From assembly GCA_054600435.1 (NCBI GenBank), contig BAAIJX010000061.1, forward strand, positions 1-64,000: a stretch of DNA of 64,000 bases. The letters are read 5' to 3'. Shown here piece by piece: positions 1 through 64,000 of the stretch. This stretch comes from Neophaeotheca triangularis. Its lineage: Eukaryota. The notes under the pieces were generated by a model. That model searched no databases, was not told the origin of the DNA, and saw only the letters and a program-made list of their open reading frames with translations. The translations under genes and the position numbers were made by a program. How positions within the stretch are numbered: position 1 is the first letter of the stretch; every line of letters begins with the position of its first letter.

Positions 1-108
1 CTCACCCTCCCTATCTCTCCCCCTCCCTACCTTCCTCCTATTCTACTCCTCTATACCTCCCCCTCCCCGTACCATCCCAGTCGCTAAACTCACCCAGCTC
101 CCGAGCGG

Positions 109-192
109 CCCTAAAACCCCAGCGTCCTAAAACCCCAACATCCCTAAAACTCCAGCATCCCTAAAACTCTAGCAGCCCTAGAACCCTAGCCG
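109..192 (+). repeat. 17-bp minisatellite, 5 degenerate copies (CCCTAAAACYCCAGCRT)
   Basis: Units start at 109, 126 (16 nt), 142, 159 and 176; each begins CCCTAA, CCTAA or CCCTAG. Confidence 0.8.
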
Positions 193-247
193 CTCAAAAC
201 CAAACTCCCACACGGCAACCGAAAAAACGAAAACGACCATAACACGA

Positions 248-415
248 GAGTAAGAGTAAGAGCAAGAGTAAGAGTAAGAGCAAGAGTAAGAGTAAGAGCA
301 AGAGTAAGAGTAAGAGTAAGAGTAAGAGCAAGAGTAAGAGTAAGAGCAAGAGTAAGAGTAAGAGTAAGAGTAAGAGCAAGAGTAAGAGTAAGAGTAAGAG
401 TAAGAGTAAGAGCAA
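248..415 (+). repeat. Hexanucleotide microsatellite (GAGYAA)28
   Basis: Counted directly: 21 GAGTAA and 7 GAGCAA units, followed by GAA/GAATTA-rich low-complexity sequence to about 467. Confidence 0.95.
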
Positions 416-589
416 AGACAAAGAAGAATTAGAAGAAGAATTAGAAGAAGAAGAAGAATTAGAAGAAAAGCCAGCCGAGCCAAGCGAGTTTACAAGTACA
501 ACCACAACCACAACCACCTTCTAAGTCAAAGCGACGGCTAGAGTTCCGGGGGGAATGTTTGTATAGAGGTAGAGGTAGGAGTTGAGGTG

Positions 590-960
590 TCAGCTACGCT
601 ACGGTACGCTACGGTACGGCACTTGATATACTATGGCTGATAGCTAGCTGTGACCTAGCTGTGACCTAGCTGTTATTAGCAGTTCTGCTTACTTACTTAC
701 TTACTTACTTACCCACCTACCTACCTACCTAGCCCGGCCGACCGAGGGTTTCGTTTTGGAATGTGTGCTGCCTCGGCAGTTGCTAAATCGCCGTGACTAA
801 ACTGCCATTCCTAAACTGCGGTGACGAAGTCTTGATGTTGATGTTGATGTTGATGTTAATAGCAGGGCAAAGGCAGATGTGAGGAGGGGAAGTATATTAA
901 ACCGGGTGTCGAGGAGACTTAGTAAAGCGAAAAGAAAGAAAAAAGGGGGGGGGGGGGGGG
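590..960 (+). repeat. Cluster of short simple repeats (TAGCTGTGACC x2-3, (CTTA)n, (CCTA)n, (TGATGT)n, poly-G)
   Basis: Directly visible low-complexity tracts in non-coding DNA. Confidence 0.8.
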
Positions 961-1685
961 AAAGAGAGCTAGAGATTGCTGTATGAAAAGCACTCGAGAC
1001 GAACCCGACCGACTAGGCAGTCGGGCTAAAGGGATAAATGGATCAATCGTATGGCAACGGCAGATTCATCGTGTCATTTGTACGAAAACAGCCCTATACT
1101 AGAAAAAGACGTGGGTACGGTCCCGGCCTCATCTTCAGCTAGCTAGAGAAGCCAACGTTCACCGGCGAGGAGCGGACGTGGCGTGACTTGATGTGAAAGT
1201 GGAAGATGAAAGAAAAATGGGTGAAAGAAATGGCAAAGCCGAAGTAGCACATTTGCACGTTCGTTCAGCCAGCCAGCCAGCCAGGCATCCATATTCGTGT
1301 TCCGTGTTCGTGACAGCATTTCGCAAGCCCAAGGAAAGGGAAAACCGCCCTCCCCCCCATCGTGGTCGTAAGAGTAGGGAAAGATGAAAAAGGAACTCCA
1401 GCCCATCGCATAGCATTCTCAGCCATCCAAACCAGTGCCGTGCATCATTACTCCGTACCGCCCGGCCAGCTAACTGAGCCGTTGAAACATTTGTCAAAAA
1501 GCTAAGAACCGCGCAAACCTCACTGTCGAGACCCAGACTCGTTGACGAAGAGCATGCGACTTGAAAGTCCTGCCACGAACCCCGAAACTGCTGCGCCTCC
1601 TGGTCGCTCGGGTCAGACTCGACGGTTCGGCAGCAACACTACCAGCGAGAGAGGGTAGAAGAGGACAAGGTGGAAGAAGAACAAC

Positions 1686-2779
1686 CTACTCCACCTCCCC
1701 GCTCTCTGTCCCAAACCCACCACCACCACCACCAGCAGGCCCTAAACCCTCAACCTTTCCAGCCCCATCACCCTCCCCCACTCCCTCACCGTCGACATCC
1801 ACTCCTGCCTCACCTGCGCGTAATTTCCAGTGTTCAGCCTCAGCCCAAGCGCGCTGGCATTCGGCTTTGAGTTTGTCGCAACTGCTCGACAGCTCCTGAA
1901 TGGCTTGCTCGGTGAGCAGCTTTTCCAGCGTCCATTTCTCAATATTCTGCGTTTCGTTCTCTTTGAGTTGTTGGATGAATGCTACTGCACGGGAGAGGAT
2001 GGAACCCTTGTTCTTTTCGCAACCGGGAACGATTTTGGCGAGTTCGTTGATGCCTTCGTTGATTGTTTCGCGACGACGGCGTTCGACTGGGGGAAAGTTA
2101 GTTTAAGTGGGGTGAGTGTGGATTCTTGATTAGGGGACTCGCCTTCTTTATGGTTGTCGCGACGCACTTTGTGCCACTCGTCGCTCCCCACGGCAGGTTT
2201 GGAGCTGCTTCCTGGTGGTGATGACTCGTCGGCGCCATTTTGCACGCGGTTTTCGGCGTCTTTGATGGCTTCGCTGAGGGTGAAGTTGCCGTCGTAGCTG
2301 TTTGTACGCTGGAGGTCGCCGTCCCCTCCTGAACCACCTTGGTCTTCGCCGCCTTGATTACCAGCTGATTGCATAAAGGAGTGTTCGGTTGGCTGGGGGA
2401 CGGTCATGGTGTGATATTGGGCTAGCGCGGCTGTGGCTGTATCAGTAGCGCTTTGGCCGTTGTTATTATGATTTCCAGAATCGGAGGTGTCTTGGTGGGG
2501 ATGATGGTGATGTTGGTGCTGGTGCTGGTGCTGGTCATGCTGGCCGTGGTGATGGGTTTGCTGGTTTTGGAGTGGGGCGTGTTGCTGAATGTCCACCTCT
2601 TCGCTGCCGTCGGCATTGTGCTGGGCTAGTAGGGAGAAGTCCATGTTGGTGTCATGGTTGTCCATTGTACCGTCGTCGGCTTGCAGATAGGATGTGTCGA
2701 AGTCTTGATGCATACCGGGGGCAGGGCGCATGTCGGGCATGTCCTGAGAGTCGCGCTTACGCTTTATTGCCGTAGCCAT
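1686..2779 (-). CDS. CBF1: Cbf1-like bHLH-ZIP transcription factor; exons 2779-2143, 2086-1686; GC-AG intron 2087-2142
   Basis: The spliced frame reads EWHKVRRDNHKE-V-ERRRRETINEGINELAKIVPGCEKNKGSILSRAVAFIQQLKENETQNIEKWTLEKLLTEQAIQEL, the Cbf1 basic-HLH-zipper signature. Branch point ACTAAC and CAG acceptor are present. Confidence 0.9.
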
Positions 2780-3510
2780 GATGGTGAGAGTGTCTTGCTC
2801 TCAAGGGTGATGGGGGTTGTTAGTAGGATCAAGCCGTGAGAGTGACGCCTGTGGTAACGTATAGTCTCGTCGACGATGGAGGCTTGTGAAGGGATTGCAG
2901 CGTATCGTCGGCCGACGTCTAATTACCTACTATTAGCATAAGCCTTTGTAGTTTGACTGGCGAGCAGATGAAGGCAGCGGCCTCAAGCCTACGCGCTGGC
3001 CCCGTCGCATCGCGTTGAGGACGTATCATCACCATGGCAGTCGTCTTGATGCGACGAGGTGCAATATGGCGACATGTGGCATGAAGCTCACCGCCTGCGC
3101 CGACGACGTTGTACTCGACGCGTCGCTACGGCAGTCTTGCGACGAAACCTCGTAGGGAGAGAGGCTTGATGGAGACGGGAGGGTCTACTAACCGATGATG
3201 AAGCGTTCGTCACCTGACTCTTTGATGGTAACGTGACTGTGGATAGATAGATCACGAGTTACGGATTCAGCGTCGGAGTTGAATTGGGGGTGCGAGGGTC
3301 GGAAATAACGCGACGATTTGATCGATGAAGATTGTTGCGCGCAGGTGAAGTCGAGTGAGGGTGAGTCGAAGAAGAAACGATCAAGGCTCGGTAAGGGGGC
3401 GATATTTGGGAGGATGAGGGAAGAGAGAGAGTAAGTGTGAGGTAGAGAGCTGGGTCACGAGGTCGAGATGGGCCAGGTTGATGAGAGAGATGCGAAGAGT
3501 GAGTGGACGG

Positions 3511-3546
3511 GAGCTGCCTGAGCTGCCTGAGCTGCCTGAGCTGCCT
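3511..3546 (+). repeat. 9-bp tandem repeat (GAGCTGCCT)4
   Basis: Direct reading; lies upstream of CBF1. Confidence 0.9.
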
Positions 3547-4143
3547 GAACCGTCCTGACCCCACCTCAGCCAATCATTGCTTCGATAACGTGCACACCTC
3601 TTCAAGCCATCCGATACCTTTTAAGAGGAGATGCCTTTTATACTGCTACTACTAGTACTCTTCGATCAAGGCATTAATAGCAATCTTTGGTCTAGAATCT
3701 AGTAGTACACATACATAACCTTATGCGAGAAGTGTTCAAATTTCAACAGCAACATCTCCAGCTTGGTCTGCTTTTTTCAAACCCTCCCACGCCTTCAACC
3801 CCGCTGGCTTGCTTGCTTGCTTGCTTTCGTCGTGCAAGACAACAAGGCATCTACCTTATCTGGTCAGGTGGAAACTTGTCTCGCCCCATTCTCGACTTCC
3901 TGCAGCACCTGACTCGGCCTATACATCACATCTATCGTTTGTATTCATACCTACTTAGCTCTATATCCGACGTCATTATACCTAAACCTATCCGTTATCA
4001 AAGTAGCTCAGGTAAGAAGACTCTCAATCATAACCAACATCACATGCTGAAGTGGCAAGCTGTACAATGTACAAACATACACGCTGAAGTGCATCACAAA
4101 AGTCCGCCACCCCCTCCAACCCACCCTCCGCATCCCGCCCATA

Positions 4144-4673
4144 TCACCTCCCCATAGCATAAACCCTAGTAAAAAACCTCACCATACCCTCCGCCCCCAC
4201 CAAATCCCCCTCGCGATACAGCTTGGCCACCTCCAAATTCAACGGACTGTCCGGTTCCGCTCCCGCTGAAAGAAGCTGCTGCACCGCTTCCAACGTGCTC
4301 ACGATACCGTAAGCGGGCGTCCAAGAAGTCTTGAGCAAGTCGAGACAGATTTCGCCCGTTTGGAAGGAGACGTTAGGGTGGCAGCAGGGGGTGGCGAAGT
4401 GGATGGTGGGTGGGTGTGAGGGGTAAGAAGGGGGAATGGAGAGGGTGAGGGTGAAGAGACCGCCTGGGGGGGTGAGTGTGTGTTAGGATTGTTTAGTAGG
4501 AGGGAGAGGGTGTGCTGACTATGAGACTTACCTTCGTAGCTGGTTCCTGAGGGGCCTTTGAGGACGGCTGTCAGGTGGTGCAGGTCATCGTGTATGGGTT
4601 CTAGGCTGATGAGGTCGGGAGATGGATCGCGGTTGTAGGCGTCGAGCTCTTTGATTAGTCGTTTGGTGGCCAT
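4144..4673 (-). CDS. PEX4: Ubiquitin-conjugating enzyme E2, Pex4-like; exons 4673-4532, 4463-4144
   Basis: MATKRLIKEL...KGPSGTSYEGG...HPNVSFQTGEICLDLLKTSWTPAY...PDSPLN carries the UBC HPN motif and catalytic Cys. Intron GTAAGT...CAG is 68 nt. The Pex4 subfamily call is by recollection of the C-terminal pattern. Confidence 0.85.
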
Positions 4674-4983
4674 TTCTATTGCATTGTTGTCATTCGATAT
4701 GTTCTTCTATCAAAGGGATTATCATATAGGTACCTTAGTTACCCATCGAGACGTTCTAGATTATTCCCTTGGTAGGCTCGAGATTCAAGGTTGTCGGGCG
4801 TGTACCTGCCCTGCCGACAGCGGACCGCAACGCCCAAAGGGTCCACACTAGTACTGCCTGTCCTGTTTCATCACGACCACCGGGAGCAAAAGTGCCCGCG
4901 AGTGCGACACGCGATCGCCAAACAAAACAGCTGCATACACCTCCTATACGCATTCTCGCTGTGCCTTTGACCTCAACAAGACC

Positions 4984-6447
4984 ATGGCAGCCCCTCGCTT
5001 GCCTTTCCTCTGGCCGGTACTATTCAAACCAACCCCGGCACCTGCCTCCCGCGCCTCCAAAGCAGCAGCCCGAAATCGGTTACTGCACTCTTCGTCCCGC
5101 CAACGACAACAGAATCTCCCTCAGCGATACGGTCCAGCTAATGAGCCCCTTCCACATCTCAGACCTGGAAAACCTCCTCCAGAAGCCTCCAAAGATGCGA
5201 AAGCGCTACCAAAGATCGGGGAGAGGTTACAAAAAGACGGCGAGGAGGAGAACAAGACTGAGTTGGATGAAATAGAACAGGACTCCTTCAAAGCCGTAAA
5301 AGACGAAAACTCCTCTAAAGCAATGGCAAGAGACCCAACAACGATAGAGATCCCACCCTCCAACTCCAATCCAGAAGCCACCTCAGCCCAAGCACAACAA
5401 CAGCAAGCCGGCCCCTCCTGCCCCCACCCCGAAAAACCCATGGAAACCCTCCTCGAAAGCGTCCCCGAACCCAGCACCGTGCAAAAAGAAGGCAGCGCCG
5501 AAGCGGCGCAACAAAAACTCGACGCTTCGCAACAGCAACAGCAACAGCAACAACAACAACAACAACAACAACAACAACCCGACCAACCCGACAAGCCCCC
5601 AACCCAAACCCAAACCCAAACAAACACCAAAACCCCACCACCCACCATCTCCACCCCACCCTACATCCACCACTTCGACACCTACACCCTAGTCAAAAAC
5701 CTCGAATCCGGCGGCTGGACAACGCCTCAAGCCATCAACATGATGAAAACCGTGCGGCAGCTCCTAAGCAACAACATGGACCTCGCATCGCGCGCACTAA
5801 TCTCCAAATCCGTGCTGGAAAACGAAACCTACCTCTTCCGGGCGGCGTGCTCGGAACTGCGCACCGAAGTCAACGCCAAACGCAAAGCGGAGCAAGAAAA
5901 GCAACGCACGGAGCGCACGCAGCTGCAGCACGAAGTCGACATTCTGACCCAACGGCTCGGGCAGGAAGCGGCGGCCATGAAGGACAGTCTCAAGGGCATG
6001 TTTGACGATAGGAAGATGGCGGTGCGCAATGAGCAGCGCGGCATGGAGAGCAAGGTGCAGGAGCTGAATTATAAAATTACCGTGCATTTGCAGGCGGATA
6101 GTAAGAGTGAGGTTGAGGGCCTGAGGTGGGTCATGACCAGGAGGGTCATCATTGCTCTCGGCGTTGTTATCGCTATGGTTGTCGGCAGTTTGAAACTTTA
6201 TTCCAATGCGCTGCACGAGGGGGAGGAGAGTCGGGGGAGGAGGGGCAAGGGTGGGAATGGCGGGAATGGGGGTAATGGTGGTAATGGTGGTGGGGAAGGT
6301 GGTGCGGCTGGAGGCGACGTGGGGCTGGCTGGGGCTACCAGGGAGGAGTTTGGGGCAGTGGACGGGAGGGGTGGCGGTGTCGTCGGTGGGACTGGCGAGA
6401 TTTTGCTGGCCGAGGGCGATAATCCCGGGCTGATCTCTTTGGGTTGA
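4984..6447 (+). CDS. DUF1640/CCDC90 (Fmp32/Put7-like) mitochondrial coiled-coil protein with a polyQ tract and C-terminal TM helix
   Basis: 487-aa intronless ORF with an Arg-rich N-terminal presequence, the HHFDTYTLVKNL..GWT..QA motif, a coiled coil and TM segment VIIALGVVIAMVVG. Confidence 0.8.
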   Translation: MAAPRLPFLWPVLFKPTPAPASRASKAAARNRLLHSSSRQRQQNLPQRYGPANEPLPHLRPGKPPPEASKDAKALPKIGERLQKDGEEENKTELDEIEQDSFKAVKDENSSKAMARDPTTIEIPPSNSNPEATSAQAQQQQAGPSCPHPEKPMETLLESVPEPSTVQKEGSAEAAQQKLDASQQQQQQQQQQQQQQQQPDQPDKPPTQTQTQTNTKTPPPTISTPPYIHHFDTYTLVKNLESGGWTTPQAINMMKTVRQLLSNNMDLASRALISKSVLENETYLFRAACSELRTEVNAKRKAEQEKQRTERTQLQHEVDILTQRLGQEAAAMKDSLKGMFDDRKMAVRNEQRGMESKVQELNYKITVHLQADSKSEVEGLRWVMTRRVIIALGVVIAMVVGSLKLYSNALHEGEESRGRRGKGGNGGNGGNGGNGGGEGGAAGGDVGLAGATREEFGAVDGRGGGVVGGTGEILLAEGDNPGLISLG

Positions 6448-7311
6448 GGGCAGAAAGGAGAGAAGGCAAGACCGGGTGCGGGTCTTTGCCTTTTGTCACC
6501 ACTGGACAAAGTCGCGAGAGCATGTACGCGAGCGATGGGAAGGGATGAACGAGGTCGCAGCGCACTGCTTCTTCTTAGCTGCCAAGGTTGTGGTAGTATT
6601 CCACTTTGGGCAAATTGCGTGGGCCGCACACGGCACGCAGCGAGGAACGATTGGTACAGCACGTCTCTCCGATTTCGCAAAGGTGCAGAGAGAAATCAGC
6701 CCCAGTCCCCTCCGGGAGCGAAAGGCACGGGTCCAAACATGTAAAGCTATAGAAAATCGCAAAACCCGCTCACGTATGAAAGACCAAAAAAAAAAAAAAT
6801 AGATAAGAGAAGGAGAAAGCAAGAAGCGAAATGCACTTGCGCAACTCTGAGCTCTGCAAAGAGAAAAAATATCGAATAGCCTATATATATTCCCATCTTC
6901 GCCAGGGGTATCTGCGCACTCGATTTCTTCTTCTAATCCACAACTTGCCCCCGTTCCTTCCACTAGGTAGCTGGCTCAGAGCTGCGGCGTCCACCACGCA
7001 GGCCTCTTGCTCGTCTTCTGCTTCGCTCCTGGCACTTTTCGTAGTCGTGGCATGCGAGGGTTTCCTTGTTTGTTTTCCACCCACCAACGCCGGCGCTTGG
7101 GGAAAGCAAGAAAGTGACTGTGGTAGTCTATAGAGGTGCTTTTTCTTATACTCGGTGCGGGGTCCGCTGACTGGGGACGTGGTTGTGTATGTTGGAGCTG
7201 TAGTCGTAGCCGTGGCCGTAGCCATAGCCATAGCCAAGATGCATAACCGCAACTGCCGACCCTCCCAAATCAGCCAACCAACCAGCCGACCCATCCAAAA
7301 AGCACCCACCC

Positions 7312-8167
7312 CTAGTAAAAACTCTCCACCATGGCCTCCTTATTCGTAGTATTGATGCTACCCGGCCCCATGCCCTCGCCAAGCTTAAACACACTCTCAA
7401 CCACACTCAACTCGGTCGCCGTAGTATCCAAACCCGTCACGGCCATCCAATCATTAACAACCATGCCGGCTCCAACGACGGGCGAACCGCGATTGACACT
7501 GCCGGCCACGAGCGGCACTTGCAGCAAACTCGACAGTTCGTCCTGATCCTGGATCGAAGTCTTGGGGTGCACGATACCGCCCTGGTTGGACAGCGACATG
7601 TAACTGCCGGTGAGAACATTATCGGCGATGGTCTGGCGGAAAACCTCGACGCCGAGGACGTCGGCGATGATCTCTTCCGTCTCGCGCTCGAGATCCGGGT
7701 GCACGAGCGCGACGTGGTCGTTGCAGCAAATCACGTTGCCCAGAGCGGAAAGGCGTTCCTCGATGCGTTGGATCTTGACCGTGTCCGGGATGCTGTTGCG
7801 GAGGTGTTGGAGCTCTTGGTCCGTGGTGCTGGTGGGCACGAGCAGGCCTTTGCGGTTGCCGGCGGTTAGGCGACCGACTATGCGTGTGCCGGCGATTGTG
7901 CAGTGGCAGATGGGGATTACGTCTTGCAGTTCGGCTTCGAAGATGCTGTAGAAGTTTTCCGAGGCGCCGACGGCTACCAGAGCGTAGGCGTTGGTTAGAG
8001 TGCTGAAGACGCCGACTCTGTGGGAGGAGGGGGTTAGTGGACAGGGTGTGGTTTGGTATGGTTGGGTTGGGGGTTTGCATGGGAGTGGTGGTGGTGGTGG
8101 TGGTGGGGCTGAAGGAGGGGTTTCTTTCTTACTCGTTGGAGTTTTCAAAGGCTGCGCGGACGGCCAT
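7312..8167 (-). CDS. TIF6: Translation initiation factor eIF6; exons 8167-8133, 8017-7312
   Basis: [23 protein letters not shown]...[25 protein letters not shown]...[12 protein letters not shown]; intron GTAAGA...CTAAC...CAG. Confidence 0.96.
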
Positions 8168-11035
8168 GGTTACGGGTGTGGGGTTGAGAGTCTGAGGTCG
8201 TGGTGGTGTCTAGTATGGGTATTCGGTCGGTTTGAATGAGATTTCGGTTTGAGAGTGTTTGGTGAAGGGAGGTGGTTTGCTTCTTGCCGCTGCTGGTGAA
8301 AGGCGTCACCTTTCTCGATTGCAGCTGCGCCGAAGTTTTAACCTGAAGAACGTCACGAAAGTCTTGGCAGGGTCGTTTCCATTTACAGTCGGGTGAGTGT
8401 GAGTCGACATGATCTTCATATGTCAAACATGACTCCCTCGTCAATAATAACAAGATTATACTACAATATTTGCATGGTTTAATGAGTCATCGTGTGAAGG
8501 TCCGAAAGGCTGCACGGTGGACGGGGCTGCTTCGTATCGTAATGTAGATGCGACCGGCGGACCTTGATGCGACGCACTCCACCAGTAACACTTGATGGAC
8601 TGGAAAGGATTGCCACGTTGCCAAGGTCGAAGAGAGACATTTCAAGGAGACCCGTTGGATATCCAAATCGATACGAAGTCGCTACTGGAGCTCCACCTCG
8701 CTTTGGGTGCTTCAATGAGGTGGCGTACTGGTAGCACGCTGTTCAGTTAGGCTTCTAACACGCCTACTGAACCAGCTGAGGTGCGTTTTGTAGAGGTTTG
8801 TCCCGAGGGAAGAGCTGTCTGCGAGATGGGACGAGAGCGCGTTTCCAAACTCGTCTTCCTGCAAAGAACGTGGTCTCCCCGATCCAATCTTCATAACATT
8901 GACAAGTCAGGCGCATAAAGGCAATCAATCTCGGCTTCGAATATAGAACAGGTGACGATGACTGTTTGTCATGTACCTAGCCTTTCTGCCAGTGGCGCCA
9001 CGCTCACACCCGATTCTCTGGGAAGCGCATGTGGCGGTTGAGCAGTGGCATCGGGAGGTCGCAGTACGAGCGGCCCACAATCACAAACGTGTCAAATTGT
9101 TACCTTATGCTAGGGGTATGCTTTCGAGACAGCAAACGGATCTCGTGACGATGAACGGTTCTGGGGAGGTTTCCCGTCGTAGCGGAGCAGGACAGCGCAG
9201 GACAGAGTTTGCTTTCTCTTGACGATCGGAGGCGGGAACAAATGCAAGGCGGATCACTAAAATGTTGTGCAGTAGGTTGGTCCCTGTTCGTTGCCGAGAA
9301 GACGGGAGGCTTTGCTGGTGCTGCTGCTGGCTGGACAAGTCGGAAGGGCTCCGTGTGGAGTAAGTTGTGCAACCATGGCGAGGAGTTCGGAGTGGCAATA
9401 AGATAACAATGTCTCTCGCCTCATCGAGTTTGAAAGGAAGAGTGAGGTTCTCGTCCAAAGGAGGGGAATGGCGGTCAACGGTGTTGTGATGTGGCACGTC
9501 AAGCCTAGCCTTGGCCTGATTGGGCCATGTCGATGCAGCTCTGGAGAAATGGCATGTATCTGTGGACACGCACGGTCTAGTTCGGGCGTCAAGAATCAAG
9601 AGGTCGACCAGCACCATGATCAAAGTTAGGCATGCCCGCTGGTTCGCCTTGATCTCAAGGTATGGAATAGTACCTAGGTTAGGTACCTACTTGGCTACCT
9701 CCTTACCTCGTCAACTCAAGCTACAAGTACGTGTCGGTGCAAGGCTGACAGAAGCTCCAGGACAGGGTTGAGGGTACCTACTACTACGGTATTACGGGTA
9801 ATGATATGAACTGGACTAGACAAGGTTACGGGCCGTTTGACGAGGGTCCATCGTCTAGCATTAGCATATCACAGATTCACACCTTGACACCTTCCGAGCT
9901 CTTTATCTGGGGAATCTTGTCCATCCATTCAGTACCTCCCACTACCTACTACCTTAGTATCTATCACTACCACTGTGTCGCGTTGGCTTATGTAGCCTCT
10001 GTGTATCGCCAGCCAGCCAATTGCCTATTGCCTGTTGCCTGTACCTTTTCCTCTCTTCTTTGTTCCTTTCTCTCCCTGCACTTCCCTTCCCTTCCCTCCC
10101 CTGCCTCCTCCCCCTCCTCCTTCCCTCACTCATTACCTTGCGTTATCCAAAACAACCTCAAGACTCGTCCTGTAGATAAGATACCTTACTACTTTCAGAT
10201 CGATTCCTGCTCCCACATTCCAGGAAATCTCCCCCACGCACCCACCGTGCCCCTTGCAGACCCGAGCGTCCAGGCACCACCCACTGCACTCTCCACAAAG
10301 TCCACTCTCCACGCCCATCAATCCACACATTTTGCCGCATTGCACGGAGAGAGGAGAGAGGGGTGGAGTACAACAAACCACACCTGCATCCATGCAATCC
10401 GCTGGCGCGCAGCCAGCAACTCCGCCGCACACGAGCCCTGGGGGCCGCCAGACCGCACCCGCGCCTGTTTGATTCGATCCGACCTTTCAGACCTGCACAT
10501 ATTCACTCGCATGTCCATACCCATACCTTCCATACATACAACAGAACGCCTACCAAGGGGGCCTGCCCGACCCCAGGTACATATCTTCAACTGCGGACCG
10601 TGTCATTTTACCAGCTTCGACCTGACGTCCTTGCTCCCTGCCTTCCTTCCTTCCTTCTGCCTCCTCCCTCGCTGCTCTTTTTCATTTCCAACCCGGTTCT
10701 GTGTATATGCCTAGTACACATCCTCAATATTGTGTACATTCGTCCGACGGCTTCGTGTCTACCGCCTGCATCAAATCGACGCTCATCACATCATCCACAG
10801 CTTAGGTTGGTACCTTCGCGCATGGGATTAGTCTACCGACAACTTGTGCTGACAACTTGGAACAGAGCAGTGGTTGACGAGACCGCGCACGCAACCTCAT
10901 ACTATTCCTCTCCCAACACGGCTCGTTTTCACCGCCTGTTGACGCATACACCCTTGTACAATAATCCGACTTTACGAGGCCCCCAACGTTCATACCAGTC
11001 AACTGTTACATAATTGTATTAATGTCGACATAACC

Positions 11036-14000
11036 ATGGCCTTCCAAAATACTGTAAGTATTTCGCATACAGCATAGGACCTGACATCTCTCATCTGACT
11101 GACCACTTTGACGACAGACACGATCATTCAGTAACCTGGGCATTACGGCCTCCACCAACTCCCACGATAAAACGGATATGGGCAGCGGCACGTTAGGTCC
11201 CAATTTTGGCAGCGCGAGTACGGTCTGGGGGTCAAGCAACATATGGAGCCATGGAGGTCTGTCGAGCAGCTTCGCATCGAGGACGGCAACTAGAGACAAT
11301 TCGCAATCCCGCGAGACAGGCTCGAACGGTCACAAGAGCAAAGGAGTAGGCTTTGAGGGAAAGACGGGTTCAGGGTCTCTCGTGGAGTCCTCAATCTCGG
11401 AAGACCCGCGTTACAAAAGCTGGCCCGGCAAACGAGGCGGCCCCTCCGCCTCGCAGACGCAGGCTTCGAACCGCTCTTCGGCCCAGCAACGCAGCGTGAA
11501 CAACGCAGGGCTCCAGCAGGTGTATCCTGGCGCAAGTCAGTCGGGTTCCAGTCGGCCTCCTACCATAAGCCTGACAACATCATCCGCTGGTCAGCAGAGG
11601 TCCACCTTCGCTTCGACGTTTGGTAACGGACTGTCCAGCCGTGGACTCGATCATCCGCCGACCGTCTACACAAAGTTCGATCGCCCAAGCGATCCGTCTT
11701 ATGGACGCGAGAAGCAGGACTCAGCCGTTCATTGGGACGATCGCCCAAAACTTCCCTCTCCTACAGAAGAAAGGAAGCCCCTGTTTTCAACGTCTTACTC
11801 GAGTCGCAACAACAGCCTCGCTGCCTCTCGTGAACCAAGTCAACCCCCATCTCGCTATGCAGACTCTGGCCTCCCTGGCTCTGACTTTACTACTAGCACC
11901 CAAGGCACGACCCCGCTCAGCTCTCGCAACCAATCCTTATCTTCCCAGCGCAACGGTGTACATTTTGGCTACGGACCGACGCATGCAGATGTTTTTGTCC
12001 CTCAATTTGGCCAGATGAGCTTGCAGGATGAGCAACGCCCATCGACTGCGCAAAAGGCTTTCAACAGTGCTCGCTGCCAGGAGCAGAGCGCTCTCTCGAA
12101 CTACGGCGGGACGTACAGCAAGTACGCTACCGATGGAATGGCTGATTCGCTTTATGATGACAGCGCTTTTGCCGACGAGACTGAAGATGTCAATCGGCCG
12201 AGCTCCACCTACACAGGCTACGGAAGTTTGGATCACTCAAAGGCGTGCTATACGCCATGCTTCCAAGACTATCCTGCACAATCCCATGCAGCGCACTTTC
12301 CAGTTCCAACAAATGGTGTTGACTGGGGGTATGGAAGGTCTCACGCGACTAGTCCGATGTCCCCCAAATCCTACGATCCTCCCTCTGGCCCAAGATCACA
12401 GTTTGGATTGCCAGCATACCAGCATGGCACTCCTCTGACAGTCTCCAAACGTGACCCAGTCGCTGTCGAGCAACACCATTACTACGACCCCCGAATGCCT
12501 TCAATGATGGCTATGCAAGCTCGCAACCCATATGCATTTTTTAACCCCTACGCTGTTCCGAATGCACTGCAGGTTAACGGGCCTCCCCCTTTCTATGGGT
12601 CAAACATGATGCCAATCAGCATGACGGGTATGGAGTTGCAGACAACATCGCGAGACGTTGCTCCGGTGGAGGCCGGCGTGCAAAGCGCACTGATGTATGA
12701 GTTCAAGACTAACAACAAGACCAACAAGCGTTACGAGCTCAAGGACATCTTCGACCATATTGCCGAGTTTAGTGGCGATCAGCACGGATCACGCCTCATT
12801 CAGCAAAAGCTGGAAACTGCCAACTCAGACGATAAGGAACGGGTGTTCCGAGAGATACAACCCAACGCCATCCAGCTCATGACTGACGTCTTCGGTAATT
12901 ACGTGATTCAAAAATTCTTCGAGCACGGCGACCAAAGCCAAAAGAAGATCCTCGCCAGCCAAATGGAGAACAAAGTTCTGAGCCTCAGCCTACAAATGTA
13001 TGGCTGCCGCGTCGTGCAAAAGGCCCTCGAACATATTCTCGTTGACCAGCAAGCCCAGCTGATTCGTGAGATTGACGGTAATGTGCTACGCTGTGTCAAA
13101 GACCAAAACGGCAACCACGTCGTACAAAAAGCCATCGAGCGTTGCCCTTCCCAAACAATCAACTTCATCATCGCCGCCTTCCAAGGCCAAGTCCAGCACT
13201 TGAGCATCCACCCCTACGGCTGCCGCGTCATCCAACGTTGTCTCGAACACTGCGACCCCCACTCCAAAGCCCTAATCATGGTCGAGCTCCATGAGAGCAT
13301 GTCCGGCATGATCGCAGACCAGTACGGCAACTACGTCGTCCAACACGTTGTTGAACACGGCGGGCCCGAAGACAAGAAACGCGTACTAAACCTCGTCTTT
13401 CGCGGTCTGGAAAGCTACAGCCGACACAAATTCGCCAGCAACGTCGTCGAAAAATGTCTCGAATGCGCTTCCCCAGAGTGGCGGAACCAGGTCCTCTACG
13501 CTTTCGTCAGCGCCAACCAGCGCCGCGAGGGCGAGGGCTTGGTCGGCATGATCAAGGATAGTTATGGCAATTACGTGATTCGTACGTGTACCTCCCTTCC
13601 CCTTCCATCAATCAGACTCCCCCGCGTTTCTACCCCTTCACCCCATTCCCACAAGCCACAAACCTCCCACTGACTTTTCATTTCCCTGAACAGAAAAGCT
13701 TCTCGACACGCTCTCGGGCCCCGACTACGCCGCCTTTTTGCAAGATCTCCAACAAGCCATGAACATGGCCAAGCGCACCGGCTGCGGCAAGCAAGTCGTC
13801 GCCATTGAGAAGAAAATGCACGAATTTAGGTATAAACTGCTTTCGCCCGCGTCGCAGTCGCAATACCCGCAATCTCAGCAACAACAGCAACAACAGCAGC
13901 ATCAAGTCCAGTCGCAACACCAGCATCGCCAACAGCTACAGCTGCAATGGCAGCACGGTCACCACCCCGGCGGCAACAGGCATGGACACGGGCAGGGCGA

Positions 14001-14349
14001 ATTACCACCAAATGGCCATGGCCAACAGCAGCGCACTCTCTGCGCCCCGCCGTTACGTTTTCAACAGCAGCAGGGTTTCGCCGGTTTCGCTGCCGAGCCC
14101 GGTGCGGTTTCTGCCGGTTTCGGCCTCGACAAAGTCCCCTCGATCAATGGCGATGCGGTCGAGGGCGCGGCTACGGGGAGTCGGAAGGGGAGTGAGGGGG
14201 GTTGCGGGTTTGGTGGGGGGAACGGGAGTGGATATGTGAATGGAAATGGTAATAGTAATGGAAATGGAAATAGAGCTGGAAATGGAGCTGGAGCTGGAGT
14301 CGGGACTGGGAGTGATGGCAGGCTCGGGGGCACAGGGTCGAGGTGTTAG
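11036..14349 (+). CDS. PUF3: Pumilio-family (Puf3-like) RNA-binding protein; exons 11036-11053, 11118-13581, 13694-14349
   Basis: Eight PUF repeats (DQHGSRLIQQKLE, DVFGNYVIQKFFE, QMYGCRVVQKALE, DQNGNHVVQKAIE, HPYGCRVIQRCLE, DQYGNYVVQHVVE, HKFASNVVEKCLE, DSYGNYVIQKLLD). Both introns have canonical signals and restore the frame. Confidence 0.92.
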
Positions 14350-16026
14350 TGGTTCCTTCACTTTAGTTTGGTCTCGTGGAGGCTGGGGCTCATTGGGGAC
14401 TGGGTTTCGGGTTTCTCTCGCGCTTGCAGCTCTTTCTTAGGTGGAGGGTTCGGGTTTTCGGCTTTTGGGTTCCCAGGAGGAAGGCCAGGGCGAAGGAAGC
14501 TGCATTGGAAGGTTTACGAACATGAATACTTACTGACGAGGGATGCATTCCTAACGAAAGGGGCAAAGGGGCAAGGGGAAGAGCCGGGAGCAAAGCGGGA
14601 ACATGTTTCGGGTCTTCTTTCTTTCCCATGATTGGTTCGGCTCGGGACAACAGCCACACGGTCTGCTTCGGTTTTTAATTGGGGGCTTTTTTTTCATATT
14701 TTGAGGGGTTTTGCATGCTGTGTTGCTTGCGCGCGAAATATCGGACTAGGACTACGAGGTGATCGAGCGGTTTTGGTTGGGTTTGCTTGGTTGGACCGGT
14801 CATTGATGTCACGATGGGTTTCAAGGCTCCACCAGCGGGTTTTTGGTTTTTCTTGTCGTGGTTACGGCTACGGTTTATATAGATACCCCTTTTTTTTTTC
14901 CTTTCTTCTTTTTCACTTTATCGTTCTCTTGTTCCAGCTAGGGTGGATGGAATGGATGCATCGATGGACGGGTAGATGCGTTAGGGATAGCTGGACGAAT
15001 GGATGGATGAACAGGAGCTTCTGGGTCGGGGCTCAGCTTGCGATGGCCAACTTCTTTGCATTGAATGCACGAGTCCCGGCTCGGTTTCGTGGGTTTGGTT
15101 ATATAGCTTGGCTGGCTGCGAACACGCGGTTGATATCTTTCAAGCACGAGGCAGCGGAGCGCAGTTGTAGCGATTCGTAATGGAAGTTCTCTGGACTCTG
15201 ATTTGCCAGTTTGAATATATACATTTTTTGAGAAGGAGGTTCTTGTGGGTTTTCATGTTGGTTGGCTGGTCGGTCGCGGACGTCTCGTGTGGTTTCAAGT
15301 GTCTGCTCCCCAGGCGATTGAGGAAACGCTCTCCTTTGCTTTCTGGTTTTTTGATTTCTTGTTTTTTTATTTGGGCGGAAAGTGACATTCCCCTGGTCTC
15401 TGGCTGCGAAGTGAAGTGGACGGGCTGCGTACTGTGGGAAGACCGCTGCTTTTCGCGTCTGGGAAATCTTGATGTAGATAGAGAGCTAGAATCTCTTCCT
15501 CTTTCTAACTCGTTGGCAAAGGAGAAACGCTCATGGCTCCTGCCCCTCCCCAAACTACACGCTGTTGCCTTTCGGGGAAATGTGTCAGTCAAGTCGCGCC
15601 CTGTCTTTGTCGATCATGGCCCTTTCATTCCCTGGTCGATCGATGCTAGCGTAGGGGTATTGGCTAGCTGCGGGTACCGGTGCCGTTTAATGGATAAGGA
15701 GGACTGGAACGGGGAATCCAGCTTGGAGATGTGCTTGACTTTTCATAGGAGGGCCGTCGAATGGTAAGCCCGATGGGGCGGCAAGGGGGGTTTGTTCTAG
15801 AGGCTGCTCCTAAGCGGCCAAATCAGACATTACTAAAGTACTGTATATGCTGGAGAGTCTGCGCATTTGTAGCACGGGGTGCGAGAACTGCCAGCAAGAT
15901 GCATCACTCTCCCGATCCGCCAAAAAGAAATCAAGAAATCAAACCCCAGACGCCTCGCTAAACCCAAGCACGACCTATGCACTCCCTTCTTCCCACCTGA
16001 ACCCTCTCCCTTCCACTCTACCAACC

Positions 16027-16570
16027 TCACAGCTCCCCCGCTGCAACCCCAGCAGCGGCCTCCCGCCCCTCCGCCGCCGTCTCGACAGCTTTCGCCGCCC
16101 AAGCCGTAACCTCCTCCCCCAACCCGCCCGTCCCTTTCACAGCAGCCACAGCGCCCTGGCTAACACTGCTCAAAACCCCCGTCTCCGCGTCCCCAGCATA
16201 ATAGTAAAAAGCCCTCTTTGCAATCGTCGAGACGTGCTCGGGCAAGTACAGCGACGTGGCTATCAGCACCATGGAGAGGAAGAGGAAGAGTATGGAATCT
16301 ACGAAGACGACAAACAACACATCTCTCCGGTCAGCATCATGAGAGCGCCGTGGTTTGGGAATTTGTGTGCAGGTGGAGGGGGAGCAACGCACTGAAGATG
16401 AATCGCTCCGTCGGCGTTAGCATGTATAGGGCGAAAGTGACTTCGTATTGGTATTTTTTCTTTTGCGCCCATCGGATTAGTCGCGTGGGGTGGATTAGGA
16501 GCGAGGACATGGCGAGGAGGAAGATGCCGATTATAGCGGCGTAGGTTTGGGAGGTCGTGTCGTTCAGCAT
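16027..16570 (-). CDS. Serine palmitoyltransferase small regulatory subunit (SPTss-like); intron 16299-16392; start uncertain (16699, 16570 or 16510)
   Basis: The spliced frame RWAQKKKYQYEVTFALYMLTPTERFIF-N-SILFLFLSMVLIATSLYLPEH matches the SPT_ssu motif YQY..T..LYML.P.E..IFNS. Intron GTGCGT...CTGAC...TAG. Confidence 0.85.
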
Positions 16571-16956
16571 TGTGAGGGGGTTTGGAGTGGTGGTGGTGGT
16601 GGTGTTGGAGGAGGCGGGCGCGACTGGATGGGGGATGTGCGTTGCTGTGGGTGTGATTCTTGAGGCTCTTTCGGGCTGTTTGGCGGTGGTTTGGCCCATG
16701 CAGTTGTGGTGGTGTTTTGGGTTGGCGATTTGGGATTATTTTATTGAATTGGATAGGAGGTTTGCGACATGACTTGTTGTTGATTGCGATTAAGGTAATC
16801 TCCGCTTCTTACCGTCGTCAGGGTCTCTCGTTCGACCCGGTCAAACTCAAACGTCTTCCGAGTAGCCGTATCCGTGTCCATATCCGATACCTATCGCCAA
16901 CTTCGCTTCGCTACATCTCTCTTCAAATCGGCAATACAATGTAAAACCCTTCCAAA

Positions 16957-17544
16957 ATGCTGCTATCTAAATGCTTCCGCCAAGCAGCCCCCCACCAACC
17001 CCCCAACATCCTCCGCTCCCTCACAACCACCTCCCCCTTCTTCAAACACCAAAACCTCCCACCTCGCCCTACAGTCTCGGAAGACAGCATCACCGAATCC
17101 TTCCTCAAAGGCACCGGCCCCGGCGGGCAGAAAATCAACAAGACCTCCTCGGCCGTGCAACTCAAACACTTGCCCACGGGCCTGGTCGTCAAGAGCCAGG
17201 AAACTCGCAGTCGCTCACAGAACCGGAAGATTGCGCGGCAGGTGCTGGCGGAGAGGTTGGAGGTGCTAGAGAAGGGCGAGGGCAGTCGAACGGCGCTTAA
17301 GGCTGAGAGAGCGAAGGGAAAGAAGGCTAGTGCTATCAAGAAGAGTCGGAGGAAGTATCGGAAGCTTGCTGAGGGGAAGGAGGGGGAGGGAGCGGAGGAG
17401 GGGGAAGAGGATGGGGAGCAGGGTCAGGGTGCGGAGGCGGATGCTGAGGCTTCGTCGGATGAAAGAAGTGCGGCTGGTGAGACGGGAAAGGTCTCTGAGC
17501 CGAAGGAGGCGCCAACTCCACGATCGGAACGCGACCCCCCGTAA
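16957..17544 (+). CDS. Mitochondrial class-1 release-factor-like protein (C12orf65/mtRF-R type)
   Basis: GTGPGGQKINKTSSAVQLKHLPTGLVVKSQETRSRSQNRKIAR is the RF-1 GGQ domain; there is a presequence-like N-terminus and a basic tail. Confidence 0.9.
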   Translation: MLLSKCFRQAAPHQPPNILRSLTTTSPFFKHQNLPPRPTVSEDSITESFLKGTGPGGQKINKTSSAVQLKHLPTGLVVKSQETRSRSQNRKIARQVLAERLEVLEKGEGSRTALKAERAKGKKASAIKKSRRKYRKLAEGKEGEGAEEGEEDGEQGQGAEADAEASSDERSAAGETGKVSEPKEAPTPRSERDPP

Positions 17545-18967
17545 GAGCCAGCTTGGGAGATGGGCTGAAAAGATTTGGTGAGCGCCAAGAATCTCTGCGC
17601 CTCACTGGCTTCTCAAGTGAAGGACACTCAGAGCCCCGTTCGAACTATGATCTGAACACGTCTAAGATGTGGGCAGAGCGAGGGTCTAATCCATCTCCTG
17701 AGATCGGTCCCGCTTCCAGGATGCAGCAGCGACCACGGGAATTGACGCGAAATAGTGCGAGGATGATGACACGGCCACGCCCAAGTCATCATTCGCGCAC
17801 TGTTTTGCTATTGCACGCATGCCAGAGGCCGAGATACTATGCTCGTACCAATAAACGAGCGTCTCCTCGGCACCTTGCCTGGGCATGCAGAATACGCAGA
17901 GAGCACTAGCTACTTACGCGACGACACATCTACCCAACGACTTTCGCAAAATTCAACAAGACGGCAAAGAAAGGGGCAAGCCTCGATATGACAGCACTTT
18001 ACTCGGCATTAAACGTCGCAACTCCCCACTGCTCAGCAGCACTTCGACGCGATATTGGAATGCAAAGTCCGCAATCTCAGCTCACACACATAAACGACTC
18101 ATCCCGCGCCTCCACGACCGCGCAAACCCACTCGACAATACTCTTAGCTAATCCCTTCAGCCATGAGCAAACAACTCCGCAGAAGCGAGCGAGGCCACCT
18201 CAAACGCCGCGAAGCAACAGCAGCAGAACTATCGGAACTGAAACAAGGCATGCAAAGACTCAACGAGGGCATCGCGGAGCTGAAAACCGCACTGCTTGAG
18301 AAGGAATAGCGAAACTCGAGCGCCAGCTGAAAGACCTCGCCGACGATGAAACGCAAGTGGAATCGAACGCGAACTGATGGAACTCAAATAAATGCTTCCG
18401 TATATTAGGGCGCAAGTCACGCGGATCTCTGGAATCAGGACTCCAAACTCCTAGAGTTCGAAGCGCGGGTTGCAGAGATGGGGAGTGATCTCGCCGCGAT
18501 AAAGGGTCGGACGAGTTGTTAGGAGAGATTTTGGGAACAGAGTTGACTGGGAAAGGCGCGGGTTGATGCATGCCTGGGGCCGCTCCGGGTGTTTGGGTTC
18601 TCGGGAGGTTTTGGCTGGGTTTGTTGGCTGGTTGGTTTGGTGAAATGAGGCGCCGTGATGGCGGGGTCCTGCCTCGATCCGCTGGATCTGACGCTCACTC
18701 CGCGGAAATGGAACGTGGTACAGTCGTTGCCGTGCGGAGGAGCTGTCGTGTCGGTTGCGTGTAGGTTTTGGCAGAGGGGTGGGAGATACTAGATAGGCCT
18801 TCCGGAAGTGAGTTGGAGATACGAGATTCGAATGGGACTTCGATCAACGGAGGAGATAAGAAGGGACTTTGATCGTGATATGAATCTTACAAACCGCTTC
18901 GTGACCAAAATTACCGAACTTAGTAGAAAACATTACCACATCCATCCCGACACTACCCCTTTCCCCC

Positions 18968-19830
18968 TTAAACATCCACATGATCAGTCGAAGTCCCATT
19001 AACCTCTTCCGTCCCGGGCTCCTGCTTTATCTGCGTCTGGGTCAAATCAGCCTCCGTCTCATCCTCCCCACTACTCCCCTGCTGCCTCCCCTCCTCCTTC
19101 CTAACACTCTTCTGGTGCTCCCCTTCCTCAAAAACCGGCACGACACTCTCACTCCGCGCATCAGGAATAGTATCCCCCTCAAAATGCCACTGCTGCACAC
19201 ACAGAATAATATCCACAGCCAGCTGCCCATTCTTGCGCAAAGCCTTGTCCCAATGCGGCGGCATACCCTCCCCGAGCACCAGCATGCGCGCAATGCTCTG
19301 CACCAACAACTGCCTCAGCGGGCTCTCCGGCTCCGTATTGGCGTACACATACTGCACCCTGCGCAGTCCAGGCCAGGTATCCGTATCATGATAGAATTTA
19401 CGCACTTGCTCGAGGACGTCGAGTTTCAGTTGCCGGATTTCCCACTTCTCGCCCATCAGGTAGAGGTCGAAGAGTCTGCCCAGGTCGGCTTCTTCGCTGG
19501 CGGGCGGGACGTGCGAGCTGTAGAGCCAGCCTACGAAGAGTCGGAAGGGCTCGTCGTCGTCGTCTGGGAGGCCGTAGGTGGAGGTTTTGCGCGAGGGGGT
19601 TTTGTTCTTGTTTTGGCTGGTGTTGCCGTAGAAAATTTGGCGGAAGTGCTTGCTGCGGTGGCAGAGCAGCTTTTCGTGGAGGATCCAGTGCGTGTTTTCT
19701 GGGCCGACGTAGATGTCGACCATGTCGCGGGAGAGGAGCCTACGGAGGGGATTGTTAGTGGTTGCATTTGGGGCTCTTGGGGGGTGAGAGAGACGTACTC
19801 GTGGAGCGGGCGTTCTCTGTCGCCGGCCAT
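18968..19830 (-). CDS. BTB/POZ-domain protein; exons 19830-19799, 19739-18968
   Basis: MVDIYVG....WILHEKLLCHRSKHF...LPDDDDEPFRLFVGWLY...LYLMGEKW is a fungal BTB pattern; 59-nt intron GTACGT...CTAAC...TAG. Confidence 0.85.
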
Positions 19831-20275
19831 TTTGGATGTGGGTTTGCTAGGGAGGGAGGGAGGGAGTGGTTGGGTGGTTGTGGACAACAGAGCTACGCGA
19901 TGCCGTTGCTCAAGTCTTGAGATGTTTTGCTGAGAAATGGAGCAATGGCAGAACCGAGGAAATAATGTACGGTGCAGGTGACGATCAACGAGCGACGGGG
20001 AAGCAGCTCTTGTAGATCAGTGTTGTTCTAGGTAAGGGGGCTGGGCTGGAGAGTCGAGACGATGGAGATGACCATTGACGGCCGGGGAGTGGAGAGCTTC
20101 CAAGCAGCTCGAAGCACATGACGTTGCATGCCGTGTCTGGCGCTAATGCACCCACTTCCTTGGTTTGAAAGTCTGGCCCACGTGCCTCAAGACCTCACCT
20201 CCTCGGGAACCGCTTTCCTGTCAAGGGTCAGAGTTGGGGTAGTCTGCTACACATCTACGATTGTGCTCGGTATAG

Positions 20276-22096
20276 ATGAAAGCCATTGCGCTGTGTCGGA
20301 ATGCTTCGCGGCGGCTTAGGCCTGATAGATTGTGTGAGCCTTGTTTAGTTTGGAAGAAACAGCAGTGCACCCACCAAGCACCCCAAATCACCCACATTTC
20401 TCATCAAAAAGTTTCTGCTGGTACGCCAATATACCATGCAAGGCACTTCAACACCGTCTCGAACAATGCTACACCGGCCGAGCCGACCATCTACGCCCTC
20501 AGCTCAGCACCAGGCCGAGCCGCCATAGCCGTCATCAGAGTCTCCGGCCCAGACAGTCTCACCGTCTACCACACCCTATGCCCAACCCAACCACCCCCAA
20601 AACCTCGATACGCCACGGTCCGCACCCTCTACACCCCCAACCGCCCTCAAACCCCCGAGAATATCCTCGACACTAGCGCTCTCCTTCTCTACTTCCCAGC
20701 CCCTCACACAGCAACCGGCGAAGCAATCCTCGAACTGCACGTCCACGGAGGCCTTGCCACTGTTCGAGCCGTACTAGCCGCCATCCCCCTCAGCTGCCCG
20801 AGCATCCGCTACGCCGAACCGGGCGAGTTCACACGACGAGCCTTCCTCAACGACCGCCTCGATCTCACCCAAGTCGAAGCCCTAGGAGACACCCTAGCAG
20901 CCACGACGGAGCAACAGCGCCTCCTCTCCGTCCGTGGGACGACAAACTCGCTCGCCCAAACATACGAGACCTGGCGACAGCAACTGCTCTACGCGCGCGG
21001 TGAGCTGGAAGCTCTCATCGATTTCAGCGAGGACCAGCATTTCGACGAGAGCCCTGGGGAGCTCTGCGCGAGCGTCGCCGAGCAGGTGCGGGTTCTGAAG
21101 CGGGTTCTGGAAGTTCATGTTGGTAACGCGGTTAGAGGGGAGTTGTTAAGGAATGGAATCGCGCTATCGTTTCTCGGCGCGCCGAATGTGGGTAAGAGTT
21201 CGTTGTTGAATCGTATTGTTGGGAGGGAGGCGGCAATTGTGAGTCAGGAAGCAGGGACTACGAGGGACGTGGTTGAGGTCGGGCTGGATTTGGGAGGGTA
21301 TTTTTGCCGGTTGGGGGATACGGCGGGGTTGCGGAAGGCAAAGGAGGCAGCGGAAGATGGCGTCGTGGCTGCGGAGATTATCGGGCAGATTGAGAAGGAA
21401 GGGATGCGGCGAGCCAGGGAGCGAGCGGCCGAAAGCGACGTCGTGGTTGTGGTGTTGAGTTTCGAAGACGTCGGCGATACCATTGCTCTAAACCTCGACC
21501 CTGAAGTCCTCGCCACAGCCCGCGGGCTGATCGCAGAAAAGAACAACGTTCTAATCGCCATCAACAAAACGGACCGGCTCGCCCATAACCCGGCCGCCAT
21601 CTCCCACGCTATCGACGAAACCCTCGAAACCCTCACAGCCCTATCCCGCAACCGCATCCACCTCATCTCCTGCCAACCGGCCTCCCCAAACCCCGACCCT
21701 AACCCCACAAACCCCGTCCCCTCAGATCCCAGCGGCATCCAACCCTTCCTGCACGCCCTAACAACCCACTTCGCCGCCCTCACAACCCCGGAGACCCCTT
21801 CCCCATCCTCCGCGCCCGATCCCTCCCTATACCACGCCTCCTTAGGCGCTTCCGAACGCCACCGCCTCCTCCTCTCTCAAACCATCGCCGCTCTCGAGGA
21901 CTTCCTCGCCGAAGTCGCCACAACCCACCCACAAGATGGGGACGAAGGGGTTGAGGAGGCGGATATCGTGCTCGCGGCGGAGTTCCTGAGGGCTGCCGCC
22001 GAGTGTCTGGCGAAGATCACTGGTAAGGGGGTTGGGAGCGGGGATGTGGAGGAGGTGTTGGGGGTGGTGTTTGAGAAATTTTGTGTGGGGAAGTGA
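20276..22096 (+). CDS. MSS1: Mitochondrial tRNA modification GTPase MnmE/GTPBP3
   Basis: TIYALSSAPGRAAIAVIRVSG, AEPGEFTRRAFLN, G1 GAPNVGKS, G2 GTTRD, G3 DTAG, G4 NKTD and C-terminal FCVGK. Confidence 0.95.
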   Translation: MKAIALCRNASRRLRPDRLCEPCLVWKKQQCTHQAPQITHISHQKVSAGTPIYHARHFNTVSNNATPAEPTIYALSSAPGRAAIAVIRVSGPDSLTVYHTLCPTQPPPKPRYATVRTLYTPNRPQTPENILDTSALLLYFPAPHTATGEAILELHVHGGLATVRAVLAAIPLSCPSIRYAEPGEFTRRAFLNDRLDLTQVEALGDTLAATTEQQRLLSVRGTTNSLAQTYETWRQQLLYARGELEALIDFSEDQHFDESPGELCASVAEQVRVLKRVLEVHVGNAVRGELLRNGIALSFLGAPNVGKSSLLNRIVGREAAIVSQEAGTTRDVVEVGLDLGGYFCRLGDTAGLRKAKEAAEDGVVAAEIIGQIEKEGMRRARERAAESDVVVVVLSFEDVGDTIALNLDPEVLATARGLIAEKNNVLIAINKTDRLAHNPAAISHAIDETLETLTALSRNRIHLISCQPASPNPDPNPTNPVPSDPSGIQPFLHALTTHFAALTTPETPSPSSAPDPSLYHASLGASERHRLLLSQTIAALEDFLAEVATTHPQDGDEGVEEADIVLAAEFLRAAAECLAKITGKGVGSGDVEEVLGVVFEKFCVGK

Positions 22097-23041
22097 GGGT
22101 CGGGAGCAAGGTGGATTGTGGTGGGTTTTGTGAGGTTTGAGGGAAGTCTGGGAGGAGGAGGTTAGGAGGTTTGAGGAGTACTTCCTCGCATTTTTTGGAT
22201 GGGCGGGATTTTGATAGTGTGAAATTCAATTGTCCTAGCAGATCGGGAAGGTTGTGCTGTATCTTGTAGTAGAAAGTGTACAAATGCTAAGCAAGCAAGC
22301 GACCCGCGCAGCTTTCGAGGCATCCGATATTTCCGCTCCTCTGGCTACCACGCCCTCACTAAAAACTCCAGATCCAATCCCATCCCATGCCTCCTGACCC
22401 CCATACCAATGCTCCTAAACAAACTCTACCAAGATAAATACAAGAACATGATGCCCAGTACAGACAAGAACGCCCAAACTATGCAATTGCCAACCCGTTG
22501 CCAACCCATACCCGTTTCCGATGCAATGTAATCAGACCTATGACCCAGAAAGCAAGTAAAACAGAACAAAAACGCTTATCAAAACTCCGATAGATGCTGG
22601 CGTTTACCCGCTATGCTTCTCGAGGAATGGTTGAGTCGTTGCAAAAACCCGTAGAAATCGGCGGTTAAGCGCTGGATTCTTGGGAAGAACTCCGGGGAAA
22701 TGCTGCGTGGGGCCGTTGTGTCGCTATGGTTTTCTTTAAAAGAGCGTTTTTTCTGAAAGTGCTGATGCCGGCCTGCCAATGCCTGTTTCGGGAGTGCTCG
22801 ATTGATATTGGGTGCTGTGGAAATGTTGGGGGTCGCTGTAGTCGAGGAGAGAGGAAAAGAGGAACAGCGCCGAGAGAGGAAAGAAGACGGAGCAAAGTAA
22901 GTAGGGAAGACAAGAAAGAGGTACCAGAGTTTTCTCGGCATGAAACCAGCTTCCACGGTCCTCTCGCATCTGATCTTGTTGTCCATTGCCTGCAACGGTA
23001 TAGTAAATCGAAAGATAGAAAGCAGGGAGAAGGCTTGTGAT

Positions 23042-23169
23042 TCATTGGAGGGGAGAGTTGTAGCCGCTGAGAAGGCATTGTTAGCCCACTGTCATCCGAG
23101 AGGCACGAGGAATGTAGAGAGGAGTGGAGCTTACCCTCTTCCATCGTCGTTGCCGCCTTGGGAGCTCAT
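23042..23169 (-). CDS. Putative spliced micropeptide MSSQGGNDDGRGGYNSPLQ (19 aa); exons 23169-23135, 23066-23042
   Basis: Canonical 68-nt intron (GTAAGC...GCTAAC...CAG), A at -3 of the ATG, and the GRGGYN motif shared with the upstream sORF. Confidence 0.6.
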
Positions 23170-23300
23170 AGTTGGGAAGTTTTGTGGTGTGCCAGTTGTC
23201 CAGCTCGGAGAGGAGAAGCAATGGGGTGTATAGCGATAATGATCCACTCGGGCTGCTGTTGTCTCTGAGGCGCGAGGAAACTGATGAAGGTCGGACTGAT

Positions 23301-23324
23301 TTAGTTGTAGCCGCCGCGACCCAT
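23301..23324 (-). CDS. Putative micropeptide MGRGGYN (7 aa)
   Basis: GCA ATG GGT CGC GGC GGC TAC AAC TAA; the first ATG downstream of the TATA box, in good Kozak context. Confidence 0.55.
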   Translation of the reverse strand: MGRGGYN

Positions 23325-23621
23325 TGCCGGAAAAGATTTAATAGGAGATAGGGAAGAAGAAACAGCGAGTCCGGTCTTGCTTTTCCGTGAAGGACAGCAA
23401 GGAACTAGGAAAGTGGAATTGTCTTCGACAACAACGAAATGCTAGTAAAGATTCCGATAATTTGAAGAGTCGTTTGGAAGTGATTGTGCGTCAACAATAA
23501 GGAGAAGAGACCAAAGAAAAAGTCGCTGACTTGTCTTTCCAGCTTGTTGTAGTAGTAGTCGAAGTCGGTGTTGTATTGATACAAATGATGGCGAGCAGAG
23601 AGTAGACTCGGGGTCGAATCC

Positions 23622-23627
23622 TATATA
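23622..23627 (-). promoter_or_regulatory. TATA box of the putative micropeptide transcript
   Basis: GTGTATATAGG on the minus strand, followed by a pyrimidine-rich, ATG-free leader of about 300 nt. Confidence 0.5.
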
Positions 23628-25797
23628 CACGTTCGCCAGCGTCTCCTACTCAAGGTTGATTGAGGATAATACACGCTCGCTCCGGTGAAGGATCATGGAT
23701 GACTGTCTCGGCAGTGCAAGGTACCAGGCACCGTTATCCTTACAGAGTAGCTATACCTAGCTATGACTGCAGCAAATGGCAGTAGCGAGCTGCTGCCCTG
23801 TACAGCAGGCGTGCTATACTAAGGATCACTCACCTCGCCGCATACACCCGCCAACGAGTAGCACAGAACGTTGCGTCTTCTAGAAAAGCTGACGCATCTT
23901 GTCGATCTCATGTCATCCTTGGACAAGATATTGTCCTGCTCAAGCGGCCAGGGACGAGCGAATAGAACCTGGAAGCGAAGAGGTAAATGGACTTGGAGAC
24001 AACGAGGGAAGCATGTCGTCTGTCAGCATGCAGCCCTAGCGGAGGAAAGAGCTGGGAGCGGTTAGCGTGATTCTATTCATAGTCGGTTGCTAGCTGTTTT
24101 GGGCGAGCAGCAACGACCTCCCTTCTACTTTGGGCTGCGAACAATTACGCCAACTTGACTTCTCCTACTCTACGTCGGAAGCAAACTCAAGGCATGCATA
24201 TGCACCTCGCTGTCGAGATATAACTGTCATCGACTGCGCATCCATATCTGGGACAGCTTCTCGTAGCAGGCCCGTCACAGCGCTGGTAGTTCCCCTCCGC
24301 CTAGCAACTAGTAGGTAGCAGTACGGCTGAAAACCGATTGTGACGAAGCACATGCGCCTGAAGAAGAGTTAAGAAGAAGTCAGAAGAAAGCTCGCATAGC
24401 CTCCGGTCATACAGGCCGTCACGCTACTACTGCAGCCCTATGCACCACCGCTATGGTTCTGGAAACGTCAGAAACATGGGAGTCATCGAACACTCCTACC
24501 TAGTACCTGGCCATACGAATGCGGTACCGCACCCTCACCCAATCTTCTGCATACTCATCCCGACGTACCTGCATCCGGAGACGCCTGAAGCTGCTTTCTT
24601 CGTGCTTAAAGTCTTAGTAAGATGCGATGTATGACTCCCAAGTCGTCCACAAAACCATGACCACCTCTTTACATCCTCAGCTCAAATACTCGCCTGCGAT
24701 GCAACCCAACCCACACCTGAGAGCGATTACGACAATCGAAAAGTCTCGGTGACACTTCACAACATAGATATCCAACACTAAGCCTCGCGTCATCTGTACG
24801 AAACTCCCACGCATTACCTAATCCCTAGAGGAGGAATAAGAGGAAATTCCCAAACAACTCATTGATGACCAACTCAGCGCACTCAACCACTCACTCAACA
24901 CAAACACACCACCATGCATTTCCTCCGCCATCCCAATAGCAAAACCGAACAAGCAAATCGCCTGCTTACCCAAACACCGCCACTACCATCAGCTGCCATC
25001 ATGTCATGCAGGTACACTGTACCATCGTGCTAGCAAGAGTGTCGTGCAGTCCCACCCAGTCGATCGGGTAGCATCGGTACTACGGCACTGCCGACGAAGG
25101 ATCGGGGTCCTTTGGAGGTGTCAGCTCGCTGGCTAGGCCCGGATGACTAAAGCATTTAGTGGTAGCTGAGTTTTGCGACGTACCGGTGGGCGCTCGAGGC
25201 CCTATCAGTATCTTTGCGTAGGGTGAGTGGCGTCGATAGCTGGCGCAAGTTGCGGTGGTTCTGTAGTGAGGTCTTCATGGGGTAGCATGTCTCGTGAGCC
25301 CAGGAGCTGACGTAGAAAGATTCGATACCACTGTAGACTCTATACGATTGTAGGATGATTCGGAAGCTTTTCAGGCCACTCATCTCACGCTCTCGTAAAG
25401 GAATCACACCTGCTGACCCCGATTCGTTCAGATAAGACTGAAAATACAAAGCTATCGATCACTCATAGGATATTGTCAACCCCTTCGATTCAAGACAGGG
25501 CGAGAAAAAGAATAGGCACGCTCTTACTCTCAAAACCAAAAAGCAGAACAAAAACATACTAGTGGTATCATCGCACCCCCAGCCATGCCCATACCCATGC
25601 CCATCGCCATGCCAATGTCAAAGCATGCAAAACCCGAAACCCAATCTCGAGAGAGCAAAAGCAATCTTGAGACACCGCAGAAACGCCCCCCAATGCACAT
25701 TACCGACCCGCGAAAACTCTTTTCTCGATCTCTCTTCGAAATCACCAAAAAACCCACCTCTTCCACAACAGGCCCCCTCTTCCACCAAAAGGCCCCC

Positions 25798-28569
25798 TCA
25801 CTCACCCGCATCAGCACCGCCAACGCACCCCTCGCACTTCCACCCCCAAAACCTGCGCTCGAGACCTACGCACGCAAGGTGGAAGACCCGGCGCTTGCAA
25901 GCTCGCGACTCGCACTCAATGGTGCCGCGTCTCTCGTTAACCGCGGGGCGGTTGCAAACGCAGAGGCCGTCATCGGAAAGCTCTGTCGCTGGGGAAGGGT
26001 CTTGAAATTTCCCGAGATCGGAAGAGGGGGTGGGGAGGTTGTCTCTGGAATTGTCATGGTGGGAGTGGGAGGGAAGCGCAGAATAGGGGGTGTTGTTTAG
26101 GTTTTCGTTGGGAATGGGGTCGAGGGTCGTTGTCGAGGCCGCTGAGAGGCGAGTGCGGTTGATTGCGCTGGGTCGCTCGCGGTCCTGTCGTTTTTGGCCG
26201 CGGGGTGTATCTGGCAGTTCGACAAAACCCCTCTCGGCGTCCCATCTGCGGCGGGTGCGGGAAGAGGAGAGACGGCTGCTAGCTGGGCTGTCGGAGCGGG
26301 AGGTGCTGTCGAGAGCGTTTTTTCCGTCGGCCTCTTCTGCACCGACTTCTGGAGACTTGGTGCGCTGTTTCTTCTTCGCCTTTAGAAGGGCGGCTTCCAC
26401 GCTACGGGGCACTTCGCCGCTAGCTGCACGCTTGTGAGCTAGAGCTTCTGAAGCAGCGCGACCCTCGAATGGCAGCTTGCCGATGCCATTGGGTGTAACC
26501 GTTCCTTGTTTCGAAGTACGCCGATGATTTGCCGCTCTATCGGGTCGACCATTCGCAGCGGCTGCTTCTTGCACTAATGAAGGCCGGCCGTCACCGTCTT
26601 GGACGCCATCAACACCCGGAGGCCCAGCGAGCAATTGGTTACAATAGCCAATCGTAGCCTCGTCCACAATGCCATGCCTCCCCAACAACTCCATTTTCAA
26701 GTCGAATTGGTGCCTCCATTCCCTATGCAGCAGCTCCGTCCGGAACTTCCGACAAAACCTGACAAACGCATCGCGAGCCAGAACGTTCGAAGCCGTCTGC
26801 TCAAAGCCCAAATGCTGGTTGAAAGCACGATGAAAGTCCAGACCCGCTTTCGACATGTCCACGACCGCGAGTTCGCTGTGATGGCTTTGTTCTAGCCAAG
26901 CTTCGTCAACTTCTTCGTCGCTCTCGCTGAGCTCTTCGCCGGGCTCAGCGATGCGCTTGGAAGTCGTGCGGTAGAAGCGAACGTCTGGAAGGTTGGGAAC
27001 TTTATGTCGCCGTTTTGCGTCTCTAGTTAATTTGGGTAGGTTTGGAACTTGCGTGGGGTCTTTGTGTTCGCGGTCTCGGACGACTATAGGCTTCTTCTCT
27101 TCTATTCGTCGCATGTTGGTCGAGGATGTTCGGGTCAGCAATTCCTTGGGCAGTCGTCCTCGTCTGGCAGACTGTCTTGTGCGAGTCTGCGTGTGCCCTG
27201 TCCATGTGTCCTCACCTTTAATATACGCCGCTTCATCGAAAGGCCGGTCTGTCGGAGCAATCCACGAGAACTCTAGCTCGGGTGTTGGCGATTCGGAAAG
27301 TCTTTCTATAAGACTGAACGTGATGGTCCTGCTTTCCGCCACAGACTTCGCCTTTGTGCCCTCTCTAACCTCGCATCGGAAATGGCTGTGGTTCACACTG
27401 TAGTGCATCAAGAGTCGTTCAAAGGAAGTGTGTACGATCCCGTCGCCACAAATGACGCATTCCAGGCCATCCCTGGTCATACTGCGCGTGACATCTCCTT
27501 CATTAAAGAGGTATGTAATGCGCACAGTACGCGAGCCTTCAGATTGTGCCAAAGAATCCGGCGTAGGCATCTGGGCGGTCGCACTCTGAAGTTGTCTGTT
27601 GTACCTAGCCAACGGGGAATCCCGTCGCTTTGCCCAGCCCATACTAACTCGTAGACCATAGCCCACGAGTGCTCGGGGTTGGCCATGCCGTTTCAATTCC
27701 AGCAAATCACTCTCCTCTGGACAGGTTGGTAGATTGTCCCAATAAGCGTGTAGAATCGGTGGTGGTGCGTCTCCCCTGTCGTCATCAAGACTCTTGCTTT
27801 CCATGAAATTCAAGATTTGATCGCCATTCTGCGAATCCAGGCATTGCAGGATAATGACCATGCGATAGTCATCCAACACCGTGCTTTCAAAAATTCGCTG
27901 TCCGTTTTTGCGGTGCTCGTTGGTCACCTTGAGCTTGCTGATGTCCACAAAGAAGGGACTTTCAAGCTCTATCGACAAGAAATCGCGGTTTGATTTGCCA
28001 ACAACCACGCCATCGCGAGAAGACTGATAGAGATTCGTCTTCTCTTGAGTCGCCCTGACAATGACATCGACGCGACAGAGGGCTCTGATCGTAATACGTG
28101 GATCAGGCAGAAAAGCATCGAGCTCTTGGTGCTCTCTAAAGATCTTGTCAGCTAAGACAGCATCACGTGACCATCTCCAGCCAAATACTTCCTTCATAAC
28201 ATACCCTATATCATCCCCAAGCCCCTGAATCTCCTTCGCGAAAGGGCTAATCCGTAATCCATCCACTTTCAGCGCCGGTTTCTGGCCCTTTGTAAGATTC
28301 TTCAGCATCTCGAGAGAGGGATACTGCAAATTAGACTGATTACGATTGGGCCTCGTAACGAGCGCATCTGAAAGCAAGAACAACACACCCTCACTCCCGC
28401 TCGCACTCTGTCGCTGTCTCAGTTCGGCAAGCAGTCGTGAATGCCAGTCCAAAGCGCTATTGACGTTGCGCCGTAGAAAGGTAGGTTGTGCCTGGCGCCG
28501 CTTTGCGAGGTGTCGGTCCAGGCTCACGTTGGCCACAAATTTCCTATGAGCGGCTGATGACTCTACCAT
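25798..28569 (-). CDS. SUZ12: PRC2 subunit Suz12-like protein (C2H2 finger + VEFS box) with a C-terminal PHD finger
   Basis: 923-aa ORF with zinc finger CVICG...FERLLMHYSVNH, VEFS-box start RFYRTTSKR...ELSESDEEVDEAWL, and a C4HC3 PHD at the C-terminus. Confidence 0.8.
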   Translation of the reverse strand: MVESSAAHRKFVANVSLDRHLAKRRQAQPTFLRRNVNSALDWHSRLLAELRQRQSASGSEGVLFLLSDALVTRPNRNQSNLQYPSLEMLKNLTKGQKPALKVDGLRISPFAKEIQGLGDDIGYVMKEVFGWRWSRDAVLADKIFREHQELDAFLPDPRITIRALCRVDVIVRATQEKTNLYQSSRDGVVVGKSNRDFLSIELESPFFVDISKLKVTNEHRKNGQRIFESTVLDDYRMVIILQCLDSQNGDQILNFMESKSLDDDRGDAPPPILHAYWDNLPTCPEESDLLELKRHGQPRALVGYGLRVSMGWAKRRDSPLARYNRQLQSATAQMPTPDSLAQSEGSRTVRITYLFNEGDVTRSMTRDGLECVICGDGIVHTSFERLLMHYSVNHSHFRCEVREGTKAKSVAESRTITFSLIERLSESPTPELEFSWIAPTDRPFDEAAYIKGEDTWTGHTQTRTRQSARRGRLPKELLTRTSSTNMRRIEEKKPIVVRDREHKDPTQVPNLPKLTRDAKRRHKVPNLPDVRFYRTTSKRIAEPGEELSESDEEVDEAWLEQSHHSELAVVDMSKAGLDFHRAFNQHLGFEQTASNVLARDAFVRFCRKFRTELLHREWRHQFDLKMELLGRHGIVDEATIGYCNQLLAGPPGVDGVQDGDGRPSLVQEAAAANGRPDRAANHRRTSKQGTVTPNGIGKLPFEGRAASEALAHKRAASGEVPRSVEAALLKAKKKQRTKSPEVGAEEADGKNALDSTSRSDSPASSRLSSSRTRRRWDAERGFVELPDTPRGQKRQDRERPSAINRTRLSAASTTTLDPIPNENLNNTPYSALPSHSHHDNSRDNLPTPSSDLGKFQDPSPATELSDDGLCVCNRPAVNERRGTIECESRACKRRVFHLACVGLERRFWGWKCEGCVGGADAGE

Positions 28570-29694
28570 CGTTGAAGCCGTGCATTGGGAAGTTGGTGGT
28601 ACTTTGAGAGTGGAAGCTGGAAGGGGTTGTTGGTGAGGGGATTCTCATTGTTTTAGGAGGGTGAGGCCATTTGTGTGGGCGATTGGAGGGGTTAATTCCG
28701 CGAGACGATGAGAGACTCCAGGTCGCTGATCCAGTGGGCTTTGTGTTGAGACGGGTACTGGCAGCTTGCAGACGCGTCGAGCCTTAGGGTAGATTGACGC
28801 GCGAATTTCAGGTGCTGGCTTTCTACTTGTTGCCGTATCGGGAAGGTATAGCTCGGGAAGTGGCAGTTGACCCTCTACAAGGCTGGGTGGAGGAATTTGA
28901 GCATGTGGAGTTGGCTTAGCAGCGTCTTTCCCAGAAGTTATAGTCCATTGATCAGGTAGCTGTTGTCTGTATTGTTTGTAATCTAGAAGCGCAGTAGAAA
29001 GAATATCTTGAAGTCGAGCTTTCGAGAGGAGCGCGTTAAGATCCAGTCCAGGTGGCCAATCAGAAGCGTCCTAGTGAACCCACTTTCATCAGACCTAGCA
29101 TTCTACCTAACGGTTCTACTTCTATCACTTGACAGAGATATCTTACTAGAAGAACATTTGATAGCACGAGTAGTCTAGAGTGAGTAACCGGACAATGTAG
29201 ACGAGGAGATAGTACAAGAATAGATCTCGCCTTGTGAACAGGGTCTATACCTAGGTAGCCTCTCCATCCAAGCGAGCTCTAAGACGAGTGTCATAACGCA
29301 ATACATACAACATTGCTTAAAAACACCCGAAACAGAAGATAACTTATACCAAAAGAACAAATCACCAACTGAAAAGCACTCCTCGTGGAGAATCCACATC
29401 ATTCGATTACCGCAGTATACCATACTATACGCTCTTAACCCTCCTAGCACCAGAAACGCCACGGCTATGGAACGAGAGAGAAGAGGAAAAAGAGTTCAAC
29501 ATCCTCTCTCAGCCTGTCGAAGAAAACCTGCCAAGCCCCGCAATCAACTGCACAAAAGTTTCCGGCACTACCCAGAAATTCACGACAACTTTCGCGTAAG
29601 AAAAAAGGGGGTAGGAAGCATGAGCTTTACACGCCCGTATAGTTTACCAGCTGACACCTCCCTTTTCCCTGCTTCGCGAAGGGCAGGCAGCCTT

Positions 29695-30766
29695 TTAACA
29701 GCAGCCGCCCGCGCTGCCGGACTGCACGCCCTGGCCCTGCCCAACTTGCACTGTGGGCTTGTTGTTGACGGTGGTGTTACCCATGCGCTCTTTGATCTGG
29801 CGCGCCATGGTCAGGAAGGCTTGTTCGACGTTGCTGGCGTTCTTGGCCGACGTCTCGAGGAAGGGGATGCCTAGGCTGTCGGCGAATTCCTACGATCGGG
29901 TGAGTATACGTTAGCTTCTTGTTCTGGGATAACAACCTAGGGCTGTTAGGTTGGAGACACTGACCTTCGCGACTGTGTACTCCACGACCTTCTTGTCCGT
30001 CATGTCGCTCTTGTTGCCGACGAGCAGCTTGTTGACGCCCTCGGTCGCGTAGCGGTCGATCTCTTGCAGCCACTGCTTGACGTTGTTGAAGGAGTCCATA
30101 TCAGTGACATCGTAGACGACGCAGATGCCGTGAGCGCCGCGGTAGTAGGAGGAAGTGATGGTACGGAAACGCTCTTGTCCAGCCGTGTCCCACTGTAGAA
30201 GAAAGTTAGCAATCTAATCCCCACTATGAATGCTGTTCTTCTCTTTAAAGCATGATAAGGACCTACAATCTGCAGCTTCACCGTCTTCCCATCCAACTCA
30301 ATTGTCCTGATCTTGAAATCAACGCCGATGGTAGAGATGTAGCTCTCAGTGTAGGTGTCGTCGGCGAATCGGAGAAGGAGACATGACTTTCCCACACCCG
30401 AGTCTCCGATTAGCAGCAGCTTGAAGAGGTAGTCGTATCTGGGAGTGCGTGTTAGGTTCGGGTTGTCCAAGTCCCACGCGCCAAAGCCTGGCTTGGAGTC
30501 TTGCTGTGTCTGAACCTGTTGTTGCTGGGGTTGCTGGCGCGGCACTTGCTTGCGAGGAGGTGCTGTCGACATGTTCGCGCCTTGGTTTGGGGTCGTGGGT
30601 TTAGGGAGTTGGGTGGATAGGGAGTTCGCTGCGCGATGGTTTGGGTTGAAGGTAGGGATGAGGTTGCACAGGTAAGACTCTATAGGTGAGAATGCGTCAG
30701 TAGGCTGCAATCATACAATTATTTGCTTGCGCGAGACAGGGTTGCGACTTACTACTCGGGATTCAT
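29695..30766 (-). CDS. YPT1: Rab1/Ypt1 small GTPase, 201 aa; exons 30766-30756, 30438-30267, 30192-29965, 29889-29695
   Basis: [25 protein letters not shown]...[22 protein letters not shown]...GNKSD...ETSAK...GGCC prenylation end; exon lengths sum to 606 nt. Confidence 0.97.
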
Positions 30767-31028
30767 CTTTGGGGTGGTTTTGCTTTGTTTCTGGGATAGG
30801 GTTCTGTGTTGCCGGATGCGCAGGCTGTGTTTTCCGAGTGTTCGGTGAGGGTGGGCTTTCTGGGTTGGAGGATGTTAACAGAGAGAGAGTGTATTCGGTA
30901 GAAGAGGCGGACTGGGGACGGGGTAAGTTAGTCTGGTGATAACACAGGCTCCAGGTGATCTCGACGTCGATGAAGCAGCGGCAACGCCATGGCCGGCGCA
31001 GCCCAAGCTCGGACGCCTTTGAGCTTGA

Positions 31029-31036
31029 GTCACGTG
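31029..31036. promoter_or_regulatory. GTCACGTG E-box (Cbf1-type site) upstream of YPT1
   Basis: Exact CDEI-like motif about 265 bp upstream of the ATG. Confidence 0.35.
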
Positions 31037-31366
31037 CATCCATTGAGTGAGACAGCTTCGTTTCTGACGAGTGTTTCATTCCAGATTTCAGATTTCAAGC
31101 ATCGAGCAAAATGTCTCCATTGAACAATGACTACACGTGTTTGTTTGACTAGATCACTACGTCAGAGATTACCACGCACACAGAGAATCGTTCGTTGTCT
31201 GTCTAGGAAAATATGAGCTATCCAGGAGGGCGAGTGCCCGAACGCCTTTTCCAATCCGCATAATCGTTGGCAAATATGAACAACGAAATCGTAACAATCA
31301 ACAAGCGAAGATGTCTTCGCACGCTCATGCTCACCCTCATTGAACCTCCCTTACCCTCTTCCTATC

Positions 31367-32719
31367 TCACCTCCAGGCTGGGTTAGCCGGCGGCGCACTA
31401 GATTCATACCCTCCACCAAAACCCTGCTGCCCTCCATAACCTCCATGCGACCCTTGAGGCTGGTATCCACCTTGTTGCTGCCCGTAATGCTGCGCAGGCG
31501 GCGTCGAATACTGACCTTGTGGCTGCTGTCCATTACCGCCGAAAGCGCCGTACTGGGAAGGATCATAAGCACCAGCGCTAGGTTGCTGGGGCTGGGCGTA
31601 CGCGGCACCGTGTTGCTGCGATGCTTGACCATATCCACCCGGTTGTCCCTGTTGTACGCTTTGTGGGGCGCCATATCCTCCTGGCGGACCGCCGTGCTGG
31701 CTGGGGGGCTGTTGAGCATAGGTTTGCGTCCCGTAGGTGGGCTGTTGGCCAGGAGTGTTGTAGCCGAATTGCTGTCCAGGAGTACCGCTTTGCGAATGTG
31801 TGGGTTGATATGTCGGGGCGGACCCAGTGTAGGTCCCGCCGGTGCTGTCGCTCGACGAGTATCCGTACCCGCTTTGCTGTTGCTGACCGTGGTGGCTGCC
31901 CATGAAATTGCCAAACATGCCCCCCATGCCAGAACCGTGGCTTTGCCCTTGTGTTTGTGCATGGGGTTTGTTGCCGCCTAGGAAGCCACTCGCCAGAGAT
32001 CCTACCAGACCCCCACTCCCGCCACTGTGAGCTTGTTGTTGCTGCTGCTGCTGCTGCTGTTGTTGGTGCCCTCCACCGCCCAAGAACGAGGACGCAAACC
32101 CCGCGAGTCCACCGTGTTGTCCGCCATGAGGTTTATTACCACCCATAGCCATGTGCATCATATCGCTCTGCCGCTTGTATTAGTCGCTTTCTTCCCTAGA
32201 CACGCTGTCCATAATTCGCGACGTACTCCAAACCCCCTATCACTGCCCTGACCATCCGGCGCATAAGTCATGCTACCATCATTCCTCTGCTCCAAACCAC
32301 GACTCCCAGGCGCCGGATACGGGTTCTCAAGGTTTGCAGGTGTGCCACCGGGCGTAGGCACTTGCGGCGCAGGCGTTGTCGGCACGTCCCATGTTGACTC
32401 GCCTGTGCTGATCTGGACGTAATAATATTTTCTCGATCTAAGTTGGCGGGAGTCAGTTCCAGTGCTTGCGGGAGGTGCAGTCGATGGGCTGGATGGGGAT
32501 CTCGCGAGAGTATTCGAAAAAGCATAGAGGGCTGCGGATTAGTCCACTCACTTTGCGTCCCATTGTGCGGTCCTTCAGAGCGCGAACCCGACTACGTCAG
32601 TGTCCTGGCATAGGTACCTGGGGATGAGCAACGTTGGAGGGAGTAGGGACCCACCATCCGGGAGGGAGGGACGGCGGCGATTCGTTTGGGCCGGCGTCTG
32701 GTGTTGTTGGTTCTGCCAT
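31367..32719 (-). CDS. WW-domain protein with a G/Q/Y-rich low-complexity region (Wwm1-like); exons 32719-32655, 32572-32552, 32437-32227, 32167-31367
   Basis: Splicing gives the WW domain LPPGW-TAQWDAK-SRKYYYVQISTGESTWDVP; three introns restore the frame into the 264-aa ORF. Confidence 0.85.
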
Positions 32720-33340
32720 TGCGCTTACTGTAGGTTGGTGAGGTTTGGCAGATGTGTGAGAGAGGCTTTGTAAGAAGAGACGGGGAGACAGAGGGTATAT
32801 GAAAGCGTGGTAAGAAAGTCTGGGTTGATAGGTGTCGTGGAGGTGCTTCCCAAAAGAAGTCAATACATGCTCCCCAGCAAGTTGTAGTTACGGCTAGGAC
32901 AGAAATGAGTCGCTAGCTCGAAATATAACTTCTCCGAACCCGAACAATACCAGCTCCTATACGTACAGTACTGAGCCGTGGTCGTCTGATGGATTGTTCC
33001 AGACGCACCAGCTACTTCGACCGAAAAGGCGCGAGCGGGCTGTGGCTGTGTGCATCAAGCGAGCTGCATCCCGCGAGAGAGGGTTGTGAAGAGAACTGAA
33101 CGATGGCCTAACTCGAAGATGAGTGTGTTAAACTGATTACGAAAGACAGTAGTAGTAGTTTCAGAGAGAAGCCTATCGAGAGTAGGTAGACGTTGCAAGT
33201 AATGCTGCTACCAGCATCTGTACATGCAAGCCTTCGCGTGAATGTGGCGTGGATACCACCAAAAAGACATTTTCTCTCCCACCAACAACAGAACCAGCGC
33301 CATCAGCACCCAGCTAGCAGCTGCATCCATTCCCGAGCAT

Positions 33341-34960
33341 CTAGTACTCAGCCTCAACGCCATCATCACCCTCAGCAGAGTCAGCAGCGACCTCCTCGTA
33401 GTCGCGCTCGAGCGCAGCCAAGTCCTCGCGGGCCTCGCTGAATTCGCCCTCTTCCATACCTTCGCCGACGTACCAGTGGACGAAGGCGCGCTTGCTGTAC
33501 ATGAGATCGAACTTGTGGGAGAGAGCGGACCAGGCATCGGCAATGGCGGTGGTGTTGGAAAGCATGCAGACGGCGCGGTTGACCTTGGCGAGGTCGCCGT
33601 TGGGGACGTTCTCCGGGGGTTGGTAGCAGATACCGATCTTGAAACCAGTAGGGCACCAGTCGACAAACTGGATGGTGCGCTTGGTCTTGAGGTTCGCAAC
33701 GGCCTGGTGGACATCGTTGGGAACGACGTCGCCGCGGTAGAGCAGACAGGTGGCCATGTACTTGCCGGTGCGGGGGTCGCACTTGACCATCTGGTTGTTG
33801 GGCTCGAAGCAAGACATGCTGATCTCCTGAACCGAGTTGGCCTCGTGGGCAGCCTTGGCCGCGGAGACGATGGGCGAGTAGGCGACGAGGGGGAAGTGGA
33901 TACGGGGGTAGGGGACCAAGTTGGTCTGGAACTCGTTCAGGTCGACGTTGAGGGAGCCGTCGAAGCGGAGAGAAGCGGTGATGGAGGAAACAACCTGGGC
34001 GATCAAACGGTTCAGGTTCTCGTAGTTGGGGCGCTCGATGCCAAGGTTGCGGCGGCAGATGTCGTAGATGGCCTCGTTGTCGACCATGAAGGAGCAGTCG
34101 GAGTGCTCAAGGGTGGTGTGGGTGGTGAGGATGGAGTTGTAAGGCTCAACCACGGAGGTTGCAACCTGGGGTGCCGGGTAGACGCAGAACTCCAACTTGC
34201 TCTTCTTGCCGTAGTCCACCGACAGACGCTCCATCAGGAGAGCACCGAAACCAGAGCCAGTACCACCGCCGAAGGAGTGGAAGACAAGGAAACCTTGCAG
34301 TCCAGAGCAGTTGTCCGCCACACGCCTGACCTTGTCCAACACCTGGTCAATCAACTCCTTGCCGACTGTGTAGTGGCCACGGGCGTAGTTGTTGGAAGCA
34401 TCCTCCTTGCCGGTGATCATGTGCTCAGGGTGGAAGAGGGAGCGGTAAGGACCAGTGCGGACCTCATCGACGACATTGGGTTCGAGATCGCAGTAGATGG
34501 TGCGCGGCACGTACTTGCCCTGACCTGTTTCATGCCGTGTTAGTATGGTAAATACCACGAGTTAGCTGAGCTGGCTGCTGCGCTTACCAGTTTCGGCAAA
34601 GAAGGTAGAGAATCCATGGTCGTCGGCCTCAGCCTTGCGGTCATCGGTGAGGAAACCATCGGGCTGGATGCCGTGCTCGAGGCAGTAGAGCTACAATGTC
34701 AACAAGTCAGTGATTAGTTCGTAAGCGGCTGTATTCCGTCGACTGTATCCAGCCAATGCTGTAGACAGATTGCGTCTTGGTATAGGGCGTATTCTTACCT
34801 CCCAGCAGCTGTTGGCGATTTGGCAACCGGCCTGGCCGACTATACGCGTCTAGTGTCAGCAAAGGCTCGAATAGCATTGTACCAGCCCAGCCAGTTCTGG
34901 CGGTCAGGGCGCGTTGGGACTGGAGTCAAACATACCGTTCAAGCTAATGACTTCGCGCAT
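33341..34960 (-). CDS. TUB1: Alpha-tubulin; exons 34960-34936, 34839-34799, 34690-34588, 34524-33341
   Basis: [34 protein letters not shown]...GGGTGSG...[11 protein letters not shown]...VEAEY. Confidence 0.98.
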
Positions 34961-36838
34961 GTTGCTTGGTGGAGGTTGGAGAGATTAGGGTAGAGGTGTC
35001 TCGTGACGGTCGTGAGTCGGTGTCGGCGGGTGCAGATGGCGATGGCAGGAGTTGGTGGTGGTGGGAGATGTCTGCTGCTGGCTCGTGTTTTGCGGGCGGG
35101 AAGGGAGAGGTCGAATGTTTGTTATGGACGCGCCAAGCAAAATGGGGGGTCCAGCCGAATCCGAAAGTTAGCGCTTAGCTTGTGGTGCCTGAAGAGGGGT
35201 GAGGCATCAATGATGATCTTCAAAACAACACACCTCCACTCGCCCTGTCTCTTCACTTAACGGCCAATAAATGCCCTCTGATCCACGGTACAGAAATAAC
35301 GTTGAGAGATACGAAAACGAACTGGTCCGGCCCATCTCACAATAGCGTGTCGCGCGACAGGAGGGGAGCGAACGATGTAGGCTATGCGGTTCGCAAAGCC
35401 CTCAGAGGATCAACCAGCAAGAGCTTGAGAACTGGGAAGCACTCCCGAACTAAGGCAGAATTGAGACAATTCATGGCATATGGGTACGCACACATTCTAT
35501 CGGAAAGTGTGTACGGGTTGAGAAGGATTGGAAGGCTCAAAGCCAAAAGGAGGGACGGACAAAGCCTGCGAACACCTTGGGACACCTTCAGAACGCGCAT
35601 CCCAGCCGTGTTGAGGACGAATATCAAGGTCTCGAGATCCAGTAACAGAATGTCTACATGGAGACACTGCAAAATCCACAGTCGCGTAGGGAACTTGCGC
35701 TCACCGGGTATGTTATCATGCGTCAGTTTCTTACCTTGAGAGGCTTGCCACGCTCGTCTCCCGGATAAAGGGGACCTAGTGGGAATCGCTGACGGTACAT
35801 ACGACAAGATTGCTTTGAGTGCGATGCGCCTTGCGCTCTTGTTGTGAAAGCTACTTCACCGTTCCTCCCTTAACATCACTTCGCGAATTGCAAATCTCAT
35901 AAGCCCCCACTTTCGAAAACCAATCTCCTCATAGTGGGCCCTGTTATGGTGCTGATCAAGAACTACGGTACTGCGCAATCTTTTCCTCATATTTTGCATC
36001 ACTCACGAAATTATACACTCCTTGCGCCGCCTGGCTGGGTTGAGCGAACCCCGGGAATCGGCTTTGCCCTGGATGATCTCCGCTCTGTGTTTCAGCTACT
36101 TCTGCGGTAGACCACACCTCTTCACGACTTCACCCTTCATCAGAAGTCCTTCCGGCGCAATCATCAGCGTCTGCAGTCCTAACATGAATCAGATCTTCCT
36201 GTTTGCCCTTGAGAACGACACCAGTGCCTCTACAAATCACTGGCTGATCGTTAATGGTCATCTGGACAATATGAAGTAGAGCATCAAGCGCCGAACCTGT
36301 TCTCGACAGCGATGGAAGTCTCGAACCTCAGATCGATCATTTCGCACGGTTCCGATGTTCGTCTCATGCATGCCCGAAGGGAACACTTTCACGGTTGAAG
36401 GTAAAGGAACATGATACGTGATAGGTTTCTGATGAGCATACCGTATCCAATCTTCATTTGTGGCCCCTCCACTCCTTCATTTCTGCTCGCATGTTCACTC
36501 TCACAAGTAGTTTGCGAAGTCCGGCTTCTCTCCTCTCTTTATTTCCTGTACCATTCTTTCAATCTAGTCCTAGTGACATTGAACACTTTCTTTTCAGTTG
36601 CTGTCAGCACTACCTCTTTTGGCGCTGATTGAGCCAATCTCTCTGCCTGGCGCAGCTCTTTTCGAACCCAGAGGATATCACAGCTACATTGTCTTTGTGT
36701 TTGGAAGGATAGGTGTTTCGAAAAGATACTCGCCAAACTCGGATTACAGGTCTGGTCTCGAGCTAGAGGCGCATATTGTACTGTGACGAGGCTTTGGAGA
36801 CCCTCCACGTTTCACGGGATCGCGAATCGATTCGAGTC

Positions 36839-38167
36839 ATGTTGGGTCTCTGGTCACTGTCTGTCATTGGGGCATTTGCTCTCGGTGCTCACTTTGTCGA
36901 AGCTCTACCACCACACATGCATTTACATCACGGCCCACCGCCCTGGTCAAGTCCCGCAGCTACTAGCGACACAGACGACATTCCACTTGCTGCAACATTG
37001 GACTCTTCTTTCCCAGACATGATCCGTGGGGTGAATCTCGGAGGCTGGCTGATCCTAGAAAAGTGGATGAACTGGGAGTTGTTCCAAGACAATGACGCGA
37101 AAGATCAATTTACTTTTGATCAAACCAACGGAGCCGAGCAGAAACTCAAGGACCATTGGGAGAGCTACATCACCGAAGAAGACTTTGAGCAAATTGCTTC
37201 CTGGGGACTCAACGCTGTCCGTATTCCGATCGGCTACTGGGCGTACGATAACTCCGGCACACCGTACATCCAAGGCGCCGATGCATACCTCGAAAAAGCC
37301 ATTGGCTGGGCGCGCAAGCACAGTCTTAAAGTCATGGTCGATTGCCACGGCTCACCAGGCTCACAAAACGGCTTCGACAACAGCGGCAAACTCGGTGTAG
37401 TGCGTTGGCAGGCCGGCGACAACCTCGATAGAAGCATCAACATTCTCGAAACCATGGCCCAGAAGTATGGCAGCCAAGAGTACTCCGACGTCGTCTACGC
37501 CATCGAACTGGCCAACGAGCCCATCTCCTGGAATGAAAACGATTTCAAAACCACCAAAGCCTGGGCCCAAAAAGCCTACCACGCCGTCAAAATCGCTTCC
37601 ACAAACCCCAACCTCATGGTCGTCATGCACGACGGCTTCATGGGGCCCTCACAATGGTCCCGCGTCGGCGACCACATCAACGGCGCCTCGACGCCAATGT
37701 CCGAAGCCAAATTCGCAATCGACGTACACTTGTACCAAAACCAAATGGCCTCGGACACCGAGCTCACGCAAGCCGAACACATTGCCAAAGCCTGCAATTA
37801 CACGACCTCGCACCTGCTGCCGCGAACTTCATCGCAACTCCCCGTCTACGTGGGCGAATTCTCCGCCGGCACAAACATTTGCGCTAATCCCGACGGCAGC
37901 ACTGTCGCCGGCAAGGAGTGCTGGATCGATGGCTGTCAGTGCAGCGTCAATGTCGATATCGGAGATTGGAATCAGCCTCTTGTGGACGCCACGCGTATGT
38001 TCCTGGAGGCGGAACTAGACGCTTTTGAGCGCGGGTCGAATGGGTGGTTTCTGTGGTCGTATAAAGGGCCTGGGGCGTGGGGGTATAGAAATCTGGTCGA
38101 GTTTGGGGTTGTTGGGGAGGATGTTACCCATCGCAAGTTTCCGAACCAGTGTCGGTATGACGGGTAG
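36839..38167 (+). CDS. Secreted GH5 exo-beta-1,3-glucanase
   Basis: Signal peptide, IRGVNLGGWLILEKW, VRIPIGYW, DCHGSPGSQNGFDNSG, acid/base NEP and nucleophile VGEF. Confidence 0.92.
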   Translation: MLGLWSLSVIGAFALGAHFVEALPPHMHLHHGPPPWSSPAATSDTDDIPLAATLDSSFPDMIRGVNLGGWLILEKWMNWELFQDNDAKDQFTFDQTNGAEQKLKDHWESYITEEDFEQIASWGLNAVRIPIGYWAYDNSGTPYIQGADAYLEKAIGWARKHSLKVMVDCHGSPGSQNGFDNSGKLGVVRWQAGDNLDRSINILETMAQKYGSQEYSDVVYAIELANEPISWNENDFKTTKAWAQKAYHAVKIASTNPNLMVVMHDGFMGPSQWSRVGDHINGASTPMSEAKFAIDVHLYQNQMASDTELTQAEHIAKACNYTTSHLLPRTSSQLPVYVGEFSAGTNICANPDGSTVAGKECWIDGCQCSVNVDIGDWNQPLVDATRMFLEAELDAFERGSNGWFLWSYKGPGAWGYRNLVEFGVVGEDVTHRKFPNQCRYDG

Positions 38168-38884
38168 GTAGATGGATGGTCGCCCTCGCTGTCGTGGGTC
38201 TTGGCATGGAATCATTTTCGCTTCTTGTTGGTTGTGCTGCGCACCTTTGATTCTTGAATTTTTTTCTATACCCTTTCTTGGATAGAACGATCTACTCATT
38301 AGATCCTCTTCTCAGTTGAATAGCAACGTCCCAGCGACTATCGCCTGTCTTGTAGAGCACGAACGATGTAAGGGCAGCCAGTGATGTGTTTACTATGATC
38401 TTGAAGCAACGCAAGGGGAGCTTGCCGACGTGGTGGGATTGCTGCAGATGAGGAAATATCACGCTCTGCCTTTTGAGGCCTACGACTACAGCATGTAACT
38501 TCTGGATTCATCGGATGGTATTGAGATGAAAGCACAGTGGCTTGACCTAGCTTAGTCAAATTGACTAGACAAAGCCGCTCTTACCTATGGTCGTCACATG
38601 ATCTGGATAAAATCGGCATGGAACTGCAATCCAGTCTTTGTATGACTGCTCAATCGAGATATGTTTCAAGGGTTTTCTTCATTGTGCAAGAAGATGGAGC
38701 TTCTTGACTTCAGCCTGATTGGCTGGTGTTAGAGCCGGCTAATGGATGGCCGAATTTGGCAAATGTCCTCAGCTTCTTGTCGTCCTGGGCGCTCGGACCA
38801 AGTTGCGCTTTTGATCTTCACATGCAGTGACTGAAGTGGTTCAAGGTCTCTCAGAACTACACAACAGACTCAACAGCCACAATC

Positions 38885-40232
38885 ATGCCCGCAATACTGG
38901 AGGAAGGCCCATCGGCAGCGACTGAAGGCATGCTCCAGGAATACACCGAACTGCCGTTTCCGCCTGTCACCAAACAGCAAATCTTGAATTGCTCATACCA
39001 CTCTTGGCATCCTAAGTACGGCTAAATCTATCGCAAACAGACGACGACGGCGCTGACATCCTTCGAGGTATCGCGCAGTCACACCAAAAGCACGTTTAAT
39101 ACCGCTGTCGCCACCTTTCTTGCAATACCTACGATCCGACGGCATAATTCTCCCCGACGAAGACAACGAACGACCGTACCGATCCCAAGACGATGACAGC
39201 GGCATCTTTTCCGCATCCGACAACAACAACGATGACGATGAAGAAGAAGACGAAGACATATCAGCGCCATGGTCGGACGTACACGAAACGATTCGGAACA
39301 CAATCGCAGAGCTTGGAGGCAAAGTGGTGCCCAAGCTGAATTGGTCGGCGCCAAAGGACGCAACATGGATGAACGCTACAAACAACATGGAGTGTCGCAC
39401 CCCAAATGACATATACCTGCTTCTCAAGAGCTCCGACTTTGTCACCCACGACCTCGAACATGCTTTTGACGATACCGTGGGTGCACCCGGCGAACCCTCC
39501 GAGATTCCCTACCACCTGGTCTTACGGAAAGCAGTGCAGATGAATCCTTCGGTGGAATTCAGGTGTTTTGTGCGGAATAGAAAACTCATTGGAATCTGCC
39601 AGCGCGACATGAACCACTTTGATTTTCTGTTTCCCATGGAGAATCAGTTGAGGAGTCAGATACAGCAATTCTTTGATCTGCGGTTGCGGGATACATTTGC
39701 GGACGAGAACTTTGTGTTCGATGTCTACGTGCCGGCGCCGCACGACAGGGTGTGGCTTATAGATATCAACCCATGGGCGCCGAGGACAGATCCCTTGCTC
39801 TTCAGTTGGTTGGAAATGTTGACAATGGACGAACCGCCGGAGCAGAAGGACCACGAAAGCAAAGAGGAAGAAGTCGTTTCAATACCAATTCGCCCAGCCG
39901 GCCAGAACGAATCTTCATCTCAAGATATGGACGCAGCGACTCGCGCTATACAAACGTTACTCACCTCGACTTCCAGCCCTAGTGACTCGGAAGACGAGGA
40001 GGAAGCAGACGAAGAACTCTGGCAGCCGGAGTTCAGGCTGATTGGGAAGAACGATCCGGAAGCCTACAGTTTTGCGACACCACAGTATAGCGCTCACAAA
40101 CTTCCGAAAGATGTCGTGGACGCTAGTCAGAGTGGTGAAGGTTTGAGGGAGTTTGCACGGGATTGGAAGAATGTCTTGGAAAAGAGGCGGAGAGAGGATG
40201 AGGTTGCCCAGAGTAGTGGGGATGATGATTGA
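38885..40232 (+). CDS. CDC123: Cell division cycle protein 123 (eIF2 assembly factor, D123 family); exons 38885-39015, 39068-40232
   Basis: [41 protein letters not shown] and [16 protein letters not shown]. Confidence 0.93.
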
Positions 40233-40685
40233 GAGGCCTGAGTCTCGATTCCTACCTAAGGTAATATCAAGGCTGTAACAGGAACGATTTCCGTTAATCA
40301 AACTGCAACAAGTCACGTGTGTAACGGCTCTCGAAGCCGACAGGGCTCTAGCCTCTGCGTGGCTCCAGAAGCACGCTAATCCGAAGCCGAAGCATTTATG
40401 GGGATTTGAGCACGTTTGAGAGGCGCTAAAGATACAGGGCCCACTACATTAAAGTCAAACATGTCGTTACACGAAGACCTCGCCCGGTGGTTGTGCAGCC
40501 CAGTGCAGGTGGCTTTTATTGCCATGACTTCACGGTCGGGGGAAATGCTTGAACTAGGTAGATACGAGTAATAACCACCTGGGTATGTATCCATTACTTC
40601 TTCTCTTCCTCTTCTCCGTCTCGCCTTCCATCTGCAAACACGTTCGCTTCTCTTATCTCGACTTTCATTCGTTGTAGCTTTCAAG

Positions 40686-42713
40686 ATGGCGGGAACCCAC
40701 TTGGAGGCCAGACACATTCAAGACCACAATGCCGAAAACATCACTGAGGTCTTCCATTGGGGCTATGCGACTCGCGTCTTGCCATGCACCAGCGGCGAGG
40801 GAACTTGTGAATACCTGGATGCCGTTTACTGGATGCATGATGTCTCGATGCTGTACACGTTCATCATGTGGGGGGTGATCTTGGGCATACTGGTCATGTG
40901 GGTGGTTCTGAGGGGGTGGAGGATGGGCGGAGTTCAACAGAGAATGGGAGGTGTGATTGATAGCACCTGTGATGCGGTCAATAGAGCGATGAGACGGTGG
41001 TTGTTGCCGGATGCCCCGCTGAAGTCTGTCTTTGGGATCGTTACGAGGCTGCAAGTCGTGACGCTGGCCGTCATGCTGGCATACTTGCTGGTGTTTTCGT
41101 AAGTTTCGCATTACCCGACAATTCTTGGGTCATATGTACTAACAGCGGGTAGTCTGGTTGGTATAACCTACAAGTCTTGGGTCACTCCAATCGAGGGCAC
41201 GGACATGCACAACATCCGGACTGGTGCTGGAGGCTGGAGCGACCGCATTGGTGCTCTCGCATACGCTCTCACCCCTTTCACGATCCTACTCGCGAACCGT
41301 GAAAGTGTTCTCTCATGGCTCACTGGAATCCCGTATCAGCACTTCAACTTCCTCCATCGATGGTGCGGCCGGGTCATCTTCATCCAGTCCTTCCTCCACA
41401 CTCTCGTCTGGACTGTCGTGATGGGGAAGCTCTACCAACCCCAACCCGACCAGTACCGCGACTTCCTGAACCAACAATACATGATTTTTGGCGTGGTAGC
41501 CATGCTCTTCATCACCTTCCTCACGGTCTTCAGCACCCAACGCGCAATCAAATGGACTGGCTATGAGTTTTTCAAAGTCACCCACTGGATCGTTGCAGTG
41601 CTGTACATTGGCGCTTGCTGGGGTCATTGGGAACAGCTCTACTGCTGGATGGTGCCTTCACTCGCCCTCGTCTTCATCGACCAAGCAGTCCGCGGCCTCC
41701 GCATCCTAGCCCTCCACTACCGCGGCGGCAAAGGCGAAAGCTGGGGTTTCAAATGCGCTCAAGCCTCCATGACATTCCTCGAAAGCGCCACAGACGACCA
41801 AGTCATCCGTCTAGACTTCGAGTACCCGCACCGACAACCCTGGTCTCCGGGCCAGCACTTCTACCTCACTTTCCCCAGTCTTAGCATCTGGCAAGCGCAC
41901 CCTTACACCCCCTCCTCTCTCCCGGAACCCCGCTCCACCATCCAAAAACACACCTATCTGATCCGCGTGCGCGCTGGCCAAAGCGCCCAGCTCGCGACTC
42001 TCGCAGCCCAAGGCTCGACCCTGCCCGTCATCCTCACAGGCCCCTATGGCAACTCTCACCCGGCAAACCAAACCAACAACCTCCTGGCCATCGCCGGCGG
42101 CACAGGCGTTACCTTCACCCTCCCCATCGCCCTCGCTACTCTCCGCCAACCAATCGTCCCCCAAACCCTCGTCGACTTCGTCTGGGTCGCTCGCCGCGTC
42201 CAAGATCTTCAATGGCTGCAACGCGAACTCCTCGAATTACGCGAACTCGCGCAGAAAACTCCCAGTTTACGAGTCAAAGTTTTCATCACTCGCGAAGTCG
42301 CGGAGCAAGCTTCGCTACTCGCTTCTTCTTCCTCCGACAGCGAAAGCAGCAGCGAAGCGAGCGTGCACGATTTCGAAAAACAGGGAGCTTTTGAAGCGAG
42401 GACGCGGATTCGGGACTTTGCCGCCGGCGGGGAGAAGAGGTTGAGTCGGCGGCAGTTTTTGGATGCGCTGAGGCCGGTCGAGGAGAAGCAACACCAGCTG
42501 GAGGATGGGAGGTTCGCCGTCGAGTTTTTGGGTGGTGCGCATCCGAGTCTTGAGCAGGTTGTCGGTGGGTTCATGGAGAGAGCCGAGGTTAGGGGTGGGT
42601 GTGTGGAGGTTGTGGGGAGTGGGCCTGAGGCTATGGGGAGTCAGTTGAGGGAAGCGGTGGCGGGGGTGAAGACGGGGGAGAGTTTGGGTTTCTACTGGGA
42701 TAGCAGGGGTTGA
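40686..42713 (+). CDS. Ferric/cupric reductase transmembrane component (FRE family); exons 40686-41098, 41153-42713
   Basis: Heme His in FLHRWCGR, FLHT and THWI; FAD-binding PGQHFYL...HPYT; NADPH-binding IAGGTGVTF; C-terminal SGPEAM; intron GTAAGT...ACTAAC...TAG. Confidence 0.9.
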
Positions 42714-43290
42714 TTATTGGTAAAGTGGAGGGTGTGAGAGGATGTGCTTGTGGTGGTTGTGTTGTGTTGCTGCGTTCTGAGCGGAATTTATAGCCTTGTG
42801 CTGTGCACCTTTTTTCATGTTTTAGATGGCATTTAGTCGCGTTGGATCGACTTAAATCTTTTTCTCATCAACTCCATAAGTTACGAGGTATTACCGTATC
42901 ACGAGCGTCTTCGGGTCCAAGGGATTGCGAAGATCTGACTCTGAAGAAACCATTTGCTACACAGACACGGCTCTCCCACGCGATTTGCTTGGATTAGAGC
43001 GAACGCACACCTCATGCCCGGCGTATACTTCGTGCGTTGTAGCATTGGATGCGTGCATGCCCTGCAGGTGGTCTCCGACTGTCAATGAACGTCCGCATTC
43101 TAGCATCAATGGCCGTTTACCCAATCAGCACGGCCGTTATAACCTTCAATGGCCATCACGTTGTCAGCTCCAACAACAACGTCGCTAAAGGTCAACCGAG
43201 AAAGATAGCCGCGATTGCTCATCATGCCAGTTGAGCGAAGATACATAGCAATGATCCATATATTCACCTAAATAGTAGGTAAGTACTAGC

Positions 43291-43298
43291 GTCACGTG
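43291..43298. promoter_or_regulatory. GTCACGTG E-box upstream of the amino-acid permease
   Basis: Exact motif about 270 bp upstream of the ATG. Confidence 0.35.
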
Positions 43299-43570
43299 CG
43301 GGTTTGCCAAAAAGGAGAACGGAGGGCTTGGACCCTGAGTTTTTGAACGCAGGCGACGTTTGCGGCTACGTCCTTGAAGCTCGTACCTTAGCAGTTACAG
43401 ATTCCCCCAAAACATGCATAATGACGGTCTGAAATAACTTTAGCAGTATTAACACGGCAACGAATCTTAACGACCTCTTCTGGCCACGATAATGAAGACA
43501 ACCTGTGCATATCACGTATCCTCATAATACTCTAGTCCTGCCTTCGTAATCCAGAGAGAGCCTGCCGCAG

Positions 43571-45388
43571 ATGGTGCAACACTCGCCCGCTGCCCTGGCA
43601 CCTCCGCGCGACTCCCTCGAACTCGCTTCCCTCGCTTCCTCCGACCATGGCGACGACGCCGCCTCACTAGGGAGCTCGTCTTCCTCCGGAGTTCCCTCGA
43701 GCCGCAAGCTATCTTTCGAAGACACCGACGACAACAATGCTGCCGCTAGACCCGGGCAAGCAGGCCGCCGAAGCTACTCCGTCTCGTCTGCTTTCGACTT
43801 CGCGAGCAACCTCTTCCCCCTCTCCAGTTCCGGGGCTGGGTATACGGCCTTGGGCGCACCGTCGGGAGCGCAGGAATACGATCTGGGCTCGCAGAGTTTG
43901 GAGAAGCACAAGAGCTTGACGTACCTGAATGGATTGTCCTTGGTTGTGGGGTTGATTATTGGGAGTGGCATTTTCTCGTCGCCGGCCAGTGTCAATAGTA
44001 ATGCCGGATCGCCGGGGGCTTCGCTGATAGTCTGGGCCATTGCGGGACTGTTGGCTTGGACGGGCGCGGCGAGTTATGCGGAGCTTGGGGGCGCTATACC
44101 GCTGAATGGAGGCGCTCAAGTCTATCTGGCCAAGATTTTTGGCGATTGGGCGGGCTTCTTGTTCTCGTGGTGCGCTGTCACCGTTCTCAAGCCTGGGTCT
44201 GCGGCTATCATTGCCATTATCTTTGGAGAATATGTGGTTCGCGCGGTAATTGGCGCAGATGCTTCGGACGCCAGCGCTTGGGTGAACAAGGGTGTTGCGA
44301 TCCTGGGCCTTTTCCTCGTCACCTTCTTCAATTGCGTTTCCACTAAGCTCGGCGCGAGGCTGTCGGATCTCTTCATGATACTCAAGTTTATCGCGTTGAT
44401 TGCTATAACAGTAACGGGGGTGGTGGTAGCTACGACAGGCCTAGCTTACAACAAAGAAGCCCTCTCCAGCACCTGGAAAACGACCTCCTGGTTCGAAGGC
44501 ACATCCACCTCCTCCTCCCAATGGGCCGTAGCCCTCTACGCCGGCCTTTGGGCTTACGACGGCTGGGACAACACAAACTACGTGGTGGGAGAAATGCTCA
44601 ACCCCTCCCGCGACCTGCCCAAAACAATCCACACCTCGGTCCCCTGCGTCATCCTCGCCTACCTCCTCGCCAACCTCGCCTACATCTTCGTGCTTCCCCC
44701 CTCCGTGCTCGAAACCTCAAACACTGTCGCCGTAGCTTTCGGCTCCACGGTCCTCGGCCCCGTCGGCTCCCTTCTCCTCGCCCTCGTCGTCTCCGGTTCC
44801 TGCTTCGGCAGCCTAAACGCCACAACCTTCACCGCAGGCCGGCTCGTCTACAGCGCCGGCCGCGAAGGCTGGATCCCCTCCCTCTTCGCCCGCGTCGGCG
44901 TCTCGCAAACCCCACAAATGCGCCTTCCCAACCGCTCTTCCACAACAGCAAAACGCTGGACGGCCTTCCTCGCCGACGACGCGGGCTTCTTCTTCACCCC
45001 AATCTACGCCATGGCTCTCAACGCGCTCCTAACCTCCCTCTACATCCTCGTCGGCGACTTCCAAACCCTCACGACTTTCTACGGCGTCGCCTCCTACCTC
45101 TTTTACTTCGCCAGCGTCGTCGGACTCATAGTCTTGCGCGTGCGGGAACCGGAGCTGCACCGCCCCTATAAATGCTGGATCGTGACGCCCGTGGTTTTCT
45201 GCTGCGTTAGTCTGTTCTTGCTCAGTCGCGCCGTTTTCGCTAAGCCGTGGCAGGCGCTCGTGGTGGTTGCGTTCATTGCCGTGGGCGTGCCGCTTTATTG
45301 GTGGAGAGCGGGGGCTGGGAGTGAGAAGAGGAGGGGAGGTAGGGAAGAGGGGTGGTGGAAGTTTTGGAAGCGGTGGGGGAGGGGATAG
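43571..45388 (+). CDS. APC-superfamily L-type amino acid transporter (LAT/Mup-like permease)
   Basis: GLIIGSGIFSSP, YAELGGAIPLNGG, LWAYDGWDN and LRVREPELHRPYK, with about 12 TM segments. Confidence 0.92.
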   Translation: MVQHSPAALAPPRDSLELASLASSDHGDDAASLGSSSSSGVPSSRKLSFEDTDDNNAAARPGQAGRRSYSVSSAFDFASNLFPLSSSGAGYTALGAPSGAQEYDLGSQSLEKHKSLTYLNGLSLVVGLIIGSGIFSSPASVNSNAGSPGASLIVWAIAGLLAWTGAASYAELGGAIPLNGGAQVYLAKIFGDWAGFLFSWCAVTVLKPGSAAIIAIIFGEYVVRAVIGADASDASAWVNKGVAILGLFLVTFFNCVSTKLGARLSDLFMILKFIALIAITVTGVVVATTGLAYNKEALSSTWKTTSWFEGTSTSSSQWAVALYAGLWAYDGWDNTNYVVGEMLNPSRDLPKTIHTSVPCVILAYLLANLAYIFVLPPSVLETSNTVAVAFGSTVLGPVGSLLLALVVSGSCFGSLNATTFTAGRLVYSAGREGWIPSLFARVGVSQTPQMRLPNRSSTTAKRWTAFLADDAGFFFTPIYAMALNALLTSLYILVGDFQTLTTFYGVASYLFYFASVVGLIVLRVREPELHRPYKCWIVTPVVFCCVSLFLLSRAVFAKPWQALVVVAFIAVGVPLYWWRAGAGSEKRRGGREEGWWKFWKRWGRG

Positions 45389-47217
45389 TGGGTGATAGAT
45401 GTGACTTGGATAGGTTTGCGTATCATCTTGGTGGTTTTTGGGACCAACTTTTCCGGCATCTTCTTTTTCAATCCTGTCACATCGTTTGCTTCTCCAAAAT
45501 GGCGGTCCCTGTCAGATCCCAGTTGCAAGGTCCTGCTGCCCTCCGCATTGTCAGATCCCCTACAGGATGTATTACCCACCGACCGCGGTTTCGAGGTGCG
45601 GGCTTCCTCGATCGTCAGGGGCCGCCGAATCTACATAGCAGCTGGCAGACCTGACGTCCCATCCATCCCGGCGGACAAATCTCCATTCTGCCTACCCGAC
45701 ACTCTTGTCATCTTCGCCAGCACCTTTGCCACCCTTGCCGTCACTATCTGACCTACGCGACGCTGTCACGACCAGCCTGGTGATGACTCTCTTCCGCCGT
45801 TCCTGTTGCCATTTCTCGATACAGCACCGCCTCTCAGCCATCTGATATTATTTCCTAGAAATGTCGCTTTCTTGACAGATTGCCGTTGATATGGGAGCCA
45901 TCCGTAGCTGAACCATGCTTCCCAGCCATCGGCTCGTGAAGGTTGGAACTTTAAAAGCGCCGAATCCTGTCAGAGCTTGTCTACTCAGACAACGGAAGGT
46001 TTCGATAGTGAGAGTGGTAGTGTCGGGATACGGAGTTAAAAGCGTGTCTTGGCATGGTAGCGAAAAGGAGGCTTGGACCGCTGGGGTGGATCCAGAGACT
46101 CTACTCGAGCTCCCGAGCACGCCTGGGCCACTTGATGGATTGGACTCCTCATCCCGTCATCGGCAAGAGCCGTTACATACCCACGACGAGCCATACAGAC
46201 CTCTCGCATCATCCATCACGTCAAGCCAGCCATCCCCTTGGAGCCAGTTGTAACATCTCGCCACTTGAGTTTTACGCTTCCACCAGTACTCTGCAAGCTT
46301 CCCATTTTATAGGCGCTCGCGTTGCGAGATCATTCGGAAGGCGACTACGTGCTCTCTGGTGGGTGAGTCCAGCTATCAGGGCCTGGAGATTGAGGGGGAG
46401 TGCTGTATAGCAGCGGGAGATTTTGAGAAATCTTTGGCTCAATACCAAGCCACACCATACAGAGTTGTTTCAAGTACGGCTGGAGCGATTTGGTGCTTTC
46501 CCTGGGGCCGAACACTGTGTCCTAGAGACCGTTATGGCATGAGTAGGAACTCGACTGGATCAGGAGACGGTGGACAGCGACTTTAGTTGGAAAGTGTTGT
46601 GAGGTGAGGTGAGCGTTTGCATCGTGGTATGCCCGGCCTCGATCGCGCGGAGACTTCTCAGGCCGGCTGAACAACGGGAGCCTCCCTTTGCTCTTTCCCG
46701 GATGTGCCTCGATGAGAATAGTGTGGGTGACAGATGAGCTTTCTTCGGGACGATAGTTTGACGGTGCTTTGTGAGGCTTCACCCGGCAGCATGGACAAGA
46801 AAAGATATTGCTGGGATTGAGCACCCCTGGTGGCACCCCCGATCCCCAGTGATTGGGGGACATCGTCCCGAAGTGTGACTAGTGAAGGCGTTAAAGTAGA
46901 ACATCAGTGCTAGAAGTCGTCTGTAGGGAAGCTCCTTCCATGGCAGCATCTCTCGTCCCGTGTTCCCCACAATGAGTGAAGTTTGAACACGGCCTGATTT
47001 CAGTACAAGCGACTTGCCATAAGGTCACGTACGAGACTCGAGAGTTTACTCGCGGCTTGTAGCCTTCTCAATGAACCAATCTTGTAGGCGTTGCAAGGAT
47101 GAGAAAGCAACGAGGCCGCAAGAAAGCAAGCGAGACACAAATAGAGCAGCTCACATGACACGAAGGCCCACACCAAGCATACGCCAAACACCATGCATGC
47201 ACTCACATCCATCAAAG

Positions 47218-47767
47218 TCACCGCGCCCTACTCCTCCCACCTCCAGTCCCACCACCCTCCCCTTCACTCTCCTCCCCACTACTATCCCTAAACCCTTCCT
47301 CCACCTCCCTACTCAACCTCCTTTCACTATCCAACCCCCTCCCCTGCCCACCTTGCCCCGCAACCCCATAAGCCCCACCCCTCTCCCTAGTCCTATACCC
47401 CCTGCCCCCAAAATCAAATCCAACCATACTCTCCCCCTCCTCCTCGCCAAAAGCCAACTCATCCCCCCCGCCTCCACCGCCCGTCTCACCGCCATTATCG
47501 CGCCGTAGACGGTTCACGGAATTCCAGAAACGATCGCGAAGAGTTGTGGCCGTGGCGGAGAGGCTTTGCGGGACTGGGAGGTATTCGTAACGTGTGCGGT
47601 AGCGGGTGTAGAGCGGGAGGAGGGCGTAGACGATTAGGAGATAGAGGGCTAGCGCTATTAGGGCGGGGAGGAAGACGACCTGGGGGTTGGAGGGGTAAGT
47701 CGGGGTGTTGGAATTTCGTGGGAGAGAGCGGGGGGAAGGGTACTTTTACTACGTCTAGGAAGGCCAT
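47218..47767 (-). CDS. Small single-pass membrane protein of unknown function; exons 47767-47744, 47679-47218
   Basis: MAFLDVVK|VVFLPALIALALYLLIVYALLPLY..RYEYLPV...RRLSREVEEGFRDSSGEE; a 64-nt intron GTACCC...ACTTAC...CAG joins two frames into an open, TM-containing protein. Confidence 0.7.
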
Positions 47768-48328
47768 GGTTGGAGCTGGGGTTCGGTGGTTGTTGTGTGG
47801 GCTGCGTTTGAGATCTGCCGGGTTGCGTCGTCAACGGTCAATAGTTGGCAAGACCGTCATCGTGCCCGTTAGCTATACTGCGATTGTTGCGATGCGGGAA
47901 CTTTATGGGTCGACAACAAAGAGCTCAATGTCCCGACTCCTTACCGGAGAGCAGCTGACGTTGAAGTCGACACTCGGCGTTAGCGGGGATAGCCGTTGAA
48001 CTGGCAGGGCAAAGGGGTAAGTCACTCCTATTCAATGACACAGCTATGTTACCTACACAGGAAATGATCAAAAGTAGGTCAAAATCAGGCAATCAAAGAC
48101 CGAGCTTCCGGCCCAGCGTATCTAGTTAGCCATATTATAGCGTTAAAAAAGGTGAAGCATCCAGCGCCGTCGCTCCAACGCTATTGCAGAAAAGCCAAAA
48201 TCTAGAAATCAAGGCCAAACCGGTATCCCAACCAGTAAACCTGGCGAAACCATACCCTATACTCCCAGCCTCGTCCATCCTCCACGAGACGCCCGGCAAA
48301 AACATTACGTATGTACAGACACGCCGCT

Positions 48329-51300
48329 TCAACCCTCACTCTTTCCCTTCTCGCTTTCAGTCGGACTGGGCGGCACAACGACCGTTGTAGGCGTTGGAAG
48401 CGCAGGCTCAGCAACCTCGAAACCCTTCACGTCGCTCAAATCCAGATTCCCTGGCGCTTTACCCGAAGCCGCAGTCGCAGGCCTCTCCTCCTCTTGCCCC
48501 TCACCCATACCCTCTTCCTCAGGTATACTCTCCTTGACCACACTCGCGGCCCCCTCTCCACTCTCAGTAGACGCGCCGGGTGCCCTCCTCCTCCGCCGCC
48601 TCGTCCTCTCATCGTCAGCACTCTCCCGCCTTCTCCTAACACGCAAACTGTCATCCCTTGCAGGCGGGGGCTCCGCATCTGGGTCCCGCAGCCCTTGCAG
48701 CATGCTCGCGGCTCTGTCGGCAATGTCCTCGCCCTCGCTTGTCGCACCTTGCGGCTCCTCACCATTGGCGGCAGCACCAGCACCACTGCCCTCATTGGTA
48801 GAACTCGGGCTAAGCAGCGCGCCATTCCCGCCCTCGCCGCCTTCGGCATTCTCCTCCAAATTCTCGCCCGTTTCGGGGATTTTCTGCCCAGAGGCGACGC
48901 GCACTTGATGGCGGTCCTTTAGGCGCGCGCGGCGGCGGCGGTCCCGTGTATCCCTTGTCTGAGGCGCGGCGGCGCGGAGTTTCTCCAGCAGAGTATCCAT
49001 GGCACCCGTGGCGCCAGGGGAGGGAGGAGCGCCATCGGGGGCAGTGGCAGTAGTGGCAGTGGTTGTTGAAGGCTGCATAGCGGCCTGTTTGCGGCGCATG
49101 TTCGCCTCGTTGCGGCGCCAAGTATCCTCCAAGACCATGTTCTTCTCGTGGGATTTCTGCGAATAGACGACACGAGTCAATGACTTCATCCCGCAACATC
49201 AGCCAAGGTATTGGGGAAAGACTCACCTTATACTCCAGCACAAAATTCGCCAACTTGCCAAAGAACTCCCTCCTCGCGTTCTCATCCTTGTTGTCGTCGC
49301 CGAAAAACGTCAAAATGTCATCGTACACCCGCTTCATCTCCTCAAGGTATAAACCCATCTGCTCAGCCTTGCGCCTCGCCTCCTTCATACTCCGCTGGAC
49401 AACCTGACTGACGCGATCCTCAGGATGGAACTTGCGAGGATCGCTAAGGTTACCGGCATCCAGCGACGCCTGGACATTGCTGATGTTGTCAATGTAGCGC
49501 TTTGCGTCAGCTTGCAATTGCTCGACGTTGAGCTTTTGCGCCGCGACCACGCCGCCAATGTCCTCCACGAAACCTTCGTATTGCGGGTATTGCCGGCGAA
49601 CGACGCGCTCGACGTAGTCCATCAGCGTGCTCTCGTTCTTGTCGTCCTTGACCATTCCGAGACGCGCGAGTGATGAGAGTTTGAAACCCACGGCTTGTTT
49701 GTTGCTGTCGTTCATGTAATTTCCAATGTCCAGGATCAGGCCGAAGACGGGCATGAGTTTGACCGAGTCGCGCAGGGATTCCGAGACGGAGACAACTTGT
49801 TTGAGTTTGAAGGAGACTTCGTCGTACTCGGTCTCGAAACTGCGCGTAAGGGCCAAAGCGCGCATGCGGGCTTTCCAGTAGTGATGCAGTTCGTAGGCTG
49901 TGTACAGGTAGATCTGGTCTTCGCGCGTCAGTTCGCTTGGGTCCTGCTCCGGCGGCGTCTTAAGCGCGTCCGGGCCGGTAAAGTCGCGGCTGTAGGGCCC
50001 CATAACTTTAGTCACGTTGTCGGGAATTGTGCTCAGGTGCTCGGTTTGCAAGAAGTCCATGACGTTGCTGTTGTCGAGCATGTCCTTGTCGCAGTGGATG
50101 ATCATGCGAGTGATCTCCTCGGCGTCCGCGGTGGAGAATTTGGCAAGTGAAATTTGCATCGTGTGCATCAGGTCGCGAGAGATGATCTGCTTTTTATCGC
50201 TCTTTTTGCCAGAGGCCTTGCCAATCTGCTTGATGTCTTTGGCCATGAAGAGCTTTTCAATCTCATCGAGGATACCCTTTTTAGCGAGTTCTTGGTACTT
50301 TTCTTCCTTTTGTTCTTGCGACCCAGGCATGATGCCCGCCCACATTGAGACTTCTGGCGCATCCACCTTCTCCCAATGCAGGGCTTTGAGCTTCTTCTTC
50401 GGCCGTGGTGCAGCCATCCCGACAGTCTGAGATCCTGGGTACATGGGTGGAGGCAGGAAGCCGCCCTTCTTAGCCCCGGGAAGAGGCGGTGCGCCAGGTG
50501 GTGGAGGAGGCGGAGGCGGGGCACCACCAGCACCAGCCATGCCAGGCGGAGGAGGGGGTGGAGGAGGAGCGGCACCGTTAAAGCCAGGCATAGGCGGAGG
50601 TGGAGGTGGAGGAGGACCACCGCTGCCGAACCCAGGCATGGGTGGGGGCGGTGGTGGAGGAGCACCACCGAAACCGGGCATCGGAGGCGGTGGAGGCGGC
50701 GGTGCACCACCGAACCCGGGCATAGGCGGAGGAGGCGGCGCATCGGGCCCATTGAACTTATCTTTCGGCTGCTCCTCATCGCTAGGCGTCTTGGGCGATT
50801 CGCTCTCAAGGCTCGGATGACTTGGTCCAGTGGTAACACCATCGCCCTCATCGTCCGAATCGCCATAACGCTTTGTCTTTCCGGTCAGTTCAGCAAGCAT
50901 GCCATTCTGCTGCTGCTGAGCCTGCGCGGAGGGTACTCTCGGCTTCGACATCTGAATCAAACGAGGCTTCTCAATCACGCCCTCTTCCTCGCTGCCGAGC
51001 TCCTCGACCTGCTGCTGTTGTTGCTGTCCACCGACGGGCTTCCGATGGATACCACTCTTCGCGCGACTGGTCCCAAGGTGCATACCATCGCCCAGCGTAT
51101 CCGGCTGCACGTCCTGCGCCCCGTCCATCTTCTCCCGAAGCTCTCTAAGCTTATCCGAGGGGTTGACTTGTTGCCACACCTTGCCCTCCAGCTTGGCTTG
51201 TGTCTTTGCGCGCTCGAGCTGCATCTCCAGACGATCCATGAGCTTTTCGCGGTCGAGGATTCCCTGCATAGCAGATGGGTCGGTCCCCTTGTCGCCCTCT

Positions 51301-53750
51301 TTGCCGCTCTTCTTGGAACTACTGGCGGCGATGTCTTGAGCATCTCGAAGCATCAGGTAGAGCTCACGGGTCTCGAGCTCGTTTCTTTGGAGCTCTGCGG
51401 CGCGGACTCGTTGCGTCTCGGCAAGATCAGCCTTGTAAGCTTCGTTTTGACGGTGCTGGAGTTCGATGACCGCAGCCTGTTCCTCGAGCTGCTTCTGCAG
51501 TTTCCCAACGAGACCGTCTGCGCCGAGTTCGACTTGAGCTTTCATCTCATCGCGCTCGGCCACCGCAGCGTCACCGATGAGTCTCGCCTCGTGCGCTTCT
51601 TCCCTGGCCTGCCGTGCCTCGCCATCTGTATACAATTTGTCCATCAAGCTCTGCACGGTGAAATTGAGACTCTGCTTGAGATCCAGATCCGGTAACCGAC
51701 GATCCATGGCCACGTACGAAAGCATATTATCGACGAGCTGAAACATCCTCAAGCGGTCCTCGCCGTCATTGTCCCGGATCATCATGAGATGCTGCATCGC
51801 GCTGAGGAAGTAGTCTCCGGCCCTCGAGCCCGCAACCTTTGACTGAATCGCTTCGACGATCTGCGCCGGGTCGTTGAGGTCTTTGCCTTCGCCCTCGATG
51901 CTGTCAATCATGCTGCTGTTCTCTTTTTCGAGCCAGTCTTCGTAATCGATAGCCTCATTTGTCCGGTAGCGCTCAATCTGCTTGTCGATAATCTCATACT
52001 GGAACTCCTCCATCTTCTGGAAGATCCGCTTCAACCCTGTGGCTGTGAATTGTGCGCGGATATGGCACCGTAGCTGCAAGTCCCTCTCCGGCGCATCCAC
52101 AATCATATTGACCAAGAACAGCGAAGCCACGGCGTACTCCATGAGAAGATTCTCCATGCCAATACCACCGCTGCGCACCTCATCCGAAGCGCCAACCAGC
52201 GAGCCCATCTTACCCCTACCATCGACCGTAACCTCTACTATCCGCATCCAAGCATCAAACCTCCCATTCTCATTCTGCAACGTCTTGAGATGATCCAGCG
52301 CCTGCAACACCTTCAAATGACCCTCACCATCCGCCCAATGACACAGAAAAGTCATGACCTCCGACACCAACTTGCGCGTATTCAATCGCGGCGAGACCAA
52401 CGACCCCGCAAGCGCCATAACAATCTTCTCATGATGCAGAGCATTATCCGCACCAAACTTGTTATTCATCAACGCCTTCAAACACTTGACAATGTCGTAC
52501 TCGCGGTCCAGGTCCCTCTCACTCGTCGTCCCCGAAGCCGGCGCGGGCCCGGATTGCTGCCGCTTGTTGATCTTCGCGAGAACGTTGGTTAAAGCAACCT
52601 GCCCTTGCGCTTCCACGAAGCTCTTGACCCATCCTATCGGCTGCGTGCGCAAGCTCACCGAGAGCGATTGCAGCTGCTTGCCCGTGATGCTGTTGTCCAT
52701 GAGCTTGCGGACGAACCACTCGGGGCTGCCTTCTTCGTCAGCGCGGCCGATGATGTTATACCCGCCGTCTTGCCCCGTCATGGTGTGTCTAGCTGTCATT
52801 CTGCGCTTTTGCTCGCCCTGCCACTCTGCTAATCGGTCTTGATGGACCAGTGTCCACTTCTTCGCTATAGGGTATGCTTCCATCTGTCTGCGTGCTTGTT
52901 CTGGTAGTGATTTCCAACCTCGCTTGTGCATTAATTCCATAAACTCCGCTTCGATCTTCTTGTCATCGGGCGGTCTTTGCAGGTTGAATCCGTCCGGGGT
53001 GAAGGAGGCGGTGCTCGAGAATGCTGACGGGTTGTGCGCATTAAGGAAACCGTGGTGGTGTCGAGATTCCCTCTCTCGAGAGTTTGAATGCCCGTACTGC
53101 GGGCCAAGTTGCGAATTATCCAGCTGTGTCGAAGGGAAGGAAGCCTGACTTGCATTCAGGTGGTTGTAGGAGTTGGTAGATCTTATGCTCTCATGATCTG
53201 AGCTGTTTCTCGATTTAGTACCGTCATAAACACCATTCAGCGTGGTAGCATCCGACTCGAACGATCTCGACGTCCCCGCCCTCGGGTTGGCACTCCCATG
53301 CGTTGGCGGCCTCTGCGCAGCCGCATTCTGTTGCTGTCCCTCCCACGAGGGGTACTGGTGGAAATCGCCGCCCCCCTTGTTCAGATGATGGGGCTGCGGA
53401 TCTCTTCTCGACGCAGGTTTATCCATGTGATTGACAAGCACCGGCTGCCGGGTATCCTTGTTCGCGTTCTCGTAGGGTATGCTGGTGATTACACCTGCTT
53501 GCATGGCTAAGCCGTCTGCGCTCTTATCCGCATACCTGTGATAGTGTCCTGGTTCAATCGTCGAAACCGAGCTACGGTGCGAGTGTCGTGATCCCGTGCT
53601 TCCTCCTGCGTCGTTGCCATATTGGCTTGGTATGGTGGGAGTTTCCGGTACGGGGAGAGCCTCATTGTTGCCTTTGTCCTTCTTGTTGCGAGAGAAGAAA
53701 GACTTGCCCCCGCTCGATTGTCGCCCACTCTTGTCGCCACTGGAGAACAT
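48329..53750 (-). CDS. sepA: Formin (SepA/Bni1 type; GBD/FH3, FH1, FH2, DAD); exons 53750-49227, 49156-48329
   Basis: Poly-Pro FH1 repeats PPPPPPMPGFGG, FH2 start KKLKALHWEKV, GNYMN...GFKLSSL, and DAD MDTLLEKLRAAAP..RDRRRRAR. Confidence 0.96.
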
Positions 53751-54612
53751 GATCGCCTCCCTCTCTTTCAACCTTCTGCAAAGCGCTCAGGCCGCGGCGC
53801 CCGGCGCGTCGTCGACAGTATCCCGGCCAGTGTATGGTTGATCGTGTCTCGATGACTGATCGTTTCGCTAAAAGAGAATTTCCTCGTTGTGTCTTCAGTT
53901 ACTCTCACACGCGTTCTGGGAGAGTGAAGTACAACAAAGGGCGAATCCCAAAGCCGGAACCGGAAGTGACCCCCTGCTGCTGTCCCCCCCGGGTCACTCA
54001 CTACTCGCGCGTGCAGTGACGAAGCGATACAATCCAACAAAAGACCGAACAGTATTTTCCAGTAATGCCGACGTTCCCAGGCCAGATCCAGAGTGTCACA
54101 GATATCGGAGGGGTTATGGAGGCAGTGGTGGATTGAGCGGTGGGTGGTAGATGCTGTTCCGCAGGGTGAGACGCTCGCTGTCTCTCCCCCAGAGTCCCCT
54201 AAACAGACCACAAGGAGTGGCGCTAAAAGGGAGCAGCCGCACGAATTGGCTTTGAGCTTGCTGTGACTCAATTCCTATTGGCCGGTCTCTTTATTTTTTC
54301 CAAGGTCAACAGTTTGACAGGAGTTCGCAATTCATATGGAGTAGCTGGACTAAAATCGAAGATGGTCGCTTGCATTCATCTCTTATCTGCCACAAAATTG
54401 TCCATGAGGCGAACAAACCGTGACACTTTGTCGATGGGGACTACATAGCTCAACGCGCTCTGTTCACTTCTTGCATCCATGAATGATTGACTCAGCCATG
54501 TCTGGTCCATAAGGAATACGTTGAAATATAGAGCTAGCTACCTACACACTCAAACACCGCAACTCCATCGCTCCCAGTAAAGCCAAGGGTATTTCTCCAT
54601 CTGAACCAGACC

Positions 54613-55771
54613 TCAAGAGTAGGACGTGATGTGGTACTGCGCCGGGATCATTAGCACACCCCCAAGGCATTATACCAACGTAAGCACGACTCACCGTAAG
54701 CACACTCTCCGTAGCACCACTATCCTCCTCACCTAAGAACACATACAGCACCAGCGCCGTGCCATCAACAAAACACGCAATAACCCTACTTGGGTTCAGG
54801 CGACCCACGCTCAACACCTTCCCCCAGTCCTTACCATCGACCTTGACGCTCGCCCAGCCTTCCTCGCTCTCCCCGCGCGAGTCCCCCAACTCCTTCATGC
54901 GAGCGCTGGGATGGTTCGCAAGCCCTTGGCTTCCATCTTCGTGCTGCGAGGGATCAAGCTCGGGGTTCACTAGTCCGGTCCACTGGGATTTGATGCGCAT
55001 GGCGTCCGTATTGAGGGAAAGGCGTAGACAGCCGTGCATGTTAGCGCTGAGCTCGAGTCGGGGGCCTGAGCTTGCGGATGCAAAACCTGTGCGTCCGCGA
55101 GCGCTGTCACCGCTCGTCTTGGAGAGGGCGATTTTAGTGAAGCGATCTGAGATACTCTTGAGCTGTAGAAGGTTGGGCAGGTTGATGTACGCGTCTGGAT
55201 CTCGACTGTGCGGCTCATGATAATTGGCGACGGATGCCGGAGCGAGGACTTTGACGGGTACGTCTTGGGTTATTACGACTTCGCGATTCTGATTGCGCGT
55301 TGGGCCGAAGAGGTCGGCGCTCTCTTCGCGGAATTGATGGGGGCCTGTTGCGAAGCTGTTGGGGTTTGCGCCATCGCTGTCGTTGAAGGCGCCGTTGCGG
55401 GATGCGGTTGCTACGGCATGGCTGGAGGCCTCGGCGTAAATGGTTAGAGAAAGGAGAGGTTTGCCTTCTTTTTTTGTAAGACGAATCTCGGCGGAGACGG
55501 CGTTTTGGGCGCTTCTCAGCGCGATTAACAAAGAGGGAAGGGCGAATTGTAGGTTGATGGTATTGCCTGGGGCGGCGGATTGGATGTTGTAGGTTTCGAA
55601 AATGGTCTCGATCGCTAGAACGGACCAGACTTGGGAGCCTTTGTCTGGGAGGACGGTGAAGCGAACATCGTTGTCGTCTAGTCTGACCCAAGCGATGTTG
55701 TTGAGAGTCGCGAGAGATGCTATGAGCTTGGTGAAGGTATTGATATTGGTGACCTGAGCTCGGAAACGCAT
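54613..55771 (-). CDS. HUS1: 9-1-1 checkpoint clamp subunit Hus1/Mec3; exons 55771-54695, 54636-54613
   Basis: MRFRAQV...FTKLIASL..L...AWVRLD, QVWSVL, IRLTKK, ITQDVPV, ELSANMHGCLRL, W.GL.NP.L; the terminal exon encodes YHITSYS. Confidence 0.85.
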
Positions 55772-55877
55772 GGTCGTGTTGATGGATGATAAATCCCACG
55801 GTCAATTGACAAAAACTTGGGTCAACTTTCTCAAGATACAGTCGTGCTATTCAAGGTAGTGTTTTCGCATGATGCCT

Positions 55878-55907
55878 GAACGCGAAGGAAACGCGGCCTC
55901 ACGTGAC
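55878..55907. promoter_or_regulatory. MCB-like ACGCG elements and a TCACGTGAC E-box in the divergent HUS1/LRR promoter
   Basis: AACGCGAA, AACGCGG and TCACGTGAC lie within 30 bp, about 110-135 bp upstream of the HUS1 ATG. Confidence 0.35.
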
Positions 55908-56298
55908 TTTACGCTATCCTGACGACATCACACCTGATATGTGTGCGTACGCAAGAGGGAGGACTGATATGGCCCAATACCAGTTTTACCTCGAGGCAAC
56001 GATGCTGTCGTCCGAAGAGTGTGTAATTATGTGTTGTTGCCGCGAGGTCGCATCCCGAGGTCGTCTCTACCCGAGATGCGCTATCGCCATCCCCGGATCT
56101 TATCGCGCACGGACACTGAATCCGTCATCGTGCTTGCCGCTTTCGACCCTGCCCTGCATGTGCGGGTCCACGGGTGTCAACAGCGATCTCGAATGATTCC
56201 GCCGATGCGACAAGGCTGCAGCCTTCCATCCTCCAACCTTTCCCTCCTTGTTCGCTATCCGTTGCACCGCACCGCATTCCTTCAGCGACTCACCAGCA

Positions 56299-58548
56299 AT
56301 GGCGGCGCGGCCAAGGGAAGCACGGCGATCGAAGCGCCAGGCTACCACTCGCAAGCGCAGTCTCTACCAGGAAGTCGACACCGACGATGAGCTCGAGGCA
56401 GACAGCGAAGACGACTTCCAGCCGGCATCGAGACGAGAACGATTCCAGGACTCCCCACAACCGCCGCTCAAGAAGCAACGCACAACCAAACGTGTCGCAA
56501 AACCGCAGACTCGAAGTGTTGCAGCCAAAACAAAAAGCAAACCCGCAAGGAGGGCCGCGATAGGTGCGCCCCGCAGAGCACGCAAAACACCAAGCGAGGC
56601 GGCGGATGCGCAAAGGAAGTTTACAGGTCCTAGCGATGGTCGCATACCGCCGTGGGCAACGTTGCCGGTGAATATACAGCGCGACATCTTCGTCTTCGCC
56701 TCGCAGCCTCTACACGAGCGCGGATCGGAGCACAACGTAGCATGGCTTATGCAGACAGCGCGCGGTGTCTGCCGGGCTTTCGCGCAGCCTGCTTTGGAAG
56801 CCTACTACGAGTCTCCAGCTTTTCTAAATACCACTCACCCTCATGACCTCGCGGCGCTGCTCAGGTTGCCGAAAGAGAACCGTTTCATGGATTACAACGT
56901 GAAGATTCGTAAGATTGAGATGGGCGTACAGTACTTGGCATATACGGCTCACAGTCGGGCTCTTTTCCATCTTTGTTCGTTGGTTTCCGCGATTCCTCGG
57001 CTGCAACATCTCGAAATCAAGCATCCGGTTCATGAGCCGCCGTATCGTCCAGTGAAGTTTCAAAAATGGCAATACCCTCGAGATCTGCATCACGTTTTAT
57101 CCCACCGTGGCGTACGGCTGAAGTCATGGCGCTGGAGTAGAGAGATGATCAACATATCCTGGATGGACGATGGGGAAGATCAGTCGGATTGGTCATTACA
57201 GGCCACCAATGGGAAGGTGTTTAACATCTGGCCAACCCGGCTAGAAGGTAGTGACGATCTGTACAGTATCATGACCCGTGTCCACCTAACCGACGCATTC
57301 CAATCTCTGGAGCGTGTTACGATATGCGGGTTCAACCAAGCCGATAGCGTACCAAAAGCCGAGACTGAAGAGGAGAAGGAGCAAAATAGTCCTGTGCAAG
57401 ATCTCCAAAGCACCCTCTCAGCCTTACCGCACTTGAGAGACTTGACCTTCATCTCTTGCGACCTTCTCAGGGACAACTTCTTCGAAACCCTACCAACACG
57501 ACTTCAACGTCTGGAACTCAGCAACTGCCGATACGTTAATAGCGAGATGCTCAGCGAGTTCCTGGCATTCGGAGGCTCACAGCTGCTGGAGCTTGAGCTC
57601 AAACACAACATTGCTCTCGATCTAGCTTTCCTGCCCGCCTTGAATACCTCATGTCCGAAGCTTGAACGGCTGAAAGTCGATGCCCATTTCTACAGCGAAC
57701 TAGTCACCGTCTATGATGCCGATCCTCTCTACGACGAACTACTTCTTCCAGATGAGATTCCCAGCTGGCCAGCTTCACTGCAGTCCATCGAGCTTCTGCA
57801 ATTACAAAAGTGGTCTATGGAAGCAGCCGTCAACCTCTTCAAATCCCTCATCGACAGCGCTCCCAATCTCCCAGCCCTCCGTCATCTGGCCATCGAAGCA
57901 CATGTCAACATGCCTTGGCGTGACCGCGCTGGCTTCCGAGACCAATGGATTGAACGCCTCAGACGCGTCTACCTCCACAAACCCGAGCCGCCTCTCGCAA
58001 TGCTTGGTTCGCTCCGCCAGTGGAAACTATGGAACCTCATGAACAAAGCGCAAGGGCCAGCCAAATCGAACAACGCATCCTCATCCACCGCCGGCGCCTC
58101 ATTCGCAGGCAAGAACGACTCCGATAACGAGCCCCTTGCTCGCCGCAAAATGACTTCCGTCTCCATATCCCCTCGTAAACCCCACAACGGCGACACAGAC
58201 GTCTACAGCGACGACTCGGATGCCCCACTCAGGACATCGCGCCGTCCACGCCGCAGCACTCGCGTCCAAACCGTGACCTCCACTAAAACCTCCACTCCAG
58301 CCACAACTTCAGACGACTCGGAGGCTGCTGACGACGTCGATGTAAAGGAAGACTGGCGCACCAAGCCCGAAGCTTCTATCCAAGGCCTCTGCCACACTGT
58401 GGATGTCCGGATCGATAACCAGCGGCCAAGGGAAACTCAACGAACGGAGGCGGAGTTTCTTGATAGCGAGGTCAGTGGAGATGAAGATTGGACGGAGAAC
58501 GGGGTCGAGGGGGTCGAGGAAGAGGAGGAGGATCGGTATGCTTGGTAG
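56299..58548 (+). CDS. Conserved fungal protein with an F-box-like segment and leucine-rich (RNI-like) repeats
   Basis: 749-aa ORF from MAARPR with WATLPVNIQRDIF (F-box-like) and LRR-like LRDLTFISC, LQRLELSNC, LLELELKHN, LERLKVD. Confidence 0.75.
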   Translation: MAARPREARRSKRQATTRKRSLYQEVDTDDELEADSEDDFQPASRRERFQDSPQPPLKKQRTTKRVAKPQTRSVAAKTKSKPARRAAIGAPRRARKTPSEAADAQRKFTGPSDGRIPPWATLPVNIQRDIFVFASQPLHERGSEHNVAWLMQTARGVCRAFAQPALEAYYESPAFLNTTHPHDLAALLRLPKENRFMDYNVKIRKIEMGVQYLAYTAHSRALFHLCSLVSAIPRLQHLEIKHPVHEPPYRPVKFQKWQYPRDLHHVLSHRGVRLKSWRWSREMINISWMDDGEDQSDWSLQATNGKVFNIWPTRLEGSDDLYSIMTRVHLTDAFQSLERVTICGFNQADSVPKAETEEEKEQNSPVQDLQSTLSALPHLRDLTFISCDLLRDNFFETLPTRLQRLELSNCRYVNSEMLSEFLAFGGSQLLELELKHNIALDLAFLPALNTSCPKLERLKVDAHFYSELVTVYDADPLYDELLLPDEIPSWPASLQSIELLQLQKWSMEAAVNLFKSLIDSAPNLPALRHLAIEAHVNMPWRDRAGFRDQWIERLRRVYLHKPEPPLAMLGSLRQWKLWNLMNKAQGPAKSNNASSSTAGASFAGKNDSDNEPLARRKMTSVSISPRKPHNGDTDVYSDDSDAPLRTSRRPRRSTRVQTVTSTKTSTPATTSDDSEAADDVDVKEDWRTKPEASIQGLCHTVDVRIDNQRPRETQRTEAEFLDSEVSGDEDWTENGVEGVEEEEEDRYAW

Positions 58549-59068
58549 AGTTGTGTTGAGGGCGTTACGTTCCTGGGTTTAGCGTGGCGCTTTTTGGGAA
58601 AACGGGTTTATCACTAGTATTACGAATGTGGTGGGCGTTGTTTTGCTGGGTCATGGGACCAAGGGCTGTATCCTTTATGGACACTGGGACGAAGGCGTTT
58701 CTCTTTCGGTTACGACAGCGTCGCTGCTTTTGATGGACTGGACTGGGTTATGTAGAACAAGGCACGCACTGAGAACGAAACGACCGATAATCGGTCGAAG
58801 TTATGGGCGTTTATTTAACTCGCCGTGGCATAGCTCCTTCTGTAGCTTTTCGTATGCTAGTGGTAGAATATAGGTAGTAAGGCACATTTTGGCAATTGAT
58901 GGCGACTGAAAAGAGTCCGTGCGCGACGGACTTCCAACCTCACCTCAAAATCCGAAGATGCCAAGCAGCAAGTTGCGCGCTGACGTTAGGAATTGTACAC
59001 AACCCACGGCATCTTAATGCTACGATTCTTGACAATTCAAGGCGTTTGGAATATAAAGCAGATATAAC

Positions 59069-59914
59069 ATGGAAGTAAGCCGCTCAGCCCTCCGCTCGCA
59101 AACACCCTCACCACCTACATCACCGGAAATCGACCGCGAACATGTGCTAGCACAATTGCAAAACTTGGACTACGATCTACCGACTTCCCAAATCACAAAT
59201 GAACAAGATCGAATCACTGGAGCAACTCCTCAAGAATCCAACGAACATGATGCCGAAGACGACGAAGGTCTAGAATTCCGCCTCTTCGCTCCAACCACCA
59301 AACCCACAGCCTCCTCAAACAAGAACCAGACCGACAAAAACCAAACCCAAACTCAAATTCAAACAACCCGCATCCGCCTCGACTCGCCCACAGAAGAAAA
59401 CCGCGCCCCCGGCTTCCTTAACCCTCACCGCAATCGAGCCTACTACTTCGCCACCCCACCTTCTCCGGAAACCCAAAAAACCCTCGACATCATAGCACTC
59501 TCCCCAACCCAAATTCACAACCTCTCCAAAATCCCATGGCCTGGCGTCTCATACCCATGGAAAGTGCTACACCTCCCTGCCACCAACTCCAGTCCTCAAA
59601 CACCGCAGCCAAAAACTTTCGCTAAGCTTGGGCTGCAAGCGGAAGTTTCCAAAAAGCGCACTCGCCTTTCCAAGGCTTGCAGGATTCGCAAGCGGAAGGC
59701 TTTGGCAATGGCTAGGGATGAGCAGGCTAGAGTTCGGGAGGTAAAGGAGGCGAAGGAGGTTGCGGAGAGGGAGAAGAGAACGAGGAGGAATCGGGAGAAG
59801 AAGATTAAGAAAAGGGCGAAGGAGAAGGCTGCGAAGGGTGGGGGTGGTGGAGAGGGGGATGGAGAGGTGAAGGGGGAGAGTTCTGGGGAGGAGGGGGAGG
59901 AGGGGGCCGAGTGA
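59069..59914 (+). CDS. DUF2011-like fungal protein (true start uncertain)
   Basis: EFRLF, IRLDSP, PGF..P.R...YYF, PWPG..YPWKV and a Lys/Arg-rich C-terminal helix. Confidence 0.7.
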   Translation: MEVSRSALRSQTPSPPTSPEIDREHVLAQLQNLDYDLPTSQITNEQDRITGATPQESNEHDAEDDEGLEFRLFAPTTKPTASSNKNQTDKNQTQTQIQTTRIRLDSPTEENRAPGFLNPHRNRAYYFATPPSPETQKTLDIIALSPTQIHNLSKIPWPGVSYPWKVLHLPATNSSPQTPQPKTFAKLGLQAEVSKKRTRLSKACRIRKRKALAMARDEQARVREVKEAKEVAEREKRTRRNREKKIKKRAKEKAAKGGGGGEGDGEVKGESSGEEGEEGAE

Positions 59915-61256
59915 GGGATTCTTGGGGTTCTGGTCATGGGCTGGGGTTTAGATTGCCGTGAGATATGACGGTCGTGGAAACTCGAGATTGTCGGGTCGAA
60001 GCCGGGGTTACGTGAGATTTCTTCGGTGCTTTTTCTGGACTGTGCATGGGGAAGATTCGCCTCTGACCAAAGCCGCGCGAAGTACTCGACACGCCAAGTC
60101 CACCTATCGCGGGAGCAGATCGTTTTCCGATGACGAAACTGAGGGCTCAGCGAGGTCGAGAAAAGAGGCACCTCAAGCCGCGCAGGCATTCGACCGTGCC
60201 GACCAAGACATGAAGTGCGAATATTCCTGAGCTGGCAAGCTCTGGATGTGAGCCACCATCGCCGACAACGAACCATCCCACGATACAACTAATCGCAAAA
60301 AGCAGCTCGATCCTCACCGCTTCCCCGGGCGAGTTTCTTCAACATTCATGCGTCCTTCCCGCTACCTCACAGCTGCTTACTCGAGACCATCTGCAAGCGC
60401 TCATGACCTCTGCGCGAGAAGCCTCTTAAGCCCGCCGGGATACGAAACCCGTCCCTCAGCTAGCGTGGAAAATCCGCACCTGGGAAAGTCCACTGCATTC
60501 GACACCCGATGCCAGCGGCAGAATGAAGTCCTCCTTTCCCAGCGAGAAATTAGCAGCGCCACTCTTTCCCGCAGTACGGTTCATCGCTTCCCGACGACTT
60601 GCTGCGTTGATGGCTGAGCTGTCGCCCCAGCAGCTTCAAGCGGTTGCACTCGCCGCGATGTCGAACGCCAGTCTTCTGCTGGTGTCGGATCTCTGCTGTG
60701 CTGTGGTTCTGATGCAATTGGTGAATGGACTTACGCATCCGGAAGCGTAGTTTGTCATTTAAACGTTTCTGCAGGGAACTTGAAGACGCTGCAAGAAAGG
60801 GGGTTTTGCAACTAGTAGATTGTTTAATGTATCTAGATACTGTGGATGATTGACCAGAAAATCTGCAGGAATAGATGCGATGTTATTTTCTTCAATATTC
60901 CCTCACCTAAGATTGATTTCATCGCAAAGTGAAGCAACCCGAAGTGCTGATCGGATATCTGGCCATCCATTGGAAGGATCCAACCTTACTAGTAATGGTT
61001 TCAGCACAACTAGCGTCGACGTCAAGTGTGTTGGCCCGAGCGTCGTGTAACAGGTACCCGAACAAAGTCTCAAGTCAGGGACGGGCGGAAGCTGAGGTGA
61101 GCTTGCTGAGGAAAGCTGTCCACCACAACAAACCACCCCAATCGCGTTGCGCCAAAACCCATAACACGCCCTTCGATGCCCCAGCGACTGCGATAGGAAT
61201 CCTACGACTCCAGCGACCCATCGAAGACGCCCTGAGCTGGGCACACTACCGCCGCG

Positions 61257-62272
61257 ATGAATCTTTTTCGTATTCTGGGTGCGTCTTTCCGTCCCCCTTC
61301 GCTCAATGCGTTGGAAAATCAATGAAGAGCTGAAGACTGACTTTGTGTTGTAGGAGACTTGTCCCATCTGGCTTCGATTGTGATTCTGCTTATGAAGATG
61401 AAGAGCTCGAGCGTGCGTATATCGGAGAATCAGAGAGCGGAAAGTTGCATTGGTAAAGAAGGGGGAGCTGACACTAGCCGGATAACAGAGCGCTGCGGGT
61501 ATTTCCTTCAAGTCACAGTTCCTTTACATGCTGGTTTACGTGACGCGATACCTTGGTACGTATGACTTGGAGATGGATGCACATACATCAGCAGAGCGAG
61601 AGGAGGGATGCGGGATCAAAGGTCTGGTATGCTGACGACAAGGGATAGATCTCCTATGGACCAACCCCACTGCCTCTCTCTGGAACACCTCTTTCAAGAT
61701 CATGTTCCTTGCTGCTCAGGCCTATGTTGTCTACCTCATGCTGAACGACTACAAGCCCACACACGATCCCAACCAAGACACGTTTAAGGTGCAGTACTTG
61801 ATAGCTGGCGCAGCGGTCATGGGGATATTATTGCCGTACAAATACAAGCCGACAGAGGTAAGGGGGTCATCATTCGGGCAAAGGATACGCAGTTTCAGCT
61901 GACACTGCACTGCACTAGATGCTCTGGGCTTTCTCCATCTGGCTGGAAGCTGTTGCAATTCTACCACAGCTCTTCATGCTGCAGCGTACGGGCGAGGCTG
62001 AGACTATTACGACGCACTACCTGTTCGCTTTGGGTGCGTACAGGGCTCTCTACATTCCGAACTGGATCTGGCGTTACGCAACGGAGCCAAAGTGGGAGGT
62101 TGATTGGATCCCCATCATCGCCGGTATCATCCAGACGGTGCTTTACTCGGACTTTTTCTGGATTTACTACACCAAGTGAGTGGGGATACATTTGCAAAGA
62201 ACTACAATCGACCAGCGCTAACGACATGTGTACAGGGTCCTTCAAGGGAGAAAGTTCAACCTGCCAGTCTAG
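61257..62272 (+). CDS. ERD2: ER lumen protein-retaining (HDEL) receptor; exons 61257-61278, 61354-61412, 61489-61555, 61649-61857, 61919-62175, 62236-62272
   Basis: [16 protein letters not shown]...[22 protein letters not shown]...[41 protein letters not shown]...QTVLYSDFF...KFNLPV; five canonical introns. Confidence 0.96.
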
Positions 62273-62964
62273 GAAGCTGTCAGCCAGGGCGTCATGCGCA
62301 GACGTGAGACTCAAAGGAAGACGAACCGGGTCGCCCACTTGTATTACACTTAAAGCATAGCCGTGGCGTTGGTTGCTTGGGGGAGTGAGGCTGAAGGGGC
62401 CGCCGCTTTGAAAGCACGCAAAGGAAGGTTCGCTCAAGGATGAGCTGGAGTTGGTAAGGGGGGGAGCTTCAGGAATGTCGTAGGAAAATCAGTATCACCC
62501 TTCAACGTAAACATGTACTTGCCGATGCTTCTGGTATGCGAGCAGTTTCGAATAGCGTCCAGTCGACACTCTAAGCTTTTCCTGGTGTCCCGTTTTGCTG
62601 CAGGTACAGTTCAAGCTGAGGCGTTCTTTCGGAGTGTTTTCCAATGGCATTGATGAAGTAATTACTAGATCGCGGAATAAGGCAAGGTACCTCTTTGTAT
62701 CTCGATCGAGGCGTTAGCGTAGTGCCAAGACCATGAGAGAGAGCTTCTCCAGTTTCGGGCGGCAGCTGCCCGGCGTCGACAGCTTGAAAGACATCATCCT
62801 CCACAATTCGACCCTGTACTTGCACTTTCCATTTACACCTACACCTCCTCCTAACCGCCACCCGCCCCTTCACTCATCACTGCATCTCTTCTTTAGTACT
62901 CCGCCTCTGACCAGGCAATTCAACTTCACCCCTCCCCGTGCAGTCTGCGCAGACCGCCGCCGCT

Positions 62965-64000
62965 ATGTCCGGAGGTGACCTGCAAGAGCTGTTTGCTCGC
63001 CTCCGAGCCCAGTCCTCAGAAACACCACCGGCCGCTTCGCGCTCGTCGCAGGGTCTGCCTGATGCCTCACTATGGGCCACGGGCTCAGTGCCAGCACACT
63101 ACCAACCTCCATCTGTTTCCTCACCTCTCGTCTCGCCACCAGTGCAGACTCCGAACCCCACGCACGCAAGCCACGTCATGAGTCCGAATTCTCAATCCCG
63201 CAATGCTTCCTTTGGTGAAACGCCCAACCCGGAGCACAACCGCACCAACAACCTTCTCAATCTGCTGAAGCAGGGCGGTCAACCTTCTGCGCCTCGAGGT
63301 CCGATGGAGAACCTACAGAATGTTGCGAGTCAAGATATGCCCTCAGAACTTGCGGTACAGCTCCCCAAAATGCATATGCCCTTGTTGCATGCCGTAGTAA
63401 ATGCTTACCCGCTCCCTCAGCGCAACCCGTCGGGTGCTCTTCCGTCACCACTTGCTGGTCCCGGCGCCGAAAAGCGCCAGGACTGGAACAGCGAGCCGTC
63501 TGGCAACACTCAAGACTTTCTTCTTAACCTCCTCAAGAAGCCGAATGCGCCCAAGCCAGCAGCTTCCGAGCACCAGAAGCGCGAGTCCTCTGTGGATAAG
63601 CTCGCCCAAAGCTTCGCGCAGACGTCTGTGCAGCAGCAAGATGTGCCAAGACAGTCGATCGAGCGGTCTTCGCGTGAGCCCACACCAGCTCGTCAGTTCG
63701 GTGAAGCCTCGCGCGGCACTACGCCGTTCGAAGCCCCCAAGTCGAACAACAAGGCTAGCATGTTCACCACCTACGTCAACCCATTCGATCAACTCAACTC
63801 CTCGTCGCCCTTGAATGCCACACCACAGCCTGAGTCGCAGCCGCAGGGCAAGAAGATTGAGATCCTCAAACACAACCGTGACACTTCTGGGAACCAAAGT
63901 GGTGATGGTCCAGCTTCAAAGACCAGGAAGATGGAGTCAGGCAATCCATCGCCGTCTAGATCTACCAAGGAAGAGTCGACCTCAGCAAGGAAGGAGACCG
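62965..64000 (+). CDS. 5' part of a large protein, probably an Edc4/Pdc1-like decapping scaffold (runs off the window)
   Basis: Open frame from MSGGDLQELFARLRAQ with NLLNLLK, DFLLNLLKK and MFTTYVNPFDQL motifs, no stop before the window end. The family call is from recollection only. Confidence 0.6.
   Translation, partial: MSGGDLQELFARLRAQSSETPPAASRSSQGLPDASLWATGSVPAHYQPPSVSSPLVSPPVQTPNPTHASHVMSPNSQSRNASFGETPNPEHNRTNNLLNLLKQGGQPSAPRGPMENLQNVASQDMPSELAVQLPKMHMPLLHAVVNAYPLPQRNPSGALPSPLAGPGAEKRQDWNSEPSGNTQDFLLNLLKKPNAPKPAASEHQKRESSVDKLAQSFAQTSVQQQDVPRQSIERSSREPTPARQFGEASRGTTPFEAPKSNNKASMFTTYVNPFDQLNSSSPLNATPQPESQPQGKKIEILKHNRDTSGNQSGDGPASKTRKMESGNPSPSRSTKEESTSARKET

Follow-up and report, generated by a model that had tools for sequence, protein, structure and literature searches.

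The locus described here raises the question of whether two very short open reading frames (sORFs) that share the hexapeptide GRGGYN, lying on the minus strand within a 3.7-kb gap of a fungal DNA stretch of 64 kb (the whole of which is referred to here as the window), represent a gene or a coincidence. In the direction of the minus strand, the locus begins with a TATA box (TATATA, 23622..23627), read from the sequence as a putative core promoter, which is followed by a G-poor, pyrimidine-rich and ATG-free leader that would form the 5′ UTR (23325..23621). sORF A (also termed sORF1; 23301..23324) has the sequence ATG GGT CGC GGC GGC TAC AAC TAA and encodes MGRGGYN followed by a stop. An ATG-free spacer of 131 nt (23170..23300) separates it from sORF B (sORF2), whose ATG starts at 23169 and which is predicted to be spliced. 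Its exon 1 (23135..23169) is MSSQGGNDDGRG, terminating in ...GGA AGA GG at 23135 with the last two bases opening a Gly codon; the candidate intron of 68 nt (23067..23134, phase 2 in the motif's third Gly codon) possesses a GTAAGC donor, a GCTAAC branch site and a CAG acceptor in the window sequence; and exon 2 (23042..23066; C GGC TAC AAC TCT CCC CTC CAA TGA) completes the Gly before encoding GYNSPLQ and a TGA stop. The predicted spliced product of 19 aa, with GRGGYN inside, was confirmed by script. On either strand of the window, sORF A is the only unspliced site coding for GRGGYN. The TATA box, the two sORFs and the canonical 68-nt intron were all located where the preliminary description of this DNA had placed them.

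The TATATA sequence is the sole TATA-like element within the 800 nt 5′ of sORF A and occurs 303 nt before its ATG. In each of the three other fungal taxa introduced below, a single TATA-like box is found 301–423 nt ahead of the first sORF, and in all four taxa the box coincides with a drop in G content from 24–40% to 8–16% (14–16% in the leader of the window). The nearest 5′ ATG on the minus strand is 372 nt before sORF A, upstream of the TATA box, and none occurs between the two sORFs; the first two ATGs of the predicted transcript are indeed those of sORF1 and sORF2, as had been proposed. From the start of the leader to the last sORF, the sORF starts are the only ATGs in 4/4 taxa, and the 200–300 nt following the last sORF start contain 4–8 ATGs. 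Once composition was controlled with dinucleotide shuffles, the absence of ATG from the leader of the window was only weakly significant (P 0.04–0.29), and across the taxa each ATG-free leader was weak evidence individually (P 0.04–0.53). The depletion of ATG is real, is largely explained by the G-poor composition and constitutes weak evidence. A comparison of the four 510-nt promoter regions found no 7- to 9-mers common to all. The four leaders do share two CT-rich 7-mers, which we regard as an effect of low complexity. A scan for bacterial-type promoters and terminators was set aside, the host being a fungus.

Judged from the window by itself, the recurrence of the motif is close to what chance would give. 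It had been claimed that the two copies are encoded differently, which is correct for the Gly-Arg codons but not for the remainder, which is identical, with CGGCTACAACT common to both. In the 3.7-kb gap there are 10 direct-repeat families of a comparable kind, and the 17-nt repeat bearing GGYN belongs among them. The sole basis for regarding the motif as more than chance is therefore the existence of related loci in other fungi.

These loci were retrieved by an exact match of the 24-nt sORF A against metagenome contigs, a procedure to which lineages with a lost or altered sORF A are invisible and which gives four taxa, the window included. Matches identical at 24/24 nt were obtained on five contigs from three further fungal taxa, and all five are fungal-type loci with additional GRGGYN sORFs. 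Each contig carries two to three same-strand sORFs encoding GRGGYN (GRDGYN in one instance), with ATG-free spacers of 92, 98, 124 and 172 nt between them. All copies of the motif are on one strand and each keeps its ATG and stop. Contig L001 carries sORF A and a spliced-type sORF B; L002 and L003 carry an MGRDGYN sORF and a 20-codon sORF ending in MGRGGYN; and L004 and L005 carry two MGRGGYN sORFs and a 15-codon sORF ending in DDGRGGYN. The longer sORF has 15–20 codons and an acidic stretch ahead of GRGGYN, and it is not uniform, there being a four-residue xPxQ tail in two taxa (GYNSPLQ in the window and GYNAPCQ in L001, each followed by a stop) and a differing N-terminal part in the Pleosporales form. 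Over the segment comprising GGNDDGRG and the splice donor, sORF B of L001 and that of the window are identical at 25/28 nt, with the differences synonymous. The L001 intron (GTAAGT ... GCTAAC ... CAG) occurs 35 nt past the ATG, which is its position in the window, and the two introns have unrelated interiors and differing lengths (54 vs 68 nt). The same sORF in L004 and L005 has no intron.

Matches between taxa are confined to the sORFs and the C-terminus of MSS1, and the 30 nt flanking the sORFs on each side fail to align. MSS1 is convergent to the sORFs and located 650–1170 nt downstream of them in 3/3 taxa with enough sequence. Its protein product has 56% (L002) and 51% (L004) identity to that of the window, and its coding DNA is 63–66% identical among the four taxa. 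The closest named relatives of the window's MSS1 are from Teratosphaeria and other Mycosphaerellales-type Dothideomycetes (65–69%), those of the L002 protein are from Pyrenophora (89–91%), and the best named relatives of the L004 protein reach at most 56% (Glutinoglossum, Viridothelium, Elasticomyces). Given the unalignable flanks, the divergence of MSS1 and the fact that its closest relatives differ by locus, the matched loci are, on sequence grounds, from different and distant taxa. As a test set beforehand, loci beside MSS1 were expected to keep the ATG, GRGGYN and the stop, and these were retained in the three other taxa (5/5 contigs). The preliminary description had looked to a syntenic interval between MSS1 and SUZ12, for which the MSS1 side is kept and the SUZ12 side is not conserved in the loci that reach upstream.

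With the commonest copy as reference, the nine copies from the four taxa show 17 nucleotide differences, 16 of which are synonymous, among them the two-base change CGC to AGA. When unique site variants are counted, 8/9 are synonymous against an expectation of 26% (P = 1.4e-4). One copy has Gly replaced by Asp (GRDGYN). The stop immediately follows Asn in seven of the nine copies, the remaining two being those with the xPxQ tail. Judged from this variation, selection is acting on the peptide. As a control for chance, the sORF was made 128-fold degenerate and searched against 596 Gb of prokaryote genomes. Four single matches resulted, none of them exact or accompanied by a second copy, and two of them corresponding to the C-terminal end of a long ORF in bacteria; the sORF search in viral contigs gave no matches. 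For the degenerate 18-nt pattern the per-position probability is ~4.5e-8, assuming uniform base composition.

It was also considered whether the sORFs precede, or form part of, a longer coding sequence. The ORFs found downstream (135 and 159 aa in the window, 120 aa in L005 and 72 aa in L003) have no mutual similarity (E 0.22 to 37), and a six-frame comparison of the loci identified nothing shared except the GRGGYN blocks. Between close relatives, indels of 1 nt and 8 nt occur within these ORFs, and the 135-aa ORF of the window has no match in 1.84 billion representative proteins and belongs to no Pfam family. A conserved downstream main ORF was ruled out by this dissimilarity, the indels and the lack of homologs, and for that reason the alternative raised in the preliminary description, that the sORFs are uORFs of such a frame, is unsupported. 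ATGs within the Asp codons of the last sORF open ORFs in the +1 frame (159 aa in the window if unspliced, 120 aa in L005 and at least 61 aa in L001), which outside the overlap share no sequence. The ground for rejecting these is that the window and L001 differ by 1 nt just past the stop of sORF B, which shifts that frame and leaves the frame and stop of sORF B intact.

Against this background, it is scarcely credible that the sORFs belong, as exons or fragments, to a missed longer protein gene, or that they are chance occurrences in non-coding DNA. The GGYN shared within the window does rest on a repeat of 11–17 nt, of a size seen 10 times in the gap, and long +1-frame ORFs start in Asp codons in three taxa. 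However, the 7-codon sORFs have no GT donor before their stop, the overlapping ORFs are unrelated past the overlap and broken by indels between close relatives, and chance cannot account for four extra, unselected copies across three further taxa when the prokaryote control returned single matches. It is also very improbable that what is conserved is an element of the nucleic acid itself, be it an RNA motif or a DNA site bound by a protein, with the reading frames incidental. What speaks for such an element is that one copy is the same at 24/24 nt in all four taxa, while their MSS1 coding DNA is only 63–66% identical. The codon usage of the window (GGT 19%, CGC 29%, GGC 37%, TAC 58%, AAC 65%) fails to predict this 24-nt identity, which makes it a rare outcome under peptide selection alone, and a nucleotide-level constraint may act on the identical copy in addition or instead. 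The remaining copies, however, vary nearly always at synonymous positions, CGC to AGA included; ATG and stop are retained in all of them; and in two taxa a candidate intron splits one copy, the motif of which would be rejoined by splicing alone. Nor did the copies, all on one strand, present a shared or stable fold: folding of 84-nt windows at six copies gave z values of −0.96 to +0.47, and for positions 22000–25900 of the window no Rfam covariance model matched at E up to 1 and no tRNA was found.

A further reading, which we consider unlikely, is an effect of the sORFs in cis, in which nascent GRGGYN would slow or stall translating ribosomes, perhaps when a metabolite is sensed. Such stalling would control reinitiation farther downstream, or else how stable the transcript is or how far it extends, for example as antisense into the convergent MSS1. 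Arrest uORFs are likewise marked by a conserved peptide sequence, the position of the stop right after Asn in 7/9 copies is as expected if termination is controlled, and MSS1 is convergent at a short distance in all taxa with enough sequence. The series of short ORFs within an extended leader also recalls the GCN4-type leaders treated in passages of PMC5972666. However, there is no conserved downstream ORF available for regulation, the two B-type copies run four codons past Asn, unlike a termination stall, and a single copy would be enough for stalling, yet two to three are maintained.

The explanation that we consider likely is that of a conserved and translated peptide-coding multi-sORF gene. 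There is a good case that it is a small minus-strand gene, independently transcribed, the conserved content of which would be very short GRGGYN frames only. The layout common to the four taxa comprises the TATA box, a G-poor ATG-free leader of ~300 nt, one or two MGRGGYN sORFs, a spacer of 92–172 nt and a longer sORF, and in the window and L001 the frame and motif of this last sORF are restored by predicted splicing alone. The sORFs would probably be translated in series by scanning and reinitiation. Scanning 40S subunits would reach the first AUG and translate seven codons; because the sORF is so short they would remain on the mRNA, regain initiator tRNA in the spacer and restart at the next sORF. 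Where the context of the first AUG is weak, leaky scanning may contribute as well. Passages of PMC5972666 describe appreciable reinitiation as confined to short uORFs and as having a minimum intercistronic distance for acquisition of the eIF2 ternary complex. Methionine aminopeptidase would be expected to remove Met before Gly, so that the short sORFs would give free GRGGYN.

As for what such a gene might do, we tentatively favor, over an effect in cis, one or more peptides acting in trans as a dosage-amplified regulator or signal, by analogy with the arthropod tal/pri gene discussed below. This preference is reached by exclusion, because nothing points to a target. Somewhat more tentatively still, GRGGYN may be a bioactive fungal hexapeptide made from two to three start codons on one mRNA, encoded beside MSS1 since before two major Dothideomycete subclasses split and also in a lineage without a sequenced close relative. 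The same hexapeptide occurs within the PY-NLS of yeast Hrp1, according to a part of PMC8140498, and on that account the peptide could serve as a decoy that occupies arginine methyltransferase or receptors of the transportin type; machinery that reads RGG motifs is one speculative class of target.

The conserved layout in distantly related fungi points to an undescribed peptide-based function. No described fungal multi-sORF peptide gene was found in the openly accessible literature searched. In the same literature the string GRGGYN was not found in this context; it occurs in the PY-NLS of Hrp1 and in an RGG peptide of synthetic origin, with the rest judged by title. To our knowledge, functional genes that consist of several tiny ORFs only are represented by essentially one arthropod example, and annotation of fungal genomes drops ORFs of this size. 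If the proposed reading is true, the locus would provide the first example of a tal/pri-like gene from beyond the animals, and its ORFs would be among the shortest non-uORF ORFs of eukaryotes under peptide-level selection: a 7-codon ORF repeated two to three times, with its peptide kept while the neighboring MSS1 protein is only 51–56% identical. It would make two questions accessible in a genetically tractable setting: whether oligopeptides that are translated directly serve eukaryotic microbes as regulators or signals, and how ribosomes read serial micro-ORFs. An exact-word search for micro-ORFs can recover orthologs where alignment of the surrounding DNA fails.

The closest known parallel in architecture is the arthropod gene tarsal-less/polished rice/mille-pattes (tal/pri), which is polycistronic, with several very short ORFs (some 10–30 codons) sharing the motif LDPTGXY and a last ORF that is longer. 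Its transcript is otherwise non-coding, its copy number is species-dependent and it is invisible to standard annotation. TAL is named as an 11-residue peptide in a part of PMC7394265. At the DNA level, the GRGGYN locus has tandem sORFs of 7–20 codons with ATG-free spacers in 4/4 taxa and no conserved long ORF, and the sORFs of each locus would lie on one putative transcript. It differs in its motif (GRGGYN, one GRDGYN), with no sequence relationship to LDPTGXY, in its fungal host, in its shorter ORFs of seven codons and in the interruption of the motif by an intron in two taxa. The comparison with tal/pri drawn in the preliminary description is thus one of analogous architecture and not of homology; lacking LDPTGXY, the locus is an analog of that gene and not a member of its family.

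Conserved-peptide uORFs form a second group, which includes the fungal arginine attenuator peptide of arg-2/CPA1, MAGDIS of S-adenosylmethionine decarboxylase and the GCN4-type leaders. In these elements it is either the peptide sequence or the number and spacing of the ORFs that counts. A part of PMC7394265 mentions MAGDIS as a uORF of six residues. The resemblance here is in very short ORFs conserved at the amino-acid level (16/17 differences synonymous) and, for GCN4-type and other regulatory uORFs as covered in passages of PMC5972666, in a long leader with proposed serial translation by reinitiation. Such uORFs precede a conserved main ORF, whereas the GRGGYN locus is without one and has its peptide repeated two to three times.

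Fungal precursors of repeated peptides, namely alpha-factor-type pheromones, Kex2-processed proteins and dikaritin-type RiPPs (ustiloxin, victorin), consist of a single ORF with a signal peptide and Lys-Arg sites between the repeats. The GRGGYN locus shares with them many copies of one short peptide per locus and a copy number that varies by species, but here every copy is bounded by an ATG and a stop codon of its own, and the products would have 7–20 residues with neither a hydrophobic N-terminus nor KR. Finally, Qsp1 of Cryptococcus is a single 24-residue precursor, and plant ENOD40 has a conserved RNA structure. Although the GRGGYN locus has no sequence similarity to either and no conserved RNA structure was found at it, it resembles both in having very short conserved ORFs as the sole coding content of a small, here putative, transcript for which a role in signaling is proposed.

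The candidate peptide gene lies on the minus strand, in a gap of 3.7 kb whose neighbours, as named in the preliminary description, were recovered with Pfam: an MSS1/TrmE-type GTPase (20276–22096, plus strand; TrmE_N, E = 8.7e-35; MnmE_helical, E = 4.7e-26) and a VEFS-box (SUZ12-like) protein of 923 aa (25798–28569, minus strand; VEFS box, E = 1.9e-5). At 25 bits, the VEFS score is barely over the Pfam cut-off of 23, and the C-terminal end of this protein has a Cys/His-rich stretch that is zinc-finger-like by eye. Within the gap, the elements previously proposed can all be read on the minus strand: a TATATA box (23627–23622), sORF A (23324–23301; ATG GGT CGC GGC GGC TAC AAC TAA, encoding MGRGGYN), and sORF B, whose first exon opens with the ATG at 23169 and ends in GGA AGA GG (23169–23135), followed by a predicted 68-nt intron (23134–23067; GTAAGC donor, GCTAAC branch site, CAG acceptor) and a second exon (23066–23042) that completes the Gly codon and adds GYNSPLQ and a stop. 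The predicted spliced peptide of 19 residues was reproduced by script. The closest ATG 5′ of sORF A is 372 nt away, past the TATA box, and no minus-strand ATG occurs between sORF A and sORF B. The two GRGGYN copies had been described as encoded differently, which holds for the Gly-Arg codons but not beyond them, as CGGCTACAACT is common to both in DNA. Judged from the window alone, this repeat is unremarkable, as the gap holds 10 families of direct repeats of 11–24 nt, this one included. In the ~2.1 kb from the putative promoter to where the SUZ12-like gene ends (23700–25797), no ATG-started ORF of more than 75 aa, Rfam match or tRNA was found.

Using the 24 nt of sORF A, from ATG to stop, in an exact-match search of a metagenome contig collection, five contigs were obtained (L001–L005). 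These are not copies of the window, since blastn aligns little beyond the 24-mer, the exceptions being the last part of the first sORF B exon in L001 (25 of 28 nt) and the MSS1 coding region in L002 and L004 (63 and 66% nucleotide identity). At the protein level (tblastn), the MSS1 of L002 is 56% identical to that of the window over 522 aa and that of L004 51% over 552 aa. As L002/L003 and L004/L005 are pairs of close relatives, the contigs and the window represent four taxa. Placement was based on the best named MSS1 matches, the 8000 candidates with most shared words being scored per search. Among these candidates, the window MSS1 was best matched by Teratosphaeria nubilosa (69%), T. destructans (66%) and Saxophila (65%), and on this protein the window appears to sit among Mycosphaerellales-type Dothideomycetes; L002 likewise appears to sit in the Pleosporales (Pyrenophora, 89–91% among its 8000). 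For L004, the best of the 8000 scored candidates were Glutinoglossum (56%), then Viridothelium and Elasticomyces (54%), with no close named relative among them. The location between MSS1 and SUZ12 was retained in part: MSS1 is convergent to the sORFs in all three informative taxa (L002, L004 and the window), with 650 to about 1170 nt from the last sORF stop to the MSS1 stop, but the SUZ12-like protein had no tblastn match in L001–L005 and was not found within 1–3 kb upstream in L001, L003 and L005.

Each taxon carries its own set of sORFs. In L001, MGRGGYN-stop is followed 92 nt downstream by a second sORF with exon 1 ending in GGC AGA GG, a predicted 54-nt intron (GTAAGT, GCTAAC, CAG) and exon 2 reading T GGA TAT AAC GCA CCC TGC CAA TAA; its product, M-x3-GGNDDGRGGYN-xPxQ, is of a form shared with the window. 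L002/L003 have MGRDGYN-stop and, 98 nt downstream, a 20-codon sORF with the exact 24-mer as its end. Three sORFs are present in L004/L005, namely MGRGGYN-stop in other codons (GGT CGA GGC GGA TAC AAT TGA), the exact 24-mer 124 nt after it and, a further 172 nt on, an intronless sORF of 15 codons ending in NEDDGRGGYN-stop. A degenerate G-R-G/D-G-Y-N codon scan of both strands of all loci and the 64-kb window gave no further copies, for a total of nine in four taxa. Four of the nine fall outside the selection imposed by the search pattern and, with the second copy of the window, five differ from the exact 24-mer.

The peptide-level conservation claimed from the window was borne out across these copies. 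Relative to the commonest copy there are 17 nucleotide differences, 16 of which lie in synonymous codon changes, and of nine unique site variants eight are synonymous, where 26% would be expected (14 of the 54 single changes that could occur; P = 1.4e-4). Start and stop are retained in 9/9 copies, with the stop immediately after Asn in seven. The intron is at the same position in the window and L001 (phase 2, 35 nt past the ATG), and since its length (68 and 54 nt) and interior differ, the two agree only in the spliced frames. The 30 nt on either side of the sORFs do not align between taxa. As a specificity control, a 128-fold degenerate sORF pattern was run against 596 Gb of prokaryote genomes, giving four single matches, none exact and none with a second copy; in two cases the match was the C-terminal end of a bacterial ORF whose frame stays open for more than 321 codons upstream. 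Viral contigs gave no match to the pattern. The comparison demonstrates, at the level of sequence, a conserved micro-ORF array with peptide-level constraint, sited where the first AUGs of the predicted transcript would fall.

The two long bacterial ORFs of the prokaryote control, on related Ruminococcaceae-type MAG contigs (L006, L009), have MGRGGYN as their last seven residues, which is taken as coincidence. One copy is identical at 24/24 nt across the four taxa, where the MSS1 proteins are just 51–56% identical, and its sister copies inside those loci use other codons. Given the codon usage of the window MSS1 and SUZ12-like genes, such identity would be rare under peptide selection alone, with a bias from ascertainment by exact match to sORF A that is not quantifiable.

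In all four taxa a single TATA-like box lies within 800 nt 5′ of the first sORF, at −301 to −423, where G content drops from 24–40% to 8–16%. Leaders and inter-sORF spacers hold no ATG besides the sORF starts in the four taxa, and 4–8 ATGs occur in the 200–300 nt past the last sORF start. The ATG-free leaders are suggestive only, since dinucleotide-preserving shuffles of these G-poor leaders expect just 0.6–2.7 ATGs (P = 0.04–0.53 per taxon). Box, G drop and ATG-free leader are together consistent with, though not proof of, a transcription unit. A purine is at −3 for six of the nine sORF starts; the pyrimidine at this position in the first sORFs of L003 and L005 would allow some leaky scanning. 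Counted from the exact sORF, L003 and L002 show no differences between −724 and +98, and 11 substitutions and three indels in the following 400 nt. For L005 and L004 the identical stretch runs from −4 to +339; in the few hundred bases directly after these stretches the close pairs show about 3% substitutions plus indels. Because close relatives are identical across promoter, leader and sORFs, the upstream non-coding part seems constrained within lineages, though it is unalignable between them. The CT-rich 7-mers ATCTCCT and TCTCTTC, common to the four leaders (about 23345–23351 in the window, for example), are probably low-complexity sequence; ATCTCCT lies 10–25 nt 5′ of a sORF start in the window and L003.

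The alternative that the sORFs are uORFs of a downstream gene was considered, and no conserved main ORF was found downstream in the four taxa compared. The downstream ORFs, which measure 135 and 159 aa in the window, 120 aa in L005 and 72 aa in L003, lack mutual similarity, 1-nt and 8-nt indels fall within such ORFs in the close pairs, and all-frame tblastn between taxa gave nothing over noise except the GRGGYN blocks. Searches with the 135-aa ORF gave neither a Pfam family nor a match in 1.84 billion representative proteins. An out-of-frame ATG in the Asp-Asp codons of the last sORF (23144, minus strand, in the window; also L001 and L005) opens a long +1-frame ORF in each of these three taxa, of 159 aa in the window when unspliced, 61 aa or more in L001 and 120 aa in L005; the three are unrelated in sequence. 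A one-base length difference between the window and L001 just past the sORF B stop breaks this +1 frame and leaves the sORF B frame and stop intact; GAT/GAC codons and a composition poor in stops probably account for these ORFs. A structured RNA was equally sought: in 22000–25900 Rfam gave no match at E up to 1 and no tRNAs were found, and the 84-nt surroundings of six copies, when folded, gave z of −0.96 to +0.47 with no structure in common. The convergent adjacency makes an antisense or 3′-end link with MSS1 possible.

The reading as a putative multi-sORF peptide gene is supported, since the comparison proposed in the preliminary description came out as predicted, with ATG, GRGGYN-type motif (one GRDGYN) and stop kept in all copies of L001–L005. 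Its main weaknesses are the small number of taxa (four), the exact-match ascertainment and the fact that one copy is, without explanation, identical at every nucleotide. On this reading, a 40S subunit would scan the ATG-free leader and translate the 7-codon ORF, after which scanning would resume across the 92–172-nt spacer with a new start at the next sORF, because reinitiation is appreciable after short ORFs only and needs a minimum distance for re-acquisition of the eIF2 ternary complex (PMC5972666). Action of the peptides in trans is favoured over action in cis, since nothing conserved was found downstream to regulate, copy number is variable (2–3), two copies have four additional C-terminal residues and the predicted architecture is that of tal/pri. 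Methionine aminopeptidase removes Met before Gly, and its action would leave GRGGYN.

No fungal multi-sORF peptide gene was found in the literature searched, and the parts consulted of a review on the ‘hidden genome’ of fungi and of a survey of conserved fungal sORFs hold nothing alike; the string GRGGYN occurs in the Hrp1 PY-NLS and in a synthetic RGG peptide. Fungal repeat-peptide precursors differ from the GRGGYN copies, which start and stop individually and carry no signal peptide. Conserved-peptide uORFs share the peptide conservation but precede a main ORF. The predicted architecture is like that of the arthropod gene tal/pri/mlpt; as the defining motif of that family is absent from the GRGGYN sORFs, the locus is best regarded as an analogue rather than a member.

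Follow-up and report, generated by a model that had tools for sequence, protein, structure and literature searches.

A probable [D3,4] donor-disrupted stwintron in the first intron of the YPT1/Rab1 gene of Neophaeotheca triangularis

The YPT1 gene, its transcripts and the elements of intron 1

The window, a stretch of 64,000 nucleotides of Neophaeotheca triangularis DNA (assembly GCA_054600435.1, contig BAAIJX010000061.1, positions 1 to 64,000), carries on its minus strand a gene with four coding exons and three introns (Table 1). Translation of the spliced gene gives a protein of 201 amino acids that ends in GGCC, with a C-terminal CC prenylation motif, and which we take, from general knowledge of Rab1, to be the Ypt1/Rab1 GTPase. 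Metagenomic relatives that encode exon 2 have Rab1-type sequence blocks in common with the window protein. The first intron separates a coding exon of merely 11 nt from the remainder of the gene, and its interior is composed of parts that can be read as one intron lodged within the donor of another.

Table 1. Coordinates of the YPT1 gene and of the nested elements of its first intron, numbered on the window
Feature	Position	Strand	Basis
5' UTR	reaches at least 30927	-	RNA contigs: X1 30756-30927, X3 30756-30919
Exon 1, coding part, ATG AAT CCC GA (Met-Asn-Pro and two bases of Glu4)	30756..30766	-	sequence
Intron 1, whole, 317 nt	30439..30755	-	RNA joint 30756|30438
GTA, nucleotides 1-3 of the putative split external donor	30755-30753	-	sequence; RNA joint sets the 5' cut
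Putative internal intron, 73 nt	30752-30680	-	sequence; same parts in L033, L047, L048, L058
Inner donor GTAAGT	30752-30747	-	sequence
Inner branch-like ACTGAC, branch A at 30697	30701-30696	-	sequence
Inner acceptor TAG	30682-30680	-	sequence
AGT, last three nucleotides of the putative split external donor	30679-30677	-	sequence; AGT/AGC here in all five sequences
Remainder of the putative external intron, 241 nt	30679-30439	-	sequence; 3' cut from RNA joint
Outer branch-like CCTAAC, A at 30452, 13 nt before CAG	30456-30451	-	sequence
Outer acceptor CAG, exon 2 from 30438 (A TAC GAC)	30441-30439	-	sequence; RNA joint
Exon 2 (A TAC GAC … CAG ATT; YDYLFK…KLQI)	30267..30438	-	RNA joints 30438|30756, 30192|30267; translation
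Intron 2 (GTAGGT…CAG), 74 nt	30266-30193	-	RNA joint in X3
Exon 3	30192-29965	-	RNA joints
Intron 3 (GTCAGT…TAG), 75 nt	29964-29890	-	RNA joints in X1, X3, X5
Exon 4, stop TAA	29889-29695	-	RNA joints; translation

The RNA evidence consists of assembled contigs from the metatranscriptomes of three studies, X1 (study P1), X3 (study P2) and X5, aligned to positions 29400-31100 of the window. The joint 30756|30438, which the earlier note had named as the final junction to be looked for, is present in one X1 contig and one X3 contig, and hence in two independent studies; it skips 317 nt with GT..AG boundaries on the minus strand, and the X1 contig that bears it differs from the window in 2 of 275 letters. 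This joint establishes that the 317-nt intron is real and places its 5' cut ahead of GTAGTA instead of at the GTAAGT at 30752. The RNA runs have zero depth across 30483-30710, and neither 30753|30679 nor 30753|30438 appears among the joints of these contigs, in which a transient species would hardly be expected. A micro-exon inside the intron is ruled out, as the RNA contigs join 30756 to 30438 without letters between them.

Several minor features of these data may be set apart. The X5 contigs cover only the 3' half of YPT1. A further sample, X24, has a flat depth throughout and behaves like DNA from an approximately 99% identical strain; inside intron 1 it departs from the window only at 30745 and 30646, neither of which falls in a signal. 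The joint 30192|30376, found in one X3 contig (side 20), was taken as noise from another organism. Finally, an open reading frame at 30000-30710 runs through the outer intron, with an ATG at 30572 in frame with exon 2, and was judged meaningless because all three frames are open in this T-poor stretch and the outer intron of the relatives described below is only 78-91 nt long.

The earlier note had described intron 1 as a nested intron whose external donor is split between its third and fourth nucleotides. Every sequence element and coordinate that it gave for this arrangement was borne out, base for base, upon reading the minus strand and by script. Within 30800-30430 on the minus strand the sole hexamer of the form GTNNGY is the GTAAGT at 30752. 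The hexamer at the RNA-defined cut, GTAGTA, agrees with the fungal donor consensus GURWGY (available text of PMC12403724) at three of six positions, in keeping with its description as a poor donor. Removal of the 73-nt internal intron would bring GTA and AGT together as a perfect GTAAGT, which agrees with the consensus at all six positions and would form the donor of an external intron of 3 + 241 = 244 nt, accounting for the 317 nt in total. The predicted intermediate junction, 30753|30679, reads …CCCGAGTA|AGTCTTAC…. Translation of the predicted products in the window gives MNPEYDYLFK for the mature form and MNPE followed by a stop both when the inner intron alone is removed and when the inner donor is joined to the distal acceptor; hence, the visible GTAAGT leads to a stop after MNPE with either acceptor, as had been claimed. 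One practical corollary is that gene callers requiring a consensus donor would overlook the first coding exon of YPT1, 11 nt in length, in genomes of this kind.

Orthologous introns in metagenomic relatives

Relatives were recovered by searching metagenome contigs with the exon-2 peptide, keeping the best 80 of 474, and sorting these loci by the bases that precede the Tyr5 codon. Among the best 80 of 474, five loci (L033, L038, L047, L048 and L058) have an acceptor at the position of the window's (YAG|A TAC; hereinafter GA|A loci), and another five (L015, L020, L026, L027 and L057) have it 3 nt further downstream (YAG|C GAY). The other 70 of these 80 either read straight through or begin their match at a later residue. 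The L038 sequence ends 93 nt upstream of exon 2, and the counts of the intron layout accordingly use the four complete loci. As the relatives represent the best 80 of 474, lineages without the nested layout may exist.

Among the best 80 of 474, a Ypt1 identical to that of the window over the anchor blocks occurs in the five GA|A loci alone. This identity spans 158 residues (121 for L047, in which the contig stops before the final anchor block); the longest tblastn match of each of the remaining loci to the window protein is at most 83% identical. Judging by this protein identity and by their style of introns, the GA|A loci probably belong to filamentous ascomycetes. The agreement at the protein level is accompanied by considerable divergence at silent sites: third-codon identity is 0.49-0.63 between the loci and the window and 0.53-0.77 among the loci, of which L047 and L048 are fairly close to each other (0.77). 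When the genome contigs were scanned for fungal contamination, the Rab-like genes encountered were only bacterial and archaeal.

The window and all four complete loci display a common design, which can be written as GTR | GTNNGY ... RYTRAY ... YAG | AGY ... branch ... YAG (Table 2). The cross-species comparison proposed in the earlier note thus came out in favor of conservation, with the inner and outer signals and the AGY after the inner acceptor being kept in four of four complete loci. The branch A of the inner intron lies 13-27 nt before the AG of the inner acceptor and the distal branch 9-13 nt before the terminal YAG across the five sequences. The hexamers at the direct cut (GTAGTA, GTAGTG and three instances of GTGGTA) agree with GURWGY at three of six positions in all five sequences, whereas those rebuilt by removal of the inner intron (GTAAGT, GTAAGC and three instances of GTGAGT) agree at six of six in all five. 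Both the inner and the outer halves are of normal size for fungal introns, and their lengths vary independently, the extra length lying in the inner half in L058 and in the outer half in the window, with YAG|AGY remaining constant between them. Besides the head and the block with the inner branch and acceptor, few columns are conserved in a MAFFT alignment of the introns. The retention of these signals, despite diverged silent sites and an otherwise unalignable intron, points to selection.

Table 2. Layout of YPT1 intron 1 in the window and the complete GA|A loci, with the number of dinucleotide shuffles out of 5000 that reproduce features A and B (defined in the text)
Sequence	Head	Inner branch	Inner acceptor and AGY	Distal branch and acceptor	Inner / outer (nt)	A+B	B alone
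Window	GA·GTA·GTAAGT	ACTGAC	TAG·AGT	CCTAAC…CAG	73 / 244	4/5000	178/5000
L033	GA·GTA·GTGCGT	ACTGAC	CAG·AGC	ACTGAC…CAG	69 / 85	3/5000	38/5000
L047	GA·GTG·GTAAGC	GCTGAC	CAG·AGT	GCTAAC…TAG	67 / 91	2/5000	38/5000
L048	GA·GTG·GTACGC	GCTAAC	CAG·AGT	TCTAAT…TAG	65 / 80	1/5000	39/5000
L058	GA·GTG·GTATGT	ACTGAC	CAG·AGT	CCTAAC…TAG	183 / 78	3/5000	105/5000

The inner boundary is ambiguous in L058, where another CAG|AGT, which would make the inner intron 110 nt long, occurs but lacks a branch motif.

Chance resemblance, selection and the order of splicing

Short splice motifs are frequent in any sequence, and other AGs that would yield GTNNGY-like donors occur in four of the five introns, L047 alone having none. 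These observations are what one would expect of a long intron of the ordinary kind in which words resembling donors and acceptors occur by accident. To gauge this, the core of each intron was subjected to 5000 dinucleotide shuffles, which were scored for a GTNNGY at +4 (feature A) and for a branch followed by YAG|AGY with neither half shorter than 45 nt (feature B). No more than 4 of the 5000 shuffles of any one intron show the two features together (Table 2), figures which are not to be multiplied, as the five introns are related by descent. Further, neither feature A nor feature B was found in any of 21 control introns, comprising 17 from the same six genes and four outgroup first introns. 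Taken with the recurrence of the same layout at differing lengths in diverged lineages, these results render chance resemblance exceedingly improbable.

The two features do not carry equal weight. The GAGTR-GTNNGY head is also present in L026 and L027, which have a plain intron, and feature A was probably inherited from an older intron. The main discriminating weight therefore falls on the inner acceptor and the AGY that follows it.

The RNA joint, the four relatives, the shuffles and the control introns together support the interpretation put forward in the earlier note, namely a nested intron with its donor split between nucleotides 3 and 4. Accordingly, we consider it likely that YPT1 intron 1 is a [D3,4] donor-disrupted stwintron that is excised in two steps; the order of the reactions and the intermediate are what we infer from this arrangement. 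Of the six features that define a [D] stwintron sensu stricto, as used by Flipphi, Fekete and co-workers, five are present, namely an inner intron with its own signals, a split donor, an outer branch with its acceptor, an RNA joint at the predicted outer boundaries and the same layout at the orthologous position in relatives; the sixth would be an intermediate that lacks the internal intron only. The primary transcript would offer a single usable donor, the GTAAGT at 30752, located 3 nt into the intron. This donor is predicted, by intron definition, to pair with the near ACTGAC and the TAG ending at 30680, such that the 73-nt inner intron leaves first. Ligation of GTA (30755-30753) to AGT (30679-30677) would then create a new GTAAGT donor abutting exon 1, and a second ordinary U2 reaction with CCTAAC and the CAG ending at 30439 would take out the 244 nt and join GA to A TAC, giving MNPEYDYLFK. 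Among 100 loci, heads resembling the intermediate and heads resembling the missplice number 0 and 0, respectively, in a source that is not expected to show transient species.

The principal rival holds that all 317 nt are excised in one step at the weak GA|GTAGTA, with the adjacent GTAAGT perhaps serving as a landing pad for U1 and the inner signals remaining unused. The RNA data fit this equally well, the final junction being the sole RNA species in the contigs, and removal of nearly whole [D1,2] stwintrons in one reaction has been reported on occasion, according to the available text of PMC12403724. However, one-step excision leaves unexplained the branch and the YAG|AGY that are kept in all five otherwise unalignable introns. 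Moreover, positions +4 to +6 of the direct donor have not moved toward the consensus in any of the five lineages; at +5, in particular, the direct donor has T in all five sequences, as against G in 20 of the 21 control introns. We accordingly regard one-step excision as improbable.

On the premise of the two-step stwintron, one might further speculate that it has a regulatory role, whereby competition between the inner and the distal acceptors would generate the MNPE-stop product, subject it to NMD and thereby adjust Rab1 dosage. The inner donor joined to the distal acceptor indeed gives TAA in the window, and the outcome foreseen in the earlier note recurs as TAA or TGA in the four relatives; an analogous product of missplicing to the distal site is documented for [D1,2] stwintrons in the portion of PMC12403724 available. 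Yet, the stop follows automatically from GTR and the first A of exon 2, making its conservation uninformative, and the joint 30753|30438 is absent from the contig list (min_share 1), with 0 such heads among the loci, although both are weak negatives. This regulatory extension, a speculation, appears unlikely.

Known splicing systems and the position of the intron

Stwintrons demonstrate more clearly than any other natural system that fungal splice sites are paired by intron definition, and serve as models of intron gain, loss and shifting. Nearly all of those known are of the [D1,2] type. The types that have been shown are [D1,2], [D2,3], [D5,6] and [A2,3], together with [D4,5], which is described as new in Lipomyces lipofer in the accessible text of PMC7138796; [D6,7] and [D7,8] are classed in this literature as stwintrons sensu lato, and those other than [D1,2] are, per the authors, seldom encountered. 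The list of known types in the earlier note is consistent with this literature, to which the [D4,5] type of PMC7138796 is to be added. A [D3,4] type was not found described in the available portions of the stwintron literature; we therefore offer it as a new type provisionally. YPT1 goes without mention in the available parts of PMC9024468, PMC8469720 and PMC6616335, as does Rab in those of PMC9024468 and PMC8469720, and of the 20 papers listed, out of 15,080, in a literature search that joined stwintrons with Ypt1/Rab1-type GTPases, none speaks of stwintrons, itself a weak negative. With a donor split between positions 3 and 4, the remaining gap inside the donor hexamer would be closed. YPT1 being essential, single-copy, extremely conserved and found in every fungus, the candidate should be easy to trace phylogenetically and to test in model species. 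The relevance of such a case would be high for intron evolution and fungal splicing, and moderate in general.

Going by the available text of PMC5639578, a close likeness is to be found in the [D2,3] stwintron of bioDA in Sordariomycetes and Botryosphaeriales, which likewise consists of nested U2 introns with a split donor, stands at an old intron site in a conserved gene, has been retained throughout an entire class of fungi and requires both inner splice sites for functional mRNA. The host genes differ, however, and the bioDA donor is split between nucleotides 2 and 3 as opposed to 3 and 4 in YPT1; further, the bioDA stwintron stands at the position of the plain intron of distant taxa, whereas the YPT1 junction is 3 nt upstream of the outgroup plain intron. 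The rtnA stwintrons, [D4,5] in Lipomyces lipofer and [D5,6] in Pezizomycotina, resemble that of YPT1 in being of a rare type other than [D1,2] with the inner intron within the external donor hexamer. As far as the accessible parts of PMC7138796 and PMC6616335 go, they were validated through their intermediate and lie in a poorly conserved N-terminal extension; the putative one of YPT1, in contrast, is known from its sequence and the final RNA junction and follows the fourth codon of a GTPase that is highly conserved. The split position and the gene are also different.

The [D1,2] stwintrons of Hypoxylaceae and Xylariaceae share with the proposed YPT1 pathway a two-step, inside-out excision by intron definition, and show an alternative product in which one reaction joins the inner donor to the outer acceptor (PMC12403724, available text). 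They start with GGT, are often repeated as "sister" copies and are species-specific. The YPT1 intron, by comparison, is single-copy, keeps its position among relatives and begins GTR GT, and its missplice would leave 3 nt that form a stop codon.

Ratchet-point recursive splicing in Drosophila and vertebrates is also a process in which the first reaction regenerates a 5' splice site for the second. There, the first step takes place at the donor of the exon itself, and the site AG|GTRAGT supplies the whole of the rebuilt donor. In YPT1 the first step would instead occur 3 nt inside the intron, with the donor being assembled from GTR and AGY halves. A ratchet-point recursive intron was rejected for this locus: an internal YAG|GTNNGY is absent, the sole GTNNGY within 30800-30430 being that at 30752, and what comes after the inner acceptor is AGT, not GT.

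The relatives with the more downstream acceptor bear on how the YPT1 arrangement could have arisen. L015, L026, L027 and L057 have a plain intron within Tyr5 that is preceded by GAN TA and has AG|C GAY at its 3' boundary; it is thus placed 3 nt downstream of the window junction in the same phase, and its donor aligns with that of the inner intron of the stwintron. The bases that formerly belonged to Tyr are TG in three of the five stwintron loci, a change that is consistent with the lifting of coding constraint on them and their capture under the GTR rule for donors. On the simplest reading of these alignments, the older plain intron would survive as the inner partner and the final junction would have moved by one codon.

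We tentatively propose, as a possibility clearly less probable than the two-step stwintron itself, a fuller scenario of a one-codon (3-nt) intron shift. Under it, the ancient phase-2 intron of Tyr5 became the inner intron and a younger external intron was acquired around it, placing the junction at Glu4 (GA|A TAC); selection then kept this arrangement across deeply diverged filamentous ascomycetes, and the order of splicing may set the dosage of Rab1 via the stop-bearing intermediate and the missplice. If true, this would be the first [D3,4] type and a case in which the intron that was there already turned into the internal partner and not the host. The 3-nt offset from the plain intron of distant relatives offers a concrete case in which to test intron sliding without a change of protein. 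A parallel is the alternative [D1,2]/[A2,3] stwintron, proposed as the mechanism of a 1-nt intron shift, which ties a stwintron to discordant neighboring intron positions in orthologues through the loss of either inner intron (PMC5587772, in its accessible part). The discordance in YPT1, on the other hand, amounts to 3 nt, i.e., one codon with the phase kept, and the stwintron appears as the derived state in the lineages seen. A separate difference in intron content sets the window gene apart from these relatives: all five GA|A loci have an extra intron at GVDF|KIRT, which the window gene does not have.

Length and coding potential of the outer YPT1 intron

The outer intron of the probable YPT1 stwintron is 244 nt long in the window as compared to 78–91 nt in four relatives, i.e., approximately three times longer, with its extra sequence (within 30439–30679, minus strand) being C/A-rich. 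An open frame runs across this intron and is continuous with exon 2 (see table); hence, judging from the sequence, a transcript retaining the outer intron could code for a version of Ypt1 with an N-terminal extension. However, none of the three frames is closed in this T-poor stretch, and in the relatives the outer intron measures only 78–91 nt; accordingly, the open frame is probably an effect of composition. Two further long open frames flank YPT1 on the same strand.

Open frames in the window around YPT1 and in the bacterial contig L081
Feature	Position	Strand	Remarks
Frame across outer intron, continuous with exon 2	30000–30710 (intron stretch 30439–30710; ATG 30572–30570)	-	In frame with exon 2
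Frame upstream of YPT1	31367–32179	-	270 aa; low-complexity, Gln/Gly/Tyr-rich
Frame downstream of YPT1	25798–28644	-	948 aa; C-terminal end Cys/His-rich
L081 ORF	31–2085	+	684 aa; Rab1-like domain is the C-terminal part

Other introns and an aberrant RNA joint

All five close relatives (the metagenomic loci L033, L038, L047, L048 and L058) possess an additional intron of 57–90 nt between GVDF and KIRT, which is lacking in the window's YPT1 (exon 2, 30267–30438, minus strand), suggesting either a lineage-specific loss in its organism or a gain in the relatives. Among the 21 control introns only one is missing the G at +5, namely the 58-nt intron after …YTVAK in L047, whose donor is GTACAA. One contig of the metatranscriptome run X3 displays a joint 30192|30376 across which 183 nt are missing; its ends are not GT/AG, and one side comprises a mere 20 letters. 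We consider this joint to be probably another organism's sequence or an assembly chimera.

Rab1-like domains in bacterial contigs

Three contigs from Gammaproteobacteria metagenome-assembled genomes (L081, L082 and L083) code for a Rab1-like domain with 70–75% identity to the Ypt1 exon-2 peptide; a Rab domain of the eukaryote-like type is present in a bacterium. The L081 ORF lacks the C-terminal CC motif and has a large, unrelated region at its N terminus.
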